Part shown: in pieces, positions 1-13,662 of the stretch | Numbering within the stretch: the first letter of the stretch is position 1 | Layout of the letters: the number at the start of each line of letters is the position of its first letter | Origin: a virus | Lineage: Duplodnaviria > Heunggongvirae > Uroviricota > Caudoviricetes | Direction: 5' to 3' (one strand) | IMG/VR virus record: IMGVR_UViG_2617271086_000006 | Length of the DNA stretch: 13,662 nucleotides | The notes under the pieces: generated by a model | Told to the model about the DNA's origin: nothing | The model's database searches: none | What the model saw: only the letters and a program-made list of their open reading frames with translations | Translations under genes and position numbers: made by a program

Positions 1-319
1 TTGCCTCCCCCCCGTTGATGGGTAAAATAGCCGCAATTTTTCGTTTTCAACAAGCGCGGCGCGATGCCGCTTACTCAAGAAGAAAGAATTATGACGTTGT
101 CTCCTTATTTGCAAGAGGTGGCGAAGCGCCGCACTTTTGCCATTATTTCTCACCCCAATAATTAAGCCTAAATTAAAGCTCTTTTACTCTTTCAAAATCC
201 TTTCAGTTAATTGAGGTTGAGCAATATAACTCATTTAAATACATTTAGTTATGTGGCTTCTTTAATTGAAAATTCTTTCATGTAACTTTAAATCGATCTG
301 CTTGCTTTCATCAAAAATC

Positions 320-376
320 TGTACATATGCTTGTACATAATGTACAAAGCAGCAGAGGTGTTTTGCGATTTGTACA
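320..376. repeat. Cluster of four TGTACA hexamers upstream of int, including the perfect 15-bp palindrome TGTACATAATGTACA (332-346)
   Basis: Read directly: TGTACA at 320-325, 332-337, 341-346 and 371-376, ending 10 nt before the int start codon. Candidate protein-binding sites, function unknown. Confidence 0.35.
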
Positions 377-385
377 AGGTGAGTA

Positions 386-1609
386 ATGGCGCTGTCTGAT
401 GCGTGGTTGCGTTCAGTCGTTGGAAAGGAACGTGATAAGGTTTTGGTTAAATCCGATCGTGATGGTCTGTCTGTCAGAGTATCACCGAAAGGTCGCGTAG
501 TGTTCCAATATCGTTATCAATGGGCAGGGAAAGGTGAGCGTCTTGATATCGGAACTTACCCGGCAACTGGATTAAAAGAGGCCAGAGAAGAAGTTATCCG
601 TCTCCGTGGTGAACTCGAGTCAAACCGTAATCCACGATTGGTCAAGCAGGCTGAAAAACGAAAAGCTACTGAAGCCATGACGGTAGAGTCTGTGATCCGT
701 GCCTGGTATGAAGCATATTGTGTAAAAAATAAAAAAGGCTCTGAACAGATACTCCGCTCGTTTGAGCTGCACCTGTTCTCTAAAATCGGGAATATCCCTC
801 ACGATGCAGCTACATTGCATGATTGGTTAGAAGTCCTGGAGCCTCTTAGCACTAAGACTCCAGCAATAGCAGACCGATTGCTAATTAACGCAAAGCAGGC
901 CCATGTCTGGGCGTATAAGAGAAAGCTCATTGAAACTCGCCCGCTGTCGGATATCACGGGTAAAGATATGGATATCCGTAAAGGTCAGAAGAAACGGTTT
1001 CTGACACATGATGAAATTAAAATCCTTTATGCTGCGATCGATGGTTCTCGAATGGTTCCTAAATACCGGGCCTTCATTAAACTATTGCTGCATTTTGGCT
1101 GCCGTAGTTCAGAGCTAATTACCGCCAGGGTGGACGATTTTGATTTCATTAATAAAGTATGGACTGTACCACCAGAACGACATAAGACTGGGGAGATAAC
1201 GGGCGAACCGCTAAAACGGCCCATTATTGAACCGGTTGAAGAGCTTATAAAGTACGCTATTTCTATGAACAATGGTTCCGATATGCTTTTTACTAAGGAA
1301 GGAAGCAGGGAACCCGTTGGTCGGACATCATTGCAGTCGCTGCCTTACAATTTAATGCAGTATGCATGGCGGCGTTTGGGGTATCAATTCCCTCATTGGT
1401 CTCTGCATGATTTGAGGCGAACAGCACGAACAAACTTTTCTGATCTTACTGCGCCTCATATCGCAGAAATAATGCTCGGTCATAAACTGCCGGGGGTATG
1501 GCAAGTTTATGACAAGAGTGATTATTTAGAAGAACAGCGTAAAGCCTACCAGGCATGGTGGGAGAGAGTTGAATCGATTGTTACTTGTTCTGGTTCAGAC
1601 ACCAACTGA
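386..1609 (+). CDS. int: Tyrosine site-specific integrase (phage integrase family, P4-like)
   Basis: 407-aa ORF. Catalytic-domain signatures GCRSSEL (box I Arg), HDLRRTART (His-x-x-Arg) and a C-terminal Tyr region (VWQVYDKSDY). N-terminal region resembles the arm-binding domain. GGTGAG Shine-Dalgarno-like sequence 4-5 nt upstream of ATG 386. Confidence 0.9.
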   Translation: MALSDAWLRSVVGKERDKVLVKSDRDGLSVRVSPKGRVVFQYRYQWAGKGERLDIGTYPATGLKEAREEVIRLRGELESNRNPRLVKQAEKRKATEAMTVESVIRAWYEAYCVKNKKGSEQILRSFELHLFSKIGNIPHDAATLHDWLEVLEPLSTKTPAIADRLLINAKQAHVWAYKRKLIETRPLSDITGKDMDIRKGQKKRFLTHDEIKILYAAIDGSRMVPKYRAFIKLLLHFGCRSSELITARVDDFDFINKVWTVPPERHKTGEITGEPLKRPIIEPVEELIKYAISMNNGSDMLFTKEGSREPVGRTSLQSLPYNLMQYAWRRLGYQFPHWSLHDLRRTARTNFSDLTAPHIAEIMLGHKLPGVWQVYDKSDYLEEQRKAYQAWWERVESIVTCSGSDTN

Positions 1610-1781
1610 CAGTTTGCATATTTTGAACGCAATAAAATATGACAGTCCGCTTTGAGCGAGGAGCGGATATATGATGTTTAGAAAACGCGCGATTTGCAGT
1701 TAAGCAATCTAAGTTACTGATGTACTATACTGGAACTGCTGGCCAGTTTGTGTTGAACACCATCATTATCACAATAAGGAA

Positions 1782-3035
1782 ATGAAAGTCGAAATGAATA
1801 CTAAACTTTTGGCCTATTTAAACAATGAGTTACATGGAGTGTGGATAGATAGTGAAAATCGTAATATCCACATAATACTTAAATCAAGCCTTCCTATAAT
1901 TAAATCCGTCTGGTCAGGAGCACCTATCCACTTTTTGGTAGGTTTATCTACTAAAAATATACTAGTGATTGGGATGTTGATTGAAGATAATGTCGATAAT
2001 CCATTTTTACTAGCCTATCCACCAAGAGAGGCAGATGAAATTAAAGGGCTGGATTTGTTATTGTCAGGCGCTTATGATGGTATTCTATTATCATTTTTTG
2101 ACTCGCATACAATGCGTGTTATGGACCTGAAAATAAAAGTTTCGGAAAATTTACCGTGTGAATGTTTAAAAAAATTTTGTGCTAATTCATATTCTCTCAA
2201 TTCAGGATTTAGGGAAGGTAATGAAGCAATGGATGAATTCTGCAACAATGCTTTGACTGGTAACGAGAAAATAATTAGTCTGCCACTAAGTGTAATCGAT
2301 AAAAAATCTTACCTAGCAAGTGTTCATGAACCAAACGATACCGTATTAACATATGAATTTAGCGTCAGTGAAAACGGCTCTGAGGGATATGAGCAGGAAG
2401 CTCTTATATACCATGCTTTGCGGCAGGTCTTTTCACCGGAGGAAGTGTTTTTTTCTCCAGATATTATTGAGGGTAATAAAAAAAGAGAACTAGTTGATAT
2501 TCTTATTGTAGAAAATGACTATGTATTATCTATACAGTCTAAAGCATCATCTTTGATTGAAATGGGTTTAAAATCTCATGAAAAGCTTTGTAGCATGTAT
2601 AAGAAAAAAGCATTGCAAGGGATCGATCAGGTTAAAGGCGTTATCCCAATTCTAAATAATGATGTGGTTATTAATTATGACGGGAGGGAATGCTTAATAA
2701 AGCGCAGAAAGGGTATTTATCATTTAGTGATAATCTCAGATCTTGTTTTAGAGAAAGAAGGTGCTGAAAAGATTTATAACGAAATTAGCAACCTTAAAGA
2801 GTCAAAAGGGGCGAAAGTTTTAGTTATGAGCCTTGAAGGTCTTGTAAATTTTATAAGACTATCAAGATTAAATAAAAGAATGTTTTGGGCAATGCTGGAG
2901 ACTAAATACAAGTTCAGCATAAAAAACCGTACAATTTTAATTAGAGATATCGACTCTAGCCAAGAGAATAATCTACCATTACTTGCCACTGATCAATACC
3001 TATCACTTCTTCGAGGTACGGGAAAATTAAAATAA
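1782..3035 (+). CDS. AT-rich cargo (moron) protein of unknown function with a putative PD-(D/E)xK nuclease-like core; candidate defence or abortive-infection protein
   Basis: 417-aa ORF, visibly AT-rich compared with the roughly 50% GC flanks. Residues about 201-254 show helix EGYEQEALIYHALRQ, then strand ELVDILIV (Asp), then strand YVLSIQSK (Q-x-K), i.e. a D-x12-QxK arrangement as in Mrr/NERD-type PD-(D/E)xK folds. Start may be ATG 1782 or the in-frame ATG 1794. No confident family assignment. Confidence 0.7.
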   Translation: MKVEMNTKLLAYLNNELHGVWIDSENRNIHIILKSSLPIIKSVWSGAPIHFLVGLSTKNILVIGMLIEDNVDNPFLLAYPPREADEIKGLDLLLSGAYDGILLSFFDSHTMRVMDLKIKVSENLPCECLKKFCANSYSLNSGFREGNEAMDEFCNNALTGNEKIISLPLSVIDKKSYLASVHEPNDTVLTYEFSVSENGSEGYEQEALIYHALRQVFSPEEVFFSPDIIEGNKKRELVDILIVENDYVLSIQSKASSLIEMGLKSHEKLCSMYKKKALQGIDQVKGVIPILNNDVVINYDGRECLIKRRKGIYHLVIISDLVLEKEGAEKIYNEISNLKESKGAKVLVMSLEGLVNFIRLSRLNKRMFWAMLETKYKFSIKNRTILIRDIDSSQENNLPLLATDQYLSLLRGTGKLK

Positions 3036-3220
3036 ATTGTATCAATGATACTGTTGCCACGTATCGAGACTGGCTTATGAACGGAAGGGTTTTCCAGCAG
3101 TTCAGCGACCGGAGCTGCACATCGATGCCGGATTGTGCCTGCAATTATGTACTTGGCTAAGAGGTGCTGCTGGCTCTGGATAGAATAACCCTAACGTCCA
3201 AAGAGCGCGCATTTTCATGT

Positions 3221-3262
3221 AAAAAAATAAATAGCTTGTCTGCTCTTGATACAGAGCAGACA
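3221..3262 (-). terminator. Rho-independent terminator candidate ending the leftward early operon
   Basis: Inverted repeat TGTCTGCTC (3237-3245) / GAGCAGACA (3254-3262) with an 8-nt loop. On the minus strand the stem is followed by AGCUAUUUAUUUUUUU (plus-strand A-run 3221-3233). Confidence 0.5.
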
Positions 3263-3320
3263 GTCAGATCTGTTTGGCTTGTGCCATAGATGTGCCAGCT
3301 CACATTTGAGCTAATGTTTG

Positions 3321-3515
3321 TTACTCAATTACTCCTGCAAACCTGTATATCTTACGTGATGCCCATTTATTTGGGCAGGATTTAATATCAGGATCTGGAA
3401 AATCAGGCCGATATTTCTGACCAGTCCTCCGGTTTACACTGTTCCAGCGAAGCACCGTCGATATTGAAACGCCACAGAATTCGGCGACTTGTTTTGTTGT
3501 CATTAAGTTGTTCAT
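3321..3515 (-). CDS. AlpA/excisionase-like small HTH DNA-binding protein (putative Xis/regulator)
   Basis: Trimmed to the internal Met (MNNLMTTKQVAEFCGVSISTVLRW...), giving 64 aa. Its start codon overlaps the upstream gene's stop as ATGA (3512-3515). HTH-like segment followed by an FPDP motif, as in AlpA/HTH_17 proteins. Last gene of the leftward operon, the usual xis position. Confidence 0.55.
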   Translation of the reverse strand: MNNLMTTKQVAEFCGVSISTVLRWNSVNRRTGQKYRPDFPDPDIKSCPNKWASRKIYRFAGVIE

Positions 3516-3859
3516 TGTTGACCCTCCTGTGGTTGTGCAGTTGAAAGACTCATGCCCGCGCGTTGTTGCCAGACGACCCAGCCGAGAGCCATATCCCACG
3601 CCATGTACTCGTTATCACCGTTTTTTGCTCTCCGACGATCGACTGTTTTACCGAAACGCTTTTCCATAAATAATTCATAGGCTGCGCGTTCATCTGGCTC
3701 AACTTCCAGAGATGCCAGTGCAATCCGTGCCAGTTCTAAATCATCTTCAAGCTCAGCGCGAATCTCAGCGAATGCACTCTGTGTTAAGGCGAACTCAATG
3801 CTCTGCACTTTATTCCGTGCGCGCTCAAGCAGTGCATGGTAGTTAATTTCGGTTGTCAT
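3512..3859 (-). CDS. Hypothetical early-operon protein (115 aa)
   Basis: ORF with ATGA overlaps at both ends (3856-3859 and 3512-3515). GAGG/AGGGG Shine-Dalgarno-like sequence upstream. Acidic, helical-looking sequence with no recognised motif. Confidence 0.7.
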   Translation of the reverse strand: MTTEINYHALLERARNKVQSIEFALTQSAFAEIRAELEDDLELARIALASLEVEPDERAAYELFMEKRFGKTVDRRRAKNGDNEYMAWDMALGWVVWQQRAGMSLSTAQPQEGQQ

Positions 3860-4734
3860 ACCCCTACCTCTTCGAATTTCAATACCAATTGATCACCCCA
3901 GATTTCACATGACTCTGAACACGAGCCGGTATCGAATCGCCTGGCCTGTACCATCGCCTGATACAAATTTCTGTAGTCGCTGTTGGCAGACATTCTGGCA
4001 ATTCCGTCAAGCGTCAGGTGACCACGGTACATAACGTCTTTACCTGTTCTGCGATGACCATCCCTGACGTGTTTGCCTGTAACCAGCTCATTAAAAACTC
4101 GCATCAGACCAGGTTCGTCTTTACATGCAAGCCCCAGCTTTTGCGTTGACTTTTTGATGCAGAAAACACAGTTCCCGAGATGCTCCGGGATTTGCAAATC
4201 AAAAGGTTGTTTTCGCCACCACCGGATAACATCCGACTTATCAAAATCTGACAGTTCGGCAAGATACCGGACGCCCGATTTCGGTTTCAGCCTACGGGGT
4301 TCGTCTGCACGAATACCCAGCCATGTGATGTAATTACCTCGCCCGAAATGGTTATCGCAGTATTTCGTGAAAGGGATGAGTTTTAGCCTGTCAGTACAGA
4401 ACGCGCCGCCGATGTATGGCGTGCCGTACTTTTTAACCATGTCCATAAACGGTTTAAGTACCGGCATTCGCGTCTGAATATCCTTTGGCTCCCATTCTGT
4501 ATAACCATTTGGCTGCCCAAGCTCAGGATTGATATCGACCTGCAACACAGTTAGTGGTATGCCCCAGAACTTCACAACCTCCCGAATAAAGCGGTATGTC
4601 AGCGGATGTTCGCAACCGGTATCCATAAAGATGTAGCAGACGTTATTGCCAGCCTTTCTTTGTTCTTCCATCAGGTGAACAAGATATGCAGATGTTCTCC
4701 CGCCGGAAAAACTAACTACATGAGTTATGCACAT
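3856..4734 (-). CDS. Phosphoadenosine phosphosulfate (PAPS) reductase family protein (PP-loop ATP pyrophosphatase superfamily)
   Basis: 292-aa ORF. N-terminal PP-loop motif VVSFSGGRTS (SGGxxS). GGAG Shine-Dalgarno-like sequence 9 nt upstream. Start overlaps the upstream gene's stop by 10 nt. Confidence 0.85.
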   Translation of the reverse strand: MCITHVVSFSGGRTSAYLVHLMEEQRKAGNNVCYIFMDTGCEHPLTYRFIREVVKFWGIPLTVLQVDINPELGQPNGYTEWEPKDIQTRMPVLKPFMDMVKKYGTPYIGGAFCTDRLKLIPFTKYCDNHFGRGNYITWLGIRADEPRRLKPKSGVRYLAELSDFDKSDVIRWWRKQPFDLQIPEHLGNCVFCIKKSTQKLGLACKDEPGLMRVFNELVTGKHVRDGHRRTGKDVMYRGHLTLDGIARMSANSDYRNLYQAMVQARRFDTGSCSESCEIWGDQLVLKFEEVGV

Positions 4735-5261
4735 TTGCGTAACTCCGATAACTCGTTAAAACGTTCCATAAACATCCCGTAGGCATGTCCTGGTGCCAGT
4801 GGAATCACTTTGAACATCTCTGTTGCCGGGATACCTTCCAGTACAGGCCAGAAAGAGCCATCATCAAGCCCGAGATCGCGGCGTTCGGTTGCCAGCATAA
4901 TGAGATCGGCATATTTCACTGGCGTGCTCATAACAGGAGGTAACCCGTATTTCTCACGGATTACGGCGTCTATTTTTTCTTCCATCTGTTTATAGTCAGG
5001 AAGAAGGCGTTTCAGTGGCGCGGGGATGTCCTGACAATACGCTTCTGTTGCATCATGCATTAACGCTTCAAAAGCAAACTCCTCCGGAACCAGTTTGCTG
5101 CAAAGCACCGCATGTTGGGCGACGCTGTAGAAGTGTGAAAGATGACCGGCAAAGCGACAGATATTTGAAAGGGAAACTGCGATATCGTTAATCACGATGT
5201 CGTCTTTATTTATCCTGTCATAATAAAAATGCTTCCCGGAAAAAGTTTTAATAAATGACAT
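4725..5261 (-). CDS. yfdR: HD-domain phosphohydrolase, YfdR-like
   Basis: Trimmed to the internal Met (MSFIKTFSGKHFYYD...), giving 178 aa, which matches the length I recall for E. coli CPS-53 YfdR. HD signature (H...ALMHDATEAY). GTGGAG Shine-Dalgarno-like sequence 7 nt upstream of ATG 5261. Confidence 0.85.
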   Translation of the reverse strand: MSFIKTFSGKHFYYDRINKDDIVINDIAVSLSNICRFAGHLSHFYSVAQHAVLCSKLVPEEFAFEALMHDATEAYCQDIPAPLKRLLPDYKQMEEKIDAVIREKYGLPPVMSTPVKYADLIMLATERRDLGLDDGSFWPVLEGIPATEMFKVIPLAPGHAYGMFMERFNELSELRKCA

Positions 5262-5355
5262 TTTGTTCTCCACTTTATATGCGCTGCACCGCGCTGAATT
5301 TTGGTTAAAGAAAACCCTCGCCATCAGGCGATTATTGAGTTAATTACGTTTCCAT

Positions 5356-5377
5356 AAATGCCCCCGCAGGGGCATTT
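5356..5377. other. GC-rich hairpin between the YfdQ-like and YfdR-like genes
   Basis: AAATGCCCC (5356-5364) / GGGGCATTT (5369-5377), 9-bp stem with a CGCA loop. No clean U-tract on either strand, so not called a terminator. Confidence 0.4.
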
Positions 5378-5389
5378 GCAGTAATGAAA

Positions 5390-6214
5390 TCAGGCGGTGA
5401 AAGTACCAATAAAGGTTTCTACTTTGCTGTCTTTGAATTTTTCAACAAGCAGATCACGAAATTCGTTAGCCATTTCTTCCTGCACTGCTTCCAGCTGAAT
5501 AATGCGCAGAACCAGTACAGGGCGATCACCAGTGATAATGCTGAGGCGTAATTTAAACGGACGTTCTTTCAGGCCTTCAAACGGAACGCATTTAAACTCA
5601 AATGCTACTGGCATAATGTCTTTGGTTTTCGCTTCGACAGACTCCATCAGAGAGCGTTTGCCGCTGAAGTCATTGTCTTCAAAATCAGCGGTCTGGTTTG
5701 CTTCAATCGTGATTTTACGGACCGCCGCAGCCGCTTTTGTTGCCTGAATGGCGTCACCATTAGCATCAAAGCCCACAAGGTAGTCGGCCCAGTCTTCAAT
5801 CCATTCTGCCAGTGACTTCTGGGAGTTACGCTCGCCGTTAACAGACAACAGGGCAGAGAACGGTGCTGTCTTTTTCAGTTTGAGAGTGGCGGTGTTATCT
5901 GCGTGACCTGGTTCATCAATAGTACCCAGGTTAAGCACACTGACGGCTCGCATATTATCAGCATCGATAAAGCAGCGGGTGCCTTCATCTGCAAGATCTT
6001 TAGAATAACGGGTAAAGTCATCGATGCTGGCAGTGGAAAGCGCACCACGGAAACGGAAGCGATTTAAATTAAATTTTTCCAGATCATGAATGCGGAAATT
6101 CTCAGGCAATGCCACAGCATCGGCACCAATCTTACTGATAATTTCATTAACACCCTGAGCAGAAATAAGGGCATGGATTTGATTAATTGCGGTTGCGTCT
6201 AAGTTCTGAGACAT
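5390..6214 (-). CDS. yfdQ: YfdQ-like protein (DUF2303 family)
   Basis: 274-aa ORF, the same length I recall for CPS-53 YfdQ, in the conserved position between YfdP-like and YfdR-like genes. GAGGA Shine-Dalgarno-like sequence about 7 nt upstream of ATG 6214. Confidence 0.85.
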
Positions 6215-6279
6215 AATAAGTCCTCACTATATAAAGATATTCAGTGATGAGATAAATAATCAGTTTATTAAAAACGATA

Positions 6280-6642
6280 TTAACGACCTGCTGCGCGGAG
6301 TTTTCCGTCAGGTTCACCGGCAAGAGTCAGTAATTGTCCTTGGTCTTCCTGCAGAATAGTCAGGCGACCACCGCGATTGACATACATCGGCGTTTCGGTG
6401 GTGTCTTCTTCGGAAATTTTCCCGCGGTTAGTCGGGCGAACATATGAGAGTTTGTGTTTGATTTTTACACGGTTCTCATCAAACGGTTCGATTTCCAGGT
6501 TGAGCGAGACCTTACCTTTGGTTTTCGTGTTCATCACACCGGAAGCGACTTCACTGAGAACAGCGCCGATTTTGGTTTCAAATACGCCGCCGTCCAGCTC
6601 CCCGATAAATGCCTGCACATCAGTACTGCGTTCGCTAGCCAT
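6280..6642 (-). CDS. YfdP-like small protein (120 aa), first gene of the leftward operon
   Basis: The track ORF (182 aa, TTG-initiated) is trimmed to the internal ATG at 6642 (MASERSTDVQ...), which is preceded by GAGGAG at 8 nt. Resulting length 120 aa. Confidence 0.8.
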   Translation of the reverse strand: MASERSTDVQAFIGELDGGVFETKIGAVLSEVASGVMNTKTKGKVSLNLEIEPFDENRVKIKHKLSYVRPTNRGKISEEDTTETPMYVNRGGRLTILQEDQGQLLTLAGEPDGKLRAAGR

Positions 6643-6779
6643 TTTGCTGCTCCTCATCATATCGACCCCGCAAGGTCGGTTGGTTTCTCCACAAAACAGA
6701 GAAGAACACCAGCGGTGGCAGCCGCCCGGATGGATTGGGTTATGAGCCCGTCGTCCGGTGATGCCCTTCTCTGTTTTGT

Positions 6780-6825
6780 AAAAAGAGCGGTACCAGCCGG
6801 AAGCAAGTGTACAAACTGGTACCGC
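6780..6825 (-). terminator. Stem-loop plus U-tract in the PL leader (tL-like terminator candidate)
   Basis: Perfect 10-bp inverted repeat GCGGTACCAG (6787-6796) / CTGGTACCGC (6816-6825) with a 19-nt loop containing TGTACA. On the minus strand it is followed by UCUUUUUACAAAAC, which also resembles a boxA motif (CGCTCTTTTTA). Confidence 0.4.
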
Positions 6826-7320
6826 CAAAGCAGTGGCTGTTGTGGTGACCGGTGCTGATCTCCGGCTTGCGGTTATTTCAGACTCTCACGGGCGTTTAAT
6901 TGCCCCGCCGAACAGCTCTTTTCCGCAATAGCTGCAATGTCTTTCGCGCATCAGCCTGCGCATTCACCACAACGCTGAGAGCATTGCCGGTGTCCGAATC
7001 GAACGGACCTTTTCCCTGCCCAACCCTCCCATCTGAATGGGACTGTCTGGAATTGAACCAGCACTTATGCCTTGCTCGTCAATGCTCTCATCGTTGCGTC
7101 CTGGTCTCTTCCCAAGCGTCAAACCGAATCGCCACGCTGGTTAGGCGTCTTATCAGCATCCTCATTGACTTGCACATTCCGGCTACCTGGTTTGTTTGCC
7201 CGAGCAAGGAGTGGATTATCCCCTTTAACGTCCCCAGACCGCTAACGACGCATGTGCCATACGCCGTGTTACAACCAAATTTTGTTTGAATCTTGCCTGC
7301 CTCATGTTTCTTTTGGATAC

Positions 7321-7348
7321 ATTATGTATCTCATAGGTACATTGTCAA
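7321..7348 (-). promoter_or_regulatory. Putative PL promoter with embedded operator OL
   Basis: Minus-strand -35 TTGACA (plus 7343-7348), 16-nt spacer, -10 CATAAT (plus 7321-7326). The spacer and -10 are overlapped by an operator-like site TGTATC-N5-GGTACA (7325-7341). Confidence 0.5.
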
Positions 7349-7352
7349 GTAT

Positions 7353-7375
7353 AAAAAAACCTGCCGAAGCAGGTT
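7353..7375 (-). terminator. Rho-independent terminator downstream of the cI-like gene
   Basis: Minus strand reads AACCUGC-UUCG-GCAGGUU followed by U-run (plus-strand A-run 7353-7359), 13 nt after the cI stop at 7388-7390. Confidence 0.6.
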
Positions 7376-7387
7376 CATAAATATTGA

Positions 7388-8062
7388 TTAGGCCTTTATT
7401 GTGTATCTTCTTGGTTTTCCCGAGAAAATCACTGTACCAATTATAGAGCAATTACCGTTAATCTTAATGTAAGGCTCAGGCCAGTTTGGGTTTAATGCTT
7501 TGAGATAACGCTGTGTTCCATCTTCTATCAACCGCTTGAAGGTGGTTTCGCCTGAATCGTGCATCAATGCAATAACGTCGTCACCGTGGCAGGCAGGGAC
7601 TTCAGGATCAACAAAAATCATGTCTCCCGGGCGGTACTCATCAATCATTGAATCACCAATCACCCGCAAGATATAAGTCATTTCGCCACAGGGTACAGGG
7701 CAGGGATAAGTTTCTGCTGTGCTCAAATCAACCTCAGAATAGCCAACTTCTTTCCATGCTCCGGCCTGTACCCATGATATGACAGGGACTAACGTTATTT
7801 GTTTGTTAGTGATTGAAACATCAGGTTTTTTTGTGATGTTCGTGGTCTGGTGTTCTTGATCAAGCCATCCGACAGGCAGGTCGAAACATTTTTCGATGTG
7901 CCTTGCCATGCTGTCACCGATATTTTTAGTAGCACCATCTCCCATAAACCTGCTGGTCTGGGTTGGCTCGCGATCAATCATGGTGGCAAAGGAAGAATTC
8001 CCGCCAACACCATCTCTCAGTTTTCTGGCGTTAGACCGCCGGATGTCATGGACTGTTTTCAT
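7388..8062 (-). CDS. cI: CI-type prophage repressor (N-terminal HTH, C-terminal S24 LexA-like autopeptidase)
   Basis: 224-aa ORF. Ala-Gly autocleavage site (VQAGAW), Ser nucleophile motif GDSM and Lys in TFKRL. Divergent from the cro-like gene. No Shine-Dalgarno sequence close to the ATG, so the mRNA may be leaderless as for lambda PRM. Confidence 0.9.
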   Translation of the reverse strand: MKTVHDIRRSNARKLRDGVGGNSSFATMIDREPTQTSRFMGDGATKNIGDSMARHIEKCFDLPVGWLDQEHQTTNITKKPDVSITNKQITLVPVISWVQAGAWKEVGYSEVDLSTAETYPCPVPCGEMTYILRVIGDSMIDEYRPGDMIFVDPEVPACHGDDVIALMHDSGETTFKRLIEDGTQRYLKALNPNWPEPYIKINGNCSIIGTVIFSGKPRRYTIKA

Positions 8063-8078
8063 AACGAAATTAAAACCT

Positions 8079-8097
8079 TTGTACCGATAGGGTACAA
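8079..8097. promoter_or_regulatory. Operator-like palindrome OR-a (TTGTACC-gatag-GGTACAA)
   Basis: Perfect 7-bp inverted repeat with 5-bp spacer, 17 nt upstream of the cI start, in the cI/cro intergenic region. Confidence 0.5.
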
Positions 8098-8102
8098 GTA
8101 TC

Positions 8103-8130
8103 TTGAAGGTTCATCTCAATCATGTAATAT
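8103..8130 (+). promoter_or_regulatory. Putative PR promoter for the cro-like operon
   Basis: -35 TTGAAG (8103-8108), 16-nt spacer, -10 TAATAT (8125-8130), followed by a second operator-like site TGTATA-tcgga-GGTACA (8130-8146) over the predicted transcription start. Confidence 0.5.
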
Positions 8131-8146
8131 GTATATCGGAGGTACA
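8130..8146. promoter_or_regulatory. Operator-like site OR-b (TGTATA-N5-GGTACA)
   Basis: Same half-site pattern as OR-a and OL, lying between the PR -10 and the cro Shine-Dalgarno sequence. Confidence 0.45.
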
Positions 8147-8152
8147 TATTGT

Positions 8153-8353
8153 ATGAAAGCGTATTGGGACTCTTTAACCAAAGAACAGCAGGGCGAGTTG
8201 GCCGGAAAAGTTGGCTCAACACCAGGCTATTTACGGCTGGTTTTCAATGGTTATAAAAAAGCCAGTTTTGTGCTGGCTAAAAAACTTGAGCAATGCACGT
8301 CAGGTGCAATTACGAAATCTGACTTAAGACCGGATATCTATCCGAAAGATTAA
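8153..8353 (+). CDS. Cro-like small HTH regulator (YdaS-like Cro/CI family)
   Basis: Trimmed from track ORF 7850..8353 to ATG 8153 (MKAYWDSLTKEQQGELAGKVGSTPGYL...), 66 aa, with GGAGG 10 nt upstream. C-terminal DLRPDIYPK resembles YdaS-type Cro proteins. Divergent from cI. Confidence 0.75.
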   Translation: MKAYWDSLTKEQQGELAGKVGSTPGYLRLVFNGYKKASFVLAKKLEQCTSGAITKSDLRPDIYPKD

Positions 8354-8384
8354 CAGAACACCTTCAATTTTTAACCACAGAACG

Positions 8385-8948
8385 ATGAGGCTAACCGTGG
8401 GTAAGCATCACTGGAAAGTAGAAAAACAGCCTGAGTGGTACGTGAAAGCTGTCAGAAAAACTATCGCGGCGTTGCCGGGGGGGTACGCTGAAGCTGCTGA
8501 GTGGCTAGATGTAACAGAGAACGCTTTATTCAACCGCCTTCGTGCAGATGGCGATCAGATTTTCCCGCTGGGATGGGCAATGATTTTACAGCGCGCGGCT
8601 GGCACTCACTACATTGCGGATGCTGTCGCACAGTCTGCTGGTGGGGTGTTTGTATCGCTTCCTGAAATTGAGGAAGTAGAGAACGCCGATATAAACCAGC
8701 GCCTGCTGGAAGTCATCGAACAGATCGGGAGTTACTCAAAGCAGATTCGTTCGGCAATCGAAGATGGGGTAGTGGAGCCACACGAGCAGACAGCAATTAA
8801 TGATGAGTTGTATCTGTCAATTTCGAAGCTCCAGGAGCATGCAGCACTGGTCTACAAAATCTTTTGCGCTCCAGAAAAGAGTGACGCCCGCGAGTGTGCA
8901 GCTCCGGGCGTCGTGGCGTTTTGTGTCTGTGGAGAAACTAACGCATGA
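8385..8948 (+). CDS. CII-like early regulatory protein (possibly YdaT family)
   Basis: 187-aa ORF immediately downstream of the cro-like gene. Family assignment is positional and from weak recollection. GTG 8397 with a GAGG Shine-Dalgarno-like sequence is an alternative start. Confidence 0.55.
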   Translation: MRLTVGKHHWKVEKQPEWYVKAVRKTIAALPGGYAEAAEWLDVTENALFNRLRADGDQIFPLGWAMILQRAAGTHYIADAVAQSAGGVFVSLPEIEEVENADINQRLLEVIEQIGSYSKQIRSAIEDGVVEPHEQTAINDELYLSISKLQEHAALVYKIFCAPEKSDARECAAPGVVAFCVCGETNA

Positions 8949-9544
8949 ACAGTTTAACGGCAAATAACCGTTTGTCGCAACAGCTGGTGGTCAGCGTCGC
9001 TGAACACCTGTTGTTACGGCATGAATGCAGATTACCAAATCTCCTGGCTGTAAGTAACCACAGAGAACTTTACCTGACTGTGGGGGGCGAGTTGTGCAGG
9101 AACTTAACCGCTGGTTTCGTGACGGAAGAGGACTTTATGTTCATGTTATTCGTTGGGAGCCAGAAACACAGCGCGTTATCTATCTTCGCAAAGACTACCC
9201 GCATGAGTGCTTTAGTCCTTTGTGGAAATTCAAGCGTGATTTTGTTGAGTGTGAAGGACCACCAGCACATTGATTCTGCCATTCCGGGACGTTACACTGT
9301 TCAGGCACCTTATAAAGCGGGTGCCGGGATTGGCGTCCTGGAATTGATCAAGGCGATATATGACGCGCCAGCGTCTTTTTTATCGTCCGCATTTGCTCAC
9401 ATCAAAGTTATGGTGGGCTGGGCGGGGGCATCGAAAGATGCGCCGGTTTCCTTGATCACCGGTTACGCCAACCCCGTTCAGTTCACCACCAGCGAAATTG
9501 GCGTTTCCGGTGGTGGAAGTGGAACAAACCAGCCCATGAACTGA
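8945..9544 (+). CDS. Hypothetical protein (199 aa)
   Basis: Long ORF coupled to the upstream gene by an ATGA overlap (8945-8948). No recognised motif. A shorter protein-like reading (about 58 aa from GTG 9094) exists in another frame. Confidence 0.5.
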   Translation: MNSLTANNRLSQQLVVSVAEHLLLRHECRLPNLLAVSNHRELYLTVGGELCRNLTAGFVTEEDFMFMLFVGSQKHSALSIFAKTTRMSALVLCGNSSVILLSVKDHQHIDSAIPGRYTVQAPYKAGAGIGVLELIKAIYDAPASFLSSAFAHIKVMVGWAGASKDAPVSLITGYANPVQFTTSEIGVSGGGSGTNQPMN

Positions 9545-9549
9545 AGGAA

Positions 9550-9816
9550 GTGGGCGATTTCACCGATCAAGGAGGCTGCCATCATGCTACTGTCCCAGCC
9601 CTCACTCGTCTGAATGATGAAGACTTACATAAACTCAGTTATGTAACAACTGCACTACGTGCTCTGCGCAAGGTAACTCTTTCGGATCCGCAGGCACATC
9701 AGGTTCTGGTAGAAACCCTTCTTAACTTGCAAGCTGAACGTATTCGTCTGGCGGATAAGGCTAATTTTCATATTCACCGTCTCCTGAATATCAGCGGAGG
9801 GCATCGTCATGCTTAA
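9550..9816 (+). CDS. Hypothetical protein (88 aa, GTG start)
   Basis: ORF with no in-frame ATG and a poorly spaced Shine-Dalgarno-like sequence. Helical-looking C-terminal half. Low confidence. Confidence 0.3.
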   Translation: MGDFTDQGGCHHATVPALTRLNDEDLHKLSYVTTALRALRKVTLSDPQAHQVLVETLLNLQAERIRLADKANFHIHRLLNISGGHRHA

Positions 9817-10045
9817 TCCGTTGCTCCTCAACATTTACCGTTTATTTCAGCGTAAAAAAATATCAACACCCACAGTTGGGCAGTGGTACACCACGCCAGC
9901 AGGGCATGTTCTACGTGTCAGCCTGGTTGACCGTGAATGTCAGAAGGTGATTTGTGAACCGCTGGGCCGTAATTACCGCGTCAGTATGCCGCTTATAGCC
10001 TTTCGCTCCGGAAAAAACATGAAGCATCTCGGAGGTGCAGCATGA
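9809..10045 (+). CDS. Hypothetical small protein (78 aa)
   Basis: ATG 9809 preceded by GGAGGG at 7 nt. ATGA overlap with the downstream initiator gene (10042-10045). Confidence 0.6.
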   Translation: MLNPLLLNIYRLFQRKKISTPTVGQWYTTPAGHVLRVSLVDRECQKVICEPLGRNYRVSMPLIAFRSGKNMKHLGGAA

Positions 10046-10860
10046 GTATGGAGCTGATGGTTAAAGCGATGAAAATTCGAGTGGGTAATCCATTGCGAAA
10101 ACTGGTTCTGATCAAGCTGGCTGATAATGCCAGCGATCAGGGTGAGTGCTGGCCCAGCTACCAGCATATTGCTGACCAGTGCGAGATTAGCAAACGTTCT
10201 GTGATGAATCATATTGCGGCCCTTTGTGAGTCCGGGCTGGTAAAAAAAGTCACCCGGAAAGGTGAAAAAGGTAACTCAAGTAATATCTATCTCCTTCATC
10301 TGGATGGTGCAGGAGATTCACTAGGGGGTAGTGCAAATAATTCACTATCTGGTGCAGCAAATTCACCAGGTAGTGCAGGAGTTGCACTAGGGGGTAGTGC
10401 AGGAGATTCACCCAGAACCAGTCACTCTTTTGAACCAGTCAAAGAACCAGTCAATGAACCAATAGCTGTTGGTGCATCTGCTGATGAGTCTGTGCGAGTT
10501 CGTTCAAACCGACCGGAATACTCTCCGGAGTTTGAGCAGGCATGGCTGGCATATCCCAAACGTGCTGGTGGCAATTCAAAATCTGCAGCCTTCAAAGCCT
10601 GGAAAGCCCGTTTGAATGAGGGGGTAAACCCCGAAACCATGCTGGAAGGTGTGAAACGCTATGCGGGCTGGGTATCTGCGATGGGTAACAGCGGCACACA
10701 ATTTGTGAAACAGGCTGTCACGTTCTTTGGTCCGGATCGTCATTTCGAAGAATCCTGGGAAGTTCCTGCGGTATCTGCAGCCAGACGTGAGGACCCGTAC
10801 TTCAAAGCCAGTTACGACAACGTGGACTACAGCCAGATCCCGGCAGGATTCAGGGGGTGA
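10042..10860 (+). CDS. Replication initiator, O-like (N-terminal winged-helix DNA-binding domain, iteron-encoded linker, C-terminal domain)
   Basis: 272-aa ORF with GGAGG 6 nt upstream. N-terminal HTH_36-like winged helix (LRKLVLIKLADNASDQGECWPSYQHIADQCEISKRSVMNHIAALCESGLVKK). The central Gly/Ser/Ala-rich linker is encoded by tandem DNA repeats, as for ori-lambda inside gene O. Confidence 0.8.
   Translation: MSMELMVKAMKIRVGNPLRKLVLIKLADNASDQGECWPSYQHIADQCEISKRSVMNHIAALCESGLVKKVTRKGEKGNSSNIYLLHLDGAGDSLGGSANNSLSGAANSPGSAGVALGGSAGDSPRTSHSFEPVKEPVNEPIAVGASADESVRVRSNRPEYSPEFEQAWLAYPKRAGGNSKSAAFKAWKARLNEGVNPETMLEGVKRYAGWVSAMGNSGTQFVKQAVTFFGPDRHFEESWEVPAVSAARREDPYFKASYDNVDYSQIPAGFRG
10303..10413. 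repeat. Iteron array (putative origin of replication) inside the O-like gene
   Basis: Four direct repeats of about 19 bp with consensus TTCAC-N8/9-GTGCA: 10317-10335, 10341-10359, 10362-10380 and 10383-10401, at a period of 21-24 bp. Confidence 0.6.
10415..10461. repeat. Tandem GAACCAGTCA decamer repeats next to the iterons
   Basis: GAACCAGTCA at 10415-10424, 10432-10441 and 10444-10453, plus a partial GAACCAA at 10456-10461. They encode EPVKEPVNEP in the initiator linker. Confidence 0.5.
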
Positions 10861-10862
10861 TC

Positions 10863-11357
10863 ATGAGTCTTTTGAATGAAGTTCAGAAATTCATTGAAGC
10901 CCATCCGGGGTGTACTTCCGGAGACATTGCGGATGCTTTTGCAGGTTACTCACGGCAGCGCGTTCTGCAGTCAGCAAGCAAGTTACGTCAGAGTGGGCGT
11001 GTGGCTCACCGTTGTGAAGGGGATACACGCAGACATTTTCCGCGCCAGATAAAGATATCGCCGGAGGCGGAACGGCAACCAGTTCGTGAAACCAGACCTG
11101 TGCGCAATTTCTATGTCGGCACTAACGACCCGCGGGAGATTTTATGCCTGACCCGCCAGGCTGAAGAACTGGAGTCCAGGGGCTTATACCGTCGTGCTGC
11201 AACGGTGTGGATGGCGGCATTCCGTGAAAGCCACTCCCAGCCAGAACGAAACAATTTTCTGGCGCGTCGTGAGCAGTGTTTACGAAAAGCAGCAAGCGCG
11301 CTGTATCGGGTGATGAGTGGTATCTGTCAGGGAATTACGTGGGGGCTTAATGAGTAA
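10863..11357 (+). CDS. Winged-helix / PerC-like regulatory protein (tentative)
   Basis: Trimmed from the GTG start at 10857 to ATG 10863 (MSLLNEVQKF...), 164 aa. The C-terminal segment AEELESRGLYRRAATVWMAAF resembles the PerC/Pch-family motif. Assignment is tentative. Confidence 0.55.
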   Translation: MSLLNEVQKFIEAHPGCTSGDIADAFAGYSRQRVLQSASKLRQSGRVAHRCEGDTRRHFPRQIKISPEAERQPVRETRPVRNFYVGTNDPREILCLTRQAEELESRGLYRRAATVWMAAFRESHSQPERNNFLARREQCLRKAASALYRVMSGICQGITWGLNE

Positions 11358-11967
11358 TAAATATTGCCAGGAGCTGGTGGAACTGCATCAGTGGCGCACG
11401 CCGGACAACATTTTCTGGGGAATTAACACCCTGTTTGGTCCGTTTGTTCTGGATCTGTTCACTGACGGTGATAACGCCAAATGCGCTGCGTATTACACGG
11501 CGGAAGACAACGCGCTGGCGCATGACTGGTCAGAACGCCTTGCGGAGCTTAAAGGTGCTGCCTTTGGAAATCCCCCATACAGCCGCGCCAGTCAGCATGA
11601 GGGGCAATACATCACCGGCATGCGTTACATCATGAAGCATGCCAGTGCCATGCGTGATAAGGGCGGGCGCTATGTTTTCCTGATCAAAGCTGCCACCAGC
11701 GAAGTGTGGTGGCCGGAAGATGCAGATCATATTGCTTTTATTCGCGGGCGTATTGGTTTTGAACTGCCTGCCTGGTTTATCCCGAAGGATGAGAAGCAGG
11801 TGCCGACAGGCGCTTTCTTCGCTGGTGCTATTGCTGTTTTCGACAAGACCTGGAAGGGACCGGCAATCAGCTATATCGGGCGCGATGAACTTGAGGCATG
11901 TGGTGAGGCGTTTCTGGCGCAGGTTCGCCTGCAGGCGGAAAAGCTGGTCAGGGAGATGGCGGCATGA
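11350..11967 (+). CDS. Phage Dam-like DNA N6-adenine methyltransferase
   Basis: Trimmed to ATG 11350 (MSNKYCQELVELHQW...), 205 aa. Catalytic motif GNPPYS. Overlaps the upstream gene by 8 nt and the downstream gene by ATGA. Confidence 0.85.
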   Translation: MSNKYCQELVELHQWRTPDNIFWGINTLFGPFVLDLFTDGDNAKCAAYYTAEDNALAHDWSERLAELKGAAFGNPPYSRASQHEGQYITGMRYIMKHASAMRDKGGRYVFLIKAATSEVWWPEDADHIAFIRGRIGFELPAWFIPKDEKQVPTGAFFAGAIAVFDKTWKGPAISYIGRDELEACGEAFLAQVRLQAEKLVREMAA

Positions 11968-12290
11968 CGACGTTAACTCAATGCCAGCAGCAGGTGCTGG
12001 ATATGCTGATTTCTTATCAGAAAGAGCGTGGCTTCCCGCCAACCAATCAGGAGGTGGCAACCATGCTGGGATACCGTTCGGTGAATGCAGCGGTGGAGCA
12101 TCTTCGCGCACTGGAGAAAAAAGGCGTCATCACGATAAAGCGTGGTGTGGCCCGGGGGATCACGCTTCATACCGCGGTGAAGGACGACGACAGCGAGGCG
12201 GTCGGGATTATCCGCTCACTGCTTGCCGGTGAGGAAAACGCAAGGCTGCGTGCAACTCACTGGTTACATGAGAGAGGCCTGAAAGTATGA
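11964..12290 (+). CDS. LexA N-terminal DNA-binding-domain-like protein lacking the S24 peptidase domain
   Basis: 108-aa ORF. Aligns by eye with E. coli LexA residues 1-70 (QQQVLDMLISYQKERGFPPTNQEVATMLGYRSVNAAVEHLRALEKKGVITI against [51 protein letters not shown]). ATGA overlaps at both ends. Confidence 0.8.
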   Translation: MTTLTQCQQQVLDMLISYQKERGFPPTNQEVATMLGYRSVNAAVEHLRALEKKGVITIKRGVARGITLHTAVKDDDSEAVGIIRSLLAGEENARLRATHWLHERGLKV

Positions 12291-12676
12291 AGCTGATCCT
12301 GCCTTTCCCGCCCAGCGTGAACACCTACTGGCGACACCCCAACAAAGGGGCATTTGCTGGTAAGAGCCTGATAAGCGCGGCGGGGCGAAAATTTCAGAGC
12401 GCGGCGTGCGCAGCAATAGTTGAGCAGTTACGTCGTCTGCCAAAACCAACGTCGGCACCTGCTTCAGTGGAGATCGTGTTGTTTCCTCCGGATAACCGGA
12501 TCCGCGATCTGGACAACTATAACAAGGCGCTGTTTGACGCCCTGACCCACGCGGGTGTGTGGGAAGACGACAGACAGGTGAAAAGAATGCTGGTGGAGTG
12601 GGGACCGGTTATCCCGAAAGGGAAGGTCGAGATCACTATCAGTAAGTATGAGAAACCGGCGGGTGCAGCCGCCTGA
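12287..12676 (+). CDS. rusA: RusA-family Holliday junction resolvase
   Basis: 129-aa ORF. Conserved RDLDN...FDALT...DD catalytic Asp cluster (NRIRDLDNYNKALFDALTHAGVWEDD) closely matches E. coli RusA. Confidence 0.9.
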   Translation: MKLILPFPPSVNTYWRHPNKGAFAGKSLISAAGRKFQSAACAAIVEQLRRLPKPTSAPASVEIVLFPPDNRIRDLDNYNKALFDALTHAGVWEDDRQVKRMLVEWGPVIPKGKVEITISKYEKPAGAAA

Positions 12677-12695
12677 TTAAGAGGAGAAACGAAGT

Positions 12696-13505
12696 ATGAA
12701 TAATCTGATGGTTATTGATGGTATTGAAGTTCGTCGTGATGCTTATGGGCGTTACAGCCTGAACGATCTGCACAGGGCAGCCGGGGGAGAACAAAAAAAC
12801 CGCCCGAAATACTGGCTCTCCAATAAGCAAACCTGTGAATTGATTGAACAACTTTTCACCGAGGGTGGAATTCCGCCTCTGGAACAAAATCAACCAGTTA
12901 GCGTCATTAATGGCGGAAATAACCAGGGGACGTATGTCTGCAAAGAACTGGTGTATGCCTATGCAATGTGGATCAGCCCGTCATTCCATCTGAAGGTGAT
13001 CCGTACTTTCGATATGGTAACCAGCGCACCGGAAAAATTATCCGGGCAGGCTGCTGACAAGATGCAGGCTGGAGTGATTCTGCTGGACTTTATGCGCAGG
13101 GAGTTAAACCTGTCTAACTCTTCAGTGCTTGGTGCCTGTCAGAAACTCCAGGAGGCTGTTGGCTTACCGAATCTGGCACCGCGCTATGCCATTGATGCTC
13201 CTGCTGACGCGCCTGATGGCTCAAGTCGCCCTACGCTGTCGCTGAGTGCACTGCTGAAACAGTATGGTATCCGCCTTACGGCTAATCAGGCATATCACCA
13301 GATGGCGAAGCTGGGGATCGTTGAACAACGCGAACGATACAGCCGTACCTCGATTAACAACATCAAAAAATTCTGGTCGCTGACAGCGAAAGGCTGCATG
13401 TTCGGCAAGAACATCACCAGTCCCGCAAATCCGCGCGAGACGCAGCCGCATTTCTTCGAATCCCGATTCCCTGAGCTGTTAAAGCTGCTCGATACCGTTC
13501 ATTGA
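12696..13505 (+). CDS. KilA-N domain protein (antirepressor/Roi-like)
   Basis: 269-aa ORF with GAGGAG 9 nt upstream. N-terminal KilA-N-like segment (VIDGIEVRRDAYGRYSLNDLHRAAGG...PKYWLSNKQTCELIEQL). C-terminal domain unassigned. Confidence 0.8.
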   Translation: MNNLMVIDGIEVRRDAYGRYSLNDLHRAAGGEQKNRPKYWLSNKQTCELIEQLFTEGGIPPLEQNQPVSVINGGNNQGTYVCKELVYAYAMWISPSFHLKVIRTFDMVTSAPEKLSGQAADKMQAGVILLDFMRRELNLSNSSVLGACQKLQEAVGLPNLAPRYAIDAPADAPDGSSRPTLSLSALLKQYGIRLTANQAYHQMAKLGIVEQRERYSRTSINNIKKFWSLTAKGCMFGKNITSPANPRETQPHFFESRFPELLKLLDTVH

Positions 13506-13512
13506 GGTGACC

Positions 13513-13662
13513 GTGAGAGCACTACTGACCCCTGAAATTGCCCCGCGTATGGGGATCGTATTGTTCAGGCCAGGTTCAGAGCTGATGCCCCTGTTTATGC
13601 AGGGGCGTGTCCTGCTGGAGCCTGAGCCGGAACGTTATTCATCTTTCGCCAGTGGTGCCGTT
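13513..13662 (+). CDS. 5' part of a downstream ORF running off the window (hypothetical)
   Basis: Open frame from GTG 13513 (in-frame ATG at 13549) with no stop before the window end. GAGGTG precedes it. Identity unknown. Confidence 0.3.
   Translation, partial: MRALLTPEIAPRMGIVLFRPGSELMPLFMQGRVLLEPEPERYSSFASGAV

Follow-up and report, generated by a model that had tools for sequence, protein, structure and literature searches.

The attP site of phage lambda carries short arm-type repeats (P1, P2 and P'1-P'3) on both arms, unlike the core in sequence; neighbouring copies lie about one helical turn apart and in mixed orientations, the integrase has a dedicated N-terminal arm-binding domain, and the recombination directionality factor (RDF) has a gene of its own. 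Within the KplE1 (CPS-53) prophage, intS lies by attL and is transcribed away from it, arm sites are situated between the core and the start of the gene, and these attL arm sites overlap PintS and give autorepression by IntS (PMC2951348). The integrases of phage cdtI and SXT have been placed together in the cluster of the IntSXT subgroup that targets prfC; in this subgroup the DUF4102 domain serves to bind the arms (PMC8138268). SXT/R391 is the best-studied integrase system acting on prfC. In SXT, xis and int are convergent, and int belongs to the s003 operon, which is transcribed under the control of SetCD (PMC4344509); because of this location, the 5' end of SXT int apparently does not face attP.

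We examined a cluster of TGTACA hexamers lying directly upstream of int in a prophage that targets prfC, within a window of 13,662 nt (the whole stretch of DNA that was analysed). The hexamers are likely to be arm-type sites for Int in the P' arm of the attachment site, used in insertion and excision at prfC and probably also in the autorepression of int, as judged from comparison of sequences. The lambda features listed above are all matched at this locus. It differs from lambda in that the repeat is (T)TGTACA(T), present in eight copies over a wider attP (about -183 to +234), in that the arm-binding domain is of the DUF4102/Arm-DNA-bind_3 type, in that int stands outside the PL operon, at the outer edge of the P' arm and convergent with xis, and in that no match to the IHF consensus was seen. 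The arrangement of int, arm sites and attL resembles that of KplE1, and negative autoregulation by Int would be the expected consequence of arm sites upstream of int; the target differs (the 5' coding end of prfC here, the tRNA gene argW in KplE1), as do the arm motif and the place of xis, which is at the end of the PL operon here and at the far prophage end in KplE1. With the integrases of SXT/R391 and phage cdtI the locus shares the target, the prfC 5' end, and the DUF4102 arm-binding domain; with SXT, the convergence of xis and int; and with phage cdtI, the very same attP, the P' arm being 91% identical. The arrangement of the SXT type, with the prfC fragment downstream of int, was found in none of the fetched loci. 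Arm-type sites and int autoregulation are textbook kinds of element; no published arm-site map for prfC-targeting integrases was found in a literature search of incomplete coverage, and as far as found such a map is apparently new.

The left attachment site in prfC and its TGTACA cluster

Over its first 1700 positions the window matched E. coli IAI39, as well as other strains, at 100% identity. The prfC reading frame occupies 91-155 with the 5' end of the gene; the insertion cuts the gene and a phage-borne stop codon closes the fragment at 165 (Table 1). Records of Stx phages annotate ATTATTTCTCACCC as a 14-bp "duplication due to insertion", and because this annotated duplication falls at 142-155, the window begins at the attL of a lambdoid prophage that has entered the prfC gene of E. 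coli, and the P' arm spans 156-385. The second copy of the core is found at attR of IAI39 (locus L003, 3422-3435), and three free phage genomes, those of Ayreon, 2H10 and cdtI, have the P' arm contiguous with core and P arm. The int gene, on the same strand, begins where the P' arm ends and is read in the direction away from the core; core and int were separated by 199-237 bp in 25 relatives.

Table 1. Features of the attachment site and related elements (window positions unless a locus is named)
Feature	Position	Strand	Remarks
Host prfC 5' fragment	91-165	+	100% match to E. coli IAI39 upstream of prophage
att core ATTATTTCTCACCC, 14 bp	142-155		duplicated at attL and attR
P' arm of attP	156-385		phage DNA between core and int start
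CTTTCA direct repeats, two copies	189, 200 (189-205)	+	11-bp spacing; candidate for accessory protein (Xis/RDF or bending)
CTTTCA direct repeats, two more	275, 305 (275-310)	+	candidate accessory sites
P'a (cTGTACATa)	320-325	+	first member of direct pair, 12-bp spacing
P'b (tTGTACATa)	332-337	+	second pair member; pair module nearly identical to attR P-arm pair
P'c	341-346	-	minus strand reads tTGTACATt; inverted vs P'b, creating palindrome 331-347
P'd (TTGTACAA, symmetric)	371-376		adjoins Shine-Dalgarno GGTGAG (378-383)
int, 407-aa tyrosine integrase	386-1609	+	N-terminal arm-DNA-binding domain aa 3-90
xis, 64-aa HTH protein, recombination directionality factor	3321-3515	-	convergent with int
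TGTAY-N7-GTACA dyads	7325-7341, 8080-8096, 8130-8146		flank cI-like gene (7388-8062, minus strand)
lepA-fragment loci	L041, L042, L044, L045, L046, L049, L064, L055: about 210 bp upstream of int; L006: about 2270-2320

The earlier note on this DNA had described four TGTACA hexamers within 57 bp upstream of int, two of them forming a perfect palindrome, and both observations held. The four copies start at 320, 332, 341 and 371, the last ending 9 nt before the int ATG, and the count over the whole window added a lone copy at 6808-6813. The palindrome TGTACATAATGTACA at 332-346 has 7-1-7 symmetry; with one more base on either side it becomes a perfect 8-1-8 inverted repeat, TTGTACAT-A-ATGTACAA, at 331-347 (17 bp). 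Copy P'c is confined to the closest relatives (E. coli and Pantoea), outside of which the 15-bp palindrome is not conserved; the palindrome is a by-product of one additional inverted hexamer copy. Comparison with shuffled sequence, as the note had suggested, gave two answers. The window-wide count was not enriched, 5 copies being observed vs 2.7 expected, with at least 5 in 31 of 200 shuffles; the clustering was far beyond chance, since 4 copies in 57 bp arose in 0 of 5000 dinucleotide shuffles of the window (the best had 3, once), and at least 3 copies in 0 of 20000 dinucleotide shuffles of the AT-rich 230-bp P' arm alone. The RNA of the int leader (156-400) folded no better than shuffles (z=-0.94), and an RNA element as explanation of the cluster is unsupported.

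Only two hexamers, TGTACA and CTTTCA, reach at least four copies in the P' arm, and two such hexamers occurred in 1 of 5000 shuffles. All four CTTTCA copies read on the plus strand and are confined to the part of the P' arm that separates the core from the TGTACA cluster; the P arm has none. Their conservation is imperfect (positions 189, 190 and 205 vary). A CTTTMA-like repeat was visible in the Pantoea relative L013. The IHF consensus WATCAANNNNTTR gave no match, even when one mismatch was allowed.

Repeats on both arms of attP and the protein that may bind them

The attR of IAI39 carries four further TGTACA copies just upstream of the core (L003 3239, 3308, 3336 and 3348), and 0 of 3000 shuffles of this locus exceeded 2 copies per 120 bp. 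In the intact attP of Ayreon, 2H10 and cdtI the eight hexamers are at -183, -114, -86, -74 and at +178, +190, +199, +229, counted from the first core base. The P-arm pair tTGTACATATGaTTGTACATAAT almost copies the P' pair cTGTACATATGcTTGTACATAAT, and the P arm carries the module TGTACATATGnTTGTACATAAT, almost identical to its P' counterpart. When oriented by the extended motif TTGTACAT, the two pairs are both direct and point the same way, the three copies at -183, -114 and window position 341 are inverted, and that at 371 is symmetric. The repeats thus flank the core on both sides, as arm-type sites do, and ATTATTTCTCACCC is unrelated to them in sequence.

The cognate integrase possesses an N-terminal arm-DNA-binding domain, as the arm-site reading would expect. 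Its Pfam matches are PF13356 Arm-DNA-bind_3 (aa 3-90, E=1.9e-16), PF22022 Phage_int_M and PF00589 Phage_integrase, and its N-terminus also matches PDB 3JTZ/3RMP, an 88-residue chain deposited as "Integrase | CP4-like integrase" (E=1.5e-6). Int is most likely the protein that binds the hexamers, to judge from the sequences. Its N-terminal domain would bind the eight (T)TGTACA(T) repeats, of which each arm has four, while its C-terminal domains would bind and cut the core; the bridging of arm and core by Int would then build the intasome for integration into prfC and, together with Xis, for excision.

The earlier note had also offered a site for the prophage repressor, and it is true that the word recurs where it said. 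The window has exactly three dyads of the form TGTAY-N7-GTACA (with at most one mismatch). They start at 7325, 8080 and 8130, flank cI and are built from the half-site TGTAC/GTACA; they are likely the operators of an immunity region of the SfV type, and the 15-bp palindrome resembles GATACATTATGTATC near PL. On this basis the cluster could be an operator through which the CI-like repressor silences int in the lysogen. The spacing speaks against it: the cluster contains N5 and N8 only, and the N7 of the CI dyads is absent. Module exchange between phages speaks against it as well. The immunity region of the window (cI, cro and operators) is 96% identical to that of phage SfV, yet SfV has another integrase and no TGTACA cluster anywhere, only three isolated TGTACA in 37 kb. 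Conversely, an Stx1a phage has nothing in common with the window beyond int/attL (95.7%) and xis (86%); its immunity region is unrelated and non-homologous, and it keeps all four hexamers. The repeats therefore follow the integrase independently of other phage modules, as arm-type sites would, and neither the half-site spacing nor the co-occurrence with the cognate repressor gene is that of a CI operator. Conservation of the repeats by int in elements of many orders of Proteobacteria (see below) is a further point against the repressor. These dissociations already largely refute control of int by the repressor through the cluster, which we now consider most improbable; the half-site common to cluster and dyads is a resemblance of words, not of sites.

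The lone TGTACA at 6808-6813, also pointed out in the note, is in the loop of a hairpin at 6783-6826 (minus strand) with a 12-bp GC-rich stem, GCGGUACCAGCC/GGCUGGUACCGC, followed by UCUUUUU. This hairpin is terminator-like (z=-2.55) and lies in the long untranslated leader of the leftward operon; a single copy in its loop is within background expectation. Elsewhere in the window, repeats of the type GAACCAGTCA were seen at 10415-10461, three as exact 10-mers plus a fourth reduced to GAACCA, 12-17 bp apart. They lie inside the ORF 10042-10860, annotated as a replication protein in SfV, and are probably origin iterons.

The other protein that the earlier note had named is of the AlpA/Xis type, here the RDF gene at 3321-3515 (minus strand); its product could bind the hexamers, bend the arms in excision and possibly repress int. 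The gene gave only weak Pfam matches below the cut-off (HTH_17/MerR), and its counterpart in phage 2H10 is annotated as an excisionase. It stands well with respect to inheritance: xis is the only segment other than int/attL common to the window and the Stx1a phage (86% identity), and in Pantoea and Serratia relatives it comes directly after int and convergent with it. Linkage alone cannot separate Int from Xis, because xis is co-inherited with int in close relatives. The layout of the hexamers is harder to reconcile with an RDF. For RDFs such as lambda Xis and TorI, the sites normally form a short same-orientation array that keeps to one arm and lies between the core and the arm-type sites, and the TGTACA copies number eight, occupy both arms in both orientations, and reach up to 230 bp from the core, the outermost positions included. 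A separate one-strand repeat, CTTTCA in four copies, fits such an array better and is a better candidate for the sites of an RDF or bending protein, as far as its pattern in the sequence can suggest. The motif GTACA was moreover found in about 48 loci, whereas a Xis homolog by int was found in four group-A loci outside the E. coli-type prophages and in the distant locus L074; this evidence is weak, since flanks of only 1.5 kb were covered and small proteins diverge fast. In favour of an RDF, proteins of the TorI type bind attL and repress int in KplE1 (PMC2951348). Taken together, the travelling of xis with int keeps part of the suggestion alive, and the eight mixed-orientation sites on both arms make it unlikely.

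Between the convergent int and xis, int being outside the leftward early operon, is an ORF of 417 aa (1782-3035, plus strand) with no Pfam or PADLOC match. Ayreon and 2H10 have other genes at this slot. Because xis abuts int directly in the Pantoea and Serratia relatives, the site looks like a variable cargo slot. At the right end of the IAI39 prophage (L003 791-2690), genes for a reverse transcriptase and for a SLATT-domain protein, which may form a defence pair, were observed, and a frameshifted dinI-like gene follows a LexA-box-like CTGTGTTTGTATACAG (L003 about 3165-3185).

Conservation of the motif within and beyond E. coli

Polymorphism of the P' arm was assessed among 29 distinct haplotypes from prophages and phages. 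A scan of viral contigs for diverged attP of free phages returned only near-identical E. coli prophages, and these served for the polymorphism test. Variation was seen at 56 of 230 positions, with 0 variable positions within the 24 hexamer bases vs 5.8 expected (P=8e-4), which is the purifying selection, relative to the surrounding arm, that would be expected of arm-type sites. The substitutions inside 320-376 (at 327, 330, 349, 360 and 365-367) were all between hexamers. In alignments of both arms, all eight attP hexamers were invariant, those of the P arm included.

Among the matches listed in a protein search, Int homologs ranged from 98% down to about 50% identity. A genome scan gave a family set of 80 loci, and the 48 with Int 40-99% identical were used for counts; these come from Enterobacterales, Pseudomonas, Acinetobacter, Shewanella, Methylomonas, Burkholderiaceae and others. 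The density of GTAC was 26.7/kb in the last 100 bp before int, compared with 1.8/kb further upstream and 2.3/kb inside int. All loci but one (47/48) had at least two GTAC copies in those 100 bp, and in 40/48 the first two copies were exactly 12 bp apart. The family consensus is AAATrTGTACAT-N4-gTGTACATAA with a further copy 10-29 nt before the ATG. This start-proximal copy, the counterpart of P'd, is kept in most of the integrase family and forms the peak of the position histogram at -10 to -29. In relatives with Int only 30-33% identical (L066-L090), GTAC was at 13/kb in the last 100 bp before int vs 2/kb; because of this enrichment the arm-site word may predate the clade that targets prfC and lepA.

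In one clade the motif has changed in concert. Seven loci (Klebsiella, Enterobacter, Kluyvera, Phytobacter and Edwardsiella) and the Klebsiella phage Kpn_R1 have GTCC/GGAC in place of GTAC at the same positions in all copies, the clade density being 41/kb before int vs 3.5/kb. In Kpn_R1 a GTGTCCAccgatGTGTCCAT pair is also present beyond the core, in the P arm. The arm domain of this clade bears substitutions at residues that are near-invariant elsewhere (W7Y, S29W, K37A, Q41F, R52K and D54T). The domain changes together with the switch of motif would point to co-evolution of Int with its sites; the switch from GTACA to GTCCA is suggestive only, because it is a single evolutionary event.

The same comparisons bear on whether a host regulator binds the repeats, or whether these are bare promoter elements. 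The TyrR-box consensus is TGTAAA-N6-TTTACA, and TGTACA-N6-TGTACA fits it at 10 of 12 positions as a sequence; each pair also lies a short way before a gene start, that of int or, at attR, that of the phage-borne prfC 5' end. The motif nevertheless follows the integrase through Burkholderiaceae, Acinetobacter and Xenorhabdus, and in one integrase clade its copies have switched together to GTCCA. Such boxes are formed neither by the inverted copy nor by the distal copies of the P arm, and the spacing of the hexamers makes no sigma-70 -35/-10 pair. There is, in our judgement, very little chance that either explanation accounts for the cluster. The assignment of the hexamers as arm-type sites of Int, by comparison, is well supported by the copies on the other arm, the arm-binding domain of Int, the inheritance of the repeats with int and their conservation across the family.

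The target also varies within the family. A 5' fragment of lepA, MKNIRNFSIIAHID, adjoins related integrases of 40-47% identity (loci in Table 1), and it is cut at codons homologous to the prfC core. The targets are thus paralogous genes of translational GTPases, entered at the same G1-proximal codons. Because the Acinetobacter locus L055 has lepA as its target yet keeps the GTACA arm sites, core target and arm motif vary independently.

Possible control of int and of prfC at the junctions

The four repeats fill the 66 bp that precede the int start codon, and the ribosome-binding site directly adjoins the last of them, so that Int bound there probably lowers int expression. As in the KplE1 type of arrangement, int is transcribed away from attL and its upstream region overlaps the arm sites. 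By analogy with that system, int is probably autoregulated, such that arm-bound Int would lower expression of its own gene.

The promoter that would be subject to this control was sought by simple scan. No sigma-70 promoter was found on the plus strand of the P' arm (156-385) or of the P arm. A promoter built from the pair, with the first hexamer as -35 and TAnnnT 17 nt later, was tried and rejected, as it was present in 15 of 41 modules, mostly from one Xenorhabdus/Photorhabdus clade. The host prfC promoter is at 1-28, and the scan showed no terminator between it and int. Because no promoter was found in the P' arm, int is possibly read from the upstream prfC promoter: in the lysogen it may be transcribed from the prfC promoter, and after excision from the prfC' promoter that the phage carries. 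Promoter switching that depends on state has been reported for ICEKp1 (PMC13023037), and the switch supposed here would resemble it.

At attR, a promoter region and first codons of phage origin stand in for those of prfC (L003 3336-3434; likewise L004 and L005 2171-2270), and the P-arm TGTACA pair is 26-38 nt upstream of the surrogate prfC ATG. Because the pair adjoins this ATG, Int binding at attR could influence expression of prfC (RF3) in lysogens. A wider reading is that the GTACA code and its fixed geometry (a 12-bp pair plus the start-proximal copy) are common to a deep clade of integrases that enter the 5' coding ends of prfC and lepA at homologous codons, the element replacing the promoter and first codons of the host gene so that one arm-site pair would stand in the surrogate leader and the other set in the int leader; occupancy by Int would then couple the state of recombination to expression of int and of a host translation factor. 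We hold this to be rather unlikely. If true, the arm sites would have a regulatory role beyond intasome assembly.

The attP map, comprising the core, eight putative arm sites and candidate accessory sites, applies to the prfC integrases of Stx1a, Stx2c and CDT-I converting phages. Of 5426 complete E. coli genomes, 699 (about 13%) matched the int-containing query over most of its length. For annotation, the locus advises caution: palindromic repeats next to int that resemble a repressor half-site are here likely to be recombination sites, not operators. The motif AAATrTGTACAT-N4-gTGTACATAA, with its natural specificity variant GTCCA, is a possible guide for engineering or annotation, and this family-wide motif, along with the targeting of prfC and lepA, may be the most useful by-product of the analysis.

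Follow-up and report, generated by a model that had tools for sequence, protein, structure and literature searches.

In the KplE1 (CPS-53)/HK620-type integration module, the integrase gene abuts attL, has its own promoter and is uncoupled from the excisionase gene (Panis et al. 2010, PMC2951348), with low-level transcription of int in lysogens (PMC2951348). The moron concept is described for the lambdoid HK97/HK022 phages (Cumby, Davidson and Maxwell 2012, PMC3594210), and defence hotspots have been reported in P2-like phages and P4-like satellites (Rousset et al. 2022, PMC9122126). The window considered here, i.e. the whole 13,662-nt stretch of DNA that was analysed, corresponds to the left end of a lambdoid prophage that is inserted in prfC, with the following main features.

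91–159, plus strand: 5' fragment of prfC at the left prophage junction (attL region), where the int promoter is expected
386–1609, plus strand: int, P4-type tyrosine integrase (Pfam Arm-DNA-bind_3, Phage_int_M and Phage_integrase)
1646–3262, plus strand: mobile cassette (leader, cargo gene, 200-nt 3' region, A-run and left arm of the right hairpin), delimited by comparison
3321–3515, minus strand: xis, excisionase of 64 aa (phrog_1553 excisionase, E = 7.7e-35, residues 29–92 of the long ORF)
3512–6828, minus strand: leftward early genes orf115, PAPS-reductase-like, yfdR-like, yfdQ (DUF2303) and a 182-aa ORF
7388–8062, minus strand: LexA/CI-type prophage repressor (S24 peptidase), ymfK in sibling-prophage annotation

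A partial CDS at the position of the prfC fragment, downstream of yjjG, is present in RefSeq in IAI39, UTI89 and all sibling loci. The int gene reads away from attL into the prophage, a KplE1/HK620-type layout, and is carried at 90% DNA identity or more by ~700 of 5,426 complete E. coli genomes (about 13%). The leftward genes yfdP, yfdQ and yfdR are likewise common to CPS-53. In contrast to KplE1, whose att site is argW, integration here is in prfC, and a cargo slot lies where int and xis meet in convergent orientation. The xis gene is the terminal gene of the leftward operon, with its ATG overlapping the stop codon of the upstream ORF (ATGA); profile searches gave HTH_17 and Xis hints, and the TUM1886 annotation has a 195-nt "DNA-binding protein".

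The DNA between int and xis differs in composition from its surroundings. The cargo ORF has a GC content of 33.8% (GC3 28.5%), compared with 45.4% for int, 42.1% for xis, 49.5% for the remaining window and a GC3 of 40–50% for the neighbouring genes; beyond position 3300, 1254-nt windows never fall below 43.1% GC (mean 49.3%, sd 3.1). The sequence-only reading had proposed an AT-rich segment at 1610–3320 and named a uniform GC profile as the outcome that would contradict it. The computed profile is not uniform, with 33.8% for the cargo against 45–50% for the flanks, so that the AT-richness is real; its extent is smaller, since a two-boundary likelihood scan confines the low-GC block to 1667–3050 (log-likelihood gain ~31). 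Positions 3036–3220, at 48.6% GC, are still part of the insert. The cassette ends were set by alignment with sibling prophages and with lambda-like viral contigs, Kluyvera and S. fonticola that share the cassette; a profile search of genome contigs with the family alignment gave a single locus, in Kluyvera. Homology to siblings with other cargo stops at ~1657, within the left hairpin, and homology to the same cassette in unrelated phages begins at ~1645–1650. The alignment with related prophages that had been suggested for defining the insertion was thereby carried out, and bounds the cassette at 1646–3262. By this comparison the segment is foreign, horizontally acquired cargo, because it is absent from siblings that share both flanks and has a distinct composition.

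Among prophages with the same int, the gap between int and xis is never vacant, and a search of the 5,426 E. coli genomes with a synthetic int-end/xis-end junction found no vacant slot. The cassette with the 413-aa cargo occurs in 75 of the 5,426 genomes, compared with the ~700 that have the same int, most of which share the xis-side flank with other cargo; 90% of sibling prophages lack the cargo gene and carry unrelated cargo in its place. The sibling slots hold Dsr1, dCTP deaminase, dGTPase, AIPR, Borvo BovA, a dsRBD+HNH protein, or unknowns; for the slot cargos of UTI89, MS20673 and TUM1886 the function is not known, as with the 413-aa cargo here. In seven of nine siblings the slot has a GC content of 34–37%, versus 46–48% for the backbone. 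Judged by these contents, the int–xis gap is a hotspot for defence genes in the prophages of the prfC family. Like the P2 and P4 hotspots, it is a fixed site with conserved genes on either side, its content changes from element to element, and many of the systems found there are known to act against phages; distant homologues of the cargo themselves occupy P2 and P4 hotspots. What sets it apart is its phage family, a lambdoid one that uses a P4-type integrase and sits in prfC, and its place between convergent int and xis. Neither the prfC hotspot nor the cargo protein was found in the text or supplements of PMC9122126, and searches for both in the searchable literature returned nothing relevant.

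The reading that we consider moderately probable is that 1646–3262 is a horizontally acquired single-gene moron in the int–xis slot of a prfC lambdoid prophage, and that its cargo is a stand-alone anti-phage nuclease effector made in the lysogen. The elements that bear on its expression are listed below.

1645–1668, plus strand: left boundary hairpin, GUCCGCUUU-GAGCGA-GGAGCGGAU (from folding; no U-tract)
1669–1793, plus strand: conserved leader with weak promoter candidates TTAAGC-17-TACTAT (1700–1728) and TGGCCA-18-CATTAT (1740–1769)
1794–3035, plus strand: cargo CDS, 413 aa, WP_016240718.1 (the ORF opens at ATG 1782; homologues and RefSeq start at 1794)
3036–3236, plus strand: GC-normal 3' region with a 23-nt core at 3120–3142 (CATCGATGCCGGATTGTGCCTGC)
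3221–3262, minus strand: right boundary hairpin and U-rich tail, intrinsic-terminator-like in the leftward direction (fold and terminator scan)
3263–3320, minus strand: conserved non-coding backbone flank from xis to the right hairpin, with a second small hairpin at 3297–3312

The right hairpin has a perfect 10-bp stem (3262 to 3237, five G-C pairs), a 6-nt loop and a tail, AGCUAUUUAUUUUUUU, that extends to 3221. Its folding energy (dG) is -17.6 (z = -3.4), and an equal fold was obtained in one of 200 shuffles. It lies 58 nt past the xis stop codon, and the site combines a G+C-containing stem-loop and a U-run after a gene end, as an intrinsic terminator does, with the caveat that the U-run begins 4 nt after the stem. 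The scan of 1500–3700 called three terminator-like sites against 1.4 +/- 1.3 expected, a count that is unremarkable by itself; the right site is striking by its position and the quality of its stem, not by the number of sites. On the plus strand the right stem is not followed by a U-run, and the sole strong site points along the minus strand. The minus-strand terminator proposed at 3221–3262 is thus present as a terminator-like hairpin between xis and the 3' end of the cargo gene. Leftward transcription past xis would meet the 10-bp hairpin and its U-rich tail before it could enter the cargo gene antisense, and the genes set apart from the cargo in this way are the leftward early genes. No N-type antiterminator was recognised in the leftward operon, an absence that carries no proof; antitermination of this operon on induction, if present, would cause the barrier to fail.

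The left side is different. TCCGCT (1646–1651) pairs with AGCGGA (1662–1667) in a 9-bp stem when G-U pairs are counted, and the hairpin is moderately stable (dG -14.8 in its 51-nt context versus -7.2 +/- 2.4 for shuffles); the corresponding post-int hairpin of sibling prophages is not consistently more stable than shuffles. A hairpin after int, placed at 1648–1669 by the sequence-only reading, therefore exists about 2 nt from that position, but it has no U-tract and was not called by the terminator scan. The proposed insulation of the segment from prophage transcription holds for the right side, with its terminator-like site, but not for the left, where int is co-directional with the cargo and the intervening hairpin lacks a U-tract.

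This leaves room for the cargo as the distal gene of an int–cargo transcript from the int promoter at attL, with the post-int hairpin as a processing or stability element, an explanation that we regard as possible although rather unlikely. The two genes are on the same strand with the cargo 184 nt downstream, the hairpin at 1645–1668 that separates them is no called terminator, and the related KplE1 layout has low-level int transcription in lysogens (PMC2951348). The promoter candidates within 1600–1793 are only weak, scoring 5.6–7.4 bits in a PWM scan versus 9.75 bits upstream of int, and the left end has its best sigma-70-like matches at 211–331; no sigma-70 match of at least 9/12 was found on the plus strand upstream of the cargo, either here or in L034. 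Against a dependence on int, the post-int hairpin is moderately stable, and the cassette with its leader also occurs where no co-directional gene lies upstream: the ORFs upstream of the cassette in the L034 phage are divergent, and L007 and L014 likewise have no co-directional upstream gene. The cassette can therefore presumably initiate transcription by itself. The conserved 145-nt leader accompanies the cargo gene in L034, L037 and L039, and a weak promoter within it probably drives the cargo, with read-through from the int promoter perhaps supplementing transcription.

Downstream of the gene, the 3' region is found only in the 75 cargo-bearing genomes, apart from a weak plasmid match, and is kept after the gene in S. 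fonticola, S. marcescens and viral contigs. Rfam gave no relevant match in 1–4200 of the window (E<=1), nor in two canonical hairpin loci (E<=0.1). A Cys-rich small ORF at 3078–3161 had been suggested to be coding by two multiple-of-three indels relative to S. fonticola; it was rejected, with about nine of ten substitutions non-synonymous and the ORF not kept in distant loci.

The cargo protein has no match in Pfam or NCBIfam and none in the PDB by sequence or profile search, and in PHROGs it matches phrog_30399, of unknown function. PADLOC-DB v2 gave no match to it at E<=1, and its 78 relatives gave only three chance-level matches. The predicted structure was built on 78 diverse relatives (pLDDT 92.3) and replaced a model built on 14 close sequences (pLDDT 66.5). 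It has two domains, encoded as follows.

1794–2363, plus strand: N-terminal domain, residues ~1–190, mixed alpha/beta (predicted structure, pLDDT 92.3)
2382–2927, plus strand: C-terminal PD-(D/E)xK nuclease domain, residues ~197–378, FokI/BspD6I-like and NERD-like
2397–2399, 2496–2498, 2535–2537 and 2541–2543, plus strand: codons of the key residues E202, D235, Q248 and K250

In the N-terminal domain K30 is invariant and D65, K37 and W17 are nearly so among the 78 family members. No member has a Pfam match in this domain, which also lacks a PDB sequence match and a fold assignment, and it was neither CARF nor SAVED by any test run. The predicted C-terminal domain contains the restriction-endonuclease-like alpha-beta-beta-beta-alpha-beta core and the E..D..(E/Q)xK signature of PD-(D/E)xK enzymes, with E202, D235 and K250 invariant in 78 of 78 members. 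Position 248 is E in 67 of the 78 and Q in nine, including the cargo protein; replacement of the second acidic residue by Q could alter activity, and in MspJI the Q variant is active. The Pfam NERD domain (PF08378) is matched by 21 of the 78 distant relatives (best E 8.8e-6). The cargo protein itself does not match it at E<=0.1 and for that reason is termed NERD-like instead of a NERD member. With a confident model and conserved residues, the C-terminal domain is predicted to be a FokI/BspD6I-like, NERD-like nuclease domain. The cleavage domains of the Type IIS enzymes FokI and BspD6I are its best structural matches, although sequence identity is only 11–12% and the cargo has no recognisable Type IIS DNA-recognition domain or companion methyltransferase.

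The same domain order could describe a Type IV (modification-dependent) restriction endonuclease in the style of MspJI/AspBHI, with an N-terminal reader of modified bases and a C-terminal D..QxK cutter. This is unlikely: the wider family is mostly ExK and not QxK, the top structural matches are FokI and BspD6I and not MspJI-type enzymes, the match to AspBHI is of single-domain size (126 residues aligned), and no SRA-like match of the N-terminal domain stands out. Among stand-alone defence effectors with a NERD domain, ZwsA (bioRxiv 10.64898/2026.04.06.716636) is far larger than the cargo protein, contains VHS, DUF647 and S4 domains and cuts RNA. Can2/Card1, Cap4 and NucC form the comparison class of sensor-plus-PD-(D/E)xK effectors; for Can2, Cap4 and NucC the activating signal is a cyclic nucleotide that partner genes supply, whereas the cargo has no partner gene.

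The cargo family comprises about 225 clusters at 50% identity, and its members always travel as solitary genes. One homologue sits between gpV and gpS of a P2-like prophage, and another between sid/delta and int of a P4-like satellite, adjoining Hydrolase + Hydrolase-TM. Further homologues adjoin PD-T7-1 in a Morganella prophage and Mrr_cat, PLDc_2 and HEPN genes on a Yersinia plasmid-like contig, lie between int and the tail fibre genes of lambda-like phages, or occur in IS-flanked DNA and in a chromosomal islet with no phage genes nearby. A conserved two-gene system with a ~435-aa protein, encoded 3' of several homologues, was considered and rejected: these neighbours are mutually unrelated, and the cargo gene therefore acts alone. 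The family recurs in defence hotspots near known systems, as expected of defence genes in general (the prfC slot, P2, P4, PD-T7-1 and Hydrolase-TM). By location, the cargo is probably another anti-phage defence like the genes of the sibling slots, and its family is a well-supported candidate for a new single-gene defence. The earlier suggestion of a defence moron remains the best reading of the locus, because named anti-phage genes take the place of the cassette in the slots of siblings.

It is improbable that the cargo instead serves lytic growth of the phage, through degradation of host DNA, recombination or counter-defence, and does not protect the lysogen. Phage nucleases with such roles are common and the slot adjoins the recombination module, but unrelated cargo replaces the gene in 90% of siblings, homologues also occur on the plasmid-like contig, in IS-flanked DNA and in the islet away from phage genes, and the cargo faces against the early operon with the terminator-like site between them. 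A selfish homing-type endonuclease, free-standing and spread through cleavage of slot alleles that lack the cassette, would likewise be a solitary AT-rich nuclease gene between conserved flanks, with the same sharp-ended cassette in unrelated phage backbones, but is very improbable, since no vacant target allele exists in the 5,426 genomes, distant homologues sit in P2 and P4 hotspots of different sequence, and many unrelated slot cargos, including non-nucleases, have the same boundaries, which therefore belong to the slot and not to the cargo gene.

If the cargo is a stand-alone anti-phage effector produced in the lysogen, its N-terminal domain might sense an infection cue or foreign, possibly modified, DNA. 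Such recognition would license the nuclease domain to cut DNA, probably after dimerisation of the FokI type, which is assumed here by analogy, and cutting would destroy the invader or abort the infection. In its relation to described morons, the cargo is an extra gene missing from close relatives at the same map position, its composition is unlike that of the surrounding genes, there are transcription signals at its edges, and expression from the repressed prophage to the benefit of the host would be expected. It differs in that no convincing promoter of its own is visible, in that the one clear terminator-like site is on the opposite strand and would shield the cargo from antisense transcription instead of ending its transcript, and in that the hairpins on either side are part of a conserved slot module and not of the cargo. 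Overall, the cassette is best classed as a classical moron that occupies a defence hotspot and whose cargo is a candidate for a new single-gene defence.

The slot module extends beyond this prophage family. The right hairpin is a diverged copy of a widespread palindrome, GTCCGCTCT-TGGCAC-AGAGCGGAC, which in the module is followed by CTGTCAGATTAGG...TGTGCCATAGAT; the flank sequence is YTGTGCCATAGATRTG. The backbone flank is common to sibling prophages and to the 3' flanks of tail fibre assembly genes in many viral contigs, and hairpin and flank together occur in at least 120 viral contig stretches, where they edge AT-rich variable DNA. Both hairpins proposed to bound the segment exist, but neither is private to the cassette: each is a copy of a boundary module conserved in the phage backbone. 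The conserved role of the element may be other than termination, because the U-tract is 4 nt off here and is missing from the homologous hairpins in most other phages; covariation over 42 distinct hairpin copies is only suggestive. The module probably doubles as an operon-end structure and as a homology handle for cassette swaps between phages. Tentatively, and with less confidence than for the moron itself, these observations can be joined in a wider reading, in which the cargo would found an anti-phage family not described before, acting as a single protein with a new sensor fold at the N-terminus joined to a FokI/NERD-like nuclease, and the hairpin-flank module would be a conserved, portable lambdoid boundary element that marks where accessory and defence cassettes are exchanged, located behind xis or, in other phages, behind the tail fibre assembly gene.

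The finding of a moron is as such ordinary and textbook; the follow-up adds the slot hotspot, the nuclease family and the boundary module. About 13% of complete E. coli genomes hold a slot of the prfC family, which is always filled, with several cargos of no known function. If the wider reading is true, the module would be a sequence anchor for mining lambdoid prophages for defence genes, as psu and int are for P4. The module offers a simple anchor for accessory slots, together with a concrete hypothesis of how cassettes may move between phages.

Chromosomal regions identical or nearly identical to the window are present in E. coli IAI39, APEC O78 and about 70 further complete genomes, and IMG/VR holds the same element as viral contigs of 33-44 kb that start at the window's first base. 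The window lies immediately downstream of yjjG and carries a truncated 5' piece of prfC at 91-159 (marked in RefSeq). Its genes are arranged as follows.

386-1609, plus strand: P4-type tyrosine integrase (int)
1794-3035, plus strand: cargo ORF (RefSeq start 1794, stop 3035)
3515..3321, minus strand: excisionase (xis; phrog_1553, E 7.7e-35)
Beyond the excisionase, minus strand: a 115-aa ORF (orf115), a PAPS-reductase-like gene, yfdR, yfdQ and yfdP-like genes
7388-8062: LexA/CI-type repressor
Rightward: cro/cII-like regulators and replication genes

From the gene order and the prfC truncation, the window is the left end of a prfC-integrated lambdoid prophage. The remnant at the junction is a 23-codon start, placing the insertion in the 5' end of the gene; since only this start is found there, an intact prfC has to be restored at the opposite end of the prophage, outside the window. 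The int gene abuts attL, reads into the prophage and is uncoupled from xis, a layout shared with KplE1/HK620, where int has a promoter of its own overlapping attL (PMC2951348). In the leftward operon, yfdR is intact in the window and frameshifted in IAI39. The gene next to xis/orf115 differs between sibling prophages that share the int and xis flanks, which marks a second mosaic zone (window 3856-4734 and sibling loci): it is PAPS-reductase-like in the window, GB089 and KMi025, and encodes DUF551, HNH or ead/Ea22-like proteins in others.

int was found at ≥90% DNA identity in about 700 of 5,426 complete E. coli genomes, and the cargo gene in only 75. Alignment with siblings lacking the cargo defined the insertion boundaries, as the sequence-only reading had proposed: homology breaks off between a few and about 50 nt beyond the int stop codon and restarts at approximately 3237-3275.

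Cargo of the int-xis slot in individually inspected siblings, a subset of the approximately 700 int-bearing genomes
KOL-1: AIPR abortive-infection protein
GB089: anti-phage dCTP deaminase
EC27: Dsr1
631: dGTPase-family protein
2014C-4423: two ORFs, jointly matching Borvo BovA
MB56: dsRNA-binding protein and HNH protein
2015C-3121: IS1-broken gene
UTI89, MS20673, TUM1886: unknowns

Slot GC is 34-37% in seven of nine siblings, with a backbone of 46-48%. A synthetic junction search of the 5,426 genomes returned none with the int and xis ends within about 700 bp; thus, the slot is never empty. The int-xis slot of the prfC prophage qualifies as a defence hotspot of the type described for P2 and P4 (PMC9122126), and no description of it was found in the literature searched.

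The two ORFs of 2014C-4423 (locus L028, 5852-7983), annotated as 'hypothetical' and 'CHAT domain protein', match the two BovA halves (PADLOC E 8.8e-49 and 1.4e-174); the locus has either a BovA that is split or frameshifted, or a variant made of two genes. The slot proteins of UTI89 (331 aa, membrane-like), MS20673 (342 aa) and TUM1886 (183 aa) had no PADLOC match among those scanned and are candidates for further defence genes.

The cargo ORF has a GC content of 33.8% (GC3 28.5%), compared with 45.4% for int, 42.1% for xis and 49.5% for the remaining window; no cargo-sized window right of 3300 falls below 43.1%. The non-uniform composition proposed earlier is therefore real, but the AT-rich island, first placed at 1610-3320, is narrower: a two-boundary likelihood scan delimits the low-GC block to 1667-3050, and the 185 nt past the cargo stop codon have a GC content of 48.6%.

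Hairpins flank the cassette on both sides, as had been noticed. The one after int (1645-1668) is moderately stable, with six perfect pairs (TCCGCT/AGCGGA), or nine counting G-U pairs; it lacks a U-tract and was not called by the terminator scan. The minus-strand terminator-like site lies exactly at the coordinates first given for it, 3221-3262, 58 nt beyond the xis stop. Its 10-bp stem (3262..3237) is perfectly paired, encloses a 6-nt loop and is followed by the tail AGCUAUUUAUUUUUUU (dG -17.6, z = -3.4). Stems at the homologous positions in siblings mostly do not fold strongly (KOL-1, -7.2 kcal/mol; UTI89, -3.1 kcal/mol), and the KOL-1 and GB089 cassettes carry terminators of their own. The left and right junctions (1630-1685 and 3220-3280) align locally with a score of 35, compared with 21.9 ± 4.0 for shuffled sequences, about 0.75% of which reach 35. 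Crossovers fall within both hairpins in siblings and in foreign contexts. By sequence, the two hairpins look as if they were exchange points.

Alignment with foreign contexts shows that the cassette (1646-3262) moved as a unit containing the left hairpin, a 145-nt leader, the gene, a 200-nt 3' region of normal GC, an A-run and the left arm of the right hairpin. The 3' region (3036-3236) accompanies the cargo gene in E. coli, S. fonticola, S. marcescens and viral contigs; its core (3120-3142, about 90 nt past the cargo stop) is exactly conserved over 23 nt, CATCGATGYCRGAYWGTGCCWGC. It has no Rfam match and is probably non-coding.

The cassette had also been described as insulated from prophage transcription, which holds on the xis side alone. 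Coding in the leftward early operon ends at xis and is followed by the hairpin and U-rich tail, a layout that supports shielding of the cargo gene from antisense transcription. On the other side, nothing terminator-like was found between int and the cargo gene. Read-through from the int promoter is thus a live alternative for its expression, and no good sigma-70 match was found upstream of the gene. A promoter of its own is nevertheless likely from locus comparison, because the identical leader lies downstream of divergent genes in L034, a lambda-like viral contig, and the homologues at two further loci (L007 and L014) face away from their upstream neighbours. The divergent gene that lies before the cassette in L034 is itself preceded by a near-consensus LexA (SOS) box, TACTGTATAAATAAACAGTA (5630-5651).

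The cargo protein has no sequence match in Pfam, NCBIfam, PADLOC or the PDB. A word-indexed search returned only 13 clusters, all from Enterobacterales, and a profile search of 1.84 billion representatives returned 225 at E ≤ 1e-3, nearly all of them about 400 aa long and aligned over their full length. The 78 of these used to count conservation (numbering from the Met at 1794) all have E202, P222, E232, D235, K250 and Q279; at position 248, 67 have E and nine, the cargo protein among them, have Q. They also all share K30 in the N-terminal half, where D65, K37 and W17 are nearly invariant. A weak Pfam NERD match occurs in 21 of the 78 and a defence-model match in none. The C-terminal half is predicted to be a FokI-like, NERD-like PD-(D/E)xK nuclease with an E..D..QxK site; the first 190 residues, at the N-terminus, are of unassigned fold. 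MspJI likewise has Q in place of the acidic residue; this variant is catalytically competent, and D334A and Q355A abolish activity (PMC2938202). Among described proteins, the nearest analogues of the cargo in kind are NERD effectors that act alone, such as ZwsA, and effectors that couple a sensor to a nuclease, for example Can2 and Cap4.

Locations of cargo homologues
P2-like Serratia prophage, between gpV and gpS: adjoins a DUF6602/PD-DExK protein
P4-like satellite, between sid/delta and int: adjoins a validated Hydrolase + Hydrolase-TM pair
Morganella prophage, int end: adjoins PD-T7-1 (E 1.6e-156)
Yersinia plasmid-like contig: amid Mrr, PLD and HEPN genes
IS-flanked DNA: adjoins a Fic/Phd pair
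S. marcescens: small chromosomal islet
Lambda-like phages (91-93% identity): between tail fibre genes and int

Across the examined loci the gene is always solitary, in known defence-gene sites and with mutually unrelated neighbours; by this association, the cargo is a candidate stand-alone anti-phage effector. The only species-representative genome matching the close subfamily is Kluyvera sichuanensis (L039, 7300-8500), where an IS3-family element cuts in about 35 nt past the stop and the listed ORF is shorter (384 aa); this copy may be damaged.

The right-hand palindrome occurs in 22 copies across all loci retrieved for comparison (0-1 in shuffles), and the pattern YGCTYTTGGCACWSAGCRG in at least 120 IMG/VR stretches. 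To guard against circularity, a second search took the backbone flank as its sole anchor (YTGTGCCATAGATRTG, window 3281-3296) and again matched at least 120 stretches. Among the matches listed, which represent 72 distinct contexts, GTC(C/T)GCT(C/T)(C/T)-TGGCAC-AGAGCGGAC lies directly upstream of the flank in about 50 of the 72, and the DNA 5' of the hairpin left arm is unrelated from context to context. Among these matches, the adjoining kilobase averages 37.7% GC on the variable side and 44.7% on the conserved side, the variable side being lower by at least 0.05 at 82 of 109 sites and the opposite holding at four. The gene reading into flank and hairpin encodes a tail fibre assembly protein at 79 of these 109 sites (Caudo_TAP, E 1.4e-33) and a window-type Xis at 19. 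In a second recurrent context, a palindrome copy is followed 20 nt on by the left-hairpin type (GTCTGCTTCGAGCGA...GCGGAC), in whose loop the variable DNA begins.

The module has the form GTCCGCTCT-TGGCAC-AGAGCGGAC + CTGTCAGATTAGG..TGTGCCATAGAT.. (at least 120 IMG/VR stretches; L040-L119 and L160-L263) and usually lies 26-30 nt downstream of a tail fibre assembly or xis stop codon, with AT-rich variable DNA beyond. Window 3237-3320 (the right hairpin and its 58-nt flank) is a diverged copy. Over 42 distinct copies, 80.4% of cells are paired (78.8 ± 0.6% in shuffles), with nine double-sided changes, among them the C-G to U-A of the window itself, in four of the nine hairpin pairs; this covariation is only suggestive. 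No Rfam family matched the module, and its motif string was not found in the literature searched. We infer that lambdoid phages carry it as a conserved module of operon ends and boundaries, which would also offer the shared homology for exchanging accessory cassettes. The strong terminator of the window would then be a well-paired copy specific to its lineage, with the U-rich tail coming from the cassette.

Overall, 'defence moron' remains the best reading of the cassette, which is a moron in a phage defence hotspot, both of kinds already known, and its cargo is a candidate for an uncharacterised single-gene defence nuclease. Of the by-products of the analysis, the boundary-hairpin module was the least expected, and it merits a systematic survey.

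Follow-up and report, generated by a model that had tools for sequence, protein, structure and literature searches.

A candidate single-protein nuclease defence gene in the variable int–xis slot of a lambdoid prophage

The int–xis slot and its cargo gene

The DNA analysed here (the window) is the whole stretch of 13,662 nucleotides presented from IMG/VR virus record IMGVR_UViG_2617271086_000006. It belongs to a lambdoid prophage at the yjjG site of E. coli, in which a variable slot between int and a xis-like ORF is occupied by a cassette carrying a single cargo gene. The left border of the slot is formed by the prophage integrase (386..1609, plus strand), which contains Phage_integrase, Arm-DNA-bind_3 and Phage_int_M domains. 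At the right border a 64-aa helix–turn–helix ORF runs on the minus strand (3321..3515, also given as 3321–3599) and shows weak HTH_17 and MerR-type matches. The HTH_17 match (E about 1e-3) lies below the Pfam cut-off and the ORF carries no PGAP annotation in NC_020163; phage 2H10 has an annotated CDS, likewise of 64 aa, that is homologous to it. A preliminary description of this DNA had placed an AT-rich cargo gene between int and a xis-like ORF, and this arrangement holds with the proviso that the latter is weakly matched.

The 417-aa ORF reported in that description is present exactly at 1782..3035 on the plus strand. The PGAP annotation (protein accession WP_015364392.1) and all distant homologs begin at Met5, at window position 1794, and the protein is therefore most likely 413 aa long, corresponding to a CDS at 1794..3035 (plus strand); residues are numbered throughout according to the 417-aa version that starts at 1782. 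The gene has a GC content of 0.338 (GC3 0.283) compared with 0.454 for the integrase and 0.493 for the remaining window, which bears out the description of an AT-rich gene in a prophage of about 50% GC (in round figures 0.34 and ~0.49). Its homologs have a GC content of 0.32–0.35 regardless of the host that carries them. The ORF is a real gene under purifying selection, with ~225 homologous clusters and a dN/dS of 0.27–0.31 in unsaturated pairs from E. coli, Serratia and Salmonella.

Stable hairpins lie on both sides of the gene. Inverted repeats and folding identify tandem hairpins directly after the int stop codon (1615..1668, plus strand) within conserved backbone DNA, with a folding energy of −18.1 kcal/mol (z −3.3) that was equalled in none of 200 shuffles. 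On the other side, an intrinsic terminator at 3237..3262 (minus strand) coincides with the right border of the cassette and consists of a perfect 10-bp stem, a 6-nt loop and a U-tract (z −3.9; equal stability in 0 of 200 shuffles). Because this U-tract is on the minus strand, the hairpin terminates the leftward early operon and not the cargo gene. The earlier proposal that hairpins insulate the gene transcriptionally is thereby only partly borne out: the hairpins exist on both sides and may insulate it, but the downstream one serves the opposite-strand operon. The sequence upstream of the cargo gene contains no convincing sigma-70 promoter, and transcription of the gene in the lysogen might depend on read-through from int.

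Of 5,426 complete E. coli genomes, about 700 (~13%) have the integrase. The cargo gene is found in only 75, always as a single copy and invariably in the same slot. Elsewhere the junction holds other genes, namely a dGTPase in Stx2c phages (PADLOC E 7e-105), Dsr1 in ETEC H10407 and further solitary uncharacterised genes of 239–515 aa that are discovery candidates in their own right. This varying occupancy agrees with the view of the junction as a cargo hotspot. The dGTPase and Dsr1 share with the cargo gene their genomic position, their solitary organisation and, presumably, their role, whereas their biochemistry is unrelated to that of its nuclease domain: the former depletes dNTPs and the latter is a sirtuin NADase. 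The int–xis junction of this prophage lineage, Stx-converting phages included, is documented here as a compact hotspot for one-gene defence.

A mobile one-gene cassette in defence neighbourhoods

The unit of horizontal transfer is a one-gene cargo cassette at 1656..3262 with a GC content of 0.358, its borders defined by matches in phages and plasmid copies. Related phages match the window as far as 1657–1660 and then again from 3238–3251. A Salmonella phage-plasmid has the segment 1656–3262 in common with the window at 91.7% identity, and a Klebsiella plasmid matches at ~92% identity over 1645–2616 and 2605–3248, this copy being interrupted by IS5. These 1.6-kb copies on plasmids of two other genera support the recent horizontal acquisition that had been proposed on compositional grounds.

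The occurrence of the same cassette in unrelated replicons, together with the IS elements that often adjoin its copies, is also what would be expected of an accessory or selfish nuclease without a role in phage protection, which spreads in a homing-like fashion or serves the recombination or mobility of its carrier; PD-(D/E)xK domains are known from homing endonucleases and from the R2 retrotransposon endonuclease. We regard this explanation as very unlikely, since sister elements hold other genes in their intergenic cargo slots rather than empty target sites, and the single, positionally fixed copy in E. coli speaks against it as well. A homing element would moreover be expected to spread and not to decay, as the IS5-disrupted copy has done, and the neighbours of the family are repeatedly validated defence genes.

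Such neighbours recur in independent lineages. In Morganella the homolog is directly adjoined by PD-T7-1 and lies just past the int gene of another prophage, and in Vreelandella it is adjoined by PD-T7-5 and DUF4365/PDC-M02B. The copy on a Yersinia plasmid is surrounded by Mrr_cat, PLD and HEPN genes, GAPS4 is found 4 kb from the Pseudoalteromonas homolog, and two further loci have TIR and FRG neighbours. Further copies are found in a P2-like prophage, in an integron-like array and at prophage ends, and a few homologs, for example in Halopseudomonas, reside amid housekeeping genes without a defence neighbour. The family recurs on mobile elements and within defence islands or hotspots, the pattern by which defence genes are generically recognised from context. 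One homolog locus (L010) was considered as an instance of the published P2 defence hotspot and rejected, as the hotspot of Rousset et al. lies between gpA and gpQ and not between S and V. Since no conserved partner gene accompanies the homologs, the cargo gene is best described as a one-gene system; an apparent two-gene operon in distant relatives was discarded because the genes found downstream share no homology with one another.

The predicted nuclease domain and its relatives

The family comprises ~225 clusters at 50% identity, distributed over Proteobacteria, Chlorobiota, Acidobacteriota and Actinobacteriota. The cargo protein has no matches in Pfam, NCBIfam or PADLOC, and in PHROGs it matches only a family without assigned function; the earlier statement that it could not be matched to a named family is upheld, and the Pfam profile search returned no homology to a housekeeping or structural family. 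None of the families in PADLOC-DB v2.0.0 matches the protein, so that no named system can be assigned, and 77 relatives yielded just three marginal single matches. Searches of PDB sequences with profiles built from each of the two alignments returned no significant match, and a viral structure library returned weak matches to the nuclease domain and no full-length analogue. A first AF2 model built from a shallow alignment of 14 sequences (pLDDT 66.5) was left out of the fold searches. One apparent relative, P0050 (2,283 aa, with 23 repeats matching residues 42–116), was dismissed as a repetitive surface protein with a spurious match.

The C-terminal module (residues ~196–382; 2367..2927, plus strand) contains the core alpha-beta-beta-beta-alpha-beta fold of the PD-(D/E)xK superfamily together with its catalytic constellation of a helix-1 Glu, a strand-2 Asp and a strand-3 (D/E)xK element. 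The helix-1 residue is E206 (2397..2399, plus strand), located in a core helix spanning residues 201–214. It is followed by the E236-L-V-D239 motif (2487..2498, plus strand) at the start of core strand 2, where strands are predicted at 233–236 and at 240–244, directly after the catalytic Asp. Core strand 3 (247–254) bears the Q252-S-K254 element (2535..2543, plus strand), and Q283 (2628..2630, plus strand) resides in the long helix 266–291 that follows the catalytic strands. E206, E236, D239, K254 and Q283 are each invariant in 77 of 77 members, E236 being an addition to the standard constellation. The proposed PD-(D/E)xK motif is therewith substantiated: residues 201–256 translate as quoted, and the predicted helix and strands place D239, Q252 and K254 accordingly. 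Every computationally testable part of the earlier interpretation held up; the architecture as such needs amending, because the supposedly separate 160-aa C-terminal region lies mostly inside the nuclease domain, leaving two modules and not three. The predicted active site would consist of E206, E236, D239, Q252 (where most relatives have Glu), K254 and Q283. Nuclease activity on these grounds appears likely, with DNA as the favoured substrate and RNA as a possible one.

The residue that calls for discussion is Q252. Position 252 is Glu in 64 of the 77 members (83%), Gln in 11 and Ser in two, and judging by the alignment the Gln of the cargo protein has replaced the Glu that is canonical for the family. 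A Gln in place of the catalytic Glu cripples catalysis in some PD-(D/E)xK enzymes. The enterobacterial clade could accordingly have lost cleavage and kept the fold for a binding or regulatory function, a change for which inactive PD-(D/E)xK homologs such as RecC provide precedent (PMC3424549). We consider such a loss highly improbable. Gln has arisen at this position at least 4–5 times independently without further decay, and the Q clade keeps E206, E236, D239, K254 and Q283 unchanged. E236, three residues ahead of D239, could furnish the acidic group in a manner comparable to the 'EPD-XXK' arrangement of EcoO109I (PMC3424549), and the signature of NERD proteins is itself written (D/E/Q)xK (bioRxiv 10.1101/2024.01.29.577857). 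Usable literature support from TnsA for a QxK active site was not found.

Structural searches identify the C-terminal module as a FokI/BspD6I-like cleavage domain, the best matches being Type IIS cleavage domains, which are linked to a distinct recognition domain. The FokI cleavage domain, the small subunit of R.BspD6I and the catalytic domain of Nt.BspD6I share only 11–12% sequence identity with the cargo protein and are not matched at the sequence level, and their recognition domains are unrelated to its N-terminal domain. The cargo gene also differs from these systems in having no cognate methyltransferase: no conserved adjacent DNA methyltransferase is seen in more than 15 contexts, and the Dam-like gene of the prophage is situated 8 kb away in the backbone. 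The adjacent methyltransferase of Type II/IIS restriction-modification is therefore missing.

The same module is a divergent NERD-type PD-(D/E)xK domain. Twenty of the 77 relatives match Pfam NERD (PF08378) at E≤0.01, the best with an E value of 8.8e-6, whereas the cargo protein itself has no match even at E≤10. Ten relatives compared singly with the profile score at most 19.2 bits and align co-linearly over positions 2–110 of 111; the gathering score is 22.1 bits and most relatives remain below it. As the scores are sub-threshold and the alignments nevertheless co-linear, the domain is to be regarded as NERD-like, a distant relative and not a certified member. NERD proteins act in defence, for example HEC-02B (bioRxiv 10.1101/2024.01.29.577857), and the NERD effector ZwsA is a stand-alone protein (bioRxiv 10.64898/2026.04.06.716636). 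The cargo family resembles NERD proteins, HEC-02B, ZwsA and DS-26 included, in a central domain that aligns co-linearly with nearly the full profile, in the (D/E/Q)xK signature and in its defence contexts, but none of these three possesses its N-terminal domain. ZwsA and DS-26 are stand-alone proteins, as is the cargo protein, while HEC-02B, unlike it, requires an ABC ATPase partner. ZwsA has catalytic residues up to K582 and VHS, DUF647 and S4 domains, and it cuts RNA. Identity with DS-26, the 'NERD' system of DefensePredictor, was rejected since the latter is a different protein of 532 aa related to Upx; accessions and peptides of the cargo protein are absent from the supplements of the DefensePredictor paper.

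The acidic N-terminal domain and a model for gated cleavage

Ahead of the nuclease lies an acidic alpha/beta domain (residues 5–195; 1794..2366, plus strand) that is modelled with a pLDDT mostly above 90 and that we propose as a sensor or regulatory module. The structural model thus depicts the cargo protein as a stand-alone, two-module predicted nuclease, with the N-terminal domain at residues 1–195 and the nuclease domain at ~196–382. W21, K34, K41, G46, D69, P74 and D151 are each conserved in at least 80% of members. The domain has no relative detectable by Pfam, PDB or hhalign searches, and its derivation from the nuclease domain as a degenerate duplicate was ruled out (hhalign probability ~1%). 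Both domains are conserved, with a mean pairwise identity within the family of 20% for the N-terminal and 32% for the nuclease domain, and this joint conservation distinguishes the family from Shedu (SduA); Shedu is furthermore characterised by DUF4263, and the cargo protein matches neither DUF4263 nor the PADLOC Shedu models. The likeness to Can2/Card1, which couple a CARF sensor to a PD-(D/E)xK effector, is confined to the nuclease half, as the cargo protein has no CARF domain and neither a CRISPR nor a cyclase partner nearby.

A two-module protein of this type could be a direct restriction enzyme in the manner of Type IIS or Type IV systems (FokI, MspJI, Mrr), in which the N-terminal domain reads a modification, structure or sequence of foreign DNA and the FokI-like domain cuts it directly, without trigger-gated abortive infection. 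The tethering of Type IIS cleavage domains to recognition domains is in keeping with this, as are the solitary, methyltransferase-free organisation that the gene shares with Type IV enzymes and the Mrr-type gene adjoining the Yersinia copy. We nevertheless think direct restriction rather unlikely. In 97% of members the N-terminal domain carries a net negative charge (mean −8, pI about 5), an unusual property among DNA readers, and it bears no similarity to known reader domains in Pfam or PDB. Neither a modified-DNA reader domain nor a Type IV family HMM (Mrr, MspJI, McrBC, GmrSD) matches in Pfam or PADLOC, although a reader of a novel type is conceivable. In terms of charge and conservation, the acidic domain would seem less suited to reading DNA than to sensing or regulation.

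On balance, the cargo gene probably encodes a prophage-borne, single-protein anti-phage nuclease, operating in conflicts between genetic elements and gated by its N-terminal domain. As a candidate for a new nuclease defence system made up of one protein, it is well supported; since no defence-system HMM matches (PADLOC v2), the assignment to defence or abortive infection is one made from genomic context. In the lysogen the nuclease would be held harmless. The N-terminal domain would then sense a sign of infection, for which a phage protein or a nucleic-acid structure is more plausible than plain duplex DNA, and license the cleavage domain. Licensing would probably proceed via dimerisation, since FokI-type domains with a single active site require it, and the licensed domain would cut nucleic acid and thereby stop the infection. 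Gating by the N-terminal domain is suggested by the features of the domain set out above.

If the prediction holds, a broadly distributed single-gene immune system has gone undetected by PADLOC, Pfam and NCBIfam, and the protein offers a testable case of an unrelated domain that silences and then switches on a non-specific FokI-type module. A further-reaching proposal, which we hold to be possible rather than probable, is that the cargo protein is the founder of an unnamed, widespread one-protein immune family in which the N-terminal domain (W21, K34, K41, D69, D151) acts as a sensor or as a DNA-mimicking autoinhibitor and gates the FokI-like domain via induced dimerisation. The N-terminal domain would in that case be a sensing module new to nuclease-based immunity, and the protein a compact natural 'switchable FokI'. 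In practice, the gene would be relevant to the host range of therapeutic phages directed at APEC, ExPEC and STEC strains in which these prophages reside.

The cargo gene and its cassette

The window is taken from a lambdoid prophage that is inserted directly after yjjG in E. coli APEC O78 (NC_020163.1), and makes up its left arm. As the preliminary description had it, an open reading frame on the plus strand (1782..3035; 417 aa in the longest reading frame) lies between int (386-1609, same strand, 172 bp upstream) and a 64-aa xis/AlpA-like HTH ORF (3321-3515, minus strand), which marks the end of the leftward operon downstream of the cargo gene. The small HTH ORF has no PGAP annotation in NC_020163; in phage 2H10 the homologous CDS does carry one. 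Because PGAP and every distant homologue start at Met5 (window 1794), the predicted cargo protein is most likely 413 aa long; residues are numbered here in the 417-aa frame. The AT-richness remarked upon earlier is evident from a GC content of 0.338 (GC3 0.283), compared to 0.454 in the integrase and 0.493 in the rest of the window. Of the hairpins described on both sides, a stable tandem pair is located immediately 3' of int (~1615-1668, z -3.3) and a perfect 10-bp stem with a U-tract at 3237-3262 (minus strand, z -3.9), but since the U-tract is on the minus strand this stem serves the leftward operon as intrinsic terminator and does not terminate the cargo gene.

In Stx2c and Stx1a converting phages, 2H10 and PhiR63_1 the match to the window extends to 1657-1660 and resumes at 3238-3251, with different content between these borders. 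The 1.6-kb cassette (1656-3262) recurs at ~92% identity on plasmids: on one of Salmonella, of IncFIB type and resembling a phage-plasmid, where it adjoins an IS110, and on one of Klebsiella, where it is interrupted by IS5 (locus L021, 5851-6826 and 2845-3505); this bears out the proposed horizontal acquisition. The cargo gene is present in 75 of 5,426 complete E. coli genomes, as a single copy in each, and the backbone integrase in ~700 of them; LR-25 and M2, two further genomes inspected, carry the gene in the identical slot and site, and none of the sequenced phages in INPHARED encode the protein. The ORF is a real gene under selection within a discrete cassette, with a dN/dS of 0.27-0.31 (unsaturated pairs only) and a homologue GC content of 0.32-0.35 in E. 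coli, Salmonella, Serratia, Yersinia, Morganella and one further host. Some copies are decaying, as judged from the IS5 split in Klebsiella and from several shortened members of the E. coli protein cluster (P0001), for example one of 268 aa on 26 contigs.

In other strains the same site, next to the same integrase lineage, holds other cargo. The slot equivalent to window 1660-3240 was compared in loci L002, L003, L004, L005, L006, L022, L023, L024, L025 and L026. Stx2c phages have a dGTPase defence gene there (PADLOC E 7e-105), ETEC H10407 (L023) has Dsr1, and elsewhere the slot harbours solitary genes of 239, 271, 331, 342, 377, 436 and 515 aa with no assigned function; those scanned against Pfam and PADLOC gave no match, and these genes are further defence candidates. 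The int–xis junction, suspected from the outset to be a defence hotspot, is a one-gene hotspot.

Homologues and their neighbourhoods

Searches of Pfam, NCBIfam and PADLOC returned no match for the cargo protein, in keeping with the earlier failure to place it in a named family, and its only PHROG match is a function-unassigned family. A word-indexed search recovered 13 enterobacterial clusters and an exhaustive profile search 225 representative clusters at E<=1e-3, almost all of them full-length at ~400 aa; in a further search, a distant branch reached into Gamma- and Betaproteobacteria, Chlorobiaceae, Acidobacteria and Actinobacteriota. Every copy in the databases bears the annotation 'hypothetical protein', and NCBI labels a few distant-branch members 'nuclease-related domain-containing protein'. 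A sub-branch of ~540 aa (proteins P0070, P0107, P0108 and P0155) possesses an additional ~130-aa C-terminal extension; P0070, the member scanned, has no match in Pfam.

Homologues in other lineages are likewise solitary and reside on mobile or variable DNA. The Morganella homologue (L009, 6401-7759) lies just beyond the integrase of a different prophage and directly adjoins PD-T7-1 (E 1.6e-156); because the gap between integrase and homologue holds this clear PD-T7-1, the prophage end contains two stacked single-gene cargos. A homologue of 61% identity in a P2-like prophage (L010, 8001-10667) neighbours a 438-aa DUF6602 protein with a weak match to a CRISPR-associated PD-DExK model. Tail gene S and baseplate gene V flank the pair, and the locus is hence not the gpA-gpQ defence hotspot of P2 (Rousset et al.). 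Other copies are found on a Yersinia plasmid beside Mrr_cat, PLD, Tn3 and HEPN genes; between IS copies in Serratia with a Fic/Phd pair nearby; in Vreelandella beside PD-T7-5 (E 6e-103) and DUF4365/PDC-M02B (E 6e-146); on a plasmid- or ICE-like element of Pseudoalteromonas, 4 kb from GAPS4; and at three further loci that include a prophage end and TIR and FRG neighbours. The Thiomicrorhabdus copy (L015, 6019-12230) is preceded by a divergent IntI-like integrase and belongs to a series of small genes on one strand, resembling an integron cassette array; the Halopseudomonas locus has no obvious defence neighbour. The immediate downstream genes of different lineages are unrelated to one another, so there is no conserved partner gene. 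The cargo protein could alternatively be a selfish or accessory nuclease devoid of any defence role; the defence genes next to the homologues and the other single-gene cargos in the same slot speak against this reading, which we consider very unlikely.

The nuclease domain, the acidic domain and their predicted role

The PD-(D/E)xK fold proposed initially is corroborated by an alignment of 77 members (15-30% identical to the query) in which K34, E206, P226, E236, D239, K254 and Q283 are invariant. The consensus (EG..xE ... SP ... RELTDxL ... hLIESKAL ... KA..QL.GA) represents a textbook PD-(D/E)xK constellation. Residue 252 is Glu in 64 of the 77, Gln in 11, including the clade of the window, and Ser in two. 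Substitution by Gln might have left the protein catalytically dead, but every other catalytic residue is invariant and the E-to-Q change arose independently at least 4-5 times, making this the least probable of the readings considered here. The NERD signature is given as '(D/E/Q)xK', with Q an accepted variant (bioRxiv 10.1101/2024.01.29.577857), and in the 'EPD-XXK' motif of EcoO109I the acidic residue has moved to just before the Asp (PMC3424549), resembling the invariant E236-x-x-D239. For these reasons Q252 is probably a tolerated variant and not a mark of inactivation.

An AF2 model that was mediocre with a shallow alignment (pLDDT 66.5) reached pLDDT 90.6 and pTM 0.89 with the 77 sequences. 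Its best structural matches are the R.BspD6I small subunit (score 12.7; 154 residues, 2.8 A), Nt.BspD6I (12.5) and FokI (12.3), followed by HindIII (9.7), Can2 (8.8), AF1548 (8.7), Upx (8.5), CdiA-CT (7.8), McrC (7.6), SduA (7.2), NucC (6.8), Avs4 (6.5) and HamA (5.9); Foldseek agrees with these results. The 160-aa C-terminal region initially set apart belongs mostly to the nuclease domain. In relatives, the corresponding region aligns co-linearly with Pfam NERD from profile position 2 to 110 (of 111) at 14-19 bits, under the cut-off of 22.1, and 20 of the 77 members match at E<=0.01 (best E 8.8e-6). Based on these co-linear, sub-threshold matches and the model, the domain is a divergent NERD-like module structurally akin to the FokI cleavage domain.

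Residues 1-195 form a separate, well-modelled alpha/beta domain with near-invariant W21, K34, K41, G46, D69, P74 and D151; mean pairwise identity is 20% here versus 32% in the nuclease core. No sequence relative emerged from the sequence and profile searches, including Pfam and PDB, and profile comparison rejected a duplication of the nuclease domain. Of the members, 97% have a net negative charge in this domain (mean charge -8, pI ~5); the nuclease half ranges from neutral to basic. A direct restriction-type enzyme, whose N-terminal domain would read foreign DNA, is rather unlikely given this acidity and the lack of similarity to any reader domain.

The protein thus has a nuclease fold of the FokI/NERD type, in which the conserved active site is complete, and a conserved acidic domain joined to it; the encoding unit is a mobile one-gene cassette found in defence hotspots. 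The protein is probably a defence protein that would act as a stand-alone immune nuclease; we are less confident of the mechanistic details. A non-specific nuclease without regulation would be lethal to the cell, and as the gene has neither an immunity nor a methylase partner, control would have to be intramolecular, with the acidic domain the obvious candidate for a sensor or autoinhibitor. FokI-type domains have a single active site and must pair to make a double-strand break, which makes induced oligomerisation the simplest model of activation. DNA would be the favoured substrate; RNA is also possible, since the NERD effector ZwsA cuts RNA (bioRxiv 10.64898/2026.04.06.716636).

Shedu, Upx, DS-26 'NERD' and ZwsA form a growing class of single-protein nuclease defences to which the cargo protein, its function predicted, can be likened, and its modelled nuclease domain resembles a Type IIS cleavage module. 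Every test of named-family membership failed: the protein scores under the NERD gathering threshold, lacks the DUF4263 of Shedu, matches no named system in PADLOC, and its gene lacks the methyltransferase partner that restriction-modification would call for. The systems listed in the DefensePredictor supplements do not include it either. It is a nuclease-based single-gene defence candidate whose N-terminal module is new. Hotspots commonly yield candidate defence genes, and nothing here would shock a specialist; this one is unusually well supported, its family is large and has no name, and the gating of its FokI-like domain is a question that can be put cleanly to the test.

Other elements of the prophage

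Rfam identifies isrK (9305-9381, 64 bits) and C4 antisense RNA (9406-9493, 82 bits) on the plus strand (9305-9493), within or adjoining an 'ash family' ORF (8945-9544); the stretch is a P1/P7-type antisense immunity element inside a lambdoid prophage. The leftward early operon (3856-6214, minus strand) encodes a PAPS-reductase-like protein beside YfdR (HD 5'-deoxynucleotidase) and YfdQ (DUF2303), a set that hints at nucleotide or DNA-modification chemistry.

Follow-up and report, generated by a model that had tools for sequence, protein, structure and literature searches.

The closest described relative of the operon analysed here lies in the cryptic prophage CPS-53 (KpLE1) of E. coli K-12. 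Purified YfdR from this prophage binds DnaA in a manner that depends on DnaA Phe46, and initiation is inhibited by multicopy yfdQRT or yfdQRS, either YfdS or YfdT being required alongside YfdQ and YfdR (Noguchi & Katayama 2016, PMC4776307). However, deletion had no replication phenotype, the authors allowed that the multicopy effect was a possible artefact, and their pull-downs gave no stable binding of YfdQ, YfdS or YfdT to YfdR or DnaA (PMC4776307). The yfdPQR cluster is already known from the literature as a frequent component of lambdoid early-left operons, and clusters of the yfdP/yfdQ/yfdR type also occur in the early-left operons of ST64B, LLS, phiNP, ArgO145, SfV, Ss-VASD and Stx2a phages. 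The other relevant relative is lambda ninC (nin290, lambdap64), flanked by ninB and ninD in the rightward nin region. In the literature on NinC function, we found only listings as non-essential or as a member of the PAPS-reductase family.

Operon layout and gene junctions

The window is a 13,662-nucleotide stretch from a Caudoviricetes record (IMGVR_UViG_2617271086_000006), and its ORF list places six minus-strand genes in an operon at 3321-6642. Judged by sequence, this region is a known and already annotated module, the early-left operon of a lambda-like prophage in E. coli. Annotated RefSeq E. coli chromosomes match it with 100% identity over the whole 3.58 kb. The ORFs are real annotated genes as opposed to chance ORFs; xis is without a RefSeq annotation. 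In the order of transcription, the genes are as follows.

6280-6642, minus strand: yfdP, 120 aa, 98% identical to K-12 YfdP (phrog_204)
5390-6214, minus strand: yfdQ, 274 aa, DUF2303, 99% identical to K-12 YfdQ (PF10065, E=2e-92)
4725-5261 (longest ORF to 5324), minus strand: yfdR, 178 aa, HD-domain 5'-deoxynucleotidase, 97% identical to K-12 YfdR
3856-4734, minus strand: ninC orthologue, 292 aa, annotated 'PAPS reductase', with a PP-loop, an ATP-pyrophosphatase fold and five conserved cysteines
3512-3859, minus strand: yfdT-like gene, 115 aa, of which the C-terminal 79 are 73% identical to K-12 YfdT (phrog_660)
3321-3515, minus strand: xis, 64 aa, HTH excisionase (phrog_1553, E=8e-35)

CPS-53 has the same gene order and strand logic, and the same 10-nt overlap after yfdR. 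It differs in carrying yfdS in the slot that is occupied here by the unrelated ninC; comparison of the two proteins gave no similarity that would make YfdS a degraded NinC. The excisionases also differ, as a sequence comparison of the window Xis with TorI of CPS-53 found no similarity and a TorI homologue was rejected. The mechanical xis ORF reaches 3599 (GTG), but phrog_1553 covers residues 29-92, which corresponds to the ATG at 3515, and the N-terminus of Xis is of the HTH_17/MerR type. In Ss-VASD and the Stx2a phages, a 93%-identical NinC directly follows the yfd cluster, as it does in the window. In the related phages, N, kil, recombinase and ea genes are frequent additions to this operon, whereas none of these lies between PL and yfdP here. 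The operon is a mosaic of known modules, made up of the yfdP-yfdQ-yfdR(-yfdT) cluster common in lambdoid early-left operons, ninC in the yfdS slot and a closing excisionase.

A sequence-only reading of this DNA had counted overlaps at three of the five junctions, and direct reading agrees: yfdR and ninC share 10 nt at 4725-4734 (CGC AAA TGT GCA TAA, with ATG TGC ATA in the other frame), and ATGA joins ninC to the yfdT-like gene (3856-3859) and the latter to xis (3512-3515). Gaps of 65 nt and 128 nt, the second with small hairpins inside, separate yfdP from yfdQ and yfdQ from yfdR. The further claim that such overlaps imply obligate co-expression found no support. Genes overlap in many places in this prophage (in the RefSeq twin locus, the rightward operon has four 4-nt overlaps as well as 1-, 8- and 38-nt ones), and the 10-nt overlap is embedded in the 3' end of yfdR. 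There, the same ATG also starts the unrelated yfdS in K-12; it serves whichever gene follows. The overlap is a joint between modules and no sign of a coupling specific to yfdR and NinC. The overlaps are generic phage gene packing and recombination at gene boundaries, and indicate no dedicated multi-protein machine.

Prophage setting and a possible YfdR-DnaA connection

Unlike CPS-53, the window operon belongs to a complete-looking prophage with a repressor and PL, and lies next to int. The 100%-identical annotated RefSeq prophages are inserted downstream of yjjG, and the prophage genes around the operon are int, repressor, cro-like, cII-like, replication, Dam, RusA, KilA-N and antiterminator genes. 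The features that bear on expression, together with the methyltransferase discussed below, are these.

386-1609: int
3237-3262, minus strand: terminator-like hairpin, 10-bp stem followed by a T-rich tail, closing the operon
6643-7312, minus strand: leader of ~670 nt between PL and yfdP, without a credible ORF
7321-7348, minus strand: putative PL-like sigma-70 promoter, TTGACA-16-CATAAT, 11/12 consensus match
7324-7342: operator-like imperfect palindrome inside the PL spacer, related to the palindrome at 8079-8097
7388-8062, minus strand: cI-like S24 (LexA-family) repressor (PF00717, E=2e-26; RefSeq 'LexA family protein')
11350-11967, plus strand: phage Dam-type N6-adenine DNA methyltransferase in the rightward operon (PF05869, E=3e-43)

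The PL-like promoter comes directly after the terminator of the repressor gene (7357-7376), and the perfect palindrome TTGTACCGATAGGGTACAA lies at 8079-8097, between the repressor and cro-like genes. The operator-like palindrome has 3 matches in the window against 0.45 expected, which is weak statistically, but their positions are sensible. The arrangement is that of a lambdoid PL operon, with a promoter and related operator beside the repressor and the xis end near int, at the level of consensus evidence only. ORF and profile searches found no N-type antiterminator and no Red or Gam genes between PL and xis, which matches the 'no Rec module' lambdoid class of PMC12315714.

The leader is conserved in other lambdoid phages, with 96-98% identity in mEp460, cdtI, Ayreon, Stx2a_1447 and 1720a-02, where it is unannotated or holds hypothetical genes only. 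Its predicted RNA fold has z = -2.86, and an Rfam search at E<=1 returned no match. T-arm-like strings are visible by eye at ~7000-7080, but ARAGORN finds no tRNA genes there; an N-like ORF was likewise rejected, as the leader holds short, unconvincing ORFs only. In the lysogen, the cI-like S24 repressor would silence the promoter at 7321-7348. Once the prophage is induced, leftward transcription would cross the ~670-nt leader, yfdP, yfdQ, yfdR, ninC, the yfdT-like gene and xis, and stop at 3237-3262.

The window encodes near-identical YfdQ and YfdR and a YfdT homologue. The HD motif of YfdR is intact (H50, H69-D70 and D119 in the alignment to K-12 YfdR), and the protein matches the YfbR-like Pfam family and PDB 2gz4. 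By analogy with the near-identical K-12 proteins, YfdR may be an HD-domain dNMP phosphatase which, with YfdQ and YfdT, would bind DnaA domain I around Phe46, compete with DiaA and DnaB, and so dampen oriC initiation after induction. The sequence-only reading had correctly stated that YfdR binds DnaA and inhibits initiation together with neighbouring genes (PMC4776307). Its view of the operon as a likely host-takeover module is left uncertain: over-expression from multicopy plasmids inhibits initiation, but the deletion is neutral and the possibility of an artefact is conceded (PMC4776307).

For the remaining proteins, there is a structure of a distant YfdQ homologue (PDB 9o7m, 'YfdQ Protein', 36 chains), for which we found no paper. 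The AF2 model of YfdQ itself (pLDDT 78) had no significant Foldseek match in a PDB copy to April 2026. YfdP has no Pfam or PDB sequence match and the YfdT-like protein no PDB sequence match, and PADLOC reports no defence match for YfdP, YfdQ, YfdR, YfdT or the 417-aa ORF.

Two other readings of the operon can be weighed against this background. One takes the yfdR-ninC-yfdT-xis block as an obligate complex in which NinC replaces YfdS as the helper of YfdR in DnaA shutdown. The overlapping junctions, the position of ninC in the yfdS slot and the K-12 requirement for either YfdS or YfdT agree with it, but we regard it as highly improbable given that YfdS and NinC are unrelated, that ninC is found equally often in the nin region beside ninB/ninD without yfdR, that both the overlaps and the yfdR-embedded start are generic, and that the K-12 pull-downs showed no stable binding of YfdQ, YfdS or YfdT. 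The other, also very improbable, makes yfdP-yfdQ-yfdR a cryptic substitute for Red/Erf/RecT in recombination or DNA repair, with YfdQ as an oligomeric DNA-binding protein. The early-left operon of the window has no exo, bet, gam, erf or recT, deletion of yfdQ reportedly raises MMS and H2O2 sensitivity (cited in PMC4776307), and the 36-chain entry suggests a large assembly. Nonetheless, the cluster coexists with complete Rec modules and a recombinase role was judged unlikely in PMC12315714, in Ss-VASD the same cluster is preceded by genes for a recombinase and an endonuclease, and the YfdQ model fits no known SSAP fold.

NinC as a PP-loop protein

The 292-aa protein had been placed in the PP-loop/PAPS-reductase superfamily, and both the PF01507 match (E=1e-8) and the similarity of its PP-loop core agree with that placement; homology searches led to no unrelated family but to the PP-loop superfamily and an orthologue of lambda NinC. 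The window protein and lambda NinC are 79% identical over 285 aa, are given the same length and share all conserved motifs, the window protein having two extra N-terminal residues from the yfdR-embedded start. Full-length similarity makes it a member of the NinC family (phrog_424/phrog_33262, PHROG E about 1e-90). Its gene is not between ninB and ninD but in the leftward operon after yfdR; both locations are found among 80 viral loci, so location does not define the family. Among 5426 complete E. coli genomes, 431 carry this ninC allele and 283 have the yfdR-ninC junction. The earlier description of the gene as unusual early-gene cargo is not supported, as this orthologue of lambda NinC is annotated at the same position in hundreds of E. 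coli genomes and in Stx and Shigella phages.

The protein has the marks of the PP-loop superfamily, a Rossmann-like AANH fold with an N-terminal SGGxx[ST] loop, and this loop is kept in 99/107 representatives of the NinC family. Five cysteines (C113, C189, C192, C272 and C276) are conserved at >=97% across the family. The PF01507 match spans residues 5-71 only (profile positions 2-65 of 175), and sulfonucleotide reductases match the core no better and no worse than tRNA thiolases/TilS do. Within the defence library, the best match is SspD (PADLOC, E=3e-15, residues 5-152), with BrxP and DndC weaker. These DNA phosphorothioation enzymes act on DNA, have an N-terminal PP-loop core like that of NinC and are likewise cysteine-rich; the match spans only half of the SspD profile, however, and NinC is a single phage gene. 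Of the Dnd, Ssp and BREX type 4 partners (cysteine desulfurase, SspB/C, DndD/E, BREX core), none is present in the window, where PADLOC matches NinC only.

NinC homologues elsewhere occur in fusions, some with a PF05869 Dam on one end or the other and some with a PF02086 D12 methyltransferase, and the Dam of the window belongs to the same Pfam family as the fused Dam. Among the 80 viral ninC loci, 9 are fused to a methyltransferase, 5 have Dam immediately upstream and 63 have no methyltransferase within 6 kb; the co-occurrence of 17/80 is a descriptive figure without a matched control.

Viromics papers usually assume that such proteins are genuine PAPS/APS reductases, in which case NinC would be an auxiliary metabolic gene (AMG) that boosts host sulfur assimilation in infection or lysogeny, and PHROG and the literature do call such genes AMGs. 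The cysteine layout parallels that of Fe-S APS reductases, with one Cys, a CxxC and a C-terminal Cys on a flexible, low-confidence tail, and would be compatible with a reductase-like chemistry. We find this assignment very doubtful. The ECG[LIV]H motif of CysH, with its C-terminal catalytic cysteine, is absent from the window NinC and from 270/270 homologues, while the ATP-type SGGxxS loop is kept; the C-terminal half is different, PF01507 covers little of the protein, and the score against the CysH equivalog NF002537 is 20.2 bits, far below the cut-off of 154. The recurrent fusions to DNA adenine methyltransferases and the place of lambda ninC among genes of DNA transactions (ninB, ninG) also argue against a reductase, and a gene in a repressed lytic operon would presumably not be expressed in the lysogen. 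With its canonical PP-loop, five conserved cysteines, missing ECGLH and recurrent methyltransferase fusions, NinC resembles a PP-loop enzyme that acts on nucleic acids more than one of sulfate assimilation, and such a role is plausible.

In the most likely case, NinC would be a PP-loop enzyme that spends ATP on adenylation and has a metal or Fe-S site ligated by cysteines. It would probably act on a nucleic acid, with DNA as the likeliest target, in a functional relation to Dam-type adenine methylation. We tentatively propose, as a possibility well short of an even chance, that the family, lambda NinC included, forms a distinct Fe-S/Cys-cluster PP-loop class that adenylates and then modifies DNA together with Dam-type methyltransferases, thereby protecting phage DNA or hindering host defence. 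Candidate chemistries are sulfur insertion and adenine hypermodification. To our knowledge, decades of study of lambda DNA have brought no report of a NinC-dependent modification. Modification of a non-DNA target, such as host tRNA (thiolation or lysidine-like), a nucleotide second messenger or a protein, which would retune translation or blunt defence, appears unlikely; a PP-loop with a Cys cluster is typical of Fe-S tRNA thiolases and lambda DNA is not known to be modified, but the Dam and D12 fusions, the adjacency and the phosphorothioation enzymes as closest defence-library relatives point to DNA. Taken as a whole, the account of a PL operon of an intact-looking lambdoid E. coli prophage, with the regulation, mosaic composition, and DnaA and NinC mechanisms set out above, is the one we lean towards.

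What the operon means

As a genomic feature, the region is of little importance, the same DNA being annotated in hundreds of E. coli genomes and several phages. It does give a natural phage context (PL, repressor, xis) for YfdQ-YfdR-YfdT, whose DnaA-directed activity has been observed in K-12 with plasmids only, and this context makes oriC throttling on induction directly testable in an inducible lysogen. The interest of the operon lies in NinC, for which "PAPS reductase" is a misleading name. Few lambda genes besides ninC still await characterisation, and the link of NinC to methyltransferases is a modest lead. Virome studies as a rule enter relatives of NinC as "PAPS reductase" sulfur AMGs; the retained PP-loop, the absent ECGLH, the five cysteines and the repeated fusions to DNA adenine methyltransferases make it probable that they are mislabelled. 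If the DNA-modifying class proposed here is real, many viromics reports of sulfur-assimilation AMGs would be mis-assignments.

Gene content and probable control of the leftward operon

A sequence search recovered 3321-6900 at 100% identity in many complete RefSeq chromosomes. In APEC E18005, the identical stretch lies just downstream of yjjG (RefSeq annotation), where the gene order (RefSeq and Pfam) runs from a tyrosine integrase and a 417-aa hypothetical gene through the operon genes to a LexA-family (S24) repressor, cro/cII-like genes, a replication gene, PerC, Dam, RusA, KilA-N, and an antiterminator. The window corresponds to the left arm of an E. coli lambdoid prophage. Our reading of ORFs and junctions agreed with the coordinates and gene content that the sequence-only reading had given for the six leftward genes, and the 115-aa ORF that it left unnamed proved to be a YfdT homologue. 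Its observation was thus confirmed and its interpretation supported in part. The operon is a mosaic of known modules that is itself known, annotated, and widely distributed, and its novelty is low.

Features of the leftward operon and its control region (CPS-53 is a cryptic prophage of E. coli K-12; PL-like denotes a leftward early promoter resembling lambda PL)
3237-3262, minus strand: terminator-like hairpin after xis
3321-3515, minus strand: xis, 64-aa excisionase (phrog_1553, E=8e-35)
3512-3859, minus strand: yfdT-like 115-aa ORF, 73% identity to YfdT over 79 aa
3856-4734, minus strand: ninC, 292-aa PP-loop protein, 79% identity to lambda NinC
4725-5261, minus strand: yfdR, 97% identity to K-12 CPS-53 YfdR
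5390-6214, minus strand: yfdQ, 99% identity to K-12 CPS-53 YfdQ
6280-6642, minus strand: yfdP, 98% identity to K-12 CPS-53 YfdP
7321-7348, minus strand: PL-like promoter, near-consensus TTGACA-16-CATAAT, read in the sequence
7324-7342: imperfect palindrome in the promoter spacer, a copy of TTGTACCGATAGGGTACAA
7357-7376: terminator of the repressor gene, with the PL-like promoter directly after it
8079-8097: perfect palindrome TTGTACCGATAGGGTACAA in the repressor/cro intergenic region

The operon is probably run from the predicted PL-like promoter, which is separated from yfdP by a leader of roughly 670 nt (6643-7312, minus strand). No credible ORF was found in this leader by ORF search, and it gave no Rfam or tRNA match. 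Conservation of the leader stands at 96-98% in mEp460, cdtI, Ayreon, and Stx2a phages. It is somewhat more structured than its shuffled counterparts (z = -2.86), and by eye a hairpin followed by a U-run can be seen at ~6780-6825. The leader could be a regulatory RNA, either an attenuator or put-like. The operon contains no N-like antiterminator and no Red/Gam genes, which fits the "no Rec module" class of lambdoid phages (PMC12315714); the same study finds no good reason to assign the cluster a recombinase role. A relationship of xis to TorI was considered and rejected, as the two were unrelated on sequence comparison.

Gene overlaps and the reported link to DnaA

Read in the sequence, yfdR and ninC overlap by 10 nt (4725-4734), ATGA is common to ninC and the 115-aa gene (3856-3859) and again to the 115-aa gene and xis (3512-3515), and spacers of 65 nt and 128 nt separate yfdP from yfdQ and yfdQ from yfdR, respectively. 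The yfdQ-yfdR spacer holds two small hairpins, one of them followed by a T-run (5318-5331), and is spanned by a sub-threshold Rfam match to the sRNA STnc100 (5218-5398, minus strand; 23 bits, E=0.15).

The overlaps had been taken to imply obligate co-expression, a claim that was not supported. In K-12, the slot after yfdR is filled by yfdS, which is unrelated to ninC, and both yfdS and the window ninC start at an ATG inside the last yfdR codons (AAATGCGCATGA in K-12, AAATGTGCATAA in the window; 11512-11521 of the K-12 comparison locus and 4725-4734 of the window, with yfdR 3' sequence AAATGYGCATRA). Because the start codon of the next gene is embedded in this way, the mosaic joint falls exactly at the gene boundary. 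Homology to lambda ninC also begins right at the embedded ATG. The 10-nt overlap therefore stems from how yfdR ends and from recombination at gene boundaries, and it is no evidence of a dedicated yfdR-NinC coupling. Overlapping genes are the rule elsewhere in the prophage too, as its rightward operon has four 4-nt overlaps in addition to overlaps of 1, 8, and 38 nt (RefSeq annotation).

With regard to YfdR and DnaA, the literature had been cited accurately: yfdQRST came to light as a multicopy suppressor of hda-185 in the work of Noguchi and Katayama (PMC4776307), who found that purified YfdR bound DnaA and that multicopy yfdQRT or yfdQRS inhibited initiation at oriC. In that study, however, deletion of the genes left initiation unaffected, YfdQ, YfdS, and YfdT were not found to bind YfdR or DnaA stably, and the authors allow that the effect of over-expression might be artefactual. 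For these reasons, the proposed host-takeover module is reasonable as a hypothesis in a phage context and is not established as a function. YfdQ likely forms a large assembly, since PDB 9o7m ("YfdQ Protein"), a distant homologue in our PDB sequence search (~38% identity, E=1e-44), contains 36 chains. Our literature search found no paper on this entry, and the AF2 model of YfdQ (pLDDT 78) gave no significant fold match in libraries to April 2026, which did not include 9o7m.

Other elements of the window

Features outside the leftward operon
1782-3035, plus strand: 417-aa ORF between int and xis, of low GC (32-37%)
9292-9344, plus strand: c4-a1b1 target, weak Rfam match
9305-9381, plus strand: isrK Hfq-binding sRNA, above Rfam gathering score (64 bits)
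9406-9493, plus strand: C4 antisense RNA, above Rfam gathering score (82 bits)
10042-10860, plus strand: replication-region protein with HTH_36 and weak DnaD_N
11350-11967, plus strand: Dam (Pfam PF05869), in the rightward operon
11964-12290, plus strand: 108-aa protein made up solely of the DNA-binding domain of LexA (PF01726, E=3e-19), between Dam and RusA

The replication-region protein lacks domains of the lambda O/P type, nor does the window show a P-like helicase loader. These features bear on the ways in which host DnaA and DnaB might be needed by the phage or be its competitors. The RNAs at 9292-9493 (plus strand) form a P1/P7 immI-type antisense control element in the rightward early region, near an "ash family" gene. 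The 108-aa LexA-domain protein is without an S24 protease domain. The only match of the 417-aa ORF was to phrog_30399, a family of unknown function; Pfam, NCBIfam, and PADLOC gave none, and PDB sequences gave no match of note, only a short one to malate dehydrogenase (E~0.007). Its location between int and xis is a typical moron position.

NinC and its proposed activity

The 292-aa PP-loop protein had been described as an unusual early-gene cargo. It is, in fact, ordinary for a lambdoid phage, because it is 79% identical over 285 residues to phage lambda NinC (nin290), of which it is the orthologue. In lambda, ninC lies between ninB and ninD, whereas in the window it follows yfdR in the leftward operon. 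This position is different from that in lambda yet itself common: Shigella phage Ss-VASD and Stx2a phages carry a 93%-identical ninC right after yfdP/Q/R-type genes, and among 5426 complete E. coli genomes the window allele occurs in 431, the yfdR-ninC junction in 283, and yfdR DNA in 2974. Copies of ~90% identity were also seen at 72 sites in E. coli plasmids of ~100 kb, presumably phage-plasmids (e.g., NZ_CP021729.1, 55414-56281), where they adjoin ead/Ea22-like genes and not yfdR. A homologue with 53% identity to the window protein was found in Gilliamella, the host genus in a honey-bee phage study.

RefSeq also labels lambda NinC "phosphoadenosine phosphosulfate reductase", and virome papers count NinC-type genes as sulfur auxiliary metabolic genes. 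This label is probably misleading. The Pfam PF01507 match is confined to residues 5-71, the NCBIfam CysH equivalog reaches 20 bits where the cut-off is 154, and ECG[LIV]H, the catalytic motif in CysH, was absent from each of the 270 NinC homologues examined. In 28 close homologues, the S-x-S-G-G-R-x-S PP-loop, DTG, G-x-R-x-D-E-x-x-R, and six cysteines are all invariant. Across a distant set of 107 cluster representatives (down to ~31% identity), C113, C189, C192, C272, and C276 are kept at >=97%, and SGGxx[ST] is present in 99. As a caveat, the cysteine layout is similar to that of Fe-S APS reductases. The best match in a defence library was to SspD, the PP-loop enzyme of single-strand DNA phosphorothioation (E=3e-15, residues 5-152), with weak matches to BrxP and DndC.

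The most informative evidence on NinC is its link to methyltransferases. NinC homologues are fused to PF05869 Dam at the N- or C-terminus, and also to the PF02086 D12 class. Among 80 viral loci with a NinC relative, nine have methyltransferase fusions, five have Dam immediately upstream, and three more have it within 6 kb, although most have no methyltransferase nearby and these co-occurrence figures are descriptive. Recurrent fusion to methyltransferases of the Dam type points to an activity directed at DNA. Together with the motifs and the SspD match, it leads us to read NinC as a nucleic-acid-directed PP-loop enzyme, which would use ATP and carry a cysteine-ligated metal or Fe-S site. Its target is most likely DNA, or at any rate a nucleic acid, and NinC is most likely not an enzyme of sulfate assimilation. 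A further caveat is that, to our knowledge, NinC-dependent modification of lambda DNA has never been reported. Our literature search found no paper that assigns NinC a function. The NinC family is the one lead here worth keeping, as a conserved and uncharacterised protein of lambda.

Follow-up and report, generated by a model that had tools for sequence, protein, structure and literature searches.

The early-left leader of an Escherichia coli lambdoid prophage contains a structured RNA of 178 nt, here called the core. Judged by the comparison of its relatives, the core is a real RNA under selection. What it does is a separate matter, and on this we lean, by a narrow balance of judgement, towards the view that the core would represent a new class of RNA that acts alone on a conserved host machine, either as a processive antiterminator unrelated to put or as a phage RNA linked to tRNAs.

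The window, i.e., the whole stretch of 13,662 nucleotides that was analysed, represents a lambdoid E. coli prophage and matches APEC O78 at 100% identity. RefSeq annotation holds nothing in the leader gap between the gene for the cI-like repressor and yfdP. The arrangement of PL and the palindrome that overlaps it was also found in phage Ayreon. At the far end of the leader, the RefSeq start of yfdP is the ATG at 6642, with GAGGAG ahead of it, and yfdP is followed in the early-left operon by yfdQ, a dNMP phosphatase gene and a PAPS-reductase-like gene. The 5' UTR of yfdP has a segment in common with SfV, SfII and ST64B, where it likewise lies upstream of yfdP homologues. When the window's early genes were compared with PHROGs, cI, Cro-like and CII-like proteins were matched, and no antiterminator was found among them. 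Sensitive BLAST searches against phage genomes showed that the leader is a mosaic of non-coding modules that recur in unrelated phages. Read from PL, these are the core, a long hairpin (P6), a tRNA-shaped scaffold (module C) and the terminator T1, and then comes yfdP (Table 1).

Table 1. Features of the early-left leader and its flanks, listed from the repressor gene to yfdP, with positions in the window.
Feature	Position	Strand	Remarks
cI-like LexA/S24-family repressor gene	7388..8062	-	context
Terminator of the cI-like gene	7375-7353		just upstream of PL
PL promoter	7321..7348	-	TTGACA-16-CATAAT; 11/12 match; the window's best promoter match
Palindrome GATACATAATGTATC, putative operator	7330-7316	-	overlaps the PL -10
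Core of the conserved structured RNA family, 178 nt	7093..7270	-	cmsearch 140 bits, E ~1e-40
P1	7266-7262 with 7250-7246	-	invariant loop UAUGGCACAUG at 7261-7251
P2	7237-7234 with 7190-7187	-	interior variable
Invariant block GGUAGCCGGAAUGUGCAAG	7187-7169	-	
P3	7168-7149	-	variable
P4	7148-7134	-	loop CUAACCA
Pseudoknot	AACC 7142-7139 with GGUU 7125-7122	-	
P5	7116-7100	-	loop GAAGAGA
P6, long hairpin	6970..7096	-	base conserved in sequence (CAACGAUGAGAGCAUUG ... CAAUGCUCUCAGCGUUG), tip hypervariable
T-arm-like hairpin 1, CUGG-UUCAAUU-CCAG	7047..7061	-	inside the P6 tip
T-arm-like hairpin 2, GUCCG-UUCGAUU-CGGAC	6992..7008	-	inside the P6 tip
Module C, tRNA-shaped scaffold	6842..6970	-	closed by GUGGUGA/UCACCAC
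T1, strong intrinsic terminator	6780..6826	-	11-bp stem and U5; conserved cassette end-piece
yfdP 5' UTR	6643..6779	-	with SD GAGGAG
Long hairpin of the yfdP 5' UTR	ACAAAACAGAGAAG (6779-6766) with CUUCUCUGUUUUGU (6704-6691)	-	
yfdP, first protein-coding gene of the early-left operon	6280..6642	-	context

The structure of the core was derived by eye on 30 sequences thinned to less than 92% identity. It has five helices and a pseudoknot; the four nested helices covary and the P3 hairpin is variable. At the proposed pairs, 97.6% of the cells in this alignment pair, compared with 26-46% when the partners are slid, 11 pairs change on both sides, and none of 500 shuffles reached these values. A second alignment was made with a covariance model that did not include the pseudoknot and contained 100 members, 85 of them distinct. 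Here 97.1% of cells pair (26-45% with the partners slid), and 13 pairs are doubly changed. The pseudoknot is formed by the P4 loop, which across the family is 7 nt long, has the sequence YUMACCA and pairs with a downstream GGUG. One pair of the pseudoknot, which formed no part of the search model, is C-G in 54 sequences and A-U in 23, with zero exceptions, and the lineage of the window has the compensated A-U form, AACC/GGUU. A second pseudoknot is possible between GCACAU in the P1 loop and AUGUGC. Its pairing is perfect in 85 of 85 sequences, and both sides are invariant, so that covariation speaks neither for nor against it.

Among members, the core is 153-185 nt long. In an alignment of the shared 5' module from ten phages, long invariant blocks lie between variable stretches. 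All of the family's invariant blocks (UAUGGCACAUG, AGCGGUC, GGUAGCCGGAAUGUGCAAG, GGCGAU and GAAGAGA) are present in the window, as are the features that define the family, i.e., P1, P2, P4, P5 and the P4-loop pseudoknot, and the window's core scores 140 bits over all 164 positions of the covariance model. The G-U pairs show that the RNA is transcribed in the direction of PL. Every reading frame across the core is interrupted in at least one member, and the length differences are not multiples of three. A plus-strand ORF at 6900-7289, considered with its counterparts, was rejected as coding: it is not open in all members. Spurious "hypothetical proteins" are annotated over the core in several phage records, for example PhiV10p04 and three ORFs of Ayreon. 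The compensatory changes and invariant loops, found in more than 85 distinct sequences from three groups of phages, point to purifying selection on the RNA fold.

The core family appears to be new. No description of it was found in Rfam 15, in RefSeq/GenBank annotation or in the literature searchable outside subscription journals; the Pas sRNA preprint concerns late-region sRNAs. A search of Rfam had been proposed in a preliminary description of this DNA, which was made from the window's sequence alone, and no Rfam family matched the core, either in the window or in eight diverse members.

That preliminary description held that the leader is non-coding and highly structured and that it carries an unannotated RNA, and the covariation of the core strongly supports all of this. 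When the whole leader was folded, as had been suggested, it beat its shuffles with z = -2.6 (20 shuffles only). The absence of an N-like gene was also borne out. Only one minus-strand ORF of at least 60 aa reaches into the region, and it results from carrying the yfdP frame mechanically upstream, through the terminator, as far as a TTG at 6828. The remaining minus-strand ORFs in the leader are of 24-52 aa. The suggestion of a micro-protein did not survive comparison. A 26-aa Arg-rich ORF has lost its ATG in phage Ayreon, which is 97% identical, a 25-aa ORF inside module C is replaced in relatives by unrelated peptides of 6-39 aa, and no conserved small ORF was found for the leader in the relatives compared.

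Downstream of the core, P6 was found in 70 of 130 loci; its typical length is 70 nt, and in the lineage of the window it is 127 nt, the tip being expanded. The two T-arm-like hairpins on which the preliminary description had dwelt are on the minus strand where it had placed them. Two such hairpins in the 678-nt leader compare with 0.03 expected (P ~2e-4 in 5000 first-order Markov resamplings, for a stem of at least 4 bp and a loop UUCRANN). The weight placed on them was nevertheless misdirected: both lie in the hypervariable P6 tip and are specific to the lineage, being common to SPN9TCW and absent from the P6 tips of other members. Covariation across relatives, which had been put forward as a check, was found for the core pairs. 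The conserved element of the leader is the 178-nt pseudoknotted core at 7270-7093, which had not been singled out. Neither ARAGORN, at default or relaxed settings, nor Rfam RF00005 gave a credible tRNA or tmRNA at the T-arm-like hairpins or in module C; at an 80% threshold ARAGORN returned a poor tRNA-like fold at 6977-7066 with a 2-nt "anticodon".

Module C has a conserved 5' part (GUGGUGAAUGCGCAGGCUGAUGCGC), a conserved 3' part (GCCGGAGAUCAGCACCGGUCACCAC) and a hypervariable interior, for which 19 variants with unrelated interiors were found. Over 149 nt, the module is 96.6% identical to Klebsiella phage IME207, where it is upstream of tRNA-Ser/tRNA-Arg. Its likeness to an Rfam family is one of layout: in STnc100 (RF02076), too, an acceptor-like stem (xUGGUGAAU ... 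CACCAx) closes the structure, which has a hairpin on its 5' side and an interior that varies, and this RNA also occurs beside phage tRNA arrays, as in locus L096. The STnc100 model is, however, unmatched in the window and the sequence differs, and the comparison concerns module C and not the core. The terminator hairpin with a U-tract that the preliminary description had reported is indeed present, as GGCGGUACCAG...CUGGUACCGCU followed by U5 (6826-6780; -20.7 kcal/mol). The conserved sequence of T1, GGCGGU..ACCGCC UUUUUACA, occurs in lambdoid and epsilon15-like members. The RfaH ops element has a 12-nt consensus, GGCGGTAGnnTG, on the non-template strand. Candidates for it were compared by eye at GGUAGCCGG in the core and GGCGGUACCAGU in T1 and were rejected, with misfits at positions 8, 11 and 12; T1 of phiV10 departs further from the consensus than that of the window.

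The core is widespread. By BLAST it occurs at 1910 places on chromosomes and 554 on plasmids, spread over 1831 of the 5426 complete E. coli genomes, and among the matches listed all copies are in unannotated DNA. Its carriers include O157 strains with Stx2a or Stx2c phages and Klebsiella pneumoniae ATCC 13883. At least 120 viral contigs contain the exact 19-mer GGTAGCCGGAATGTGCAAG, as do 24 species-representative genomes, of which 22 are Enterobacterales and two are metagenome bins labelled Bacillota; we suspect that these two are mis-binned. The context is a phage or prophage in every case. Three unrelated groups of phages, the lambdoid, P1/D6 and epsilon15-like phages, carry the core, and their hosts span Escherichia to Erwinia. 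In lambdoid phages it lies directly after PL, beside a cI-like repressor gene. In P1, P7 and D6 the module is between tRNA-Ile and ban, and in the epsilon15-like phages SPN9TCW, phiV10 and BUCT711 it is just upstream of tRNA-Arg. Leader modules also occur beside tRNA genes in Klebsiella phages: in IME207 they occupy a non-coding gap that precedes tRNA-Ser and tRNA-Arg, and in Chronis they are just downstream of tRNA-Asn. The K-12 prophage e14, which has the same ymfK repressor type, gave no match to the core and has only a 174-bp gap.

To describe these settings we surveyed 129 loci that carry the 19-mer, or 130 with the window included. In 18 of the 129 loci (P1-like), 8-10 nt separate the end of a tRNA-Ile(CAU) from the core, and in 28 the 3' foot of P6 is exactly where a tRNA-Arg(UCU) begins; a tRNA touches the element in 46 loci altogether and none is nearby in the other 83. 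In 64 of 114 loci, the core has as its immediate upstream neighbour a homologue of the window's cI-like repressor gene in the same orientation. The distance from the PL -10 to helix P1 of the core is 52-53 nt in the window and in Ayreon, and in phiV10 and loci L081 and L096 the core is about 90-120 nt behind other promoter-like sites. Generally the core sits about 50-150 nt after a promoter-like site, the exception being the P1-like phages, where a tRNA precedes it. On these positions, the core is always the first of the conserved elements of a repressor-controlled early transcript. An intrinsic terminator follows within 1.5 kb in 105 of 130 loci, at a median distance of 189 nt after the core. 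phiV10, for example, has T1 (14 bp) and T2 (6 G-C pairs, U7) and then immediately the SD and ATG of the next gene, and no promoter-like site was found between these terminators and that gene. Similarly, none was found between T1 and yfdP in the window. In loci L093, L050 and L031, a bidirectional terminator and membrane-protein genes of convergent orientation stand between the core and the point where the early genes resume.

A selected fold, the first position in the transcript, terminators ahead of promoterless genes and the lack of N together suggest that the core could be a cis-acting antiterminator that gives read-through of terminators. By analogy with put RNA we take this to be a serious possibility that stops short of being probable. 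The nascent core would fold and act in cis on the RNA polymerase that made it. The polymerase would become resistant to T1, to other terminators and to untranslated cargo inserted behind the core, and early genes without a promoter of their own would be expressed without an N protein. For the LLS/ST64B phage type, no N homologue has been reported and an RNA mechanism has been speculated on (PMC12315714). The slot is that of lambda N and nutL (boxA/boxB), and the need to cross early terminators is presumably the same, but there is no N-like protein here. The boxA-like string CGCTCTTTTTA of the preliminary description is the 3' arm of the terminator with its U-tract, and relatives have CGCCCUUUUUA in its place, so that the string is not conserved.

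The core would thus be a functional analogue of the HK022 put RNA, although larger and unrelated to it. Placed a short way behind PL, put RNA needs no partner to act on RNA polymerase, and it suppresses both intrinsic and Rho-dependent termination, for which a tether to the transcript is not needed (PMC9378689). HK022 putL/putR and the putL-like element of HK639 occupy the same slot, being non-coding and placed just after the early-left promoter, ahead of terminators, in lambdoid phages that lack N; the core, by this likeness, could also act without a phage protein. Read-through by put acts in cis and is lost when the beta' zinc-binding domain is mutated. The preliminary description had raised a put-like mechanism, and as family membership this was not upheld; its wider suggestion of an unconventional antitermination by RNA is plausible and agrees with where the core and the terminators behind it lie. 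A search with the covariance model of the core (R1), taken to E = 10, matched nothing in the HK022 genome and nothing in HK639 25000-49576, which includes the annotated putL-like RNA. put RNA is about 70 nt long with two stem-loops (PMC9378689), whereas the core is more than twice that length, with P1-P5 and a pseudoknot, and is present in one copy, on the PL side only. The core also occurs in P1-like and epsilon15-like phages and beside tRNA genes, unlike put. On homology and on architecture, then, the core is not a member of the put family.

Several observations count against read-through. A covariance-model search of the window found a single core copy, which lies in the PL operon; the PR operon has none. 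In locus L031 two copies of the core are 650 nt apart, in the order core-gene-core-gene, and an element that acted persistently would not need a second. No clear terminator was found between the core and ban or orf6 in P1 and D6. The T1-spacer-T2 unit is itself conserved, which points to a role for the terminated products. In the core and P6, G is abundant and C scarce (C/G 0.6-0.73), so that even unaided they would be poor Rho loading sites. The contacts with tRNAs (46/129) and the tRNA-like modules are left unexplained by read-through, unless long untranslated transcripts need protection from Rho. Finally, K-12 Qin, in which no match to the core was found and ydfA, ydfB and ydfC stand in its place, keeps the P6-like hairpin, the module and the DicF region. 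The dicB gene of the K-12 operon is still expressed through the DicF terminator.

The tRNA contacts are the starting point for another reading, in which the core, with or without P6, would be cut from the early transcript as a stable RNA that acts in trans by binding a conserved host machine. RNase P would cut where the downstream tRNA or scaffold begins, the upstream cut in phage P1 would come from tRNA 3' processing, and RNase III would perhaps cut in P6; the product would be an enterobacterial counterpart of the tRNA-island RNAs GOLLD and ROOL. We regard this, the main alternative to read-through and only a little less likely, as possible and, on balance, doubtful. The exact spacing of tRNA-Ile(CAU) before the core and of tRNA-Arg(UCU) at the P6 foot is what such processing would use. 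The junction at that foot, CGUU/GUGG, has the first base of tRNA-Arg in epsilon15-like phages and module C in the window, and loci without a tRNA there lead into scaffolds whose acceptor-like stem starts with GUGG. Conserved terminators end the cassette, as they would an independent RNA gene, and some members have a terminator immediately behind P5, so that their RNA would be about 200 nt long. Further, the long invariant single-stranded blocks, kept from Escherichia to Erwinia, suggest a conserved binding partner. However, there is no true tRNA nearby in 83 of the 129 loci, and the strict first place after an early promoter and before co-oriented genes is not needed by an RNA that acts in trans.

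GOLLD and ROOL are themselves phage-borne, complex, pseudoknotted RNAs that are often found near tRNA islands, sometimes with linker tRNAs, and in them a conserved part is joined to a variable one, in which tRNA-like elements can occur (PMC12286853). They are about 580-800 nt long or more, whereas the much shorter core is a feature of Enterobacterales and is fixed at the start of early operons, and the Rfam models of GOLLD and ROOL had no match in the window or in eight diverse members. A stable RNA acting in trans and read-through in cis are compatible, not exclusive.

That the main product of the leader is a base-pairing sRNA like DicF, made from T1, with the domains upstream of it serving merely as precursor or processing signals, as in K-12 dicB, we consider unlikely. 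The resemblance to the leader of K-12 Qin dicB is considerable: there too an early operon beside the immunity region begins with a long untranslated stretch that has a P6-like hairpin, a scaffold module and a terminator-hairpin sRNA to be read through. In Ayreon, the leader module before T1 matches the Qin DNA directly 5' of dicF at 87% identity across 134 nt, and T1 is identical to that of the window, so that T1 stands at the DicF position. To this extent the preliminary description's proposal of an sRNA was supported. The 5' arm of T1, CUUUGGCGGUACCAGUUUGUAC, also resembles DicF, GUUUGGCGGUAUCAGUUUUAC, and the Rfam DicF model (RF00039) weakly matched T1 of two relatives, at 20-22 bits against a gathering score of 48 bits. 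The same model, however, reported no match to the window's T1 at E up to 10, and the gathering score was reached by none of 11 further loci. The loop and the 5' arm of T1 differ from those of DicF. In a crude test of pairing to the start region of ftsZ, 71% of shuffles matched or beat T1, compared with 3% for DicF; T1 was accordingly rejected as a true DicF that targets ftsZ. Moreover, a DicF-like product leaves the stronger conservation of the core unexplained, and the core occurs without T1 in P1 and D6.

It is most improbable that the leader is a decayed phage tRNA array or a gene for a small N-like peptide, with no function as RNA, since the T-arm-like hairpins, the acceptor-like closing stems, the poor ARAGORN fold and the short Arg-rich ORFs that would suggest it are set against compensatory changes and invariant core loops throughout the family, unmatched tRNA models and small ORFs that are not conserved. 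For the P6 tip and the module C interior, decay may still be a fitting description.

The core bears on the question of how early genes that lie behind terminators are expressed in phages that lack N, among them phages of the e14/mEp460/LLS type and several Stx2-converting phages. The literature had only speculated on a put-like RNA in such phages (PMC12315714), and the core is a concrete, conserved and testable candidate. About one in three sequenced E. coli genomes has it without annotation, as do P1 and Stx-converting and epsilon15-like phages. In touching tRNA genes and tRNA-like scaffolds it parallels the unexplained link of GOLLD and ROOL to tRNA islands, and does so in a tractable host. 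In sum, the core would be a new pseudoknotted RNA family in the best-studied bacterium and in the classic phage P1.

In the K-12 Qin prophage, the untranslated stretch that separates ydfC from dicF shows homology to the Ayreon-type phage leader, at 87% over 134 nt, and a P6-like hairpin is also present in Qin, further upstream of the homologous stretch. Given this homology and the accompanying hairpin, the DicF precursor region looks like a core-less relative of the cassette that carries the conserved core RNA. A full STnc100 RNA (82 bits) adjoins four tRNA genes in L096, a prophage that also bears the core, and P1 (L004) has a weak STnc100-like match upstream of tciA. STnc100, module C (the cassette's tRNA-shaped scaffold) and the Qin/Ayreon module share a plan in which an acceptor-like stem is combined with a variable interior. 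P1 also has a copy of module C's conserved 5' part (GUGGUGAAUGCACAGGCUGAUGUGC), about 1.2 kb upstream of the P1 core, on the strand opposite the annotated plp gene.

The core's P2 loop contains a conserved YCCUUG(A) motif, present as CUCCUUG in the window and as GGUUCCCUUGAU in short variants, which looks like an anti-Shine-Dalgarno sequence. The motif is also a near match to the hairpin 2 loop in this prophage's C4 RNA (CCGGUUUCCUUGAUCACCGG), and the two loops may have a common target. An Rfam scan placed this C4 RNA next to an isrK RNA in the window's PR operon, the pair being a module of the P1 immI / Gifsy-1 isrK type. A RefSeq CDS for an "ash family protein", whose window coordinates we converted from those of APEC O78, seems to overlap both RNAs, and its start may therefore be mis-called.

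Features of the window and of related loci (L-numbers denote other loci examined for the core)
Feature	Locus	Coordinates	Strand	Basis or position
isrK Hfq-binding RNA	window	9305-9381	+	Rfam, 64 bits
C4 antisense RNA	window	9406-9493	+	Rfam, 82 bits
YCCUUG(A) motif	window	~7205-7196		core P2 loop
Long hairpin, 14-nt arms	window	6691-6779	-	yfdP 5' UTR, between T1 and ribosome-binding site
417-aa ORF, function unassigned	window	1782-3035	+	phrog_30399, full-length match
STnc100 / tRNA-gene region	L096	686-887 and 1218-1522	-	
STnc100-like match	L004 (P1)	571-690	+	33 bits
Module C 5' part	L004 (P1)	~270-335	+	
dicF	L161 (K-12 Qin)	2883-2935		homologous stretch 2741-2874 upstream
Core copies, tandem	L031	4800-4961 and 3993-4156	-	
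"Hypothetical protein" CDS	L007 (phiV10)	948-1199	-	
"Hypothetical protein" CDSs	L002 (Ayreon)	3116-3310 (+), 3412-3531 (-)		
"Hypothetical protein" CDS	L009	766-1017	-	

In several GenBank phage records, CDSs annotated as "hypothetical protein" overlie or abut the core, the tRNA-Arg or the cassette and are probably spurious. Perfect copies of the core occur in two metagenome bins, L144 and L156 (171 bits for L156), labelled Oscillospiraceae and Bacillota; their presence there probably reflects mis-binning of enterobacterial phage contigs, not true hosts.

The hairpin segment of the yfdP 5' UTR is common to SfV, SfII and ST64B, where it likewise lies upstream of yfdP homologues; RNase III processing and translational control are possible roles. 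The 417-aa ORF lies between the integrase gene and the point where the early-left operon ends, on the strand opposite to that operon, and looks like a cargo gene.

In L031 there are two tandem core copies, and behind each lies a convergent gene whose product is a multi-pass membrane protein (166 aa in one case, 163 aa in the other); similar convergent membrane-protein genes lie beyond a bidirectional terminator in L093 and L050. Accessory genes, perhaps serving superinfection exclusion, appear to have a hotspot at the position behind the core.

Follow-up and report, generated by a model that had tools for sequence, protein, structure and literature searches.

Five conserved operator-like sites in the predicted lysis-lysogeny switch of an e14/SfV-type lambdoid prophage

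Known relatives of the immunity region described here include the e14 element of Escherichia coli K-12, with its genes ymfK (cohE) and ymfT (croE), and the phages SfV and SfIV. Published work indicates that e14 is SOS-inducible but LexA-independent and is connected with the SfiC phenotype (bioRxiv 10.1101/2020.11.19.390815), that activity of its module is seen in oxidative stress and in fur mutants, and that its genes are co-induced with sulA and recN (PMC10602906, PMC12132413). As to the regulators, a transcription factor survey gives YmfK only as an 'SOS-sensitive repressor', without sites (PMC8249747), and the SfIV genome paper says no more than that CI and Cro equal those of SfV. The SfV GenBank record (U82619.2) carries a 'putative operator region' at 26377-26445, which is an OR block only, without individual sites, OL sites, PRM or PL. 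For YmfK/CohE, CroE and SfV CI, the searchable literature yielded no footprint, EMSA, ChIP or gSELEX peak; the supplement of the Reg-Seq preprint contained no footprints for ymfT, ymfJ or ymfK, and a search with the motif words TGTACC/GGTACA together with repressor and prophage returned nothing relevant.

The window, by which we mean the whole analysed stretch of 13,662 nucleotides, appears to be a full-length prophage adjoining yjjG, whereas e14 is a remnant in icd. Judged from its sequence, the stretch at 7321-8152 is very probably a lambdoid prophage's lysis-lysogeny switch, with immunity of the e14/SfV type. Positions 7290-8160 showed 95.4% nucleotide identity to ymfK(cohE)/ymfT(croE) of K-12 e14 and 100% to ETEC-2265, and positions 7200-8400 were 96-99% identical to the SfV, SfIV, cdtI, 2H10, Ayreon and Stx2c phages, the CI proteins of which are 98.7-100% identical to the one encoded here. 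For SfV the identity of CI is 99.1%, its OR region is identical over 116 aligned columns, and its annotated operator region corresponds to 8079-8147 of the window, exactly from the site originally called OR-a to the one called OR-b (OR3 and OR1 below). Homology to SfV and SfIV starts exactly at 7305, the edge of the OL2 site, and the sequence to the left of OL2, below 7305, is unrelated between the window and e14. A module of the e14/SfV type was found in 1324 of 5426 complete E. coli genomes, about one quarter. The original prediction had proposed that the operator motif defines an immunity specificity for this phage; the specificity is not new, being that of the widespread e14/SfV type, nor is it confined to one phage, as its half-site is common to relatives as distant as Pseudomonas. 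The operator finding is real and had been read in the right way, but with an incomplete list of sites, and it is essentially already known; the operator map reveals no new mechanism.

In the switch, the repressor and cro genes point away from each other across a 90-bp intergenic region with three operator sites, an arrangement kept in 33 related loci. The cI-like gene (7388-8062, minus strand) encodes a LexA/S24-type repressor of 224 aa that is the orthologue of e14 YmfK/CohE and SfV CI, and the cro-like gene (8153-8353, plus strand), the first of the PR operon, encodes a YdaS/HTH_3-like protein of 66 aa orthologous to e14 YmfT/CroE. The C-terminal half of the repressor is an S24 peptidase domain (PF00717, E 2e-26, residues 93-212), with sequence matches to the structures of the lambda CI C-terminal domain, UmuD' and LexA. 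In the alignment to lambda CI 101-229, its VQAG (VQA100-G101), GDSM (Ser138) and TFKRL (Lys176) fall on lambda VQAG, GNSM and TFKK and match the lambda cleavage site, Ser149 and Lys192; the repressor would hence be cleaved at Ala100-Gly101 by a Ser138/Lys176 dyad. The N-terminal domain has no detectable sequence similarity to that of lambda CI, and residues 1-75 gave no Pfam HTH match even at E 10. The Rep repressor of the Salmonella phage SPC32H, which an antirepressor inactivates, is not known to carry an S24 domain. Its structure (PDB 5d50) is the only solved one with detectable similarity to the N-terminal 75 residues, which weakly matched both it (E 8e-4) and a phage CI N-terminal domain; the putative recognition helices differ, being REPTQTSRFMG in the window and RSQNLVNRWCT in SPC32H Rep.

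Three operator-like sites had been noticed originally, at 7325-7341, 8079-8097 and 8130-8146, and all three are present. The list was incomplete, since five sites are conserved and those at 7305-7321 (OL2) and 8097-8113 (OR2) had been missed. OL1 (formerly OL, 7325-7341) reads TGTACC-tatga-GATACA on the minus strand and TGTATC-tcata-GGTACA on the plus strand, and, as had been described, it lies over the spacer and -10 of the leftward promoter PL, filling the former and overlapping the latter by 2 nt. OL2 (7305-7321, minus strand), detected by a relaxed scan, reads TGTATC-caaaa-GAAACA and departs from the palindrome at 3 positions. The PL -10 ends on the first T of this site, which spans the predicted PL start. 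On the right side, OR3 (formerly OR-a, 8080-8096) is a perfect palindrome, TGTACC-gatag-GGTACA, which extends to TTGTACC-gatag-GGTACAA at 8079-8097. Because it covers the -35 and spacer of the likely PRM, we infer that OR3 is an autorepression site like lambda OR3 and not an activating one. OR2 (8097-8113), AGTATC-ttgaa-GGTTCA, emerged from the relaxed scan and the comparison with related loci; it is weak, with 9/12 matches, contains the PR -35, and has its centre at -43 from the PRM start. OR1 (formerly OR-b, 8130-8146), TGTATA-tcgga-GGTACA, had been placed over the PR start, and it does cover the predicted start, sharing its first base with the end of the PR -10 hexamer and enclosing the cro Shine-Dalgarno sequence GGAGG (8138-8142). 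The spacer and right half of OR1 are also constrained by this overlapping Shine-Dalgarno sequence.

Both early promoters are predicted ones, with predicted starts at about 8137 (plus strand) and about 7314 (minus strand). PL (7321-7348, minus strand), identified by a promoter scan, has the -35 TTGACA (7348-7343), a 16-nt spacer and the -10 CATAAT (7326-7321), agreeing with the consensus at 11/12 positions. Its TTGACA occurs at the same place in about 30 loci, and the Ayreon record annotates a promoter there. Immediately upstream of PL lies the intrinsic terminator of the cI transcript (7357-7376, minus strand; 8-bp stem and T-run, -11.6 kcal/mol), a position at which the SfV and Ayreon records also annotate a terminator. 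The likely PR (8103-8130, plus strand) was read from the sequence as -35 TTGAAG (8103-8108), a 16-nt spacer and -10 TAATAT (8125-8130); it matches the consensus at 8/12 positions and scored under the threshold of the promoter scan. In most related loci a -35 of the form TTGNNG (TTGAAG, TTGTAG, TTGATG, TTGCAG, TTGCGG or TTGACG) stands together with a -10 at the same place. The likely PRM (8069-8097, minus strand), read in the same manner, comprises -35 TTGTAC (8097-8092), a 17-nt spacer and -10 TTTAAT (8074-8069). The PR and PRM hexamers are modest (8/12; -35 only 3/6). For the uninduced K-12 lysogen, the printed stretch of a published table of transcription start sites contains no PR or PL start (PMC4681348).

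The proposal that cI lacks a nearby Shine-Dalgarno sequence and is translated from a leaderless PRM transcript was confirmed on the first count and supported on the second. The only purine-rich match is AAGG, ending 13 nt before the ATG, which is no usable Shine-Dalgarno sequence, while the PRM -10 lies 6 nt from the A of the ATG (8062), so that this A would be +1. In nearly all of the 33 loci the ATG is preceded at 6-7 nt by an xxxAAT hexamer, and no Shine-Dalgarno sequence is conserved among them. Moreover, the mRNA of the K-12 orthologue ymfK has been found experimentally to be leaderless, with a dRNA-seq start site (RVS_(I)-1202156) and a leader length of 0 (PMC4681348 Table S3), and the window is identical to K-12 from the PRM -10 through the ATG. 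A leaderless PRM mRNA as the source of cI is therefore supported by the sequence together with the published K-12 start site.

The pattern TGTAYN6GGTACA matched 3 times in the 13.7 kb, at OL1, OR3 and OR1 only, with 0.01 matches expected per window and 0 of 200 dinucleotide shuffles reaching 3, although this expectation concerns a pattern derived post hoc from the same three sites and the independent test is the comparison across related loci. This comparison covered 33 distinct loci from Enterobacterales, Halomonadaceae and Pseudomonas, with repressors 41-99% identical. Relative to the repressor ATG, sites stand at about -84, -51 and -34 in all 33, and most Enterobacterales loci also have the terminator, TTGACA, OL1 and OL2 just after the repressor gene. 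At the OL2 position most of the latter read TGTACC-N5-G(A/C)AACA or GATACA, 20 bp centre to centre from OL1. The half-sites TGTACC/GGTACA are fixed in position and the 5-bp spacer is free to vary; at OR3 the half-sites hold 1.4-2.0 bits and the spacer 0.2-0.5 bits. In these loci, 17-mers with at least 10/12 half-site matches numbered 126 in 5,775 positions of the operator zones versus 7 in 94,977 positions elsewhere. OR2 is kept as TGAACC-N5-GGTACT in Enterobacterales and as TGTACC-gtcaa-GGTTCT in Pseudomonas and Salinicola; since it overlaps the PR -35, this may in part reflect constraint on the promoter. All five sites are present in K-12 e14, which differs from the window in the OR3 spacer (GTTAA instead of GATAG), the left half of OR1 (TGTACA instead of TGTATA) and the right half of OL2 (GGTACA instead of GATACA); SfV OL2, TGTTTC-tcttg-GGTACA, is a better match than that of the window. 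Thus, comparing the motif with the operators of related repressors, as the original prediction had suggested, returned the same half-sites at the same positions, and gene identities, promoter geometry and phylogenetic footprinting agree with the proposed control of both early promoters and autoregulation.

Cro is co-conserved with the N-terminal domain of the repressor and with the sites in nearly all of the loci; therefore, comparison alone cannot separate CI from Cro. Were Cro (YmfT/CroE) or some other factor the main occupant of the sites, the CI-like protein would use a different, unnoticed sequence; the missing Pfam HTH match in the CI N-terminal domain and the 'croE operon' target assigned to CroE by the survey (PMC8249747) would fit such an arrangement. 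We regard it as improbable, however, given that the two promoter regions contain no other repeated motif, that the sites flank cI on both sides, with OL directly after the cI terminator and OR3 over the likely PRM, and that the putative recognition helix of CI, DREPTQxSR, is near-invariant wherever the half-site is kept, being conserved along with the sites as is the Cro motif GYLRLV. Moreover, no characterised lambdoid switch is known in which CI and Cro use separate operators.

The palindromes, OR3 in particular, might instead act as RNA or DNA hairpins, OR3 being a small terminator or attenuator of leftward read-through into cI; indeed, a terminator scan picked out a 7-bp stem with a T-rich tail after it at 8097-8079 (minus strand), and the RNA fold of this site has about -9 to -10 kcal/mol. 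Yet among 27 distinct OR3 sequences 0 pairs were changed on both sides and 11/162 cells had unpaired changes, measures not above those of shuffles, and a PRM transcript starting at the ATG would not include the hairpin. It is also the same half-site sequence, and not mere complementarity, that recurs at five places including non-palindromic ones. The lack of covariation largely refutes the hairpin or terminator reading, which we hold to be very unlikely; since the half-site positions are kept with no compensatory changes, the conserved feature is a protein site rather than a hairpin. An Rfam scan of the window gave no match in 7300-8160 at the gathering threshold.

That the sites are host LexA (SOS) boxes through which the prophage is induced directly can be practically dismissed: e14 genes are SOS-inducible and the TGTATAT of OR1 resembles half of an E. 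coli SOS box, but CTGT-N8-ACAG with at most 1 mismatch is absent from 7300-8160 and is at chance level window-wide, the geometry of the sites is TGTA-N9-TACA, and LexA, according to the literature, does not repress the e14 SfiC phenotype (bioRxiv 10.1101/2020.11.19.390815).

The repeated 17-bp sites are almost certainly binding sites of the CI-like repressor, the YmfK/CohE orthologue, which would bind as a dimer to operators made of the inverted half-sites TGTACC and GGTACA with 5 unspecified bases between them. OL1, in the PL spacer, and OL2, at the PL start, would jointly silence the leftward early operon, and OR1, which covers the PR start as well as the ribosome-binding site of cro, would together with the weak OR2 at the PR -35 silence cro and the rightward operon. 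The OR2 centre, at -43 from the cI start, is at the position from which lambda CI activates PRM, and the repressor may activate PRM likewise. In the presumed order of occupancy, OR3, over the PRM -35 and spacer, would mediate repression of cI at high repressor levels. The leaderless cI mRNA would run from the A of the ATG to the terminator just before PL. Upon DNA damage, RecA-stimulated self-cleavage at Ala100-Gly101 through Ser138/Lys176 would remove the repressor, after which Cro, co-conserved with the sites, may occupy the same operators. The map also points to loss of YmfK/CohE repression at OL and OR, more than to an activator role of YmfT, as the basis of the K-12 'YmfT iModulon'.

This organisation resembles that of lambda in the divergent cI and cro genes, the 17-bp operators with two-fold symmetry, the three OR sites, the middle one overlapping the PR -35 with its centre about 42-43 bp from the PRM start and the cI-proximal one overlapping PRM, the leaderless cI mRNA, and the S24 autocleavage domain with the conserved Ala-Gly, Ser and Lys. 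However, the operator sequence is unrelated to that of lambda, and OL has two recognisable sites here against three in lambda. Measured between centres, neighbouring OR sites are 33 and 17 bp apart and the two OL sites 20 bp, as compared to 23-24 bp in lambda. The OR1 site, which in lambda lies over the -10, is here downstream of the -10 and covers +1 and the cro Shine-Dalgarno sequence. Unlike in lambda, there is no rexAB, and cI has a terminator of its own just before PL. The OR2-OR3 distance of 17 bp, about 1.6 helical turns, is also unlike lambda, and lambda-style cooperativity can therefore not simply be assumed.

The five-site map and its consensus apply to an immunity type that occurs in K-12 (e14), in Shigella serotype-converting phages and in phages encoding Stx2c or Cdt, and could be used, with modest practical value, in prophage annotation, in predicting superinfection immunity and in designing reporters or inducible mutants. 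TGTACC-N5-GGTACA is kept together with the DREPTQxSR-type CI N-terminal domain and a YdaS-like Cro in prophages of Enterobacterales, Halomonadaceae and Pseudomonas, a specificity group within which repressor identity falls to about 41%. These sequences raise the prospect, to which we give somewhat less than an even chance, that the repressors are interchangeable and form an unusually old and broad immunity group. If so, there would be cross-immunity between very different phages, for example with e14 giving K-12 protection from SfV, cdtI and Stx2c-converting phages, and the group would depart from the rapid diversification that lambdoid immunity specificities usually show. A possible cause is that the half-site would be constrained by the cro ribosome-binding site lying within OR1.

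Three operator-like sites had been predicted in this region, and direct reading of 6900-8700 confirmed OL1 (TGTATC-tcata-GGTACA) at 7325-7341 and OR1 (TGTATA-tcgga-GGTACA) at 8130-8146; OR3 (TTGTACC-gatag-GGTACAA) is likewise present, at 8079-8097, as a perfect palindrome with a 17-bp core at 8080-8096. The pattern TGTAYN6GGTACA had no matches beyond these three in the 13.7-kb window, where 0.01 are expected by chance. Allowing up to 3 mismatches to TGTACC-N5-GGTACA gave 10 matches in the window versus 3.4 expected, and two of the extra ones, OL2 at 7305-7321 and OR2 at 8097-8113, adjoin the reported sites. Centre-to-centre spacings are 20 bp for OL1-OL2 (about 2 helical turns), 17 bp for OR2-OR3 (about 1.6 turns) and 33 bp for OR1-OR2 (about 3 turns). 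The reading of these sites as operators is supported and extended by this analysis, and we regard a model of putative repressor binding here, together with a leaderless cI, as very probably correct. Our literature search found no direct binding data for YmfK or CroE, the e14 orthologues of the repressor and Cro.

The sites were compared across related loci. A tblastn search against phage records gave three more distant relatives, namely Hafnia phage yong2 and Edwardsiella phage EPP-1, with CI proteins 80% and 75% identical to that of the window, and a Pseudomonas phage sharing the N-terminal domain alone (58% over residues 1-71). With these proteins aligned as the query, a scan of a single genome from each species yielded 31 prophage loci from Enterobacterales, Salinicola/Halomonas and Pseudomonas, with repressors 41-99% identical to the window's. 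Three sites were found in all 33 distinct intergenic regions, at positions near -84, -51 and -34 relative to the repressor ATG. OR1 reads TGTACC-tccNN-NGTACA, its spacer and adjacent half-site base being the complement of the cro Shine-Dalgarno GGAGG; OR2 reads TGAACC-N5-GGTACT or TGTACC-gtcaa-GGTTCT, with the PR -35 in its spacer; and OR3 reads TGTACC-N5-GGTACA, with 1.4-2.0 bits in half-site columns versus 0.2-0.5 bits in the five spacer columns (33 loci). On the 3' side of the repressor stop, most Enterobacterales loci carry in succession a terminator, TTGACA, A, OL1 (TGTACC-N5-GNTACA), TAA and OL2 (TGTACC-N5-G(A/C)AACA or GATACA). In the zones 5' and 3' of the repressor, 126 of 5,775 positions began a 17-mer with at least 10 of 12 half-site matches, versus 7 of 94,977 elsewhere in the loci. 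Conserved together with the sites are DREPTQxSR in the repressor and GYLRLV/YLRQV in Cro. The Salinicola, Halomonas and Pseudomonas loci have no OL directly after the repressor gene; single 11/12 matches occur in L031, L032, L035 and L036 at +1596, +1815, +1449 and +898 from the repressor ATG, and such matches 0.9-1.8 kb downstream may be relocated OL equivalents.

OR3 was also flagged as a hairpin by a terminator scan, with an RNA fold of about -9 kcal/mol. A structural role is countered by the 27 distinct OR3 sequences, in which two-sided pair changes were absent and one-sided changes broke 11 of 162 pair cells; covariation measures for OR3 were no higher than in shuffles. What is conserved is the sequence itself: it turns up five times, not always as a palindrome, and this fits a dimeric DNA-binding protein.

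The promoters overlap these putative operators. PL, on the minus strand, has a -35 TTGACA (7348-7343) and a -10 CATAAT (7326-7321), matching consensus at 11 of 12 positions; OL1 fills its 16-nt spacer, while OL2 opens on the final T of the -10, spanning the predicted start. The likely PR (-35 TTGAAG, 8103-8108; 16-nt spacer; -10 TAATAT, 8125-8130) scores 8/12, below the scan threshold; its -35 is contained in OR2, and OR1 begins at the last T of its -10. The likely PRM, read from sequence on the minus strand, consists of TTGTAC (8097-8092), a 17-nt spacer and TTTAAT (8074-8069), followed after 6 nt by the cI ATG at 8062. With PRM +1 set at 8062, the centres of OR3, OR2 and OR1 lie at -26 (over the -35 and spacer), -43 and -76.

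The predicted leaderless cI is supported by K-12 data. In the differential RNA-seq map of transcription starts by Romero et al. 2014 (PMC4681348, Table S3), ymfK is one of five leaderless E. coli mRNAs (RVS_(I)-1202156, leader length 0), and, as the window and K-12 share every base between the start of the -10 and the end of the cI ATG, the result transfers to the window. In nearly all 33 loci an xxxAAT hexamer stands 6-7 nt 5' of the repressor ATG, the 6 nt between being variable, and Shine-Dalgarno-like words at usable distance are almost absent. In the excerpt of the K-12 start table that we consulted, no forward start falls between 1200691 and 1207102, nor is there a reverse start where PL lies (PMC4681348), as expected, within that excerpt, for repressed PR and PL.

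The switch is functionally lambda-type. The 224-aa repressor (7388-8062, minus strand) carries an S24 peptidase domain spanning residues 93-212 (E 2e-26) and aligns with lambda CI 101-229, so that VQA100-G101, GDS138M and TFK176R align with the lambda cleavage site, Ser149 and Lys192. Its N-terminal 75 residues matched no Pfam model, and their sole structural relative by sequence is SPC32H Rep (5d50), a weak match. Domain matches on the plus strand identify a YdaS/HTH_3-like Cro of 66 aa (8153-8353) and a CII(CP76)-like protein (8385-8948). OR2 lies at -43 from the PRM start in the window and at about -42 in lambda. The switch differs from that of lambda in its unrelated operator sequence, two-site OL, site spacings, OR1 placed over +1 and the cro Shine-Dalgarno, and lack of rex genes.

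Published K-12 physiology accords with this arrangement. The e14 division inhibitor SfiC/ymfM is SOS-inducible without LexA control, and its regulation is thought to be by the CI-like CohE (bioRxiv 10.1101/2020.11.19.390815). One expression module groups the leftward e14 genes intE, xisE, ymfH and ymfJ and the rightward ymfT, ymfL, ymfM and ymfN with sulA and recN, excludes ymfK, and is most active in fur mutants and oxidatively stressed cells (PMC10602906, PMC12132413). This composition and SOS behaviour are what would be expected if a RecA-sensitive repressor worked at OL and OR alike. A transcription factor survey enters YmfK merely as 'SOS-sensitive repressor' and gives 'croE operon' as the CroE target (PMC8249747). 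The operator map suggests a simpler reading of the K-12 'YmfT iModulon': it would reflect the cleavage of YmfK/CohE in the SOS response, and YmfT (Cro) would be no more than the first gene to be derepressed.

The region is of the e14/SfV immunity type. Across window 7200-8400, identity to the cI-cro regions of SfV, SfIV, cdtI phage, 2H10, Ayreon and several Stx2c-converting phages is 96-99%. The stretch 7290-8160 shows 95.4% identity to ymfK/ymfT of the K-12 prophage e14 and 100% identity to ETEC-2265, whose element is a prophage adjoining yjjG; of 5426 complete E. coli genomes, 1324 carry this stretch. The homology to SfV/SfIV begins at 7305, where OL2 has its outer edge, and this boundary is the one expected were OL2 part of the immunity module. 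In the SfV GenBank record, 26377-26445 bears the label 'putative operator region'; it corresponds to window 8079-8147, precisely OR3 to OR1. The Ayreon record places a promoter and a terminator where PL lies. The type is widely distributed, with cI, cro and a putative operator region already annotated and a repressor mRNA experimentally leaderless. We add the explicit 17-bp consensus, OL2 and OR2, the PRM geometry and a half-site conserved down to about 41% repressor identity and across three bacterial orders, some of which may have been published before.

Several other elements were also observed. Matches at Rfam gathering level to isrK Hfq-binding RNA (9305-9381, plus strand, 64 bits) and C4 antisense RNA (9406-9493, plus strand, 82 bits) lie inside ORF 8945-9544, of the Pfam Ash family and equivalent to SfV orf37, annotated 'immunity region'; here lies a second immunity element, RNA-based and P1/P7 c4-like, at about 1.2 kb to the right of cI/cro. 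A 108-aa ORF (11964-12290, plus strand) between DNA methyltransferase and RusA genes, has an ETEC-2265 counterpart labelled 'LexA family transcriptional regulator', which makes it a second, small gene of the LexA family, located within the replication/nin region. On the downstream side of PL, some 620 nt (about 6700-7320, minus strand) hold short ORFs only and no annotated gene, the first leftward one being yfdP (ETEC-2265 record; roughly 6337-6699 by offset); as homology to e14, SfV and SfIV ends at 7305 going leftward, this long PL leader belongs to another piece of the mosaic. In many related prophages (L006-L016 and L020), a conserved stretch ...ACAGGCAGGACGCCCACGAAGTAGCCGCC...GGATGATTCG lies 15-90 nt 3' of OL2 at the PL transcript start and may be a structured leader or nut-like element; the window retains its first few bases only (GAGGCAGGCAAG). 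In Hafnia phage yong2 (L003, about 2370-2445), a putative tRNA-like GGTGTAGCTCAGTTGGTAGAGC... was seen by eye directly 3' of PL/OL.

Follow-up and report, generated by a model that had tools for sequence, protein, structure and literature searches.

In Escherichia coli, DnaT is the factor through which the restart primosome of PriA receives the DnaB-DnaC complex. The dnaT gene is immediately followed by dnaC, as is the case across the same stop/Shine-Dalgarno junction in phage relatives of the locus described here, whereas no dnaC adjoins the initiator gene of this locus itself. Binding of PriB is ascribed to the N-terminal half of DnaT, in contrast to the predicted origin-binding winged helix at the N-terminus of our initiator; the C-terminal domain of DnaT is described as binding single-stranded DNA, and the recruitment of DnaB-DnaC by DnaT has been called unclear (PMC4129139).

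In lambda O-P and in DopC-DopE, as presumably in the present locus, an HTH_36-type N-terminal origin-binding domain is combined with iterons in the initiator gene (not in the case of DopC) and with a C-terminal part that sets the loading partner. Lambda O carries a Phg_2220_C domain and pairs with P, whereas the initiator studied here has iterons and no partner gene; DopC combines HTH_36 with a DnaT C-terminal motif, has the P-like partner DopE and lacks iterons (Brezellec et al. 2017, PMC5509034). The Rac genes YdaU-YdaV-YdaW show the same layout as our locus, an initiator with an IPPGFRG tail, a gene slot and a small winged-helix protein. Rac and its relatives, however, have a dnaC-type gene of their own in the slot, which is empty here, and the N-terminus of YdaU is DUF1376 instead of HTH_36. 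Lambdoid modules with 'DnaC-type helicase loaders' have also been described for Sp4, Sp10 and Sp12 of E. coli O157 Sakai (PMC2669165).

The window, by which we mean the whole analysed stretch of 13,662 nucleotides (IMG/VR record IMGVR_UViG_2617271086_000006), has the same genes in the same order as SfV (orf39-orf40), SfII, SfIV, mEp460, ST64B (sb42-sb43) and the K-12 element CPS-53 (yfdO-yfdN-yfdM). In the CPS-53 remnant, YfdN and YfdM likewise come after YfdO, which has the same tail at its end, but the initiator body is different and truncated. The best explanation of the region is a loader-less replication module from a lambdoid prophage of the SfV/CPS-53 type. We assume, with a probability of roughly 55%, that its initiator recruits the DnaC-DnaB complex of the host by mimicry of DnaT and that YfdN, the product of the next gene, is a regulator of the early operon. 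The gene pair itself is ordinary and already annotated; the useful result is an explanation for the missing loader.

Organisation of the replication module

All coordinates refer to the + strand of the window. A small conserved gene (9809-10045; SfV orf38 homologue, phrog_1153) overlaps with its stop codon the start of the replication initiator gene (10042-10860), which codes for 272 aa, matches PHROG phrog_270 'replication initiation protein' (E = 2e-88) and is 99% identical to its SfV homologue, orf39. The yfdN homologue follows at 10863-11357 (phrog_1324, E = 2e-65), and the positions originally given for both open reading frames were confirmed. The second frame yields 166 aa with a GTG at 10857 as start codon and 164 aa if translation begins with the ATG at 10863. 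Translation of yfdN would be coupled to the stop codon of the initiator within the early-right operon: the junction (10852-10865) consists of AGGGGG, which is a Shine-Dalgarno sequence and at the same time the codons for Arg-Gly, the TGA stop, TC, and the ATG of yfdN at a distance of 5 nt from AGGGGG. With yfdN begins a block of the order YfdN-Dam-LexA_DBD-RusA-KilA-N, in which the phage Dam methyltransferase gene comes next (11350-11967; Pfam Dam, E = 4e-43; TIGR01712) and misses 36 bp at its 5' end.

The window is collinear with phage SfV over the whole early-right region, and its YfdN is 90% identical to that of SfV. A coverage of 80% or more of the two-gene query was reached in 841 of the 5426 complete genomes of E. 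coli; the share of these genomes that hold the pair varies with the threshold set for coverage, from about one sixth to about one half. YfdN is carried by 56 phage records, and a scan of species-representative genomes for YfdN gave only 5 loci.

Several lesions are private to the window. These are a frameshift in yfdN, caused by a 1-bp deletion (G, 11283-11284) relative to IAI39 and the best 20 E. coli matches, two changes in an Ash-family gene, namely an insertion of 36 bp that contains a stop codon and a 1-nt indel, and the 36-bp deletion in dam; the 36-bp segment that dam lacks in this copy has been transferred to the Ash-family gene. The window differs from the SfV group in the frameshifted 3' end of yfdN and in this transfer.

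Absence of a helicase loader

The original prediction that no recognisable loader gene follows the initiator was confirmed by two approaches. The Pfam families IstB/DnaC, DnaB_C and Phage_lambda_P gave no match on any ORF of the window, and tblastn found no homologue of a loader or helicase either. Its queries were DnaC of E. coli, YdaV, a DnaC-like protein of 292 aa, a DnaB from a phage and a homologue of lambda-P, and the best E value was 0.38, in the window as well as in the complete genome of SfV (37 kb). An adjacent partner gene for a loader or helicase is absent; the initiator is followed by yfdN. The term 'initiator-solo' is reportedly used by Weigel and Seitz (2006), and phage cdtI is reportedly viable, judging by the title of a 2007 paper. 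The same module was found in SfIV, a UV-inducible, plaque-forming and lysogenising phage (PMC3851460), and phages with the loader-less module such as SfIV are viable.

One could argue that the module is defective and that the prophage relies on a co-resident prophage for its loader. The private lesions in yfdN, the Ash-family gene and dam would be consistent with such a decay, and dependence of one prophage on another has been documented in O157 (PMC2669165). The initiator gene, however, has stayed intact, with 99-100% identity to its counterparts in SfV and in many viral contigs, and the loader-less module is shared by isolated plaque-forming phages; we therefore regard a defective module as highly improbable.

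DNA-binding domain and putative origin

The N-terminal residues of the initiator (aa 1-85, 10042-10296) are predicted to form a winged-helix DNA-binding domain, to which Pfam assigns HTH_36 (aa 17-67, E = 1.8e-11) along with a weak DnaD_N match. A putative origin is located inside the initiator gene (10307-10411), where five iterons GTGCANNNNNTKCAC with a spacing of 21-24 bp lie in a stretch that codes for a disordered Gly/Ser-rich linker (aa 92-157). The six matches to GTGCANNNNNTKCAC at five sites, one palindromic site being counted on both strands, all fall within 10307-10411; 0.06 matches were expected by chance, and six were reached in none of 200 shuffles. The iterons belong to the repeat families D1/D2, and whole repeat units differ between relatives (P0123, P0222). 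Directly 3' of them are three copies of AGAACCAGTCA (family D3, 10414-10453), and the 69 bp flanking these copies contain 55% A+T. With an N-terminal winged helix and iterons in its own gene, the initiator fits the lambda-O-like HTH_36 class as judged from sequence, and it would bind its own iterons through the DnaD_N/HTH_36-type winged helix. Searches of PDB sequences with the initiator and with YfdN gave nothing meaningful.

The DnaT-like C-terminus of the initiator

The linker leads into a helical C-terminal domain, here called Cdom (aa 155-240, 10504-10761), that is common to initiators with unrelated N-termini. A search with Cdom found 4493 representative proteins at E ≤ 0.001, and its HMM matched the initiators of P0254, P0276, L204 and L189 with E values of about 1e-42; the AF2 model of the domain reached a pLDDT of only about 70. 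Profile-profile alignment of Cdom with DnaT_C (hhalign) gave a probability of 93% and P = 3e-7 but covered only 29 columns, the pairwise comparison with DnaT by hmmsearch was not significant (E = 0.07), and the Pfam DnaT model (PF17948) did not match the initiator at E ≤ 0.1. Cdom is probably related to the C-terminal domain of DnaT.

The likeness is closer at the very end of the protein, where a disordered tail REDPYFKASYDNVDYSQIPAGFRG (10786-10857) terminates in the DnaT-type motif [IV]PxGFRG. The last nine residues, SQIPAGFRG, are identical to those of E. coli DnaT, SQIPPGFRG, in 8 of 9 positions, and VDYS is found in the tail where DnaT has EPDS. E. coli DnaT ends with ...VSEPDSQIPPGFRG and is followed by dnaC across a GGA TTC AGA GGG stop junction. 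Set side by side, the ends read ...SEPDSQIPPGFRG in DnaT and ...VDYSQIPAGFRG in the initiator of the window, and in both proteins a flexible stretch lies between a helical domain and the tail. The motif, in the form PDxxIPxGFRG, is kept in divergent DnaT orthologues. The original prediction had named clear homology to a helicase loader, in the 164-aa protein or in the C-terminus of the initiator, as evidence against it; the former has none, and the latter shows it in part, as likeness to DnaT (8/9 residues; hhalign 93%).

We propose that the DnaT-like C-terminal module of the iteron-bound initiator would draw in the DnaC-DnaB complex of the host, with the tail and Cdom presumably in contact with DnaC or DnaB. 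If the host complex is recruited in this way, a loader gene of the phage is not needed. Relatives with the same tail often bring their own close copy of dnaC, and others, like the window, have none. Recruitment of the host helicase by another route had been mentioned as an alternative at the outset; it is now the better-supported reading.

Distribution of the tail and the type of loader

The same tail is present on YdaU, YfdO and the F1055 initiator, and it occurs in at least four C-terminal domain contexts (Cdom of the window, Phg_2220_C, YdaU and DnaT). YdaU of Rac ends with ...SAIPPGFRG and is followed by YdaV. The upstream gene ends with IP[PS]GFRG in 77 of 80 loci with a YdaV-type dnaC, and a YdaV homologue (L189) shares 48% of its residues with E. 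coli DnaC along its full length. Counted over loci of closely related prophages, which are not phylogenetically independent, the next gene is of the DnaC type in 78 of 79 cases in one cluster of tail-bearing initiators, in 20 cases versus 3 without a recognised loader in a second, and in 10 cases versus 36 with DUF977 directly next in a third. Since one and the same initiator is found with or without a DnaC-type next gene, the phage copy of dnaC is facultative for it.

The motif is missing from all 78 tail-less relatives of the window initiator. Their next genes code for a 297-aa DnaC-like protein plus DnaB (56 loci, and 5 more in which the DnaB ORF was not recognised), for lambda-P (10) or for DnaB (1). 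For a 292-aa DnaC-like relative (L003) the identity with E. coli DnaC is 32%, and the Klebsiella-type initiator, the cognate partners of which are the 297-aa DnaC and DnaB, ends with ...SGFSEQDYGQSDCNW. Wherever the tail is present in the sampled loci, the loader resembles E. coli DnaC or is missing; the combination with lambda-P, or with a divergent DnaC and a DnaB, was never seen there. Among the 12,601 ORFs of the loci examined 401 end with the motif, 399 of them on the strand of the query gene (about one per locus) and 2 on the opposite strand. For P0277 no related locus was found, and the strings 'PPGFRG' and 'IPPGFRG' were not found among the matches listed in a literature search.

The tail codons TTC AGG GGG, among which AGG is rare, have a second function as the Shine-Dalgarno sequence for the gene that follows. 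This TTC AGG GGG stop junction also precedes dnaC-type genes, and host dnaC follows dnaT likewise. Conservation of FRG is partly a matter of the nucleotide sequence, because the same codons serve as the Shine-Dalgarno sequence of the next gene, whereas the synonymous variation of the I, P and G codons argues for selection on the peptide. A recently shared DNA block or the Shine-Dalgarno function was rejected as the sole cause of the tail, since the motif is found on divergent proteins (≤50% identity), on different domains and on DnaT orthologues, and with synonymous variation of its I, P and G codons.

These data also bear on the assumption that the initiator recruits DnaB without help of the DnaT-like tail, for example by direct binding to DnaB and/or DnaA like a plasmid Rep protein, and that the tail is kept for handling of single-stranded DNA or for translational coupling. 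The reported binding of single-stranded DNA by the C-terminal domain of DnaT and the unclear mechanism of recruitment (PMC4129139) would be in agreement with this assumption, as would the Shine-Dalgarno function of the FRG codons and the quite different genes that follow the tail (dnaC-type, yfdN, DUF977). It accounts poorly, however, for the clean partition of the tail by loader type in the sampled loci, for synonymous codons that indicate selection beyond the Shine-Dalgarno sequence, and for the same layout of dnaT-dnaC in the host, and we consider it rather unlikely.

Recruitment of host DnaC-DnaB through the tail leads to a broader proposal, which we put forward tentatively and with slightly less than even confidence. 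[IV]PxGFRG may be a portable docking motif for DnaC(-DnaB) that is common to DnaT and several unrelated families of phage initiators; host dnaT-dnaC may descend from a phage pair of 'initiator C-terminal half plus dnaC', and SfV-like phages may capture host DnaC-DnaB by mimicry of DnaT, possibly in competition with replication restart. If so, the motif would provide a handle on how DnaT passes DnaB-DnaC to the primosome, a step described as unresolved in the cited reviews. A short C-terminal peptide divides the lambdoid initiators into users of an E. coli-type DnaC, either of the phage or, presumably, of the host, and those with lambda-P or with their own DnaC and DnaB. Were this peptide the contact to DnaC or DnaB, it would explain the replication of a large class of converting phages of Shigella, E. 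coli and Salmonella (SfV, SfII, SfIV, ST64B, Stx2c phages), give a simple sequence rule for the prediction of loader dependence and open an entry point to the poorly understood DnaT step of restart.

YfdN and its position in the module

The product of the gene after the initiator was predicted to be a winged-helix protein of the PerC family, and this description proved correct. YfdN contains the GLYRRAATVW motif and matches PerC (PF06069) at aa 100-148 with E = 7e-9 and 36.2 bits (cut-off 22.6); its predicted fold comprises a winged helix and helical hairpins, with the winged helix at the N-terminus and the PerC domain at the C-terminus (nt 11154-11300). In RefSeq it is named 'yfdN: PerC family transcriptional regulator'. 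Neither an AAA+ or P match nor likeness to known loaders (PF06992, PF01695, DnaD/DnaB_2) was found for YfdN. PerC of EPEC and PchA-E of EHEC, which are prophage-borne, share with YfdN the C-terminal helical domain with its GLYRRAATVW core, but YfdN differs from them in an additional winged helix (about 60 aa) at the N-terminus and in a conserved WYLSGNYVG end. Only PchA-C activate ler strongly; yfdN of MG1655, the PerC homologue of K-12, was only removed from the ler::lacZ assay strain as a precaution (PMC5931665). When just the PerC core served as tblastn query, the phage collection gave no short homologues of the Pch type.

The view that the PerC-like gene sits in the place of a loader was not supported in any functional sense. 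In Salmonella (locus L009) an initiator and lambda-P are followed by a YfdN of 64% identity, and YfdN is absent from phage cdtI and from three loci (L099, L154, L166) that keep the initiator with its tail. A function of YfdN as substitute for the loader was rejected on the basis of these loci. YfdN opens the accessory block that comes next and stands outside the helicase-loading machinery; presumably it is a regulator of the early operon. As a caution, the position of YfdN is poor evidence for a role in replication.

In a related scenario, YfdN and by analogy the DUF977 and DUF1627 proteins would be unrecognised replication adaptors that dock on the tail and bring in the helicase. YfdN is found next to three initiator bodies that differ from each other, and in every case the tail is the same and translation is coupled; non-homologous loaders derived from phages are known (VdhL1/2; PMC11087808). 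In other loader-less modules unrelated small winged-helix genes (DUF977, DUF1627/YdaW) adjoin the initiator at the same position, and such a gene is present in every loader-less case of the initiator family. We nevertheless consider an adaptor function improbable: YfdN comes after lambda-P in L009 and YdaW (DUF1627) after the loader YdaV in Rac, the cdtI, L099, L154 and L166 initiators have the tail but no YfdN, the gene behind this tail is dnaC in most lineages, as it is in the host, and a winged helix with a PerC helical domain is unlike the known loaders. The copy of the window, moreover, lacks the conserved C-terminal end. The missing G at about 11283 puts the last ~22 codons of yfdN out of frame, by which the ...WYLSGNYVGA end is lost; WYLSGNYVG is nearly invariant in the YfdN family, members of which are found in the viable phages SfV, SfII, SfIV, mEp460 and ST64B.

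Gene content and absence of a helicase loader

The window covers the left arm of a lambdoid prophage of the SfV/CPS-53 type together with its early region. It carries an integrase gene (386-1609), a YfdR-like HD-domain gene (4725-5324), a YfdQ (DUF2303) homologue (5390-6214) and a cI-like repressor gene (7388-8062), the last three on the minus strand, as well as cro. A CII/CP76-like gene, an Ash-family gene and a small phrog_1153 gene lie in this order between cro and the gene of the 272-aa initiator (10042-10860). Next come a YfdN-like ORF of 164 or 166 aa (10857/10863-11357) and the genes for Dam, a LexA-DNA-binding-domain protein, RusA and a KilA-N protein, in that order. This arrangement is collinear with orf34 to orf44 of phage SfV, with 99% (initiator) and 90% (YfdN) protein identity. 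The pair is labelled 'helix-turn-helix domain-containing protein' and 'yfdN: PerC family transcriptional regulator' in RefSeq, and a megablast search with a 1316-bp query against 5426 complete E. coli genomes gave matches in 2726; in 841 genomes, 80% or more of the query is covered.

The original prediction of a replication module without a recognisable loader is borne out. No window ORF matched the IstB/DnaC, DnaB_C or Phage_lambda_P profiles, and tblastn with five loader and helicase queries yielded a best E value of 0.38 across the window and the full 37-kb SfV genome; the absence of a loader is therefore real. The SfV genome has a single annotated replication protein. The module is nevertheless functional, since phage SfIV, which has the same module genes, is UV-inducible and has been plaque-purified and propagated, and lysogenises its host (PMC3851460).

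YfdN is not a loader substitute

The ORF downstream of the initiator contains the motif GLYRRAATVW and scores above the Pfam PerC cut-off. In its structure model a confidently predicted winged helix at the N-terminus is joined by a disordered linker to a C-terminal domain of three helices, in accordance with the winged-helix protein with a PerC-like motif that had been proposed. That this regulator occupies the loader's place in a functional sense is not supported, and we reject YfdN as a loader stand-in. In Salmonella (locus L009) a 64% identical YfdN comes after an HTH_36 initiator and a Phage_lambda_P gene, followed by the same downstream block as in the window (methylase, LexA-DBD, RusA, KilA-N). 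Phage cdtI retains a 93% identical initiator while its yfdN is reduced to the first 28 codons, adjoining dam, and three viral contigs resemble it. In other loader-less modules a DUF977 or DUF1627 protein adjoins the initiator, and in Rac the DUF1627 protein YdaW is positioned after the loader YdaV. YfdN is thus the first gene of the downstream block; with no gene in the loader slot, it comes to lie beside the initiator. It is most likely a transcriptional regulator of the early operon, consisting of a PerC domain and an added winged helix. In lambdoid early operons, small winged-helix proteins of three unrelated families, YfdN/PerC, DUF977 and DUF1627, are encoded just after the loader position, as seen in viral contigs L183-L256 and for YdaW in the Rac locus (L338, 2753-3313).

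A DnaT-type tail on the initiator

All initiators directly upstream of YfdN end in ...DPYFKASYDNVDYSQIPAGFRG or a variant of it. Klebsiella, Raoultella and Citrobacter initiators (69-75% identical to that of the window), which precede genes for a DnaC-like protein of 292-297 aa and for DnaB, have the folded C-terminal domain in common with the window protein and differ in their last ~30 residues. The DPYFKASYDNVDYSQIPAGFRG-type end is found on three kinds of initiator body, namely those of the window, of YfdO and of phage F1055 (Phg_2220_C type). The YfdO-type body is 57-58% identical to a Salmonella initiator paired with lambda P and has the same last ~24 residues as the window initiator, which puts a mosaic joint immediately before the tail. 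Of the E. coli YfdN loci sampled in viral contigs, roughly half (L013, L019 and others) carry this body.

Within the family of the C-terminal domain, the end motif [IV]PxGFRG turns up on about a dozen divergent cluster representatives, and in viral contigs the initiators that bear it usually have a DnaC-type gene of 248-249 aa after them. Rac YdaU (L338) ends in ...VSLPDSAIPPGFRG with YdaV next, and host DnaT of E. coli K-12 (L337) ends in ...VSEPDSQIPPGFRG with dnaC next, across the same TTC-AGR-GGG-stop junction. The tail is kept in DnaT orthologues, divergent ones included. Identity to E. coli DnaC is 48% for a YdaV homologue (L189), over its full length, and 32% for the 292-aa Klebsiella-type DnaC-like protein, over the ATPase part only. 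The C-terminal domain profile matched the DnaT C-terminal profile with 93% probability (P=3e-7, 29 aligned columns); HMM-to-sequence and Pfam comparisons of the two were not significant.

DnaT and YdaU are nearly the same in their last 13 residues, VS[EL]PDS[QA]IPPGFRG, and both have a DnaC-type gene next, with the same stop/Shine-Dalgarno junction. This hints at an origin of dnaT-dnaC from a phage initiator-loader pair.

Association of the tail with loader type

All counts given here come from related prophages and do not represent independent events. The gene upstream ends in IP[PS]GFRG in 77 of 80 YdaV-type loci. Among four clusters of tail-bearing initiators, a DnaC-type gene comes next in 78 of 79 loci of the L257 cluster (one other without recognised loader), in 20 of the L181 type (three without, with DUF977 or DUF1627), in 10 of the L183 type (36 without, with DUF977) and in two of the L177 type (one other without). 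A DnaC-type gene is hence present or absent within one initiator cluster, so that a phage-borne dnaC is facultative for the same initiator. The motif [IV]PxGFRG is absent from all 78 tail-less relatives of the window initiator; their partners are a 297-aa DnaC-like gene with DnaB (56, plus five with DnaB not recognised), lambda P (10) or DnaB (one). The motif terminates 401 of 12,601 ORFs in the fetched loci, 399 on the strand of the locus's target gene, about one per locus, and two on the opposite strand. These comparisons show the DnaT-type tail to go together with E. coli-type DnaC or with the lack of any loader.

Codons for I, P and G in the tail vary synonymously, thus the peptide is under selection at the protein level. 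F-R-G is almost always encoded by TTC AGG GGG, which includes the rare codon AGG and doubles as the Shine-Dalgarno sequence for the following gene; the last residues are therefore also constrained by translational coupling.

We propose that the C-terminal domain and tail would bring the DnaC-DnaB complex of the host to the origin once this is open, a role like the one attributed to DnaT in the PriA primosome, and that loader-less phages would depend on the host's essential DnaC. Contact of the tail with DnaC is our hypothesis. The comparative evidence supports the earlier alternative that the initiator reaches host helicase by another route, with the tail as the candidate element.

Lambdoid modules with lambda-type, DnaC-type and DnaB-type partners have been catalogued in O157 prophages (PMC2669165), and the HTH_36 plus DnaT-C-terminal-motif architecture of DopC and the presumed phage origin of DnaC have been noted (PMC5509034). 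The label 'Primosomal protein I' is already attached to some such phage proteins by automatic annotation. An open-access text search, whose matches were mostly to unrelated terms, returned neither the shared terminal peptide nor its partition with loader type nor SfV-type modules as DnaT mimics. The finding is real and largely ordinary, YfdN being known and annotated and the module known since SfV; it would be of more interest if the tail is a DnaC/DnaB docking site common to phage initiators and DnaT.

A putative origin within the initiator gene

The initiator is a predicted origin-binding protein with an N-terminal winged helix of the HTH_36/DnaD_N type. GTGCANNNNNTKCAC occurs five times at 10307-10411, spaced 21-24 bp, and nowhere else in the window (0.06 expected by chance). 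The copies encode a disordered Gly/Ser-rich linker (aa 92-157), and relatives differ by whole repeat units. They are iterons of the initiator's own, putative origin, an arrangement shared with lambda O, whose iterons also lie within the initiator gene. Directly downstream, the putative origin has a further repeat element, AGAACCAGTCA, in three copies (10414-10453); at 55% A+T, this region shows no marked AT-richness.

Private lesions and neighbouring genes

A 36-bp segment, GGAACAAACCAGCCCATGAACTGAAGGAAGTGGGCG, lies within the Ash-family gene at 9521-9556 and puts a TGA in frame. These 36 bp are missing from the 5' end of dam (about 11385), where they are present in SfV, IAI39, K-12 yfdM and some 120 further loci among those fetched. 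Neither junction was found in 5426 complete E. coli genomes, and the flanks have a short microhomology in common (GGTGGAA...). The change looks like a private reciprocal relocation, be it a real event or an artefact. Compared with its closest relatives, the window has single-base indels at about 9575 and 11283. The former, together with the insert, breaks the Ash-family gene up into two ORFs (8945-9544, 9550-9816); the latter, a 1-bp deletion, shifts the frame of the yfdN 3' end with loss of the conserved C-terminal WYLSGNYVG segment. Both suggest a decaying prophage or sequence errors.

A 417-aa ORF (1782-3035, plus strand) without Pfam or PADLOC match adjoins the integrase gene in a low-GC island (32-37% GC) and is probably a cargo, moron or defence gene. 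The early-left operon encodes a 292-aa PAPS-reductase-domain protein (3856-4734, minus strand) with an SspD-like PADLOC match (E=3e-15). K-12 YfdR is reported to bind DnaA, and overexpression of yfdQ-yfdT to inhibit chromosomal initiation (PMC4776307); the YfdR and YfdQ homologues of the window may be relevant to how this phage family handles host replication.

Follow-up and report, generated by a model that had tools for sequence, protein, structure and literature searches.

The predicted replication initiator gene in this prophage DNA contains a cluster of short direct repeats, which raises the question of whether the repeats form a replication origin or only encode a repetitive part of the protein. 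The whole stretch that was analyzed (13,662 nucleotides) is referred to as the window. We consider it likely that the repeats are the replication origin of an SfV/CPS-53-type lambdoid prophage, placed inside the linker-coding part of its own initiator gene, with the iterons as predicted initiator sites and the conserved core beside them as a putative opening site. The initial annotation had suggested such an iteron-type origin in the initiator gene, resembling ori-lambda and marking the initiator binding sites. This suggestion was supported by the conservation of the motif across genera, by its co-variation with the recognition helix and by its location in the linker.

When the window was scanned for motifs, a 15-bp dyad, GTGCA-N5-T(T/G)CAC, was found in five copies (Table 1) with spacings of 24, 21, 21 and 24 bp, or about two helical turns, and in no copy elsewhere in the 13.6-kb window. 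With one mismatch allowed, 10 matches were observed against 1.07 expected, a number that was reached in none of 200 shuffles; six of the 10 matches fall in the array cluster and cover all five sites. The dyad array is the sole clustered direct-repeat family in the window. Tandem Repeats Finder, the check proposed for the repeats, recovered arrays at 10307-10411 (period 21-24) and 10432-10461 (period 12).

The repeats had initially been described as four iterons of about 19 bp with the motif TTCAC-N8/9-GTGCA. Their existence and location stood, but the unit, the count and the motif did not, as there are five dyads of 15 bp. TTCAC-N8/9-GTGCA gave a single exact match in the scan because the spacers between the dyads are 9, 6, 6 and 9 bp. 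That register was dropped in favor of GTGCA-N5-TKCAC, which keeps its inner spacing constant, occurs five times and forms perfect palindromes in relatives. The three decamers were found again as exact copies, accompanied by a partial fourth copy. They had been reported as a second repeat set; the set is present, but it is no side feature: no other element in the whole family of origins is as strongly conserved.

All of the repeats lie within the initiator coding sequence, as originally described, and the array and the decamers together encode a Gly/Ser/Ala-rich stretch (GAGDSLGGSANNSLSGAANSPGSAGVALGGSAGDSPRTSHSFEPVKEPVNEP). When synonymous codons were resampled with the peptide kept fixed (20,000 trials), a maximum of two iteron motifs and a maximum of two decamers were obtained. 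Since the resampling never reproduced the repeats, the repetition of the DNA exceeds what the peptide needs.

Table 1 Features of the initiator gene and of the putative origin within it (positions in the window)
Feature	Position	Strand	Sequence	Basis or remark
Initiator gene, 272 aa	10042..10860	+		ORF; corresponds to SfV orf39 'replication protein'
N-terminal winged helix-turn-helix coding region, aa 1-87	10042..10302	+		AlphaFold2, HTH_36
Iteron 1	10307..10321	none	GTGCAGGAGATTCAC	Motif scan
9-bp spacer, G5 tract	10322..10330	none	TAGGGGGTA	24-bp spacing; repeat family D2
Iteron 2	10331..10345	none	GTGCAAATAATTCAC	Motif scan
Iteron 3	10352..10366	none	GTGCAGCAAATTCAC	Motif scan
Iteron 4	10373..10387	none	GTGCAGGAGTTGCAC	Perfect outer dyad GTGCA/TGCAC
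Second G5-tract spacer	10388..10396	none	TAGGGGGTA	Precedes last iteron
Iteron 5	10397..10411	none	GTGCAGGAGATTCAC	Taken to end 2 nt before core AGAA
Conserved core of the putative origin	10412..10448	none	CCAGAACCAGTCACTCTTTTGAACCAGTCAAAGAACC	Encodes (P)RTSHSFEPVKEP; GC minimum; module junction
Decamer 1	10415..10424	+	GAACCAGTCA	Exact
Decamer 2	10432..10441	+	GAACCAGTCA	Exact
Decamer 3	10444..10453	+	GAACCAGTCA	Exact; only first five bases conserved family-wide
Partial fourth decamer	10456-10465		GAACCAATAG	
C-terminal helical domain coding region, aa 160-272	10519..10857	+		AlphaFold2, PHROG

The initiator protein was matched by Pfam HTH_36 (PF13730) at aa 17-67 (E-value 1.8e-11; 44.1 bits against a cut-off of 25) and by PHROG 270 'replication initiation protein' at aa 3-271 (E-value 2.1e-88). 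In the AlphaFold2 model, aa 1-90 form a block with pLDDT values of 74-94, in which aa 51-64 (KRSVMNHIAALCES) are the recognition helix and aa 67-85 the beta-hairpin wing. This block is followed by a linker (aa 92-157, pLDDT below 50) that is predicted to be disordered, and by C-terminal helices at aa 162-229 with pLDDT of about 60-80. At the protein level, the repeats (10307-10453) span aa 89-138 and are located in the predicted disordered linker between the winged-helix domain and the helical C-terminal domain. A Foldseek search with the model returned generic winged-helix folds only, including DnaD-N (2v79) at an E-value of ~0.07, and no match for the C-terminal domain; DnaD_N (PF21984) scored 24.3 bits on the initiator, under its cut-off of 27. 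The C-terminus had no Pfam match, and its PHROG matches were PHROG 26426 'replication protein' and PHROG 1701 'DnaD-like helicase loader'. This domain is presumed to recruit the replisome or a helicase.

In the case of the name 'O-like' given to the initiator, the architecture agreed with it but the family did not. Phage_rep_O (PF04492) did not match the initiator even at E ≤ 10, whereas lambda O gave an E-value of 5.7e-36 with the same model, and no significant similarity between the initiator and lambda O was found by BLASTP. There was also no match to the Rep_3 family, nothing relevant in a PDB sequence search and no informative NCBIfam model.

A comparative set of about 200 related loci among the matches listed was used for the analysis of the repeats. 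Conservation of the core was measured on about 72 loci among the matches listed, which were retrieved by protein patterns only, and about 120 IMG/VR loci (among the matches listed) were restricted to the iteron analysis because the core pattern itself had retrieved them. The 37-base core (CCAGAACCAGTCACTCTTTTGAACCAGTCAAnGAACC) is shared, with hardly a letter changed, by related phages from many genera of bacteria, and its synonymous sites are near-invariant across gammaproteobacterial phages. In the ~72 listed loci, one codon is used for each conserved residue of the core (Arg AGA, Ser AGT and TCT, Thr ACC etc.). The mean top-codon fraction was 0.94 in the core and 0.62 in an equally conserved control block, and nucleotide diversity at codon positions 1, 2 and 3 was 0.10, 0.14 and 0.11 in the core versus 0.10, 0.06 and 0.49 in the control. 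The core is also the local GC minimum across relatives (0.38-0.44 against 0.55-0.67 in the flanks), in high-GC hosts as well. Its AT content (~60 %) is moderate and far below that of the lambda tract.

The genes of relatives are modular. One and the same set of N-terminal domain, iterons and core occurs in fusion with C-terminal parts of at least five classes, and downstream of those classes are found a DnaB-like helicase, a DnaC/IstB-like loader, a Toprim-helicase, a lambda-P-family protein (present at that place in some relatives: L046, Pasteurella) or nothing. In the natural hybrid P0072, DNA identity changes from 35-75 % to ~99 % from 10419 onwards, and the core itself is identical. These comparisons showed the core to be the crossover point between the N-terminal/iteron module and the exchangeable C-terminal modules.

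An explanation that we regard as unlikely is that the core is not an unwinding element and has been kept either as a homology patch for module exchange or for an mRNA or translation purpose (pausing, frameshifting). It would fit the position of the core, where the N-terminal/iteron module meets the interchangeable C-terminal modules. A translation purpose would also fit a conserved TGA inside the core in the -1 frame, a +1 frame that ends at TAG 10463-10465, and the two frame-shifted copies (L031 and L182) among the 177 core copies in the matches listed. However, the other 175 of these listed copies are in frame, and for this reason a programmed frameshift at the core was given low weight. Neither an Rfam match (apart from a spurious mir-875 hit, far under threshold and due to the iteron dyads) nor a stable structure was found; the core has no hairpins, and the folding of its single strands does not exceed that of shuffled sequences (z +0.5 and +0.9). 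Recombination alone cannot keep about 35 bp unchanged between Escherichia and Pseudomonas, Shewanella or Pasteurella when GC3 pressure is strong, and the repeated decamer, which keeps the same degenerate position (GAAYCAGTCA), resembles a reiterated binding unit.

As a putative opening site, the core is conserved in its exact sequence beyond what a generic unwinding element needs, which suggests that it is probably bound by something specific. More tentatively, the core may be a sequence-specific 'origin core' common to a large family of gammaproteobacterial phage origins, recognized (perhaps as single-stranded DNA) by an invariant face of the winged helix or by a conserved host factor, and serving also as the crossover point for swaps of origin specificity. 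We hold this to be possible, with somewhat less than an even chance. Specific recognition would explain the synonymous freezing of the core whatever the iteron specificity or the helicase-recruitment module. If true, the core would be the phage counterpart of the oriC 13-mers or of DnaA-trio elements and a ready sequence tag by which the origins of thousands of prophages could be located. In the invariant core, coding DNA is clearly constrained at the nucleotide level, and as a candidate opening element of such origins the core could be used as a search tag in gammaproteobacterial prophages.

In ori-lambda, iterons and an AT-rich tract lie in the middle of gene O (PMC7466680). According to earlier work as cited in that paper, the two iterons nearest the AT-rich tract suffice in vitro, and lambda O binds AT-rich single-stranded DNA. 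The lambda sequence contains four 18-bp iterons with spacings of 20, 24 and 23 bp. The present locus resembles ori-lambda (lambda and the Stx phages 933W and P27) in several respects. The putative origin occupies a central part of the initiator gene that encodes the linker between the two domains. The iterons have dyad symmetry, recur about every two helical turns and have a tract of lower GC beyond them, on the same side in both systems. The N-terminal domain goes together with its iterons as a unit of specificity, separate from the C-terminal module, and relatives differ in how many iterons they carry. Unlike lambda O, the present initiator is outside the Phage_rep_O family. The iterons differ as well (18-bp ATCCCTCAAAACGAGGGA in ori-lambda versus 15-bp GTGCA-N5-TTCAC here), and the highly AT-rich flank of ori-lambda contrasts with a sequence-invariant decamer block of ~60 % AT. 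Lambda has a P gene downstream, whereas none follows the initiator in this window.

Plasmid iterons commonly act both in replication and in autoregulation, copy control or handcuffing. The dyads could be true winged-helix sites that serve such a regulatory role here, with replication starting elsewhere in the phage. The window is only 13.6 kb of the prophage, so that other candidate origins are possible, and the core is not strongly AT-rich. Nevertheless, the early region of the window contains no second repeat array, the sites are inside the gene and not at its promoter, and ori-lambda has the same arrangement, with a conserved block of lower GC beside the array at a set distance. We consider a purely regulatory role to be quite improbable.

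The iteron plasmids F, R6K, pSC101 and RK2 are similar to the present locus in that direct-repeat initiator sites adjoin an unwinding region with short direct repeats (repeated 13-mers in the unwinding element of these plasmids) and in that the initiators are winged-helix proteins. Wegrzyn et al. 2014 are said to have described that Rep binds one strand of the unwinding element in some iteron plasmids. In contrast to these plasmids, there is no Rep_3-type two-winged-helix initiator and no DnaA box was found by motif scan, and the predicted origin is intragenic. No plasmid replicon of the present type was found in PLSDB; no small plasmid carries the initiator as its replicon, and the matching records were phage-sized 'plasmids' of ~25-54 kb, replicons larger than these and two records of chromosome size.

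The iteron arrays of relatives were compared further. In 130 of 134 related arrays among the matches listed, the last unit is 24 bp after the preceding unit, and the spacer before it is NAGGGGGTR or NACCCCCTR independent of the iteron class. The register of the array relative to the core is fixed in all specificity classes. In Pseudomonas relatives the dyad units are 23 and 22 bp apart; GTGCA-N5-TTCAC is therefore read in another frame, and the dyad encodes VQ(Q/E)IHQ versus (G/S)AGDS(L/P). At least two reading frames are used in 52 of 140 arrays among the matches listed. The class consensus is common to all copies within an array, and its outer five bases stay dyad-symmetric. The recognition helix ISKRSVMNHI pairs with the iteron GTGCA..TTCAC, ISKRSVMRHI with GTGAC..GTCAC, CSKSAVRxHI with TGCC-N7-GGCA and I[GAS]RSTVKxHI with GGGC..GCCC. 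This correlation could be partly due to the physical linkage of adjacent DNA. Across the loci compared, selection was shown to act on the DNA rather than on the peptide for iterons and core alike. The family is a natural table of recognition-helix variants against iteron sequences (for example, a change from Asn to Arg in the helix is accompanied by a GTGCA-to-GTGAC change in the iteron) and could serve the study or engineering of winged-helix specificity.

It is extremely improbable that the repeats are a by-product of a low-complexity Gly/Ser/Ala linker under replication slippage, in DNA without a function of its own: the repeat number does vary strongly even among close relatives, whose proteins (242-302 aa) are different in the linker only, and the linker is predicted to be disordered, but the same DNA motif is retained in different frames with unrelated peptides, synonymous positions are fixed, each specificity class keeps its dyad symmetry, the spacers are G5 or C5 tracts that encode Gly-Gly or Pro-Pro, and the array keeps its register to the core.

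For the preferred reading, a replication origin inside the initiator gene, we propose the following mechanism. The five 15-bp iterons would be specific sites for dimers of the N-terminal winged-helix domain of the initiator, and the bound iterons would assemble an 'O-some'-like nucleoprotein complex. The duplex would open at the 37-bp core, a block of GAAYCAGTCA decamers with lower GC and little single-strand structure that lies next to the last iteron at a constant distance, and the replicative helicase would be delivered to the opened core via the C-terminal domain of the initiator. This would be an 'initiator-only' version, in which DnaB may be recruited without a P, DnaC or DnaB gene downstream. 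In the window, no P, DnaC, DnaB or other helicase-loader gene was found after the initiator, and the genes directly following it are PerC-like and then Dam. The order of the early-right operon is cI, cro-like, cII-like, Ash, orf38, initiator, PerC, Dam, LexA-like and RusA.

No clustering of GATC was observed near the predicted origin; there are no GATC sites at all in 10136-10734, which is not significant. No promoters were predicted in 9900-11000, and PADLOC found nothing in the neighboring ORFs of no known function. One weak terminator-like site, at chance level, was observed on the minus strand within 9900-11000.

SfV orf39 and the replication genes of Stx2c phages are the same gene as the present initiator (96.5-97 % DNA identity), and no annotated origin was found in the SfV and Stx2c-phage records. 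A review by Weigel & Seitz from 2006 reportedly may list SfV among 'initiator-solo' modules. When the literature on SfV orf39, Eru types, HTH_36 proteins with iterons, yfdO/CPS-53 and initiator-solo modules was searched, no description of this origin and no experiment on any member of the family were found. HTH_36 proteins of Stx-phage replication regions have been catalogued (PMC8951638). The 'Eru' replication regions (Eru5/6/8/11/13) also have HTH_36 proteins and are described by their gene content, and neither of the two Eru papers (one of which is PMC8951638) uses the word 'iteron'.

The initiator gene was present at a minimum of 80 % coverage in 897 of 5426 complete E. coli genomes. A likely origin is thus placed for a type of prophage found in about one in six of these genomes, as well as for SfV and for phages that convert to Stx2c; earlier descriptions of their replication regions give the gene content only. 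In K-12-type genomes, only the last ~76 bp of the initiator gene are kept (query 744-819), beside yfdN (PerC family). The yfdO gene of CPS-53 (KpLE1) in E. coli K-12 appears to be a remnant of the initiator gene and, as the match is limited to these ~76 bp, appears to be without the winged-helix domain, the iterons and the core. Like CPS-53, the window also contains yfdQ-like (DUF2303) and yfdR-like genes.

When the window was analyzed using Tandem Repeats Finder, arrays were reported at 10307-10411 and 10432-10461, within the region marked in the initial annotation. Its iteron unit, TTCAC-N8/9-GTGCA in four copies, has a single match and gives way to a consistent 15-bp dyad, GTGCA-N5-T(T/G)CAC, of which five copies are found in the array and no further copy elsewhere in the window. 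With one mismatch allowed, there were 10 matches (1.07 expected), clustered at the 10307-10411 array, which is the sole clustered direct-repeat family in 13.6 kb. The three annotated decamers (GAACCAGTCA) are indeed present as exact copies, with an additional partial copy. Iterons and decamers are all in frame in the initiator gene, encoding GAGDSLGGSANNSLSGAANSPGSAGVALGGSAGDSPRTSHSFEPVKEPVNEP. When synonymous codons were resampled with the peptide kept, none of 20,000 trials gave more than 2 iteron motifs (5 observed) or more than 2 decamers (3 observed). No DnaA boxes were found, no promoter was predicted around the repeats and the repeat region matched no RNA family.

Features of the window in map order (starts of repeat copies are listed where a feature is repeated)
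Feature	Position	Strand	Remarks
Integrase gene	386-1609		first gene
417-aa ORF of low GC	1782-3035	+	directly downstream of integrase
yfdQ/yfdR-like genes		leftward	between low-GC ORF and cI
PAPS_reduct-domain ORF	3856-4734	-	distinct from dam
23 bp x 2 tandem repeat	4473-4519		within PAPS_reduct-like gene
cI	7388-8062	-	cro-like gene next
cII-like gene	8385-8948
Ash-domain gene	8945-9544		then two small ORFs before initiator gene
Initiator gene	10042-10860	+	272 aa; precedes PerC-like gene
Iterons	10307, 10331, 10352, 10373, 10397		spacings 24, 21, 21, 24
G5 tracts	10324-10328, 10390-10394		in the 24-bp spacings
Core (decamer block)	10412-10448		37 bp
Decamers	10415, 10432, 10444		partial copy at 10456
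PerC-like gene	10857-11357	+	PerC family, yfdN-like; GTG start overlaps initiator stop codon
Dam gene	11317-11967		downstream of PerC-like gene
LexA DNA-binding-domain gene	11964-12290	+	108 aa; between Dam and RusA
RusA gene			last in listed order
9 bp x 2.3 tandem repeat	12706-12727		start of ORF 12696-13505

A protein search with the initiator returned 5430 cluster representatives (E<=1e-5). Close relatives are 242 to 302 aa long, and the difference lies wholly in the repeat linker, which holds from about 1-2 up to about 9 units. At least 80 loci were gathered by protein patterns (Pseudomonas, Aeromonas, Shewanella, Marinomonas, Erwinia, Xenorhabdus, Photobacterium and others). At least about 120 IMG/VR loci were gathered by the core DNA pattern; as these are biased to the core they were excluded from the measurements of its conservation, which are thus unbiased as to DNA sequence.

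On this comparison, no other element of the putative origin family is as conserved as the decamer block. It encodes PRTSHSFEPVxEP, and in all protein-pattern loci a single codon is used for each of Arg (AGA), Thr (ACC), Ser (AGT), His (CAC), Ser (TCT) and Glu (GAA), while Pro CCA and Val GTC occur in 94% of loci. Single-codon use persists in high-GC3 hosts. A control block around GECWPSYQ, just as conserved in protein sequence, uses 2-6 codons per residue (mean top-codon fraction 0.62 versus 0.94 in the core). At codon positions 1/2/3 the core has nucleotide diversities of 0.10/0.14/0.11 and the control 0.10/0.06/0.49, and the residual core variation is mostly non-synonymous. The core is also a local GC minimum (0.38-0.44 versus 0.55-0.67 in the flanks), high-GC hosts included, and shows no excess single-strand structure over shuffled sequence. 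Among the matches listed, it occurs once per locus in 177 exact-pattern loci, 175 of which share the gene family and reading frame. GAAYCAGTCA decamers follow their own iterons in distant relatives (Arsenophonus, Pasteurella and Edwardsiella phage-like plasmids). Three initiator copies, from Pseudomonas bharatica (L030), Erwinia rhapontici (L031) and IMG/VR (L182), are frame-shifted in or just upstream of the core, so that the core reads PEPVTLLNQ... and the proteins are truncated or altered; pseudogenes, sequencing errors or some form of regulation may explain these copies.

The iterons, to judge from their arrangement, are likewise selected as DNA. GTGCA-N5-TKCAC is kept from E. coli to Pseudomonas and Aeromonas where the recognition helix resembles that of the window. 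Unit spacings of 23 and 22 bp in Pseudomonas arrays place one unit in a different frame, where it encodes VQ(Q/E)IHQ in place of (G/S)AGDS(L/P), and two or three frames are used in 52 of 140 arrays from the fetched loci. A 24-bp interval separates the final two units in 130/134 arrays, and the last unit stops 2 nt short of the core in nearly all arrays whose de novo consensus took that register. The spacer preceding the last unit is NAGGGGGTR in the majority of arrays and NACCCCCTR in others; it encodes Gly-Gly or Pro-Pro, an alternation that makes sense at the DNA level only. In the relatives the G5/C5 tract is independent of iteron class; it is a conserved, presumptively structural feature of the array.

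When the 15-mers were aligned in a single register set by the core, their classes tracked the recognition helix.

Recognition-helix classes and their iterons
Recognition helix	Iteron
IS[KR]RSVMNH[IV]	GTGCA-N5-TTCAC
ISKRSVMRHI	GTGAC-ACAGA-GTCAC
ISERSVQNHI	GTGCA-N5-TGCAC
CSK[ST]AVRxHI	TGCC-N7-GGCA
I[GAS]RSTVKxH[IV]	GGGC(A/G)G...GCCC or AACC
IDRSTVR[KR]HI	GTAGGCCCAGAAAGCA

Each consensus is common to all iteron copies within its class. The outer 4-5 bases of the half-sites are complementary in all classes but IDRSTVR[KR]HI, where the iteron lacks a clear dyad, and the central five bases are free to vary, as expected of a dimer with contacts in two major grooves separated by about 10 bp. Because the recognition helix and iterons adjoin, linkage accounts for part of the correlation; the concerted change of all copies with retained symmetry argues for function.

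The initiator matches Pfam HTH_36 at its N-terminus (1.8e-11) and, at full length, PHROG 270 'replication initiation protein' (2e-88). An AlphaFold2 model, built on a shallow alignment (27 close sequences), predicts a confident winged helix-turn-helix (aa 1-87; recognition helix aa 51-64, wing aa 67-85), a disordered stretch (aa 92-157) and, with moderate confidence, a four-helix C-terminal domain. The repeats correspond to aa 89-138, consistent with their earlier placement in a linker, here predicted to be disordered. Foldseek returned generic winged-helix folds only, and a PDB sequence search found nothing. The initiator had been described as O-like; the origin-in-gene model does follow ori-lambda, but the protein itself falls outside the lambda-O family, with no PF04492 match even at E<=10 (lambda O, 6e-36) and no significant BLASTP similarity to lambda O.

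N-terminal domain, iterons and core form a cassette that is fused to C-terminal domains of at least five unrelated kinds, and the next gene differs with the C-terminal class, being a DnaB-like helicase, an IstB/DnaC-like ATPase, a Toprim plus DnaB_C primase-helicase or a lambda-P-family protein. The window's own class has no helicase, loader or P-family gene next; the PerC-like gene occupies the slot held by gene P in lambda, and no helicase or helicase-loader gene was found anywhere in the 13.6-kb window. A natural hybrid (P0072) combines a class-B winged-helix domain and TGCC...GGCA iterons with DNA that matches the window at about 99% identity starting with the core, at 10412 (35-75% upstream; 30/30 in windowed identity from 10419). 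The core is thus also the crossover point between modules.

An origin inside its own initiator gene is a classical kind of element. For the HTH_36 initiator family, the published accounts found cover gene content only (SfV orf39; HTH_36 proteins of Stx-phage 'Eru' replication regions), and the word 'iteron' is absent from two Eru papers. Our literature search found no origin described for the family; subscription journals were mostly outside its coverage and an earlier description is possible. We present iterons plus core as the probable origin, assigned computationally. On a mechanism modelled on ori-lambda, initiator dimers would bind the five iterons via the winged-helix domain and assemble a wrapped complex, the adjacent core would open, and the C-terminal domain would recruit the host helicase, directly or via DnaC. 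Ori-lambda lies mid-gene in O and comprises iterons and an AT-rich tract (PMC7466680; lambda sequence). According to earlier work as cited in PMC7466680, the two iterons nearest that tract are enough in vitro, and single-stranded DNA rich in AT is a ligand of lambda O. The core is conserved in exact sequence beyond the need of a generic unwinding tract, which suggests a specific ligand, possibly the invariant region of the initiator itself or else some conserved host factor.

The window spans the part of a lambdoid prophage from the integrase to the early-right region. The 1.6 kb surrounding the repeats share 96.5-97% identity with Shigella phage SfV, where the initiator counterpart is orf39 ('replication protein'), and with many Stx2c-converting phages. 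Of 5426 complete E. coli genomes, 897 carry the initiator gene (>=80% coverage); in K-12-type genomes just its last ~76 bp are left, beside yfdN of cryptic prophage CPS-53. The low-GC ORF (0.32-0.38 versus 0.45-0.55 elsewhere in the window) has no Pfam or PADLOC match and could be one of the accessory or 'moron' genes, e.g. for a membrane or O-antigen-modification protein as in SfV-type phages. The LexA-type protein, counterpart of SfV orf42, has the DNA-binding domain alone, without the peptidase domain. The SfV dam gene (L001, NC_003444, 5552-6205) is named 'phosphoadenosine phosphosulfate reductase' in RefSeq, probably a product-name error, as its window equivalent matches Pfam Dam at 4e-43. 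In several E. coli entries (P0047-P0050, P0075 and hit H58), the first ~70-79% of the initiator is joined to a RusA domain; these fusions (275-297 aa) match both HTH_36 and RusA, suggesting deletion of the PerC, Dam and LexA-like genes in some prophages.

What the first reader, a model, noticed from the sequence alone, without database searches (positions are those of the whole stretch)
11964..12290. Phage-encoded LexA DNA-binding-domain-only protein
The 108-aa protein matches the LexA N-terminal winged helix, including recognition-helix residues (SVNAAVEH against LexA SPNAAEEH), but has no dimerisation/autopeptidase domain and therefore cannot be inactivated by RecA. It could occupy SOS boxes or interfere with LexA, tuning the host SOS response or prophage induction. 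It is translationally coupled to the Dam-like methyltransferase and RusA.
Basis: partly seen in the sequence, partly recalled or inferred. Interest (0 to 1): 0.6.

Follow-up and report, generated by a model that had tools for sequence, protein, structure and literature searches.

The report
Prophage LexA-like DNA-binding protein, protease-less
This is a real and very common prophage gene for a small protein that copies the DNA-binding head of the bacterial SOS repressor LexA but lacks the self-cleaving part; databases already annotate it, nobody appears to have tested its function, and it may act as a damage-insensitive stand-in for LexA.

Summary
ORF 11964..12290 (+) encodes 108 aa whose residues 1-69 match the LexA DNA-binding domain over its full length (Pfam PF01726, E=2.9e-19). 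They are about 50% identical to E. coli LexA, and the model lies 1.0 A from DNA-bound LexA. There is no S24 peptidase domain. ATGA overlaps join the gene to a Dam-type methyltransferase upstream and RusA downstream.

It is not strictly "domain-only". Residues 75-103 form a conserved two-helix hairpin, found in relatives down to 38% identity, which I infer replaces LexA's dimerisation domain.

The gene is not new. RefSeq calls it "LexA family transcriptional regulator" and it is PHROG 362. It occurs in SfV, SfII, SfIV, mEp460, cdtI and Stx2c/Stx2a phages, and in 2233 of 5426 complete E. coli genomes. I found no functional study.

Four of LexA's five base-contacting residues are kept (S39, N41, A42, E45); Glu44 is always replaced. 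The best reading is a RecA-insensitive, SOS-box-binding LexA mimic made early in lytic growth (confidence about 0.45). The window contains no SOS box, and no phage-borne box depends on the gene. GIL01 gp6, the one characterised truncated phage LexA homologue, binds a different site and activates transcription, so a phage-specific target remains a serious rival.

The parts
11964..12290 (+). Gene for the 108-aa LexA-like protein (identical or near-identical to SfV orf42; RefSeq WP_000210170.1 in IAI39; PHROG 362)
   Evidence: ORF and translation. PHROG 362 over the full length, E=1.1e-59. 100% identical protein in phages SKA5, Ayreon, Kati and Stx2c phages. RefSeq annotation.
11964..12170 (+). 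Residues 1-69: LexA-type winged helix-turn-helix (helices 6-22, 28-35, 40-52; wing strands 56-58 and 66-68)
   Evidence: Pfam PF01726 positions 1-65 of 65, E=2.9e-19. AF2 secondary structure. Foldseek hit to 3jso at rmsd 1.0 A.
12081..12119 (+). Residues 40-52: recognition helix (VNAAVEHLRALEK). With S39 it carries the counterparts of the LexA contact residues S39, N41, A42, E44 and E45, here S, N, A, V, E
   Evidence: Alignment to LexA. Contact-residue list from PMC3091678. Column conservation.
12171..12185 (+). Residues 70-74: acidic flexible linker (pLDDT below 50 for residues 71-75)
   Evidence: AF2 confidence profile. Length varies between homologues.
12186..12272 (+). Residues 75-103: conserved two-helix hairpin (helices 75-88 and 93-103), the inferred dimerisation module
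   Evidence: pLDDT about 90. A97 and L101 are invariant. Positions 82, 83, 86, 87, 100 and 101 are large hydrophobic residues in all 13 non-redundant homologues down to 38% identity. No solved relative by sequence.
11950..11967 (+). Shine-Dalgarno AGGGAG (11950-11955) and the ATGA overlap of the Dam stop with the start of this gene
   Evidence: Read directly from the sequence.
12287..12290 (+). ATGA overlap of this gene's stop with the rusA start
   Evidence: Read directly from the sequence.
11317..11967 (+). Upstream neighbour: phage N-6-adenine methyltransferase (Dam family)
   Evidence: PF05869 E=4e-43. TIGR01712 at 238.5 bits, above its cutoff.
12287..12676 (+). Downstream neighbour: RusA Holliday-junction resolvase
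   Evidence: PF05866 E=1.3e-14. PHROG 34.
12696..13505 (+). Next gene: KilA-N domain protein. In the SfIV-type variant this gene has its own SOS box upstream
   Evidence: PF04383 E=4.5e-27. SfIV box at L005 4765-4784, score 24.

Best explanation
Shown. This is a genuine delayed-early gene in the replication-to-Q (nin-like) segment of a lambdoid prophage. It lies in one overlapping-frame block with Dam and RusA, downstream of the cro/cII/replication genes. It encodes a LexA-type winged helix, a flexible linker and a conserved helical hairpin. It has no S24 peptidase domain and no conserved Ala-Gly site.

Inferred, step 1. Lacking the catalytic domain, the protein is insensitive to RecA-stimulated self-cleavage.

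Inferred, step 2. The C-terminal hairpin pairs two subunits. This supplies the dimerisation that the LexA DNA-binding domain needs for tight operator binding.

Inferred, step 3. Because S39, N41, A42 and E45 of the recognition helix and R64-G65 of the wing are retained, each subunit reads a CTGT-type half-site. The dimer would then occupy SOS boxes (CTGT-N8-ACAG) or close variants.

Inferred, step 4. The gene would be made from pR once the prophage is induced or a cell is infected, which is when host LexA is being destroyed. The protein would then re-impose repression on LexA-controlled promoters. These include host SOS genes and, in some relatives, phage genes with SOS boxes such as dinI, the late methyltransferase and the KilA-N variant. 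The SOS response would be damped in a way that DNA damage cannot reverse.
For: Domain identity and fold.

Retention of 4 of 5 LexA base-contact residues, with S39 invariant and N41 at 90% or more across homologues from nine enterobacterial genera, all hosts with the same SOS box.

A conserved hydrophobic hairpin, with more invariant large hydrophobic positions than a two-helix hairpin would seem to need for its own packing.

Proof of principle that the LexA DNA-binding domain plus any homodimeriser represses sulA, while the domain alone does not: PMC7160566, describing the Dmitrova et al. 1998 system.

Gene position and orientation with the pR-side early genes in the window, SfV, mEp460, cdtI, mEp390 and a Klebsiella phage.

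Near-consensus SOS boxes do exist in many phages that carry the gene.
Against: There is no DNA-binding or expression data for this family; the literature searches found nothing.

The window has no SOS box. Its best PSSM score is 9.4, whereas known boxes score 12.8-27.5. About 35 of 80 related loci also have none within 10 kb.

The late-methyltransferase box is kept perfectly in phage phiNP, which lacks this gene. No phage box is therefore tied to it.

Glu44, one of the five LexA contact residues, is replaced in every family member by V, A, F, T, L or Y. Some divergent members also lose E45 or N41. Specificity may have shifted.

GIL01 gp6, 44% identical to its host's LexA domain, binds a different palindrome and activates.

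Dimerisation is inferred only; the dimer prediction could not be run.
Confidence: 0.45

Rival explanations
1. It is a phage-specific transcription factor with its own operator, not the SOS box, analogous to GIL01 gp6. The captured LexA head has been retuned to a phage or host promoter, where it activates or represses, for example to time late or accessory genes.
For: The only characterised truncated phage LexA homologue works this way (PMC6182141). Glu44 is systematically replaced, and E45 or N41 are lost in some family members. A new dimerisation module could impose a new half-site spacing. The window has no SOS box.
Against: Four of five LexA contact residues and the wing R64-G65 are conserved, unlike gp6, whose key residue is Lys38. 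No CTGT-Nk-ACAG spacing other than the canonical N8 is enriched in the window, SfV, mEp460 or cdtI. The gene sits inside an overlapping operon with no adjacent intergenic operator. Late-gene control in these phages is already provided by a Q antiterminator.
Confidence: 0.22
2. It is a DNA-binding accessory of the phage recombination and repair module (RusA, DUF968/HNH-like protein, Dam) rather than a transcription factor. It would target or modulate those enzymes on DNA.
For: It is adjacent to rusA, with overlapping stop and start codons, in the E. coli group and in mEp390 at 47% identity. A DUF968 gene lies close downstream in every context examined. One metagenomic protein, P0158, fuses a LexA_DNA_bind domain to DUF968.
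Against: The fusion is a singleton cluster on one contig. Gene order in nin regions is mosaic and is weak evidence of partnership. rusA is a pseudogene in SfIV and absent in the Klebsiella phage, while the LexA-like gene stays intact. A LexA-type recognition helix under strong conservation implies sequence-specific binding.
Confidence: 0.1
3. It is a decaying remnant of a captured lexA-like gene with no current function.
For: The sequence similarity to LexA runs about 20 residues past the DNA-binding domain, including an aligned AGE motif. This is consistent with origin by truncation of a full-length LexA-like gene.
Against: The full-length architecture, including the C-terminal hairpin, is conserved at 38-52% identity across nine genera. 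The frame is intact in 2222 E. coli genomes. The gene has a good Shine-Dalgarno and overlapping reading frames with its neighbours.
Confidence: 0.03

Closest known systems
E. coli LexA (SOS repressor), N-terminal domain (PDB 1lea, 3jso)
   Same: Same winged helix-turn-helix fold (rmsd 1.0 A, 50-51% identity). Same S39, N41, A42, E45 and H46 in the recognition helix, and same R64-G65 in the wing.
   Different: No S24 autopeptidase/dimerisation domain and no conserved Ala-Gly cleavage site. Glu44 is replaced by Val. Carries a 30-residue helical hairpin instead. Phage-encoded in the early lytic operon, not autoregulated from an SOS-box promoter.
GIL01 (Bacillus thuringiensis tectivirus) gp6, a truncated LexA homologue that activates late promoter P3 (PMC6182141)
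   Same: A phage-encoded protein derived from the LexA DNA-binding domain, lacking the catalytic domain, expressed early in lytic development.
   Different: gp6 is essentially the winged helix alone. It binds a non-SOS palindrome (GaCACAnnTGTGaC) through Lys38 and activates transcription. The present family belongs to Gram-negative lambdoid phages, keeps LexA's contact residues and adds a C-terminal hairpin; its target and its sign of regulation are unknown.
Engineered LexA-DBD fusions used as bacterial dimerisation reporters (Dmitrova et al. 1998 system, as used in PMC7160566)
   Same: A LexA DNA-binding domain joined by a linker to a heterologous dimerisation element. Such fusions repress sulA-lacZ and cannot be cleaved via RecA.
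   Different: Those are artificial constructs with the wild-type LexA 1-87. Here the arrangement is natural, the domain is 50% diverged, and dimerisation by the hairpin is only inferred.
Lambdoid CI-type repressors with an S24 domain (for example the window's own repressor, 7388..8062, ymfK-like)
   Same: Phage transcription factors related to the LexA superfamily. Both are labelled "LexA family" in RefSeq.
   Different: CI-type proteins share the cleavable S24 C-terminal domain but have a different N-terminal DNA-binding domain. This protein shares the N-terminal domain and lacks the C-terminal one.

Membership tests
LexA repressor proper (NCBIfam TIGR00498 equivalog) | N-terminal LexA winged-helix DNA-binding domain | tested here: met
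   PF01726 positions 1-65 of 65, E=2.9e-19. 1lea E=7e-16. 3jso rmsd 1.0 A.
LexA repressor proper (NCBIfam TIGR00498 equivalog) | C-terminal S24 serine-lysine autopeptidase/dimerisation domain | tested here: not met
   The protein ends at residue 108 and has no PF00717 hit. The TIGR00498 match covers model positions 1-91 of 203 and scores 70.8, below the cutoff of 110.95.
LexA repressor proper (NCBIfam TIGR00498 equivalog) | Conserved Ala-Gly cleavage site | tested here: not met
   A88-G89 aligns to LexA A84-G85, but homologues have AK, AN, VG, TR, SG, DD or AE there.
LexA repressor proper (NCBIfam TIGR00498 equivalog) | Binds CTGT-N8-ACAG operators, including one at its own promoter | not testable with these tools
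   No SOS box anywhere in the window (best PSSM score 9.4). Binding itself needs experiment.
Pfam PF01726 LexA_DNA_bind domain family / PHROG 362 | Significant full-length match to the family profile | tested here: met
   PF01726 at 69 bits against a cutoff of 23.7. PHROG 362 positions 1-106 of 106, E=1.1e-59.
Short enterobacterial-phage LexA-like proteins (this family: wHTH plus C-terminal hairpin) | About 100-135 aa; LexA wHTH followed by the motif [IVL][ILF][RQK]x[LM][LIVM]...A...A..[WFYL]L | tested here: met
   Alignments A1 and A2 include members from Cronobacter, Kosakonia, Enterobacter, Cedecea, Klebsiella, Salmonella and Citrobacter.
GIL01 gp6-type late-gene activator | Truncated LexA homologue encoded by a temperate phage | tested here: met
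GIL01 gp6-type late-gene activator | Retuned recognition helix (Lys38) binding a non-SOS palindrome that overlaps the -35 of the late promoter | tested here: not met
   The recognition helix keeps LexA's S39, N41, A42 and E45. No candidate palindrome was found at alternative spacings. Late control here is by a Q antiterminator.
GIL01 gp6-type late-gene activator | Activates transcription | not testable with these tools
   Needs reporter or in vitro transcription assays.

The most novel reading that the evidence does not exclude
A non-cleavable LexA mimic, carried by prophages in about 41% of E. coli genomes and by all sequenced O157 Stx2c phages, rebinds SOS boxes after host LexA has been destroyed. 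It would so shut down the SOS regulon in induced or infected cells. This would limit SOS mutagenesis, colicin release, induction of rival prophages that depend on LexA-controlled antirepressors, and possibly Shiga-toxin output.
Probability: 0.3. Interest if true: 0.7.

Novelty: new member of a known kind. Interest (0 to 1): 0.4.

Why it matters
If the protein does bind SOS boxes, a large share of E. coli, Shigella and other enterobacterial lysogens carry a phage gene that can override the host's DNA-damage switch in a way RecA cannot reverse. That bears on how induced prophages compete with co-resident prophages. It also bears on antibiotic-triggered SOS mutagenesis in lysogens, and on why some Shiga-toxin phages are poor toxin producers: the O157 Stx2c phages, all of which carry the gene, are low producers (PMC4645166), though this is correlation only. 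If it instead has its own operator, it would be the second case, after GIL01 gp6, of a phage re-purposing the LexA head, and the first in Gram-negative lambdoid phages. Either way the question can be answered by a few simple experiments on a protein that is easy to express.

Tried and rejected
1. Residual cleavage site. A88-G89 aligns with LexA A84-G85, which suggested trans-cleavage by LexA or CI. I rejected this because the pair is not conserved in homologues.

2. SOS box in the window. I scanned the pattern CTGT-N8-ACAG with up to one mismatch and found 6 matches against 4.5 expected. The single perfect match, at 9048-9063, lies inside an ORF. A PSSM scan gave a best score of 9.4 against at least 12.8 for known boxes. 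There is no site.

3. Non-canonical half-site spacings (k=0-24) in the window, SfV, mEp460 and cdtI. Only the canonical N8 stands out, and only in mEp460 and cdtI.

4. Functional association with phage SOS boxes. Of 28 phage records with the SOS-box-bearing late methyltransferase, 27 also carry this gene. The exception, phiNP, keeps the box perfectly, so the link is genomic linkage, not dependence.

5. Internal promoter for lysogenic expression. The -35/-10 proposed for SfV dam is weak and is altered in the window. The promoter scan finds nothing upstream of the gene on the + strand between 10800 and 11964.

6. Homology of the C-terminal hairpin to solved structures. There were no meaningful hits.

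7. Homodimer prediction with a linker-fused tandem.

8. Defence-system membership (PADLOC). Only a marginal hit to the helix-turn-helix part of a CARF protein, E=3.6e-4.

9. Literature on this family. Seven searches returned nothing specific. The Zhang et al. 2010 LexA-DNA structure paper is not held, so the contact residues are quoted second-hand from PMC3091678.

Full report
**1. The observation**

The window is the left and early part of a lambdoid prophage. In order it carries:
- an integrase (386..1609);
- YfdQ/YfdR-type genes on the minus strand;
- an S24-type repressor (7388..8062, minus strand);
- a plus-strand early operon of cII-like, Ash, replication, PerC-like, Dam-type methyltransferase, the gene in question, RusA and a KilA-N protein.

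Several tests identify its N-terminal part as a LexA DNA-binding domain:
- It matches Pfam LexA_DNA_bind end to end (residues 1-65, profile 1-65 of 65, E=2.9e-19).
- It hits the E. coli LexA N-terminal domain best among solved structures (1lea, E=7e-16). RSVNAAVEHL aligns on LexA [10 protein letters not shown].
- An AlphaFold2 model built on 24 homologues (pLDDT 84) superposes on DNA-bound LexA (3jso) at 1.0 A over 67-68 residues, with 50-51% identity.

There is no S24 peptidase match. The NCBIfam lexA equivalog aligns only to its first 91 of 203 positions and scores below its cutoff. ATGA overlaps join the gene to Dam upstream and RusA downstream, and an AGGGAG ribosome-binding site sits 8 nt before the ATG.

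**2.

The model shows a flexible acidic linker (residues 70-74, pLDDT below 50) followed by two confident helices, 75-88 and 93-103. An exhaustive profile-free search of 1.84 billion representatives found full-length relatives at 38-52% identity. They come from Cronobacter, Kosakonia, Enterobacter, Cedecea, Klebsiella and Salmonella. All have the same layout.

In a non-redundant set of 13 sequences:
- positions 82, 83, 86, 87, 100 and 101 are always large hydrophobic residues;
- A97 and L101 are invariant.

A 30-residue hairpin with this many fixed hydrophobic positions is most simply an oligomerisation or docking element.

The inference matters. In the standard LexA-based dimerisation reporter, the LexA DNA-binding domain alone fails to repress sulA-lacZ. 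The same domain fused to any homodimerising protein does repress it (PMC7160566, citing Dmitrova et al. 1998).

**3. Is it cleavable?**

HMMER extends the LexA alignment to residue 90 and places A88-G89-E90 on LexA's A84-G85-E86. I checked whether this could be a retained cleavage site. It is not conserved: homologues carry AK, AN, VG, TR, SG, DD or AE there. The catalytic domain is also absent, so RecA-stimulated self-cleavage can be excluded on sequence grounds. The extended similarity may be a vestige of origin by truncation of a full-length LexA-like gene.

**4. How common and how well known**

- The identical or near-identical protein is encoded by SfV (orf42), SfII, SfIV, mEp460, cdtI, Ayreon, SKA5, two Stx2a phages and all 15 Stx2c-converting phage records. 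Homologues at 40-47% identity occur in mEp390 and Klebsiella phages.
- The gene is present in 2233 of 5426 complete E. coli genomes, with up to four copies.
- RefSeq names it "LexA family transcriptional regulator" (WP_000210170.1). PHROGs calls the family (phrog_362) "transcriptional repressor".
- Some records mislabel it "SOS-response repressor and protease LexA" or "RecA-mediated autopeptidases", which the sequence contradicts.

Seven literature searches found no functional study of this family.

**5. Context**

In every phage examined the gene lies between the replication genes and the Q antiterminator, in the same orientation as cro. The order is typically replication, (PerC-like), (Dam), LexA-like, (RusA), (KilA-N), DUF968/HNH-like, Q.

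No convincing promoter lies directly upstream. Expression as a delayed-early gene from pR, silent in the lysogen, is therefore the likeliest pattern. This is inferred.

**6. Does it read SOS boxes?**

The LexA residues reported to contact bases are S39, N41, A42, E44 and E45 (PMC3091678). This protein has S, N, A, V, E at those positions.

Across the family:
- S39 is invariant and N41 is at least 90% conserved.
- E45 is kept in most members.
- The wing residues R64-G65 are invariant.
- Position 44 is never acidic; it is V, A, F, T, L or Y.

All known hosts are Enterobacteriaceae with the same SOS box. This pattern favours retention of a CTGT-type half-site. It leaves room for altered affinity or a changed base preference.

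I also scanned DNA. I built a PSSM from 22 E. coli SOS boxes recalled from the literature (my own list). On that PSSM the known boxes score 12.8-27.5.
- The window's best site scores 9.4, so the window has no SOS box.
- Related phages have near-consensus boxes at four places: their dinI promoters, the 5' end of a late DNA methyltransferase gene, inside the mEp460-type cI gene, and upstream of the KilA-N gene in SfIV-type variants.
- About 35 of 80 related loci have none within 10 kb.
- The methyltransferase box co-occurs with this gene in 27 of 28 phage records, yet is perfectly kept in phiNP, which lacks the gene.

The phage boxes are therefore ordinary host-LexA sites that are linked to this gene but do not depend on it. 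No alternative half-site spacing is enriched. If the protein binds SOS boxes, its main targets would be the host regulon plus whichever phage boxes happen to be present.

**7. The precedent that cuts both ways**

GIL01 gp6 is a truncated LexA homologue of a Bacillus tectivirus. It is 44% identical to its host's LexA domain. It binds a different palindrome through Lys38 and activates the late promoter (PMC6182141).

This shows that phages do capture the LexA head. It also shows that overall similarity does not guarantee SOS-box specificity. Unlike gp6, the present family retains LexA's contact residues and has an added hairpin, and its phages already control late genes with Q.

**8. Verdict**

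The best-supported mechanism is a dimeric, RecA-insensitive LexA mimic made early in lytic growth. It would re-occupy SOS-type operators once host LexA has been cleaved. My confidence is about 0.45: the architecture is shown, while dimerisation, specificity and physiological effect are inferred.

Rivals:
- a retuned phage-specific regulator like gp6 (about 0.22);
- a DNA-binding partner of the RusA/DUF968 recombination module (about 0.10). This rests on conserved adjacency and on one singleton LexA_DNA_bind-DUF968 fusion;
- a functionless remnant (about 0.03), which the conservation contradicts.

The remaining probability is for something not considered.

**9. Novelty and interest**

The feature is real but already annotated and widespread. 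As a kind, a phage-encoded truncated LexA homologue, it has a characterised precedent. I therefore file it as a new, uncharacterised member of a known kind, with a distinct architecture.

Interest is moderate (0.4). The hypothesis is cheap to test and the gene is very common, including in Shiga-toxin phages. O157 Stx2c phages are reported to be uniformly low toxin producers (PMC4645166), and all the records carry the gene, but this is correlation only. Nothing found here goes beyond homology-based inference.

Noticed in passing
L002 (SfV) 34170-34189; L006 (mEp460) 41021-41040; L007 (cdtI) 44083-44102; L088 (phiNP) within about 7050-7070: A near-consensus SOS box, TACTGTAAAAATAAACAGTG (score 22.7), lies inside the first 10 codons of the late-region DNA methyltransferase gene, between Q and the lysis genes. 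It is perfectly conserved even at 85% overall identity in phiNP. A LexA site inside a late-operon coding sequence is unexpected. It could be a roadblock or an SOS-controlled internal promoter.
   Followed up: partly
L006 (mEp460) 31970-31989; 24 of 80 IMG/VR loci (for example L009, L017, L054): A very strong SOS box, TACTGTTTTTACATACAGTA or TACTGTTTTTATATACAGTA (scores 26-27), lies inside the coding region of the mEp460-type cI-like repressor gene, about 165-185 nt from its start. Its role is unexplained.
   Followed up: no
L005 (SfIV) 4765-4784; also L026, L048, L061, L065, L069: In SfIV-type variants rusA is a pseudogene. A 160-bp spacer with a strong SOS box (TACTGTATTTATGAACAGTA, score 24) precedes a KilA-N gene that has a different N-terminus. 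That would make it a LexA-controlled, possibly antirepressor-like, gene directly downstream of the LexA-like gene. In the window the KilA-N gene follows rusA after 20 bp with no box.
   Followed up: partly
Protein P0158 (240 aa, one metagenomic contig of 401,712 bp): A LexA_DNA_bind domain (residues 33-94, 55% identical to the query) is fused to a DUF968/HNH-like domain (residues 112-237). DUF968 genes lie close downstream of the LexA-like gene in all phages examined. The cluster is a singleton, so it may be a gene-calling artefact.
   Followed up: partly
Proteins P0132, P0149, P0155, P0211: These proteins carry two tandem LexA_DNA_bind domains in one chain, one of them fused to a PTPS domain. 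This is a different route around the dimerisation requirement of the LexA head.
   Followed up: no
Window 11317..11967 and RefSeq phage records (SfV dam, mEp460 gp45, cdtI gp47): The Dam-type N6-adenine methyltransferase is labelled "phosphoadenosine phosphosulfate reductase" in re-annotated NC_ phage records. It matches only the C-terminal part (positions 295-492 of 495) of phrog_33262, a fused family that carries the PAPS-reductase label. This looks like annotation carry-over.
   Followed up: partly
Window 1782..3035 (+): A 417-aa ORF lies immediately after the integrase and has no Pfam or PADLOC match (RefSeq: hypothetical protein WP_016240718.1). Its position is typical of prophage cargo or defence genes.
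   Followed up: partly
L004 (Klebsiella phage ST846-OXA48phi9.1) 1-969 and 3994-4013: A dinI homologue lies two genes upstream of the 40%-identical LexA-like gene. A consensus-like SOS box (TACTGTTTTTTTGTACAGTA) sits at the start of a divergent two-gene operon between Q and the holin gene.
   Followed up: no
L001 (E. coli IAI39 prophage) 9782-10995, 19155-19673, 19692-20912: The closest genome copy differs from the window by an IS3 insertion in ymfL. Its late region carries a ClbS/DfsB-family (colibactin self-protection type) gene, followed by an ISL3 element inserted just upstream of the late methyltransferase.
   Followed up: no
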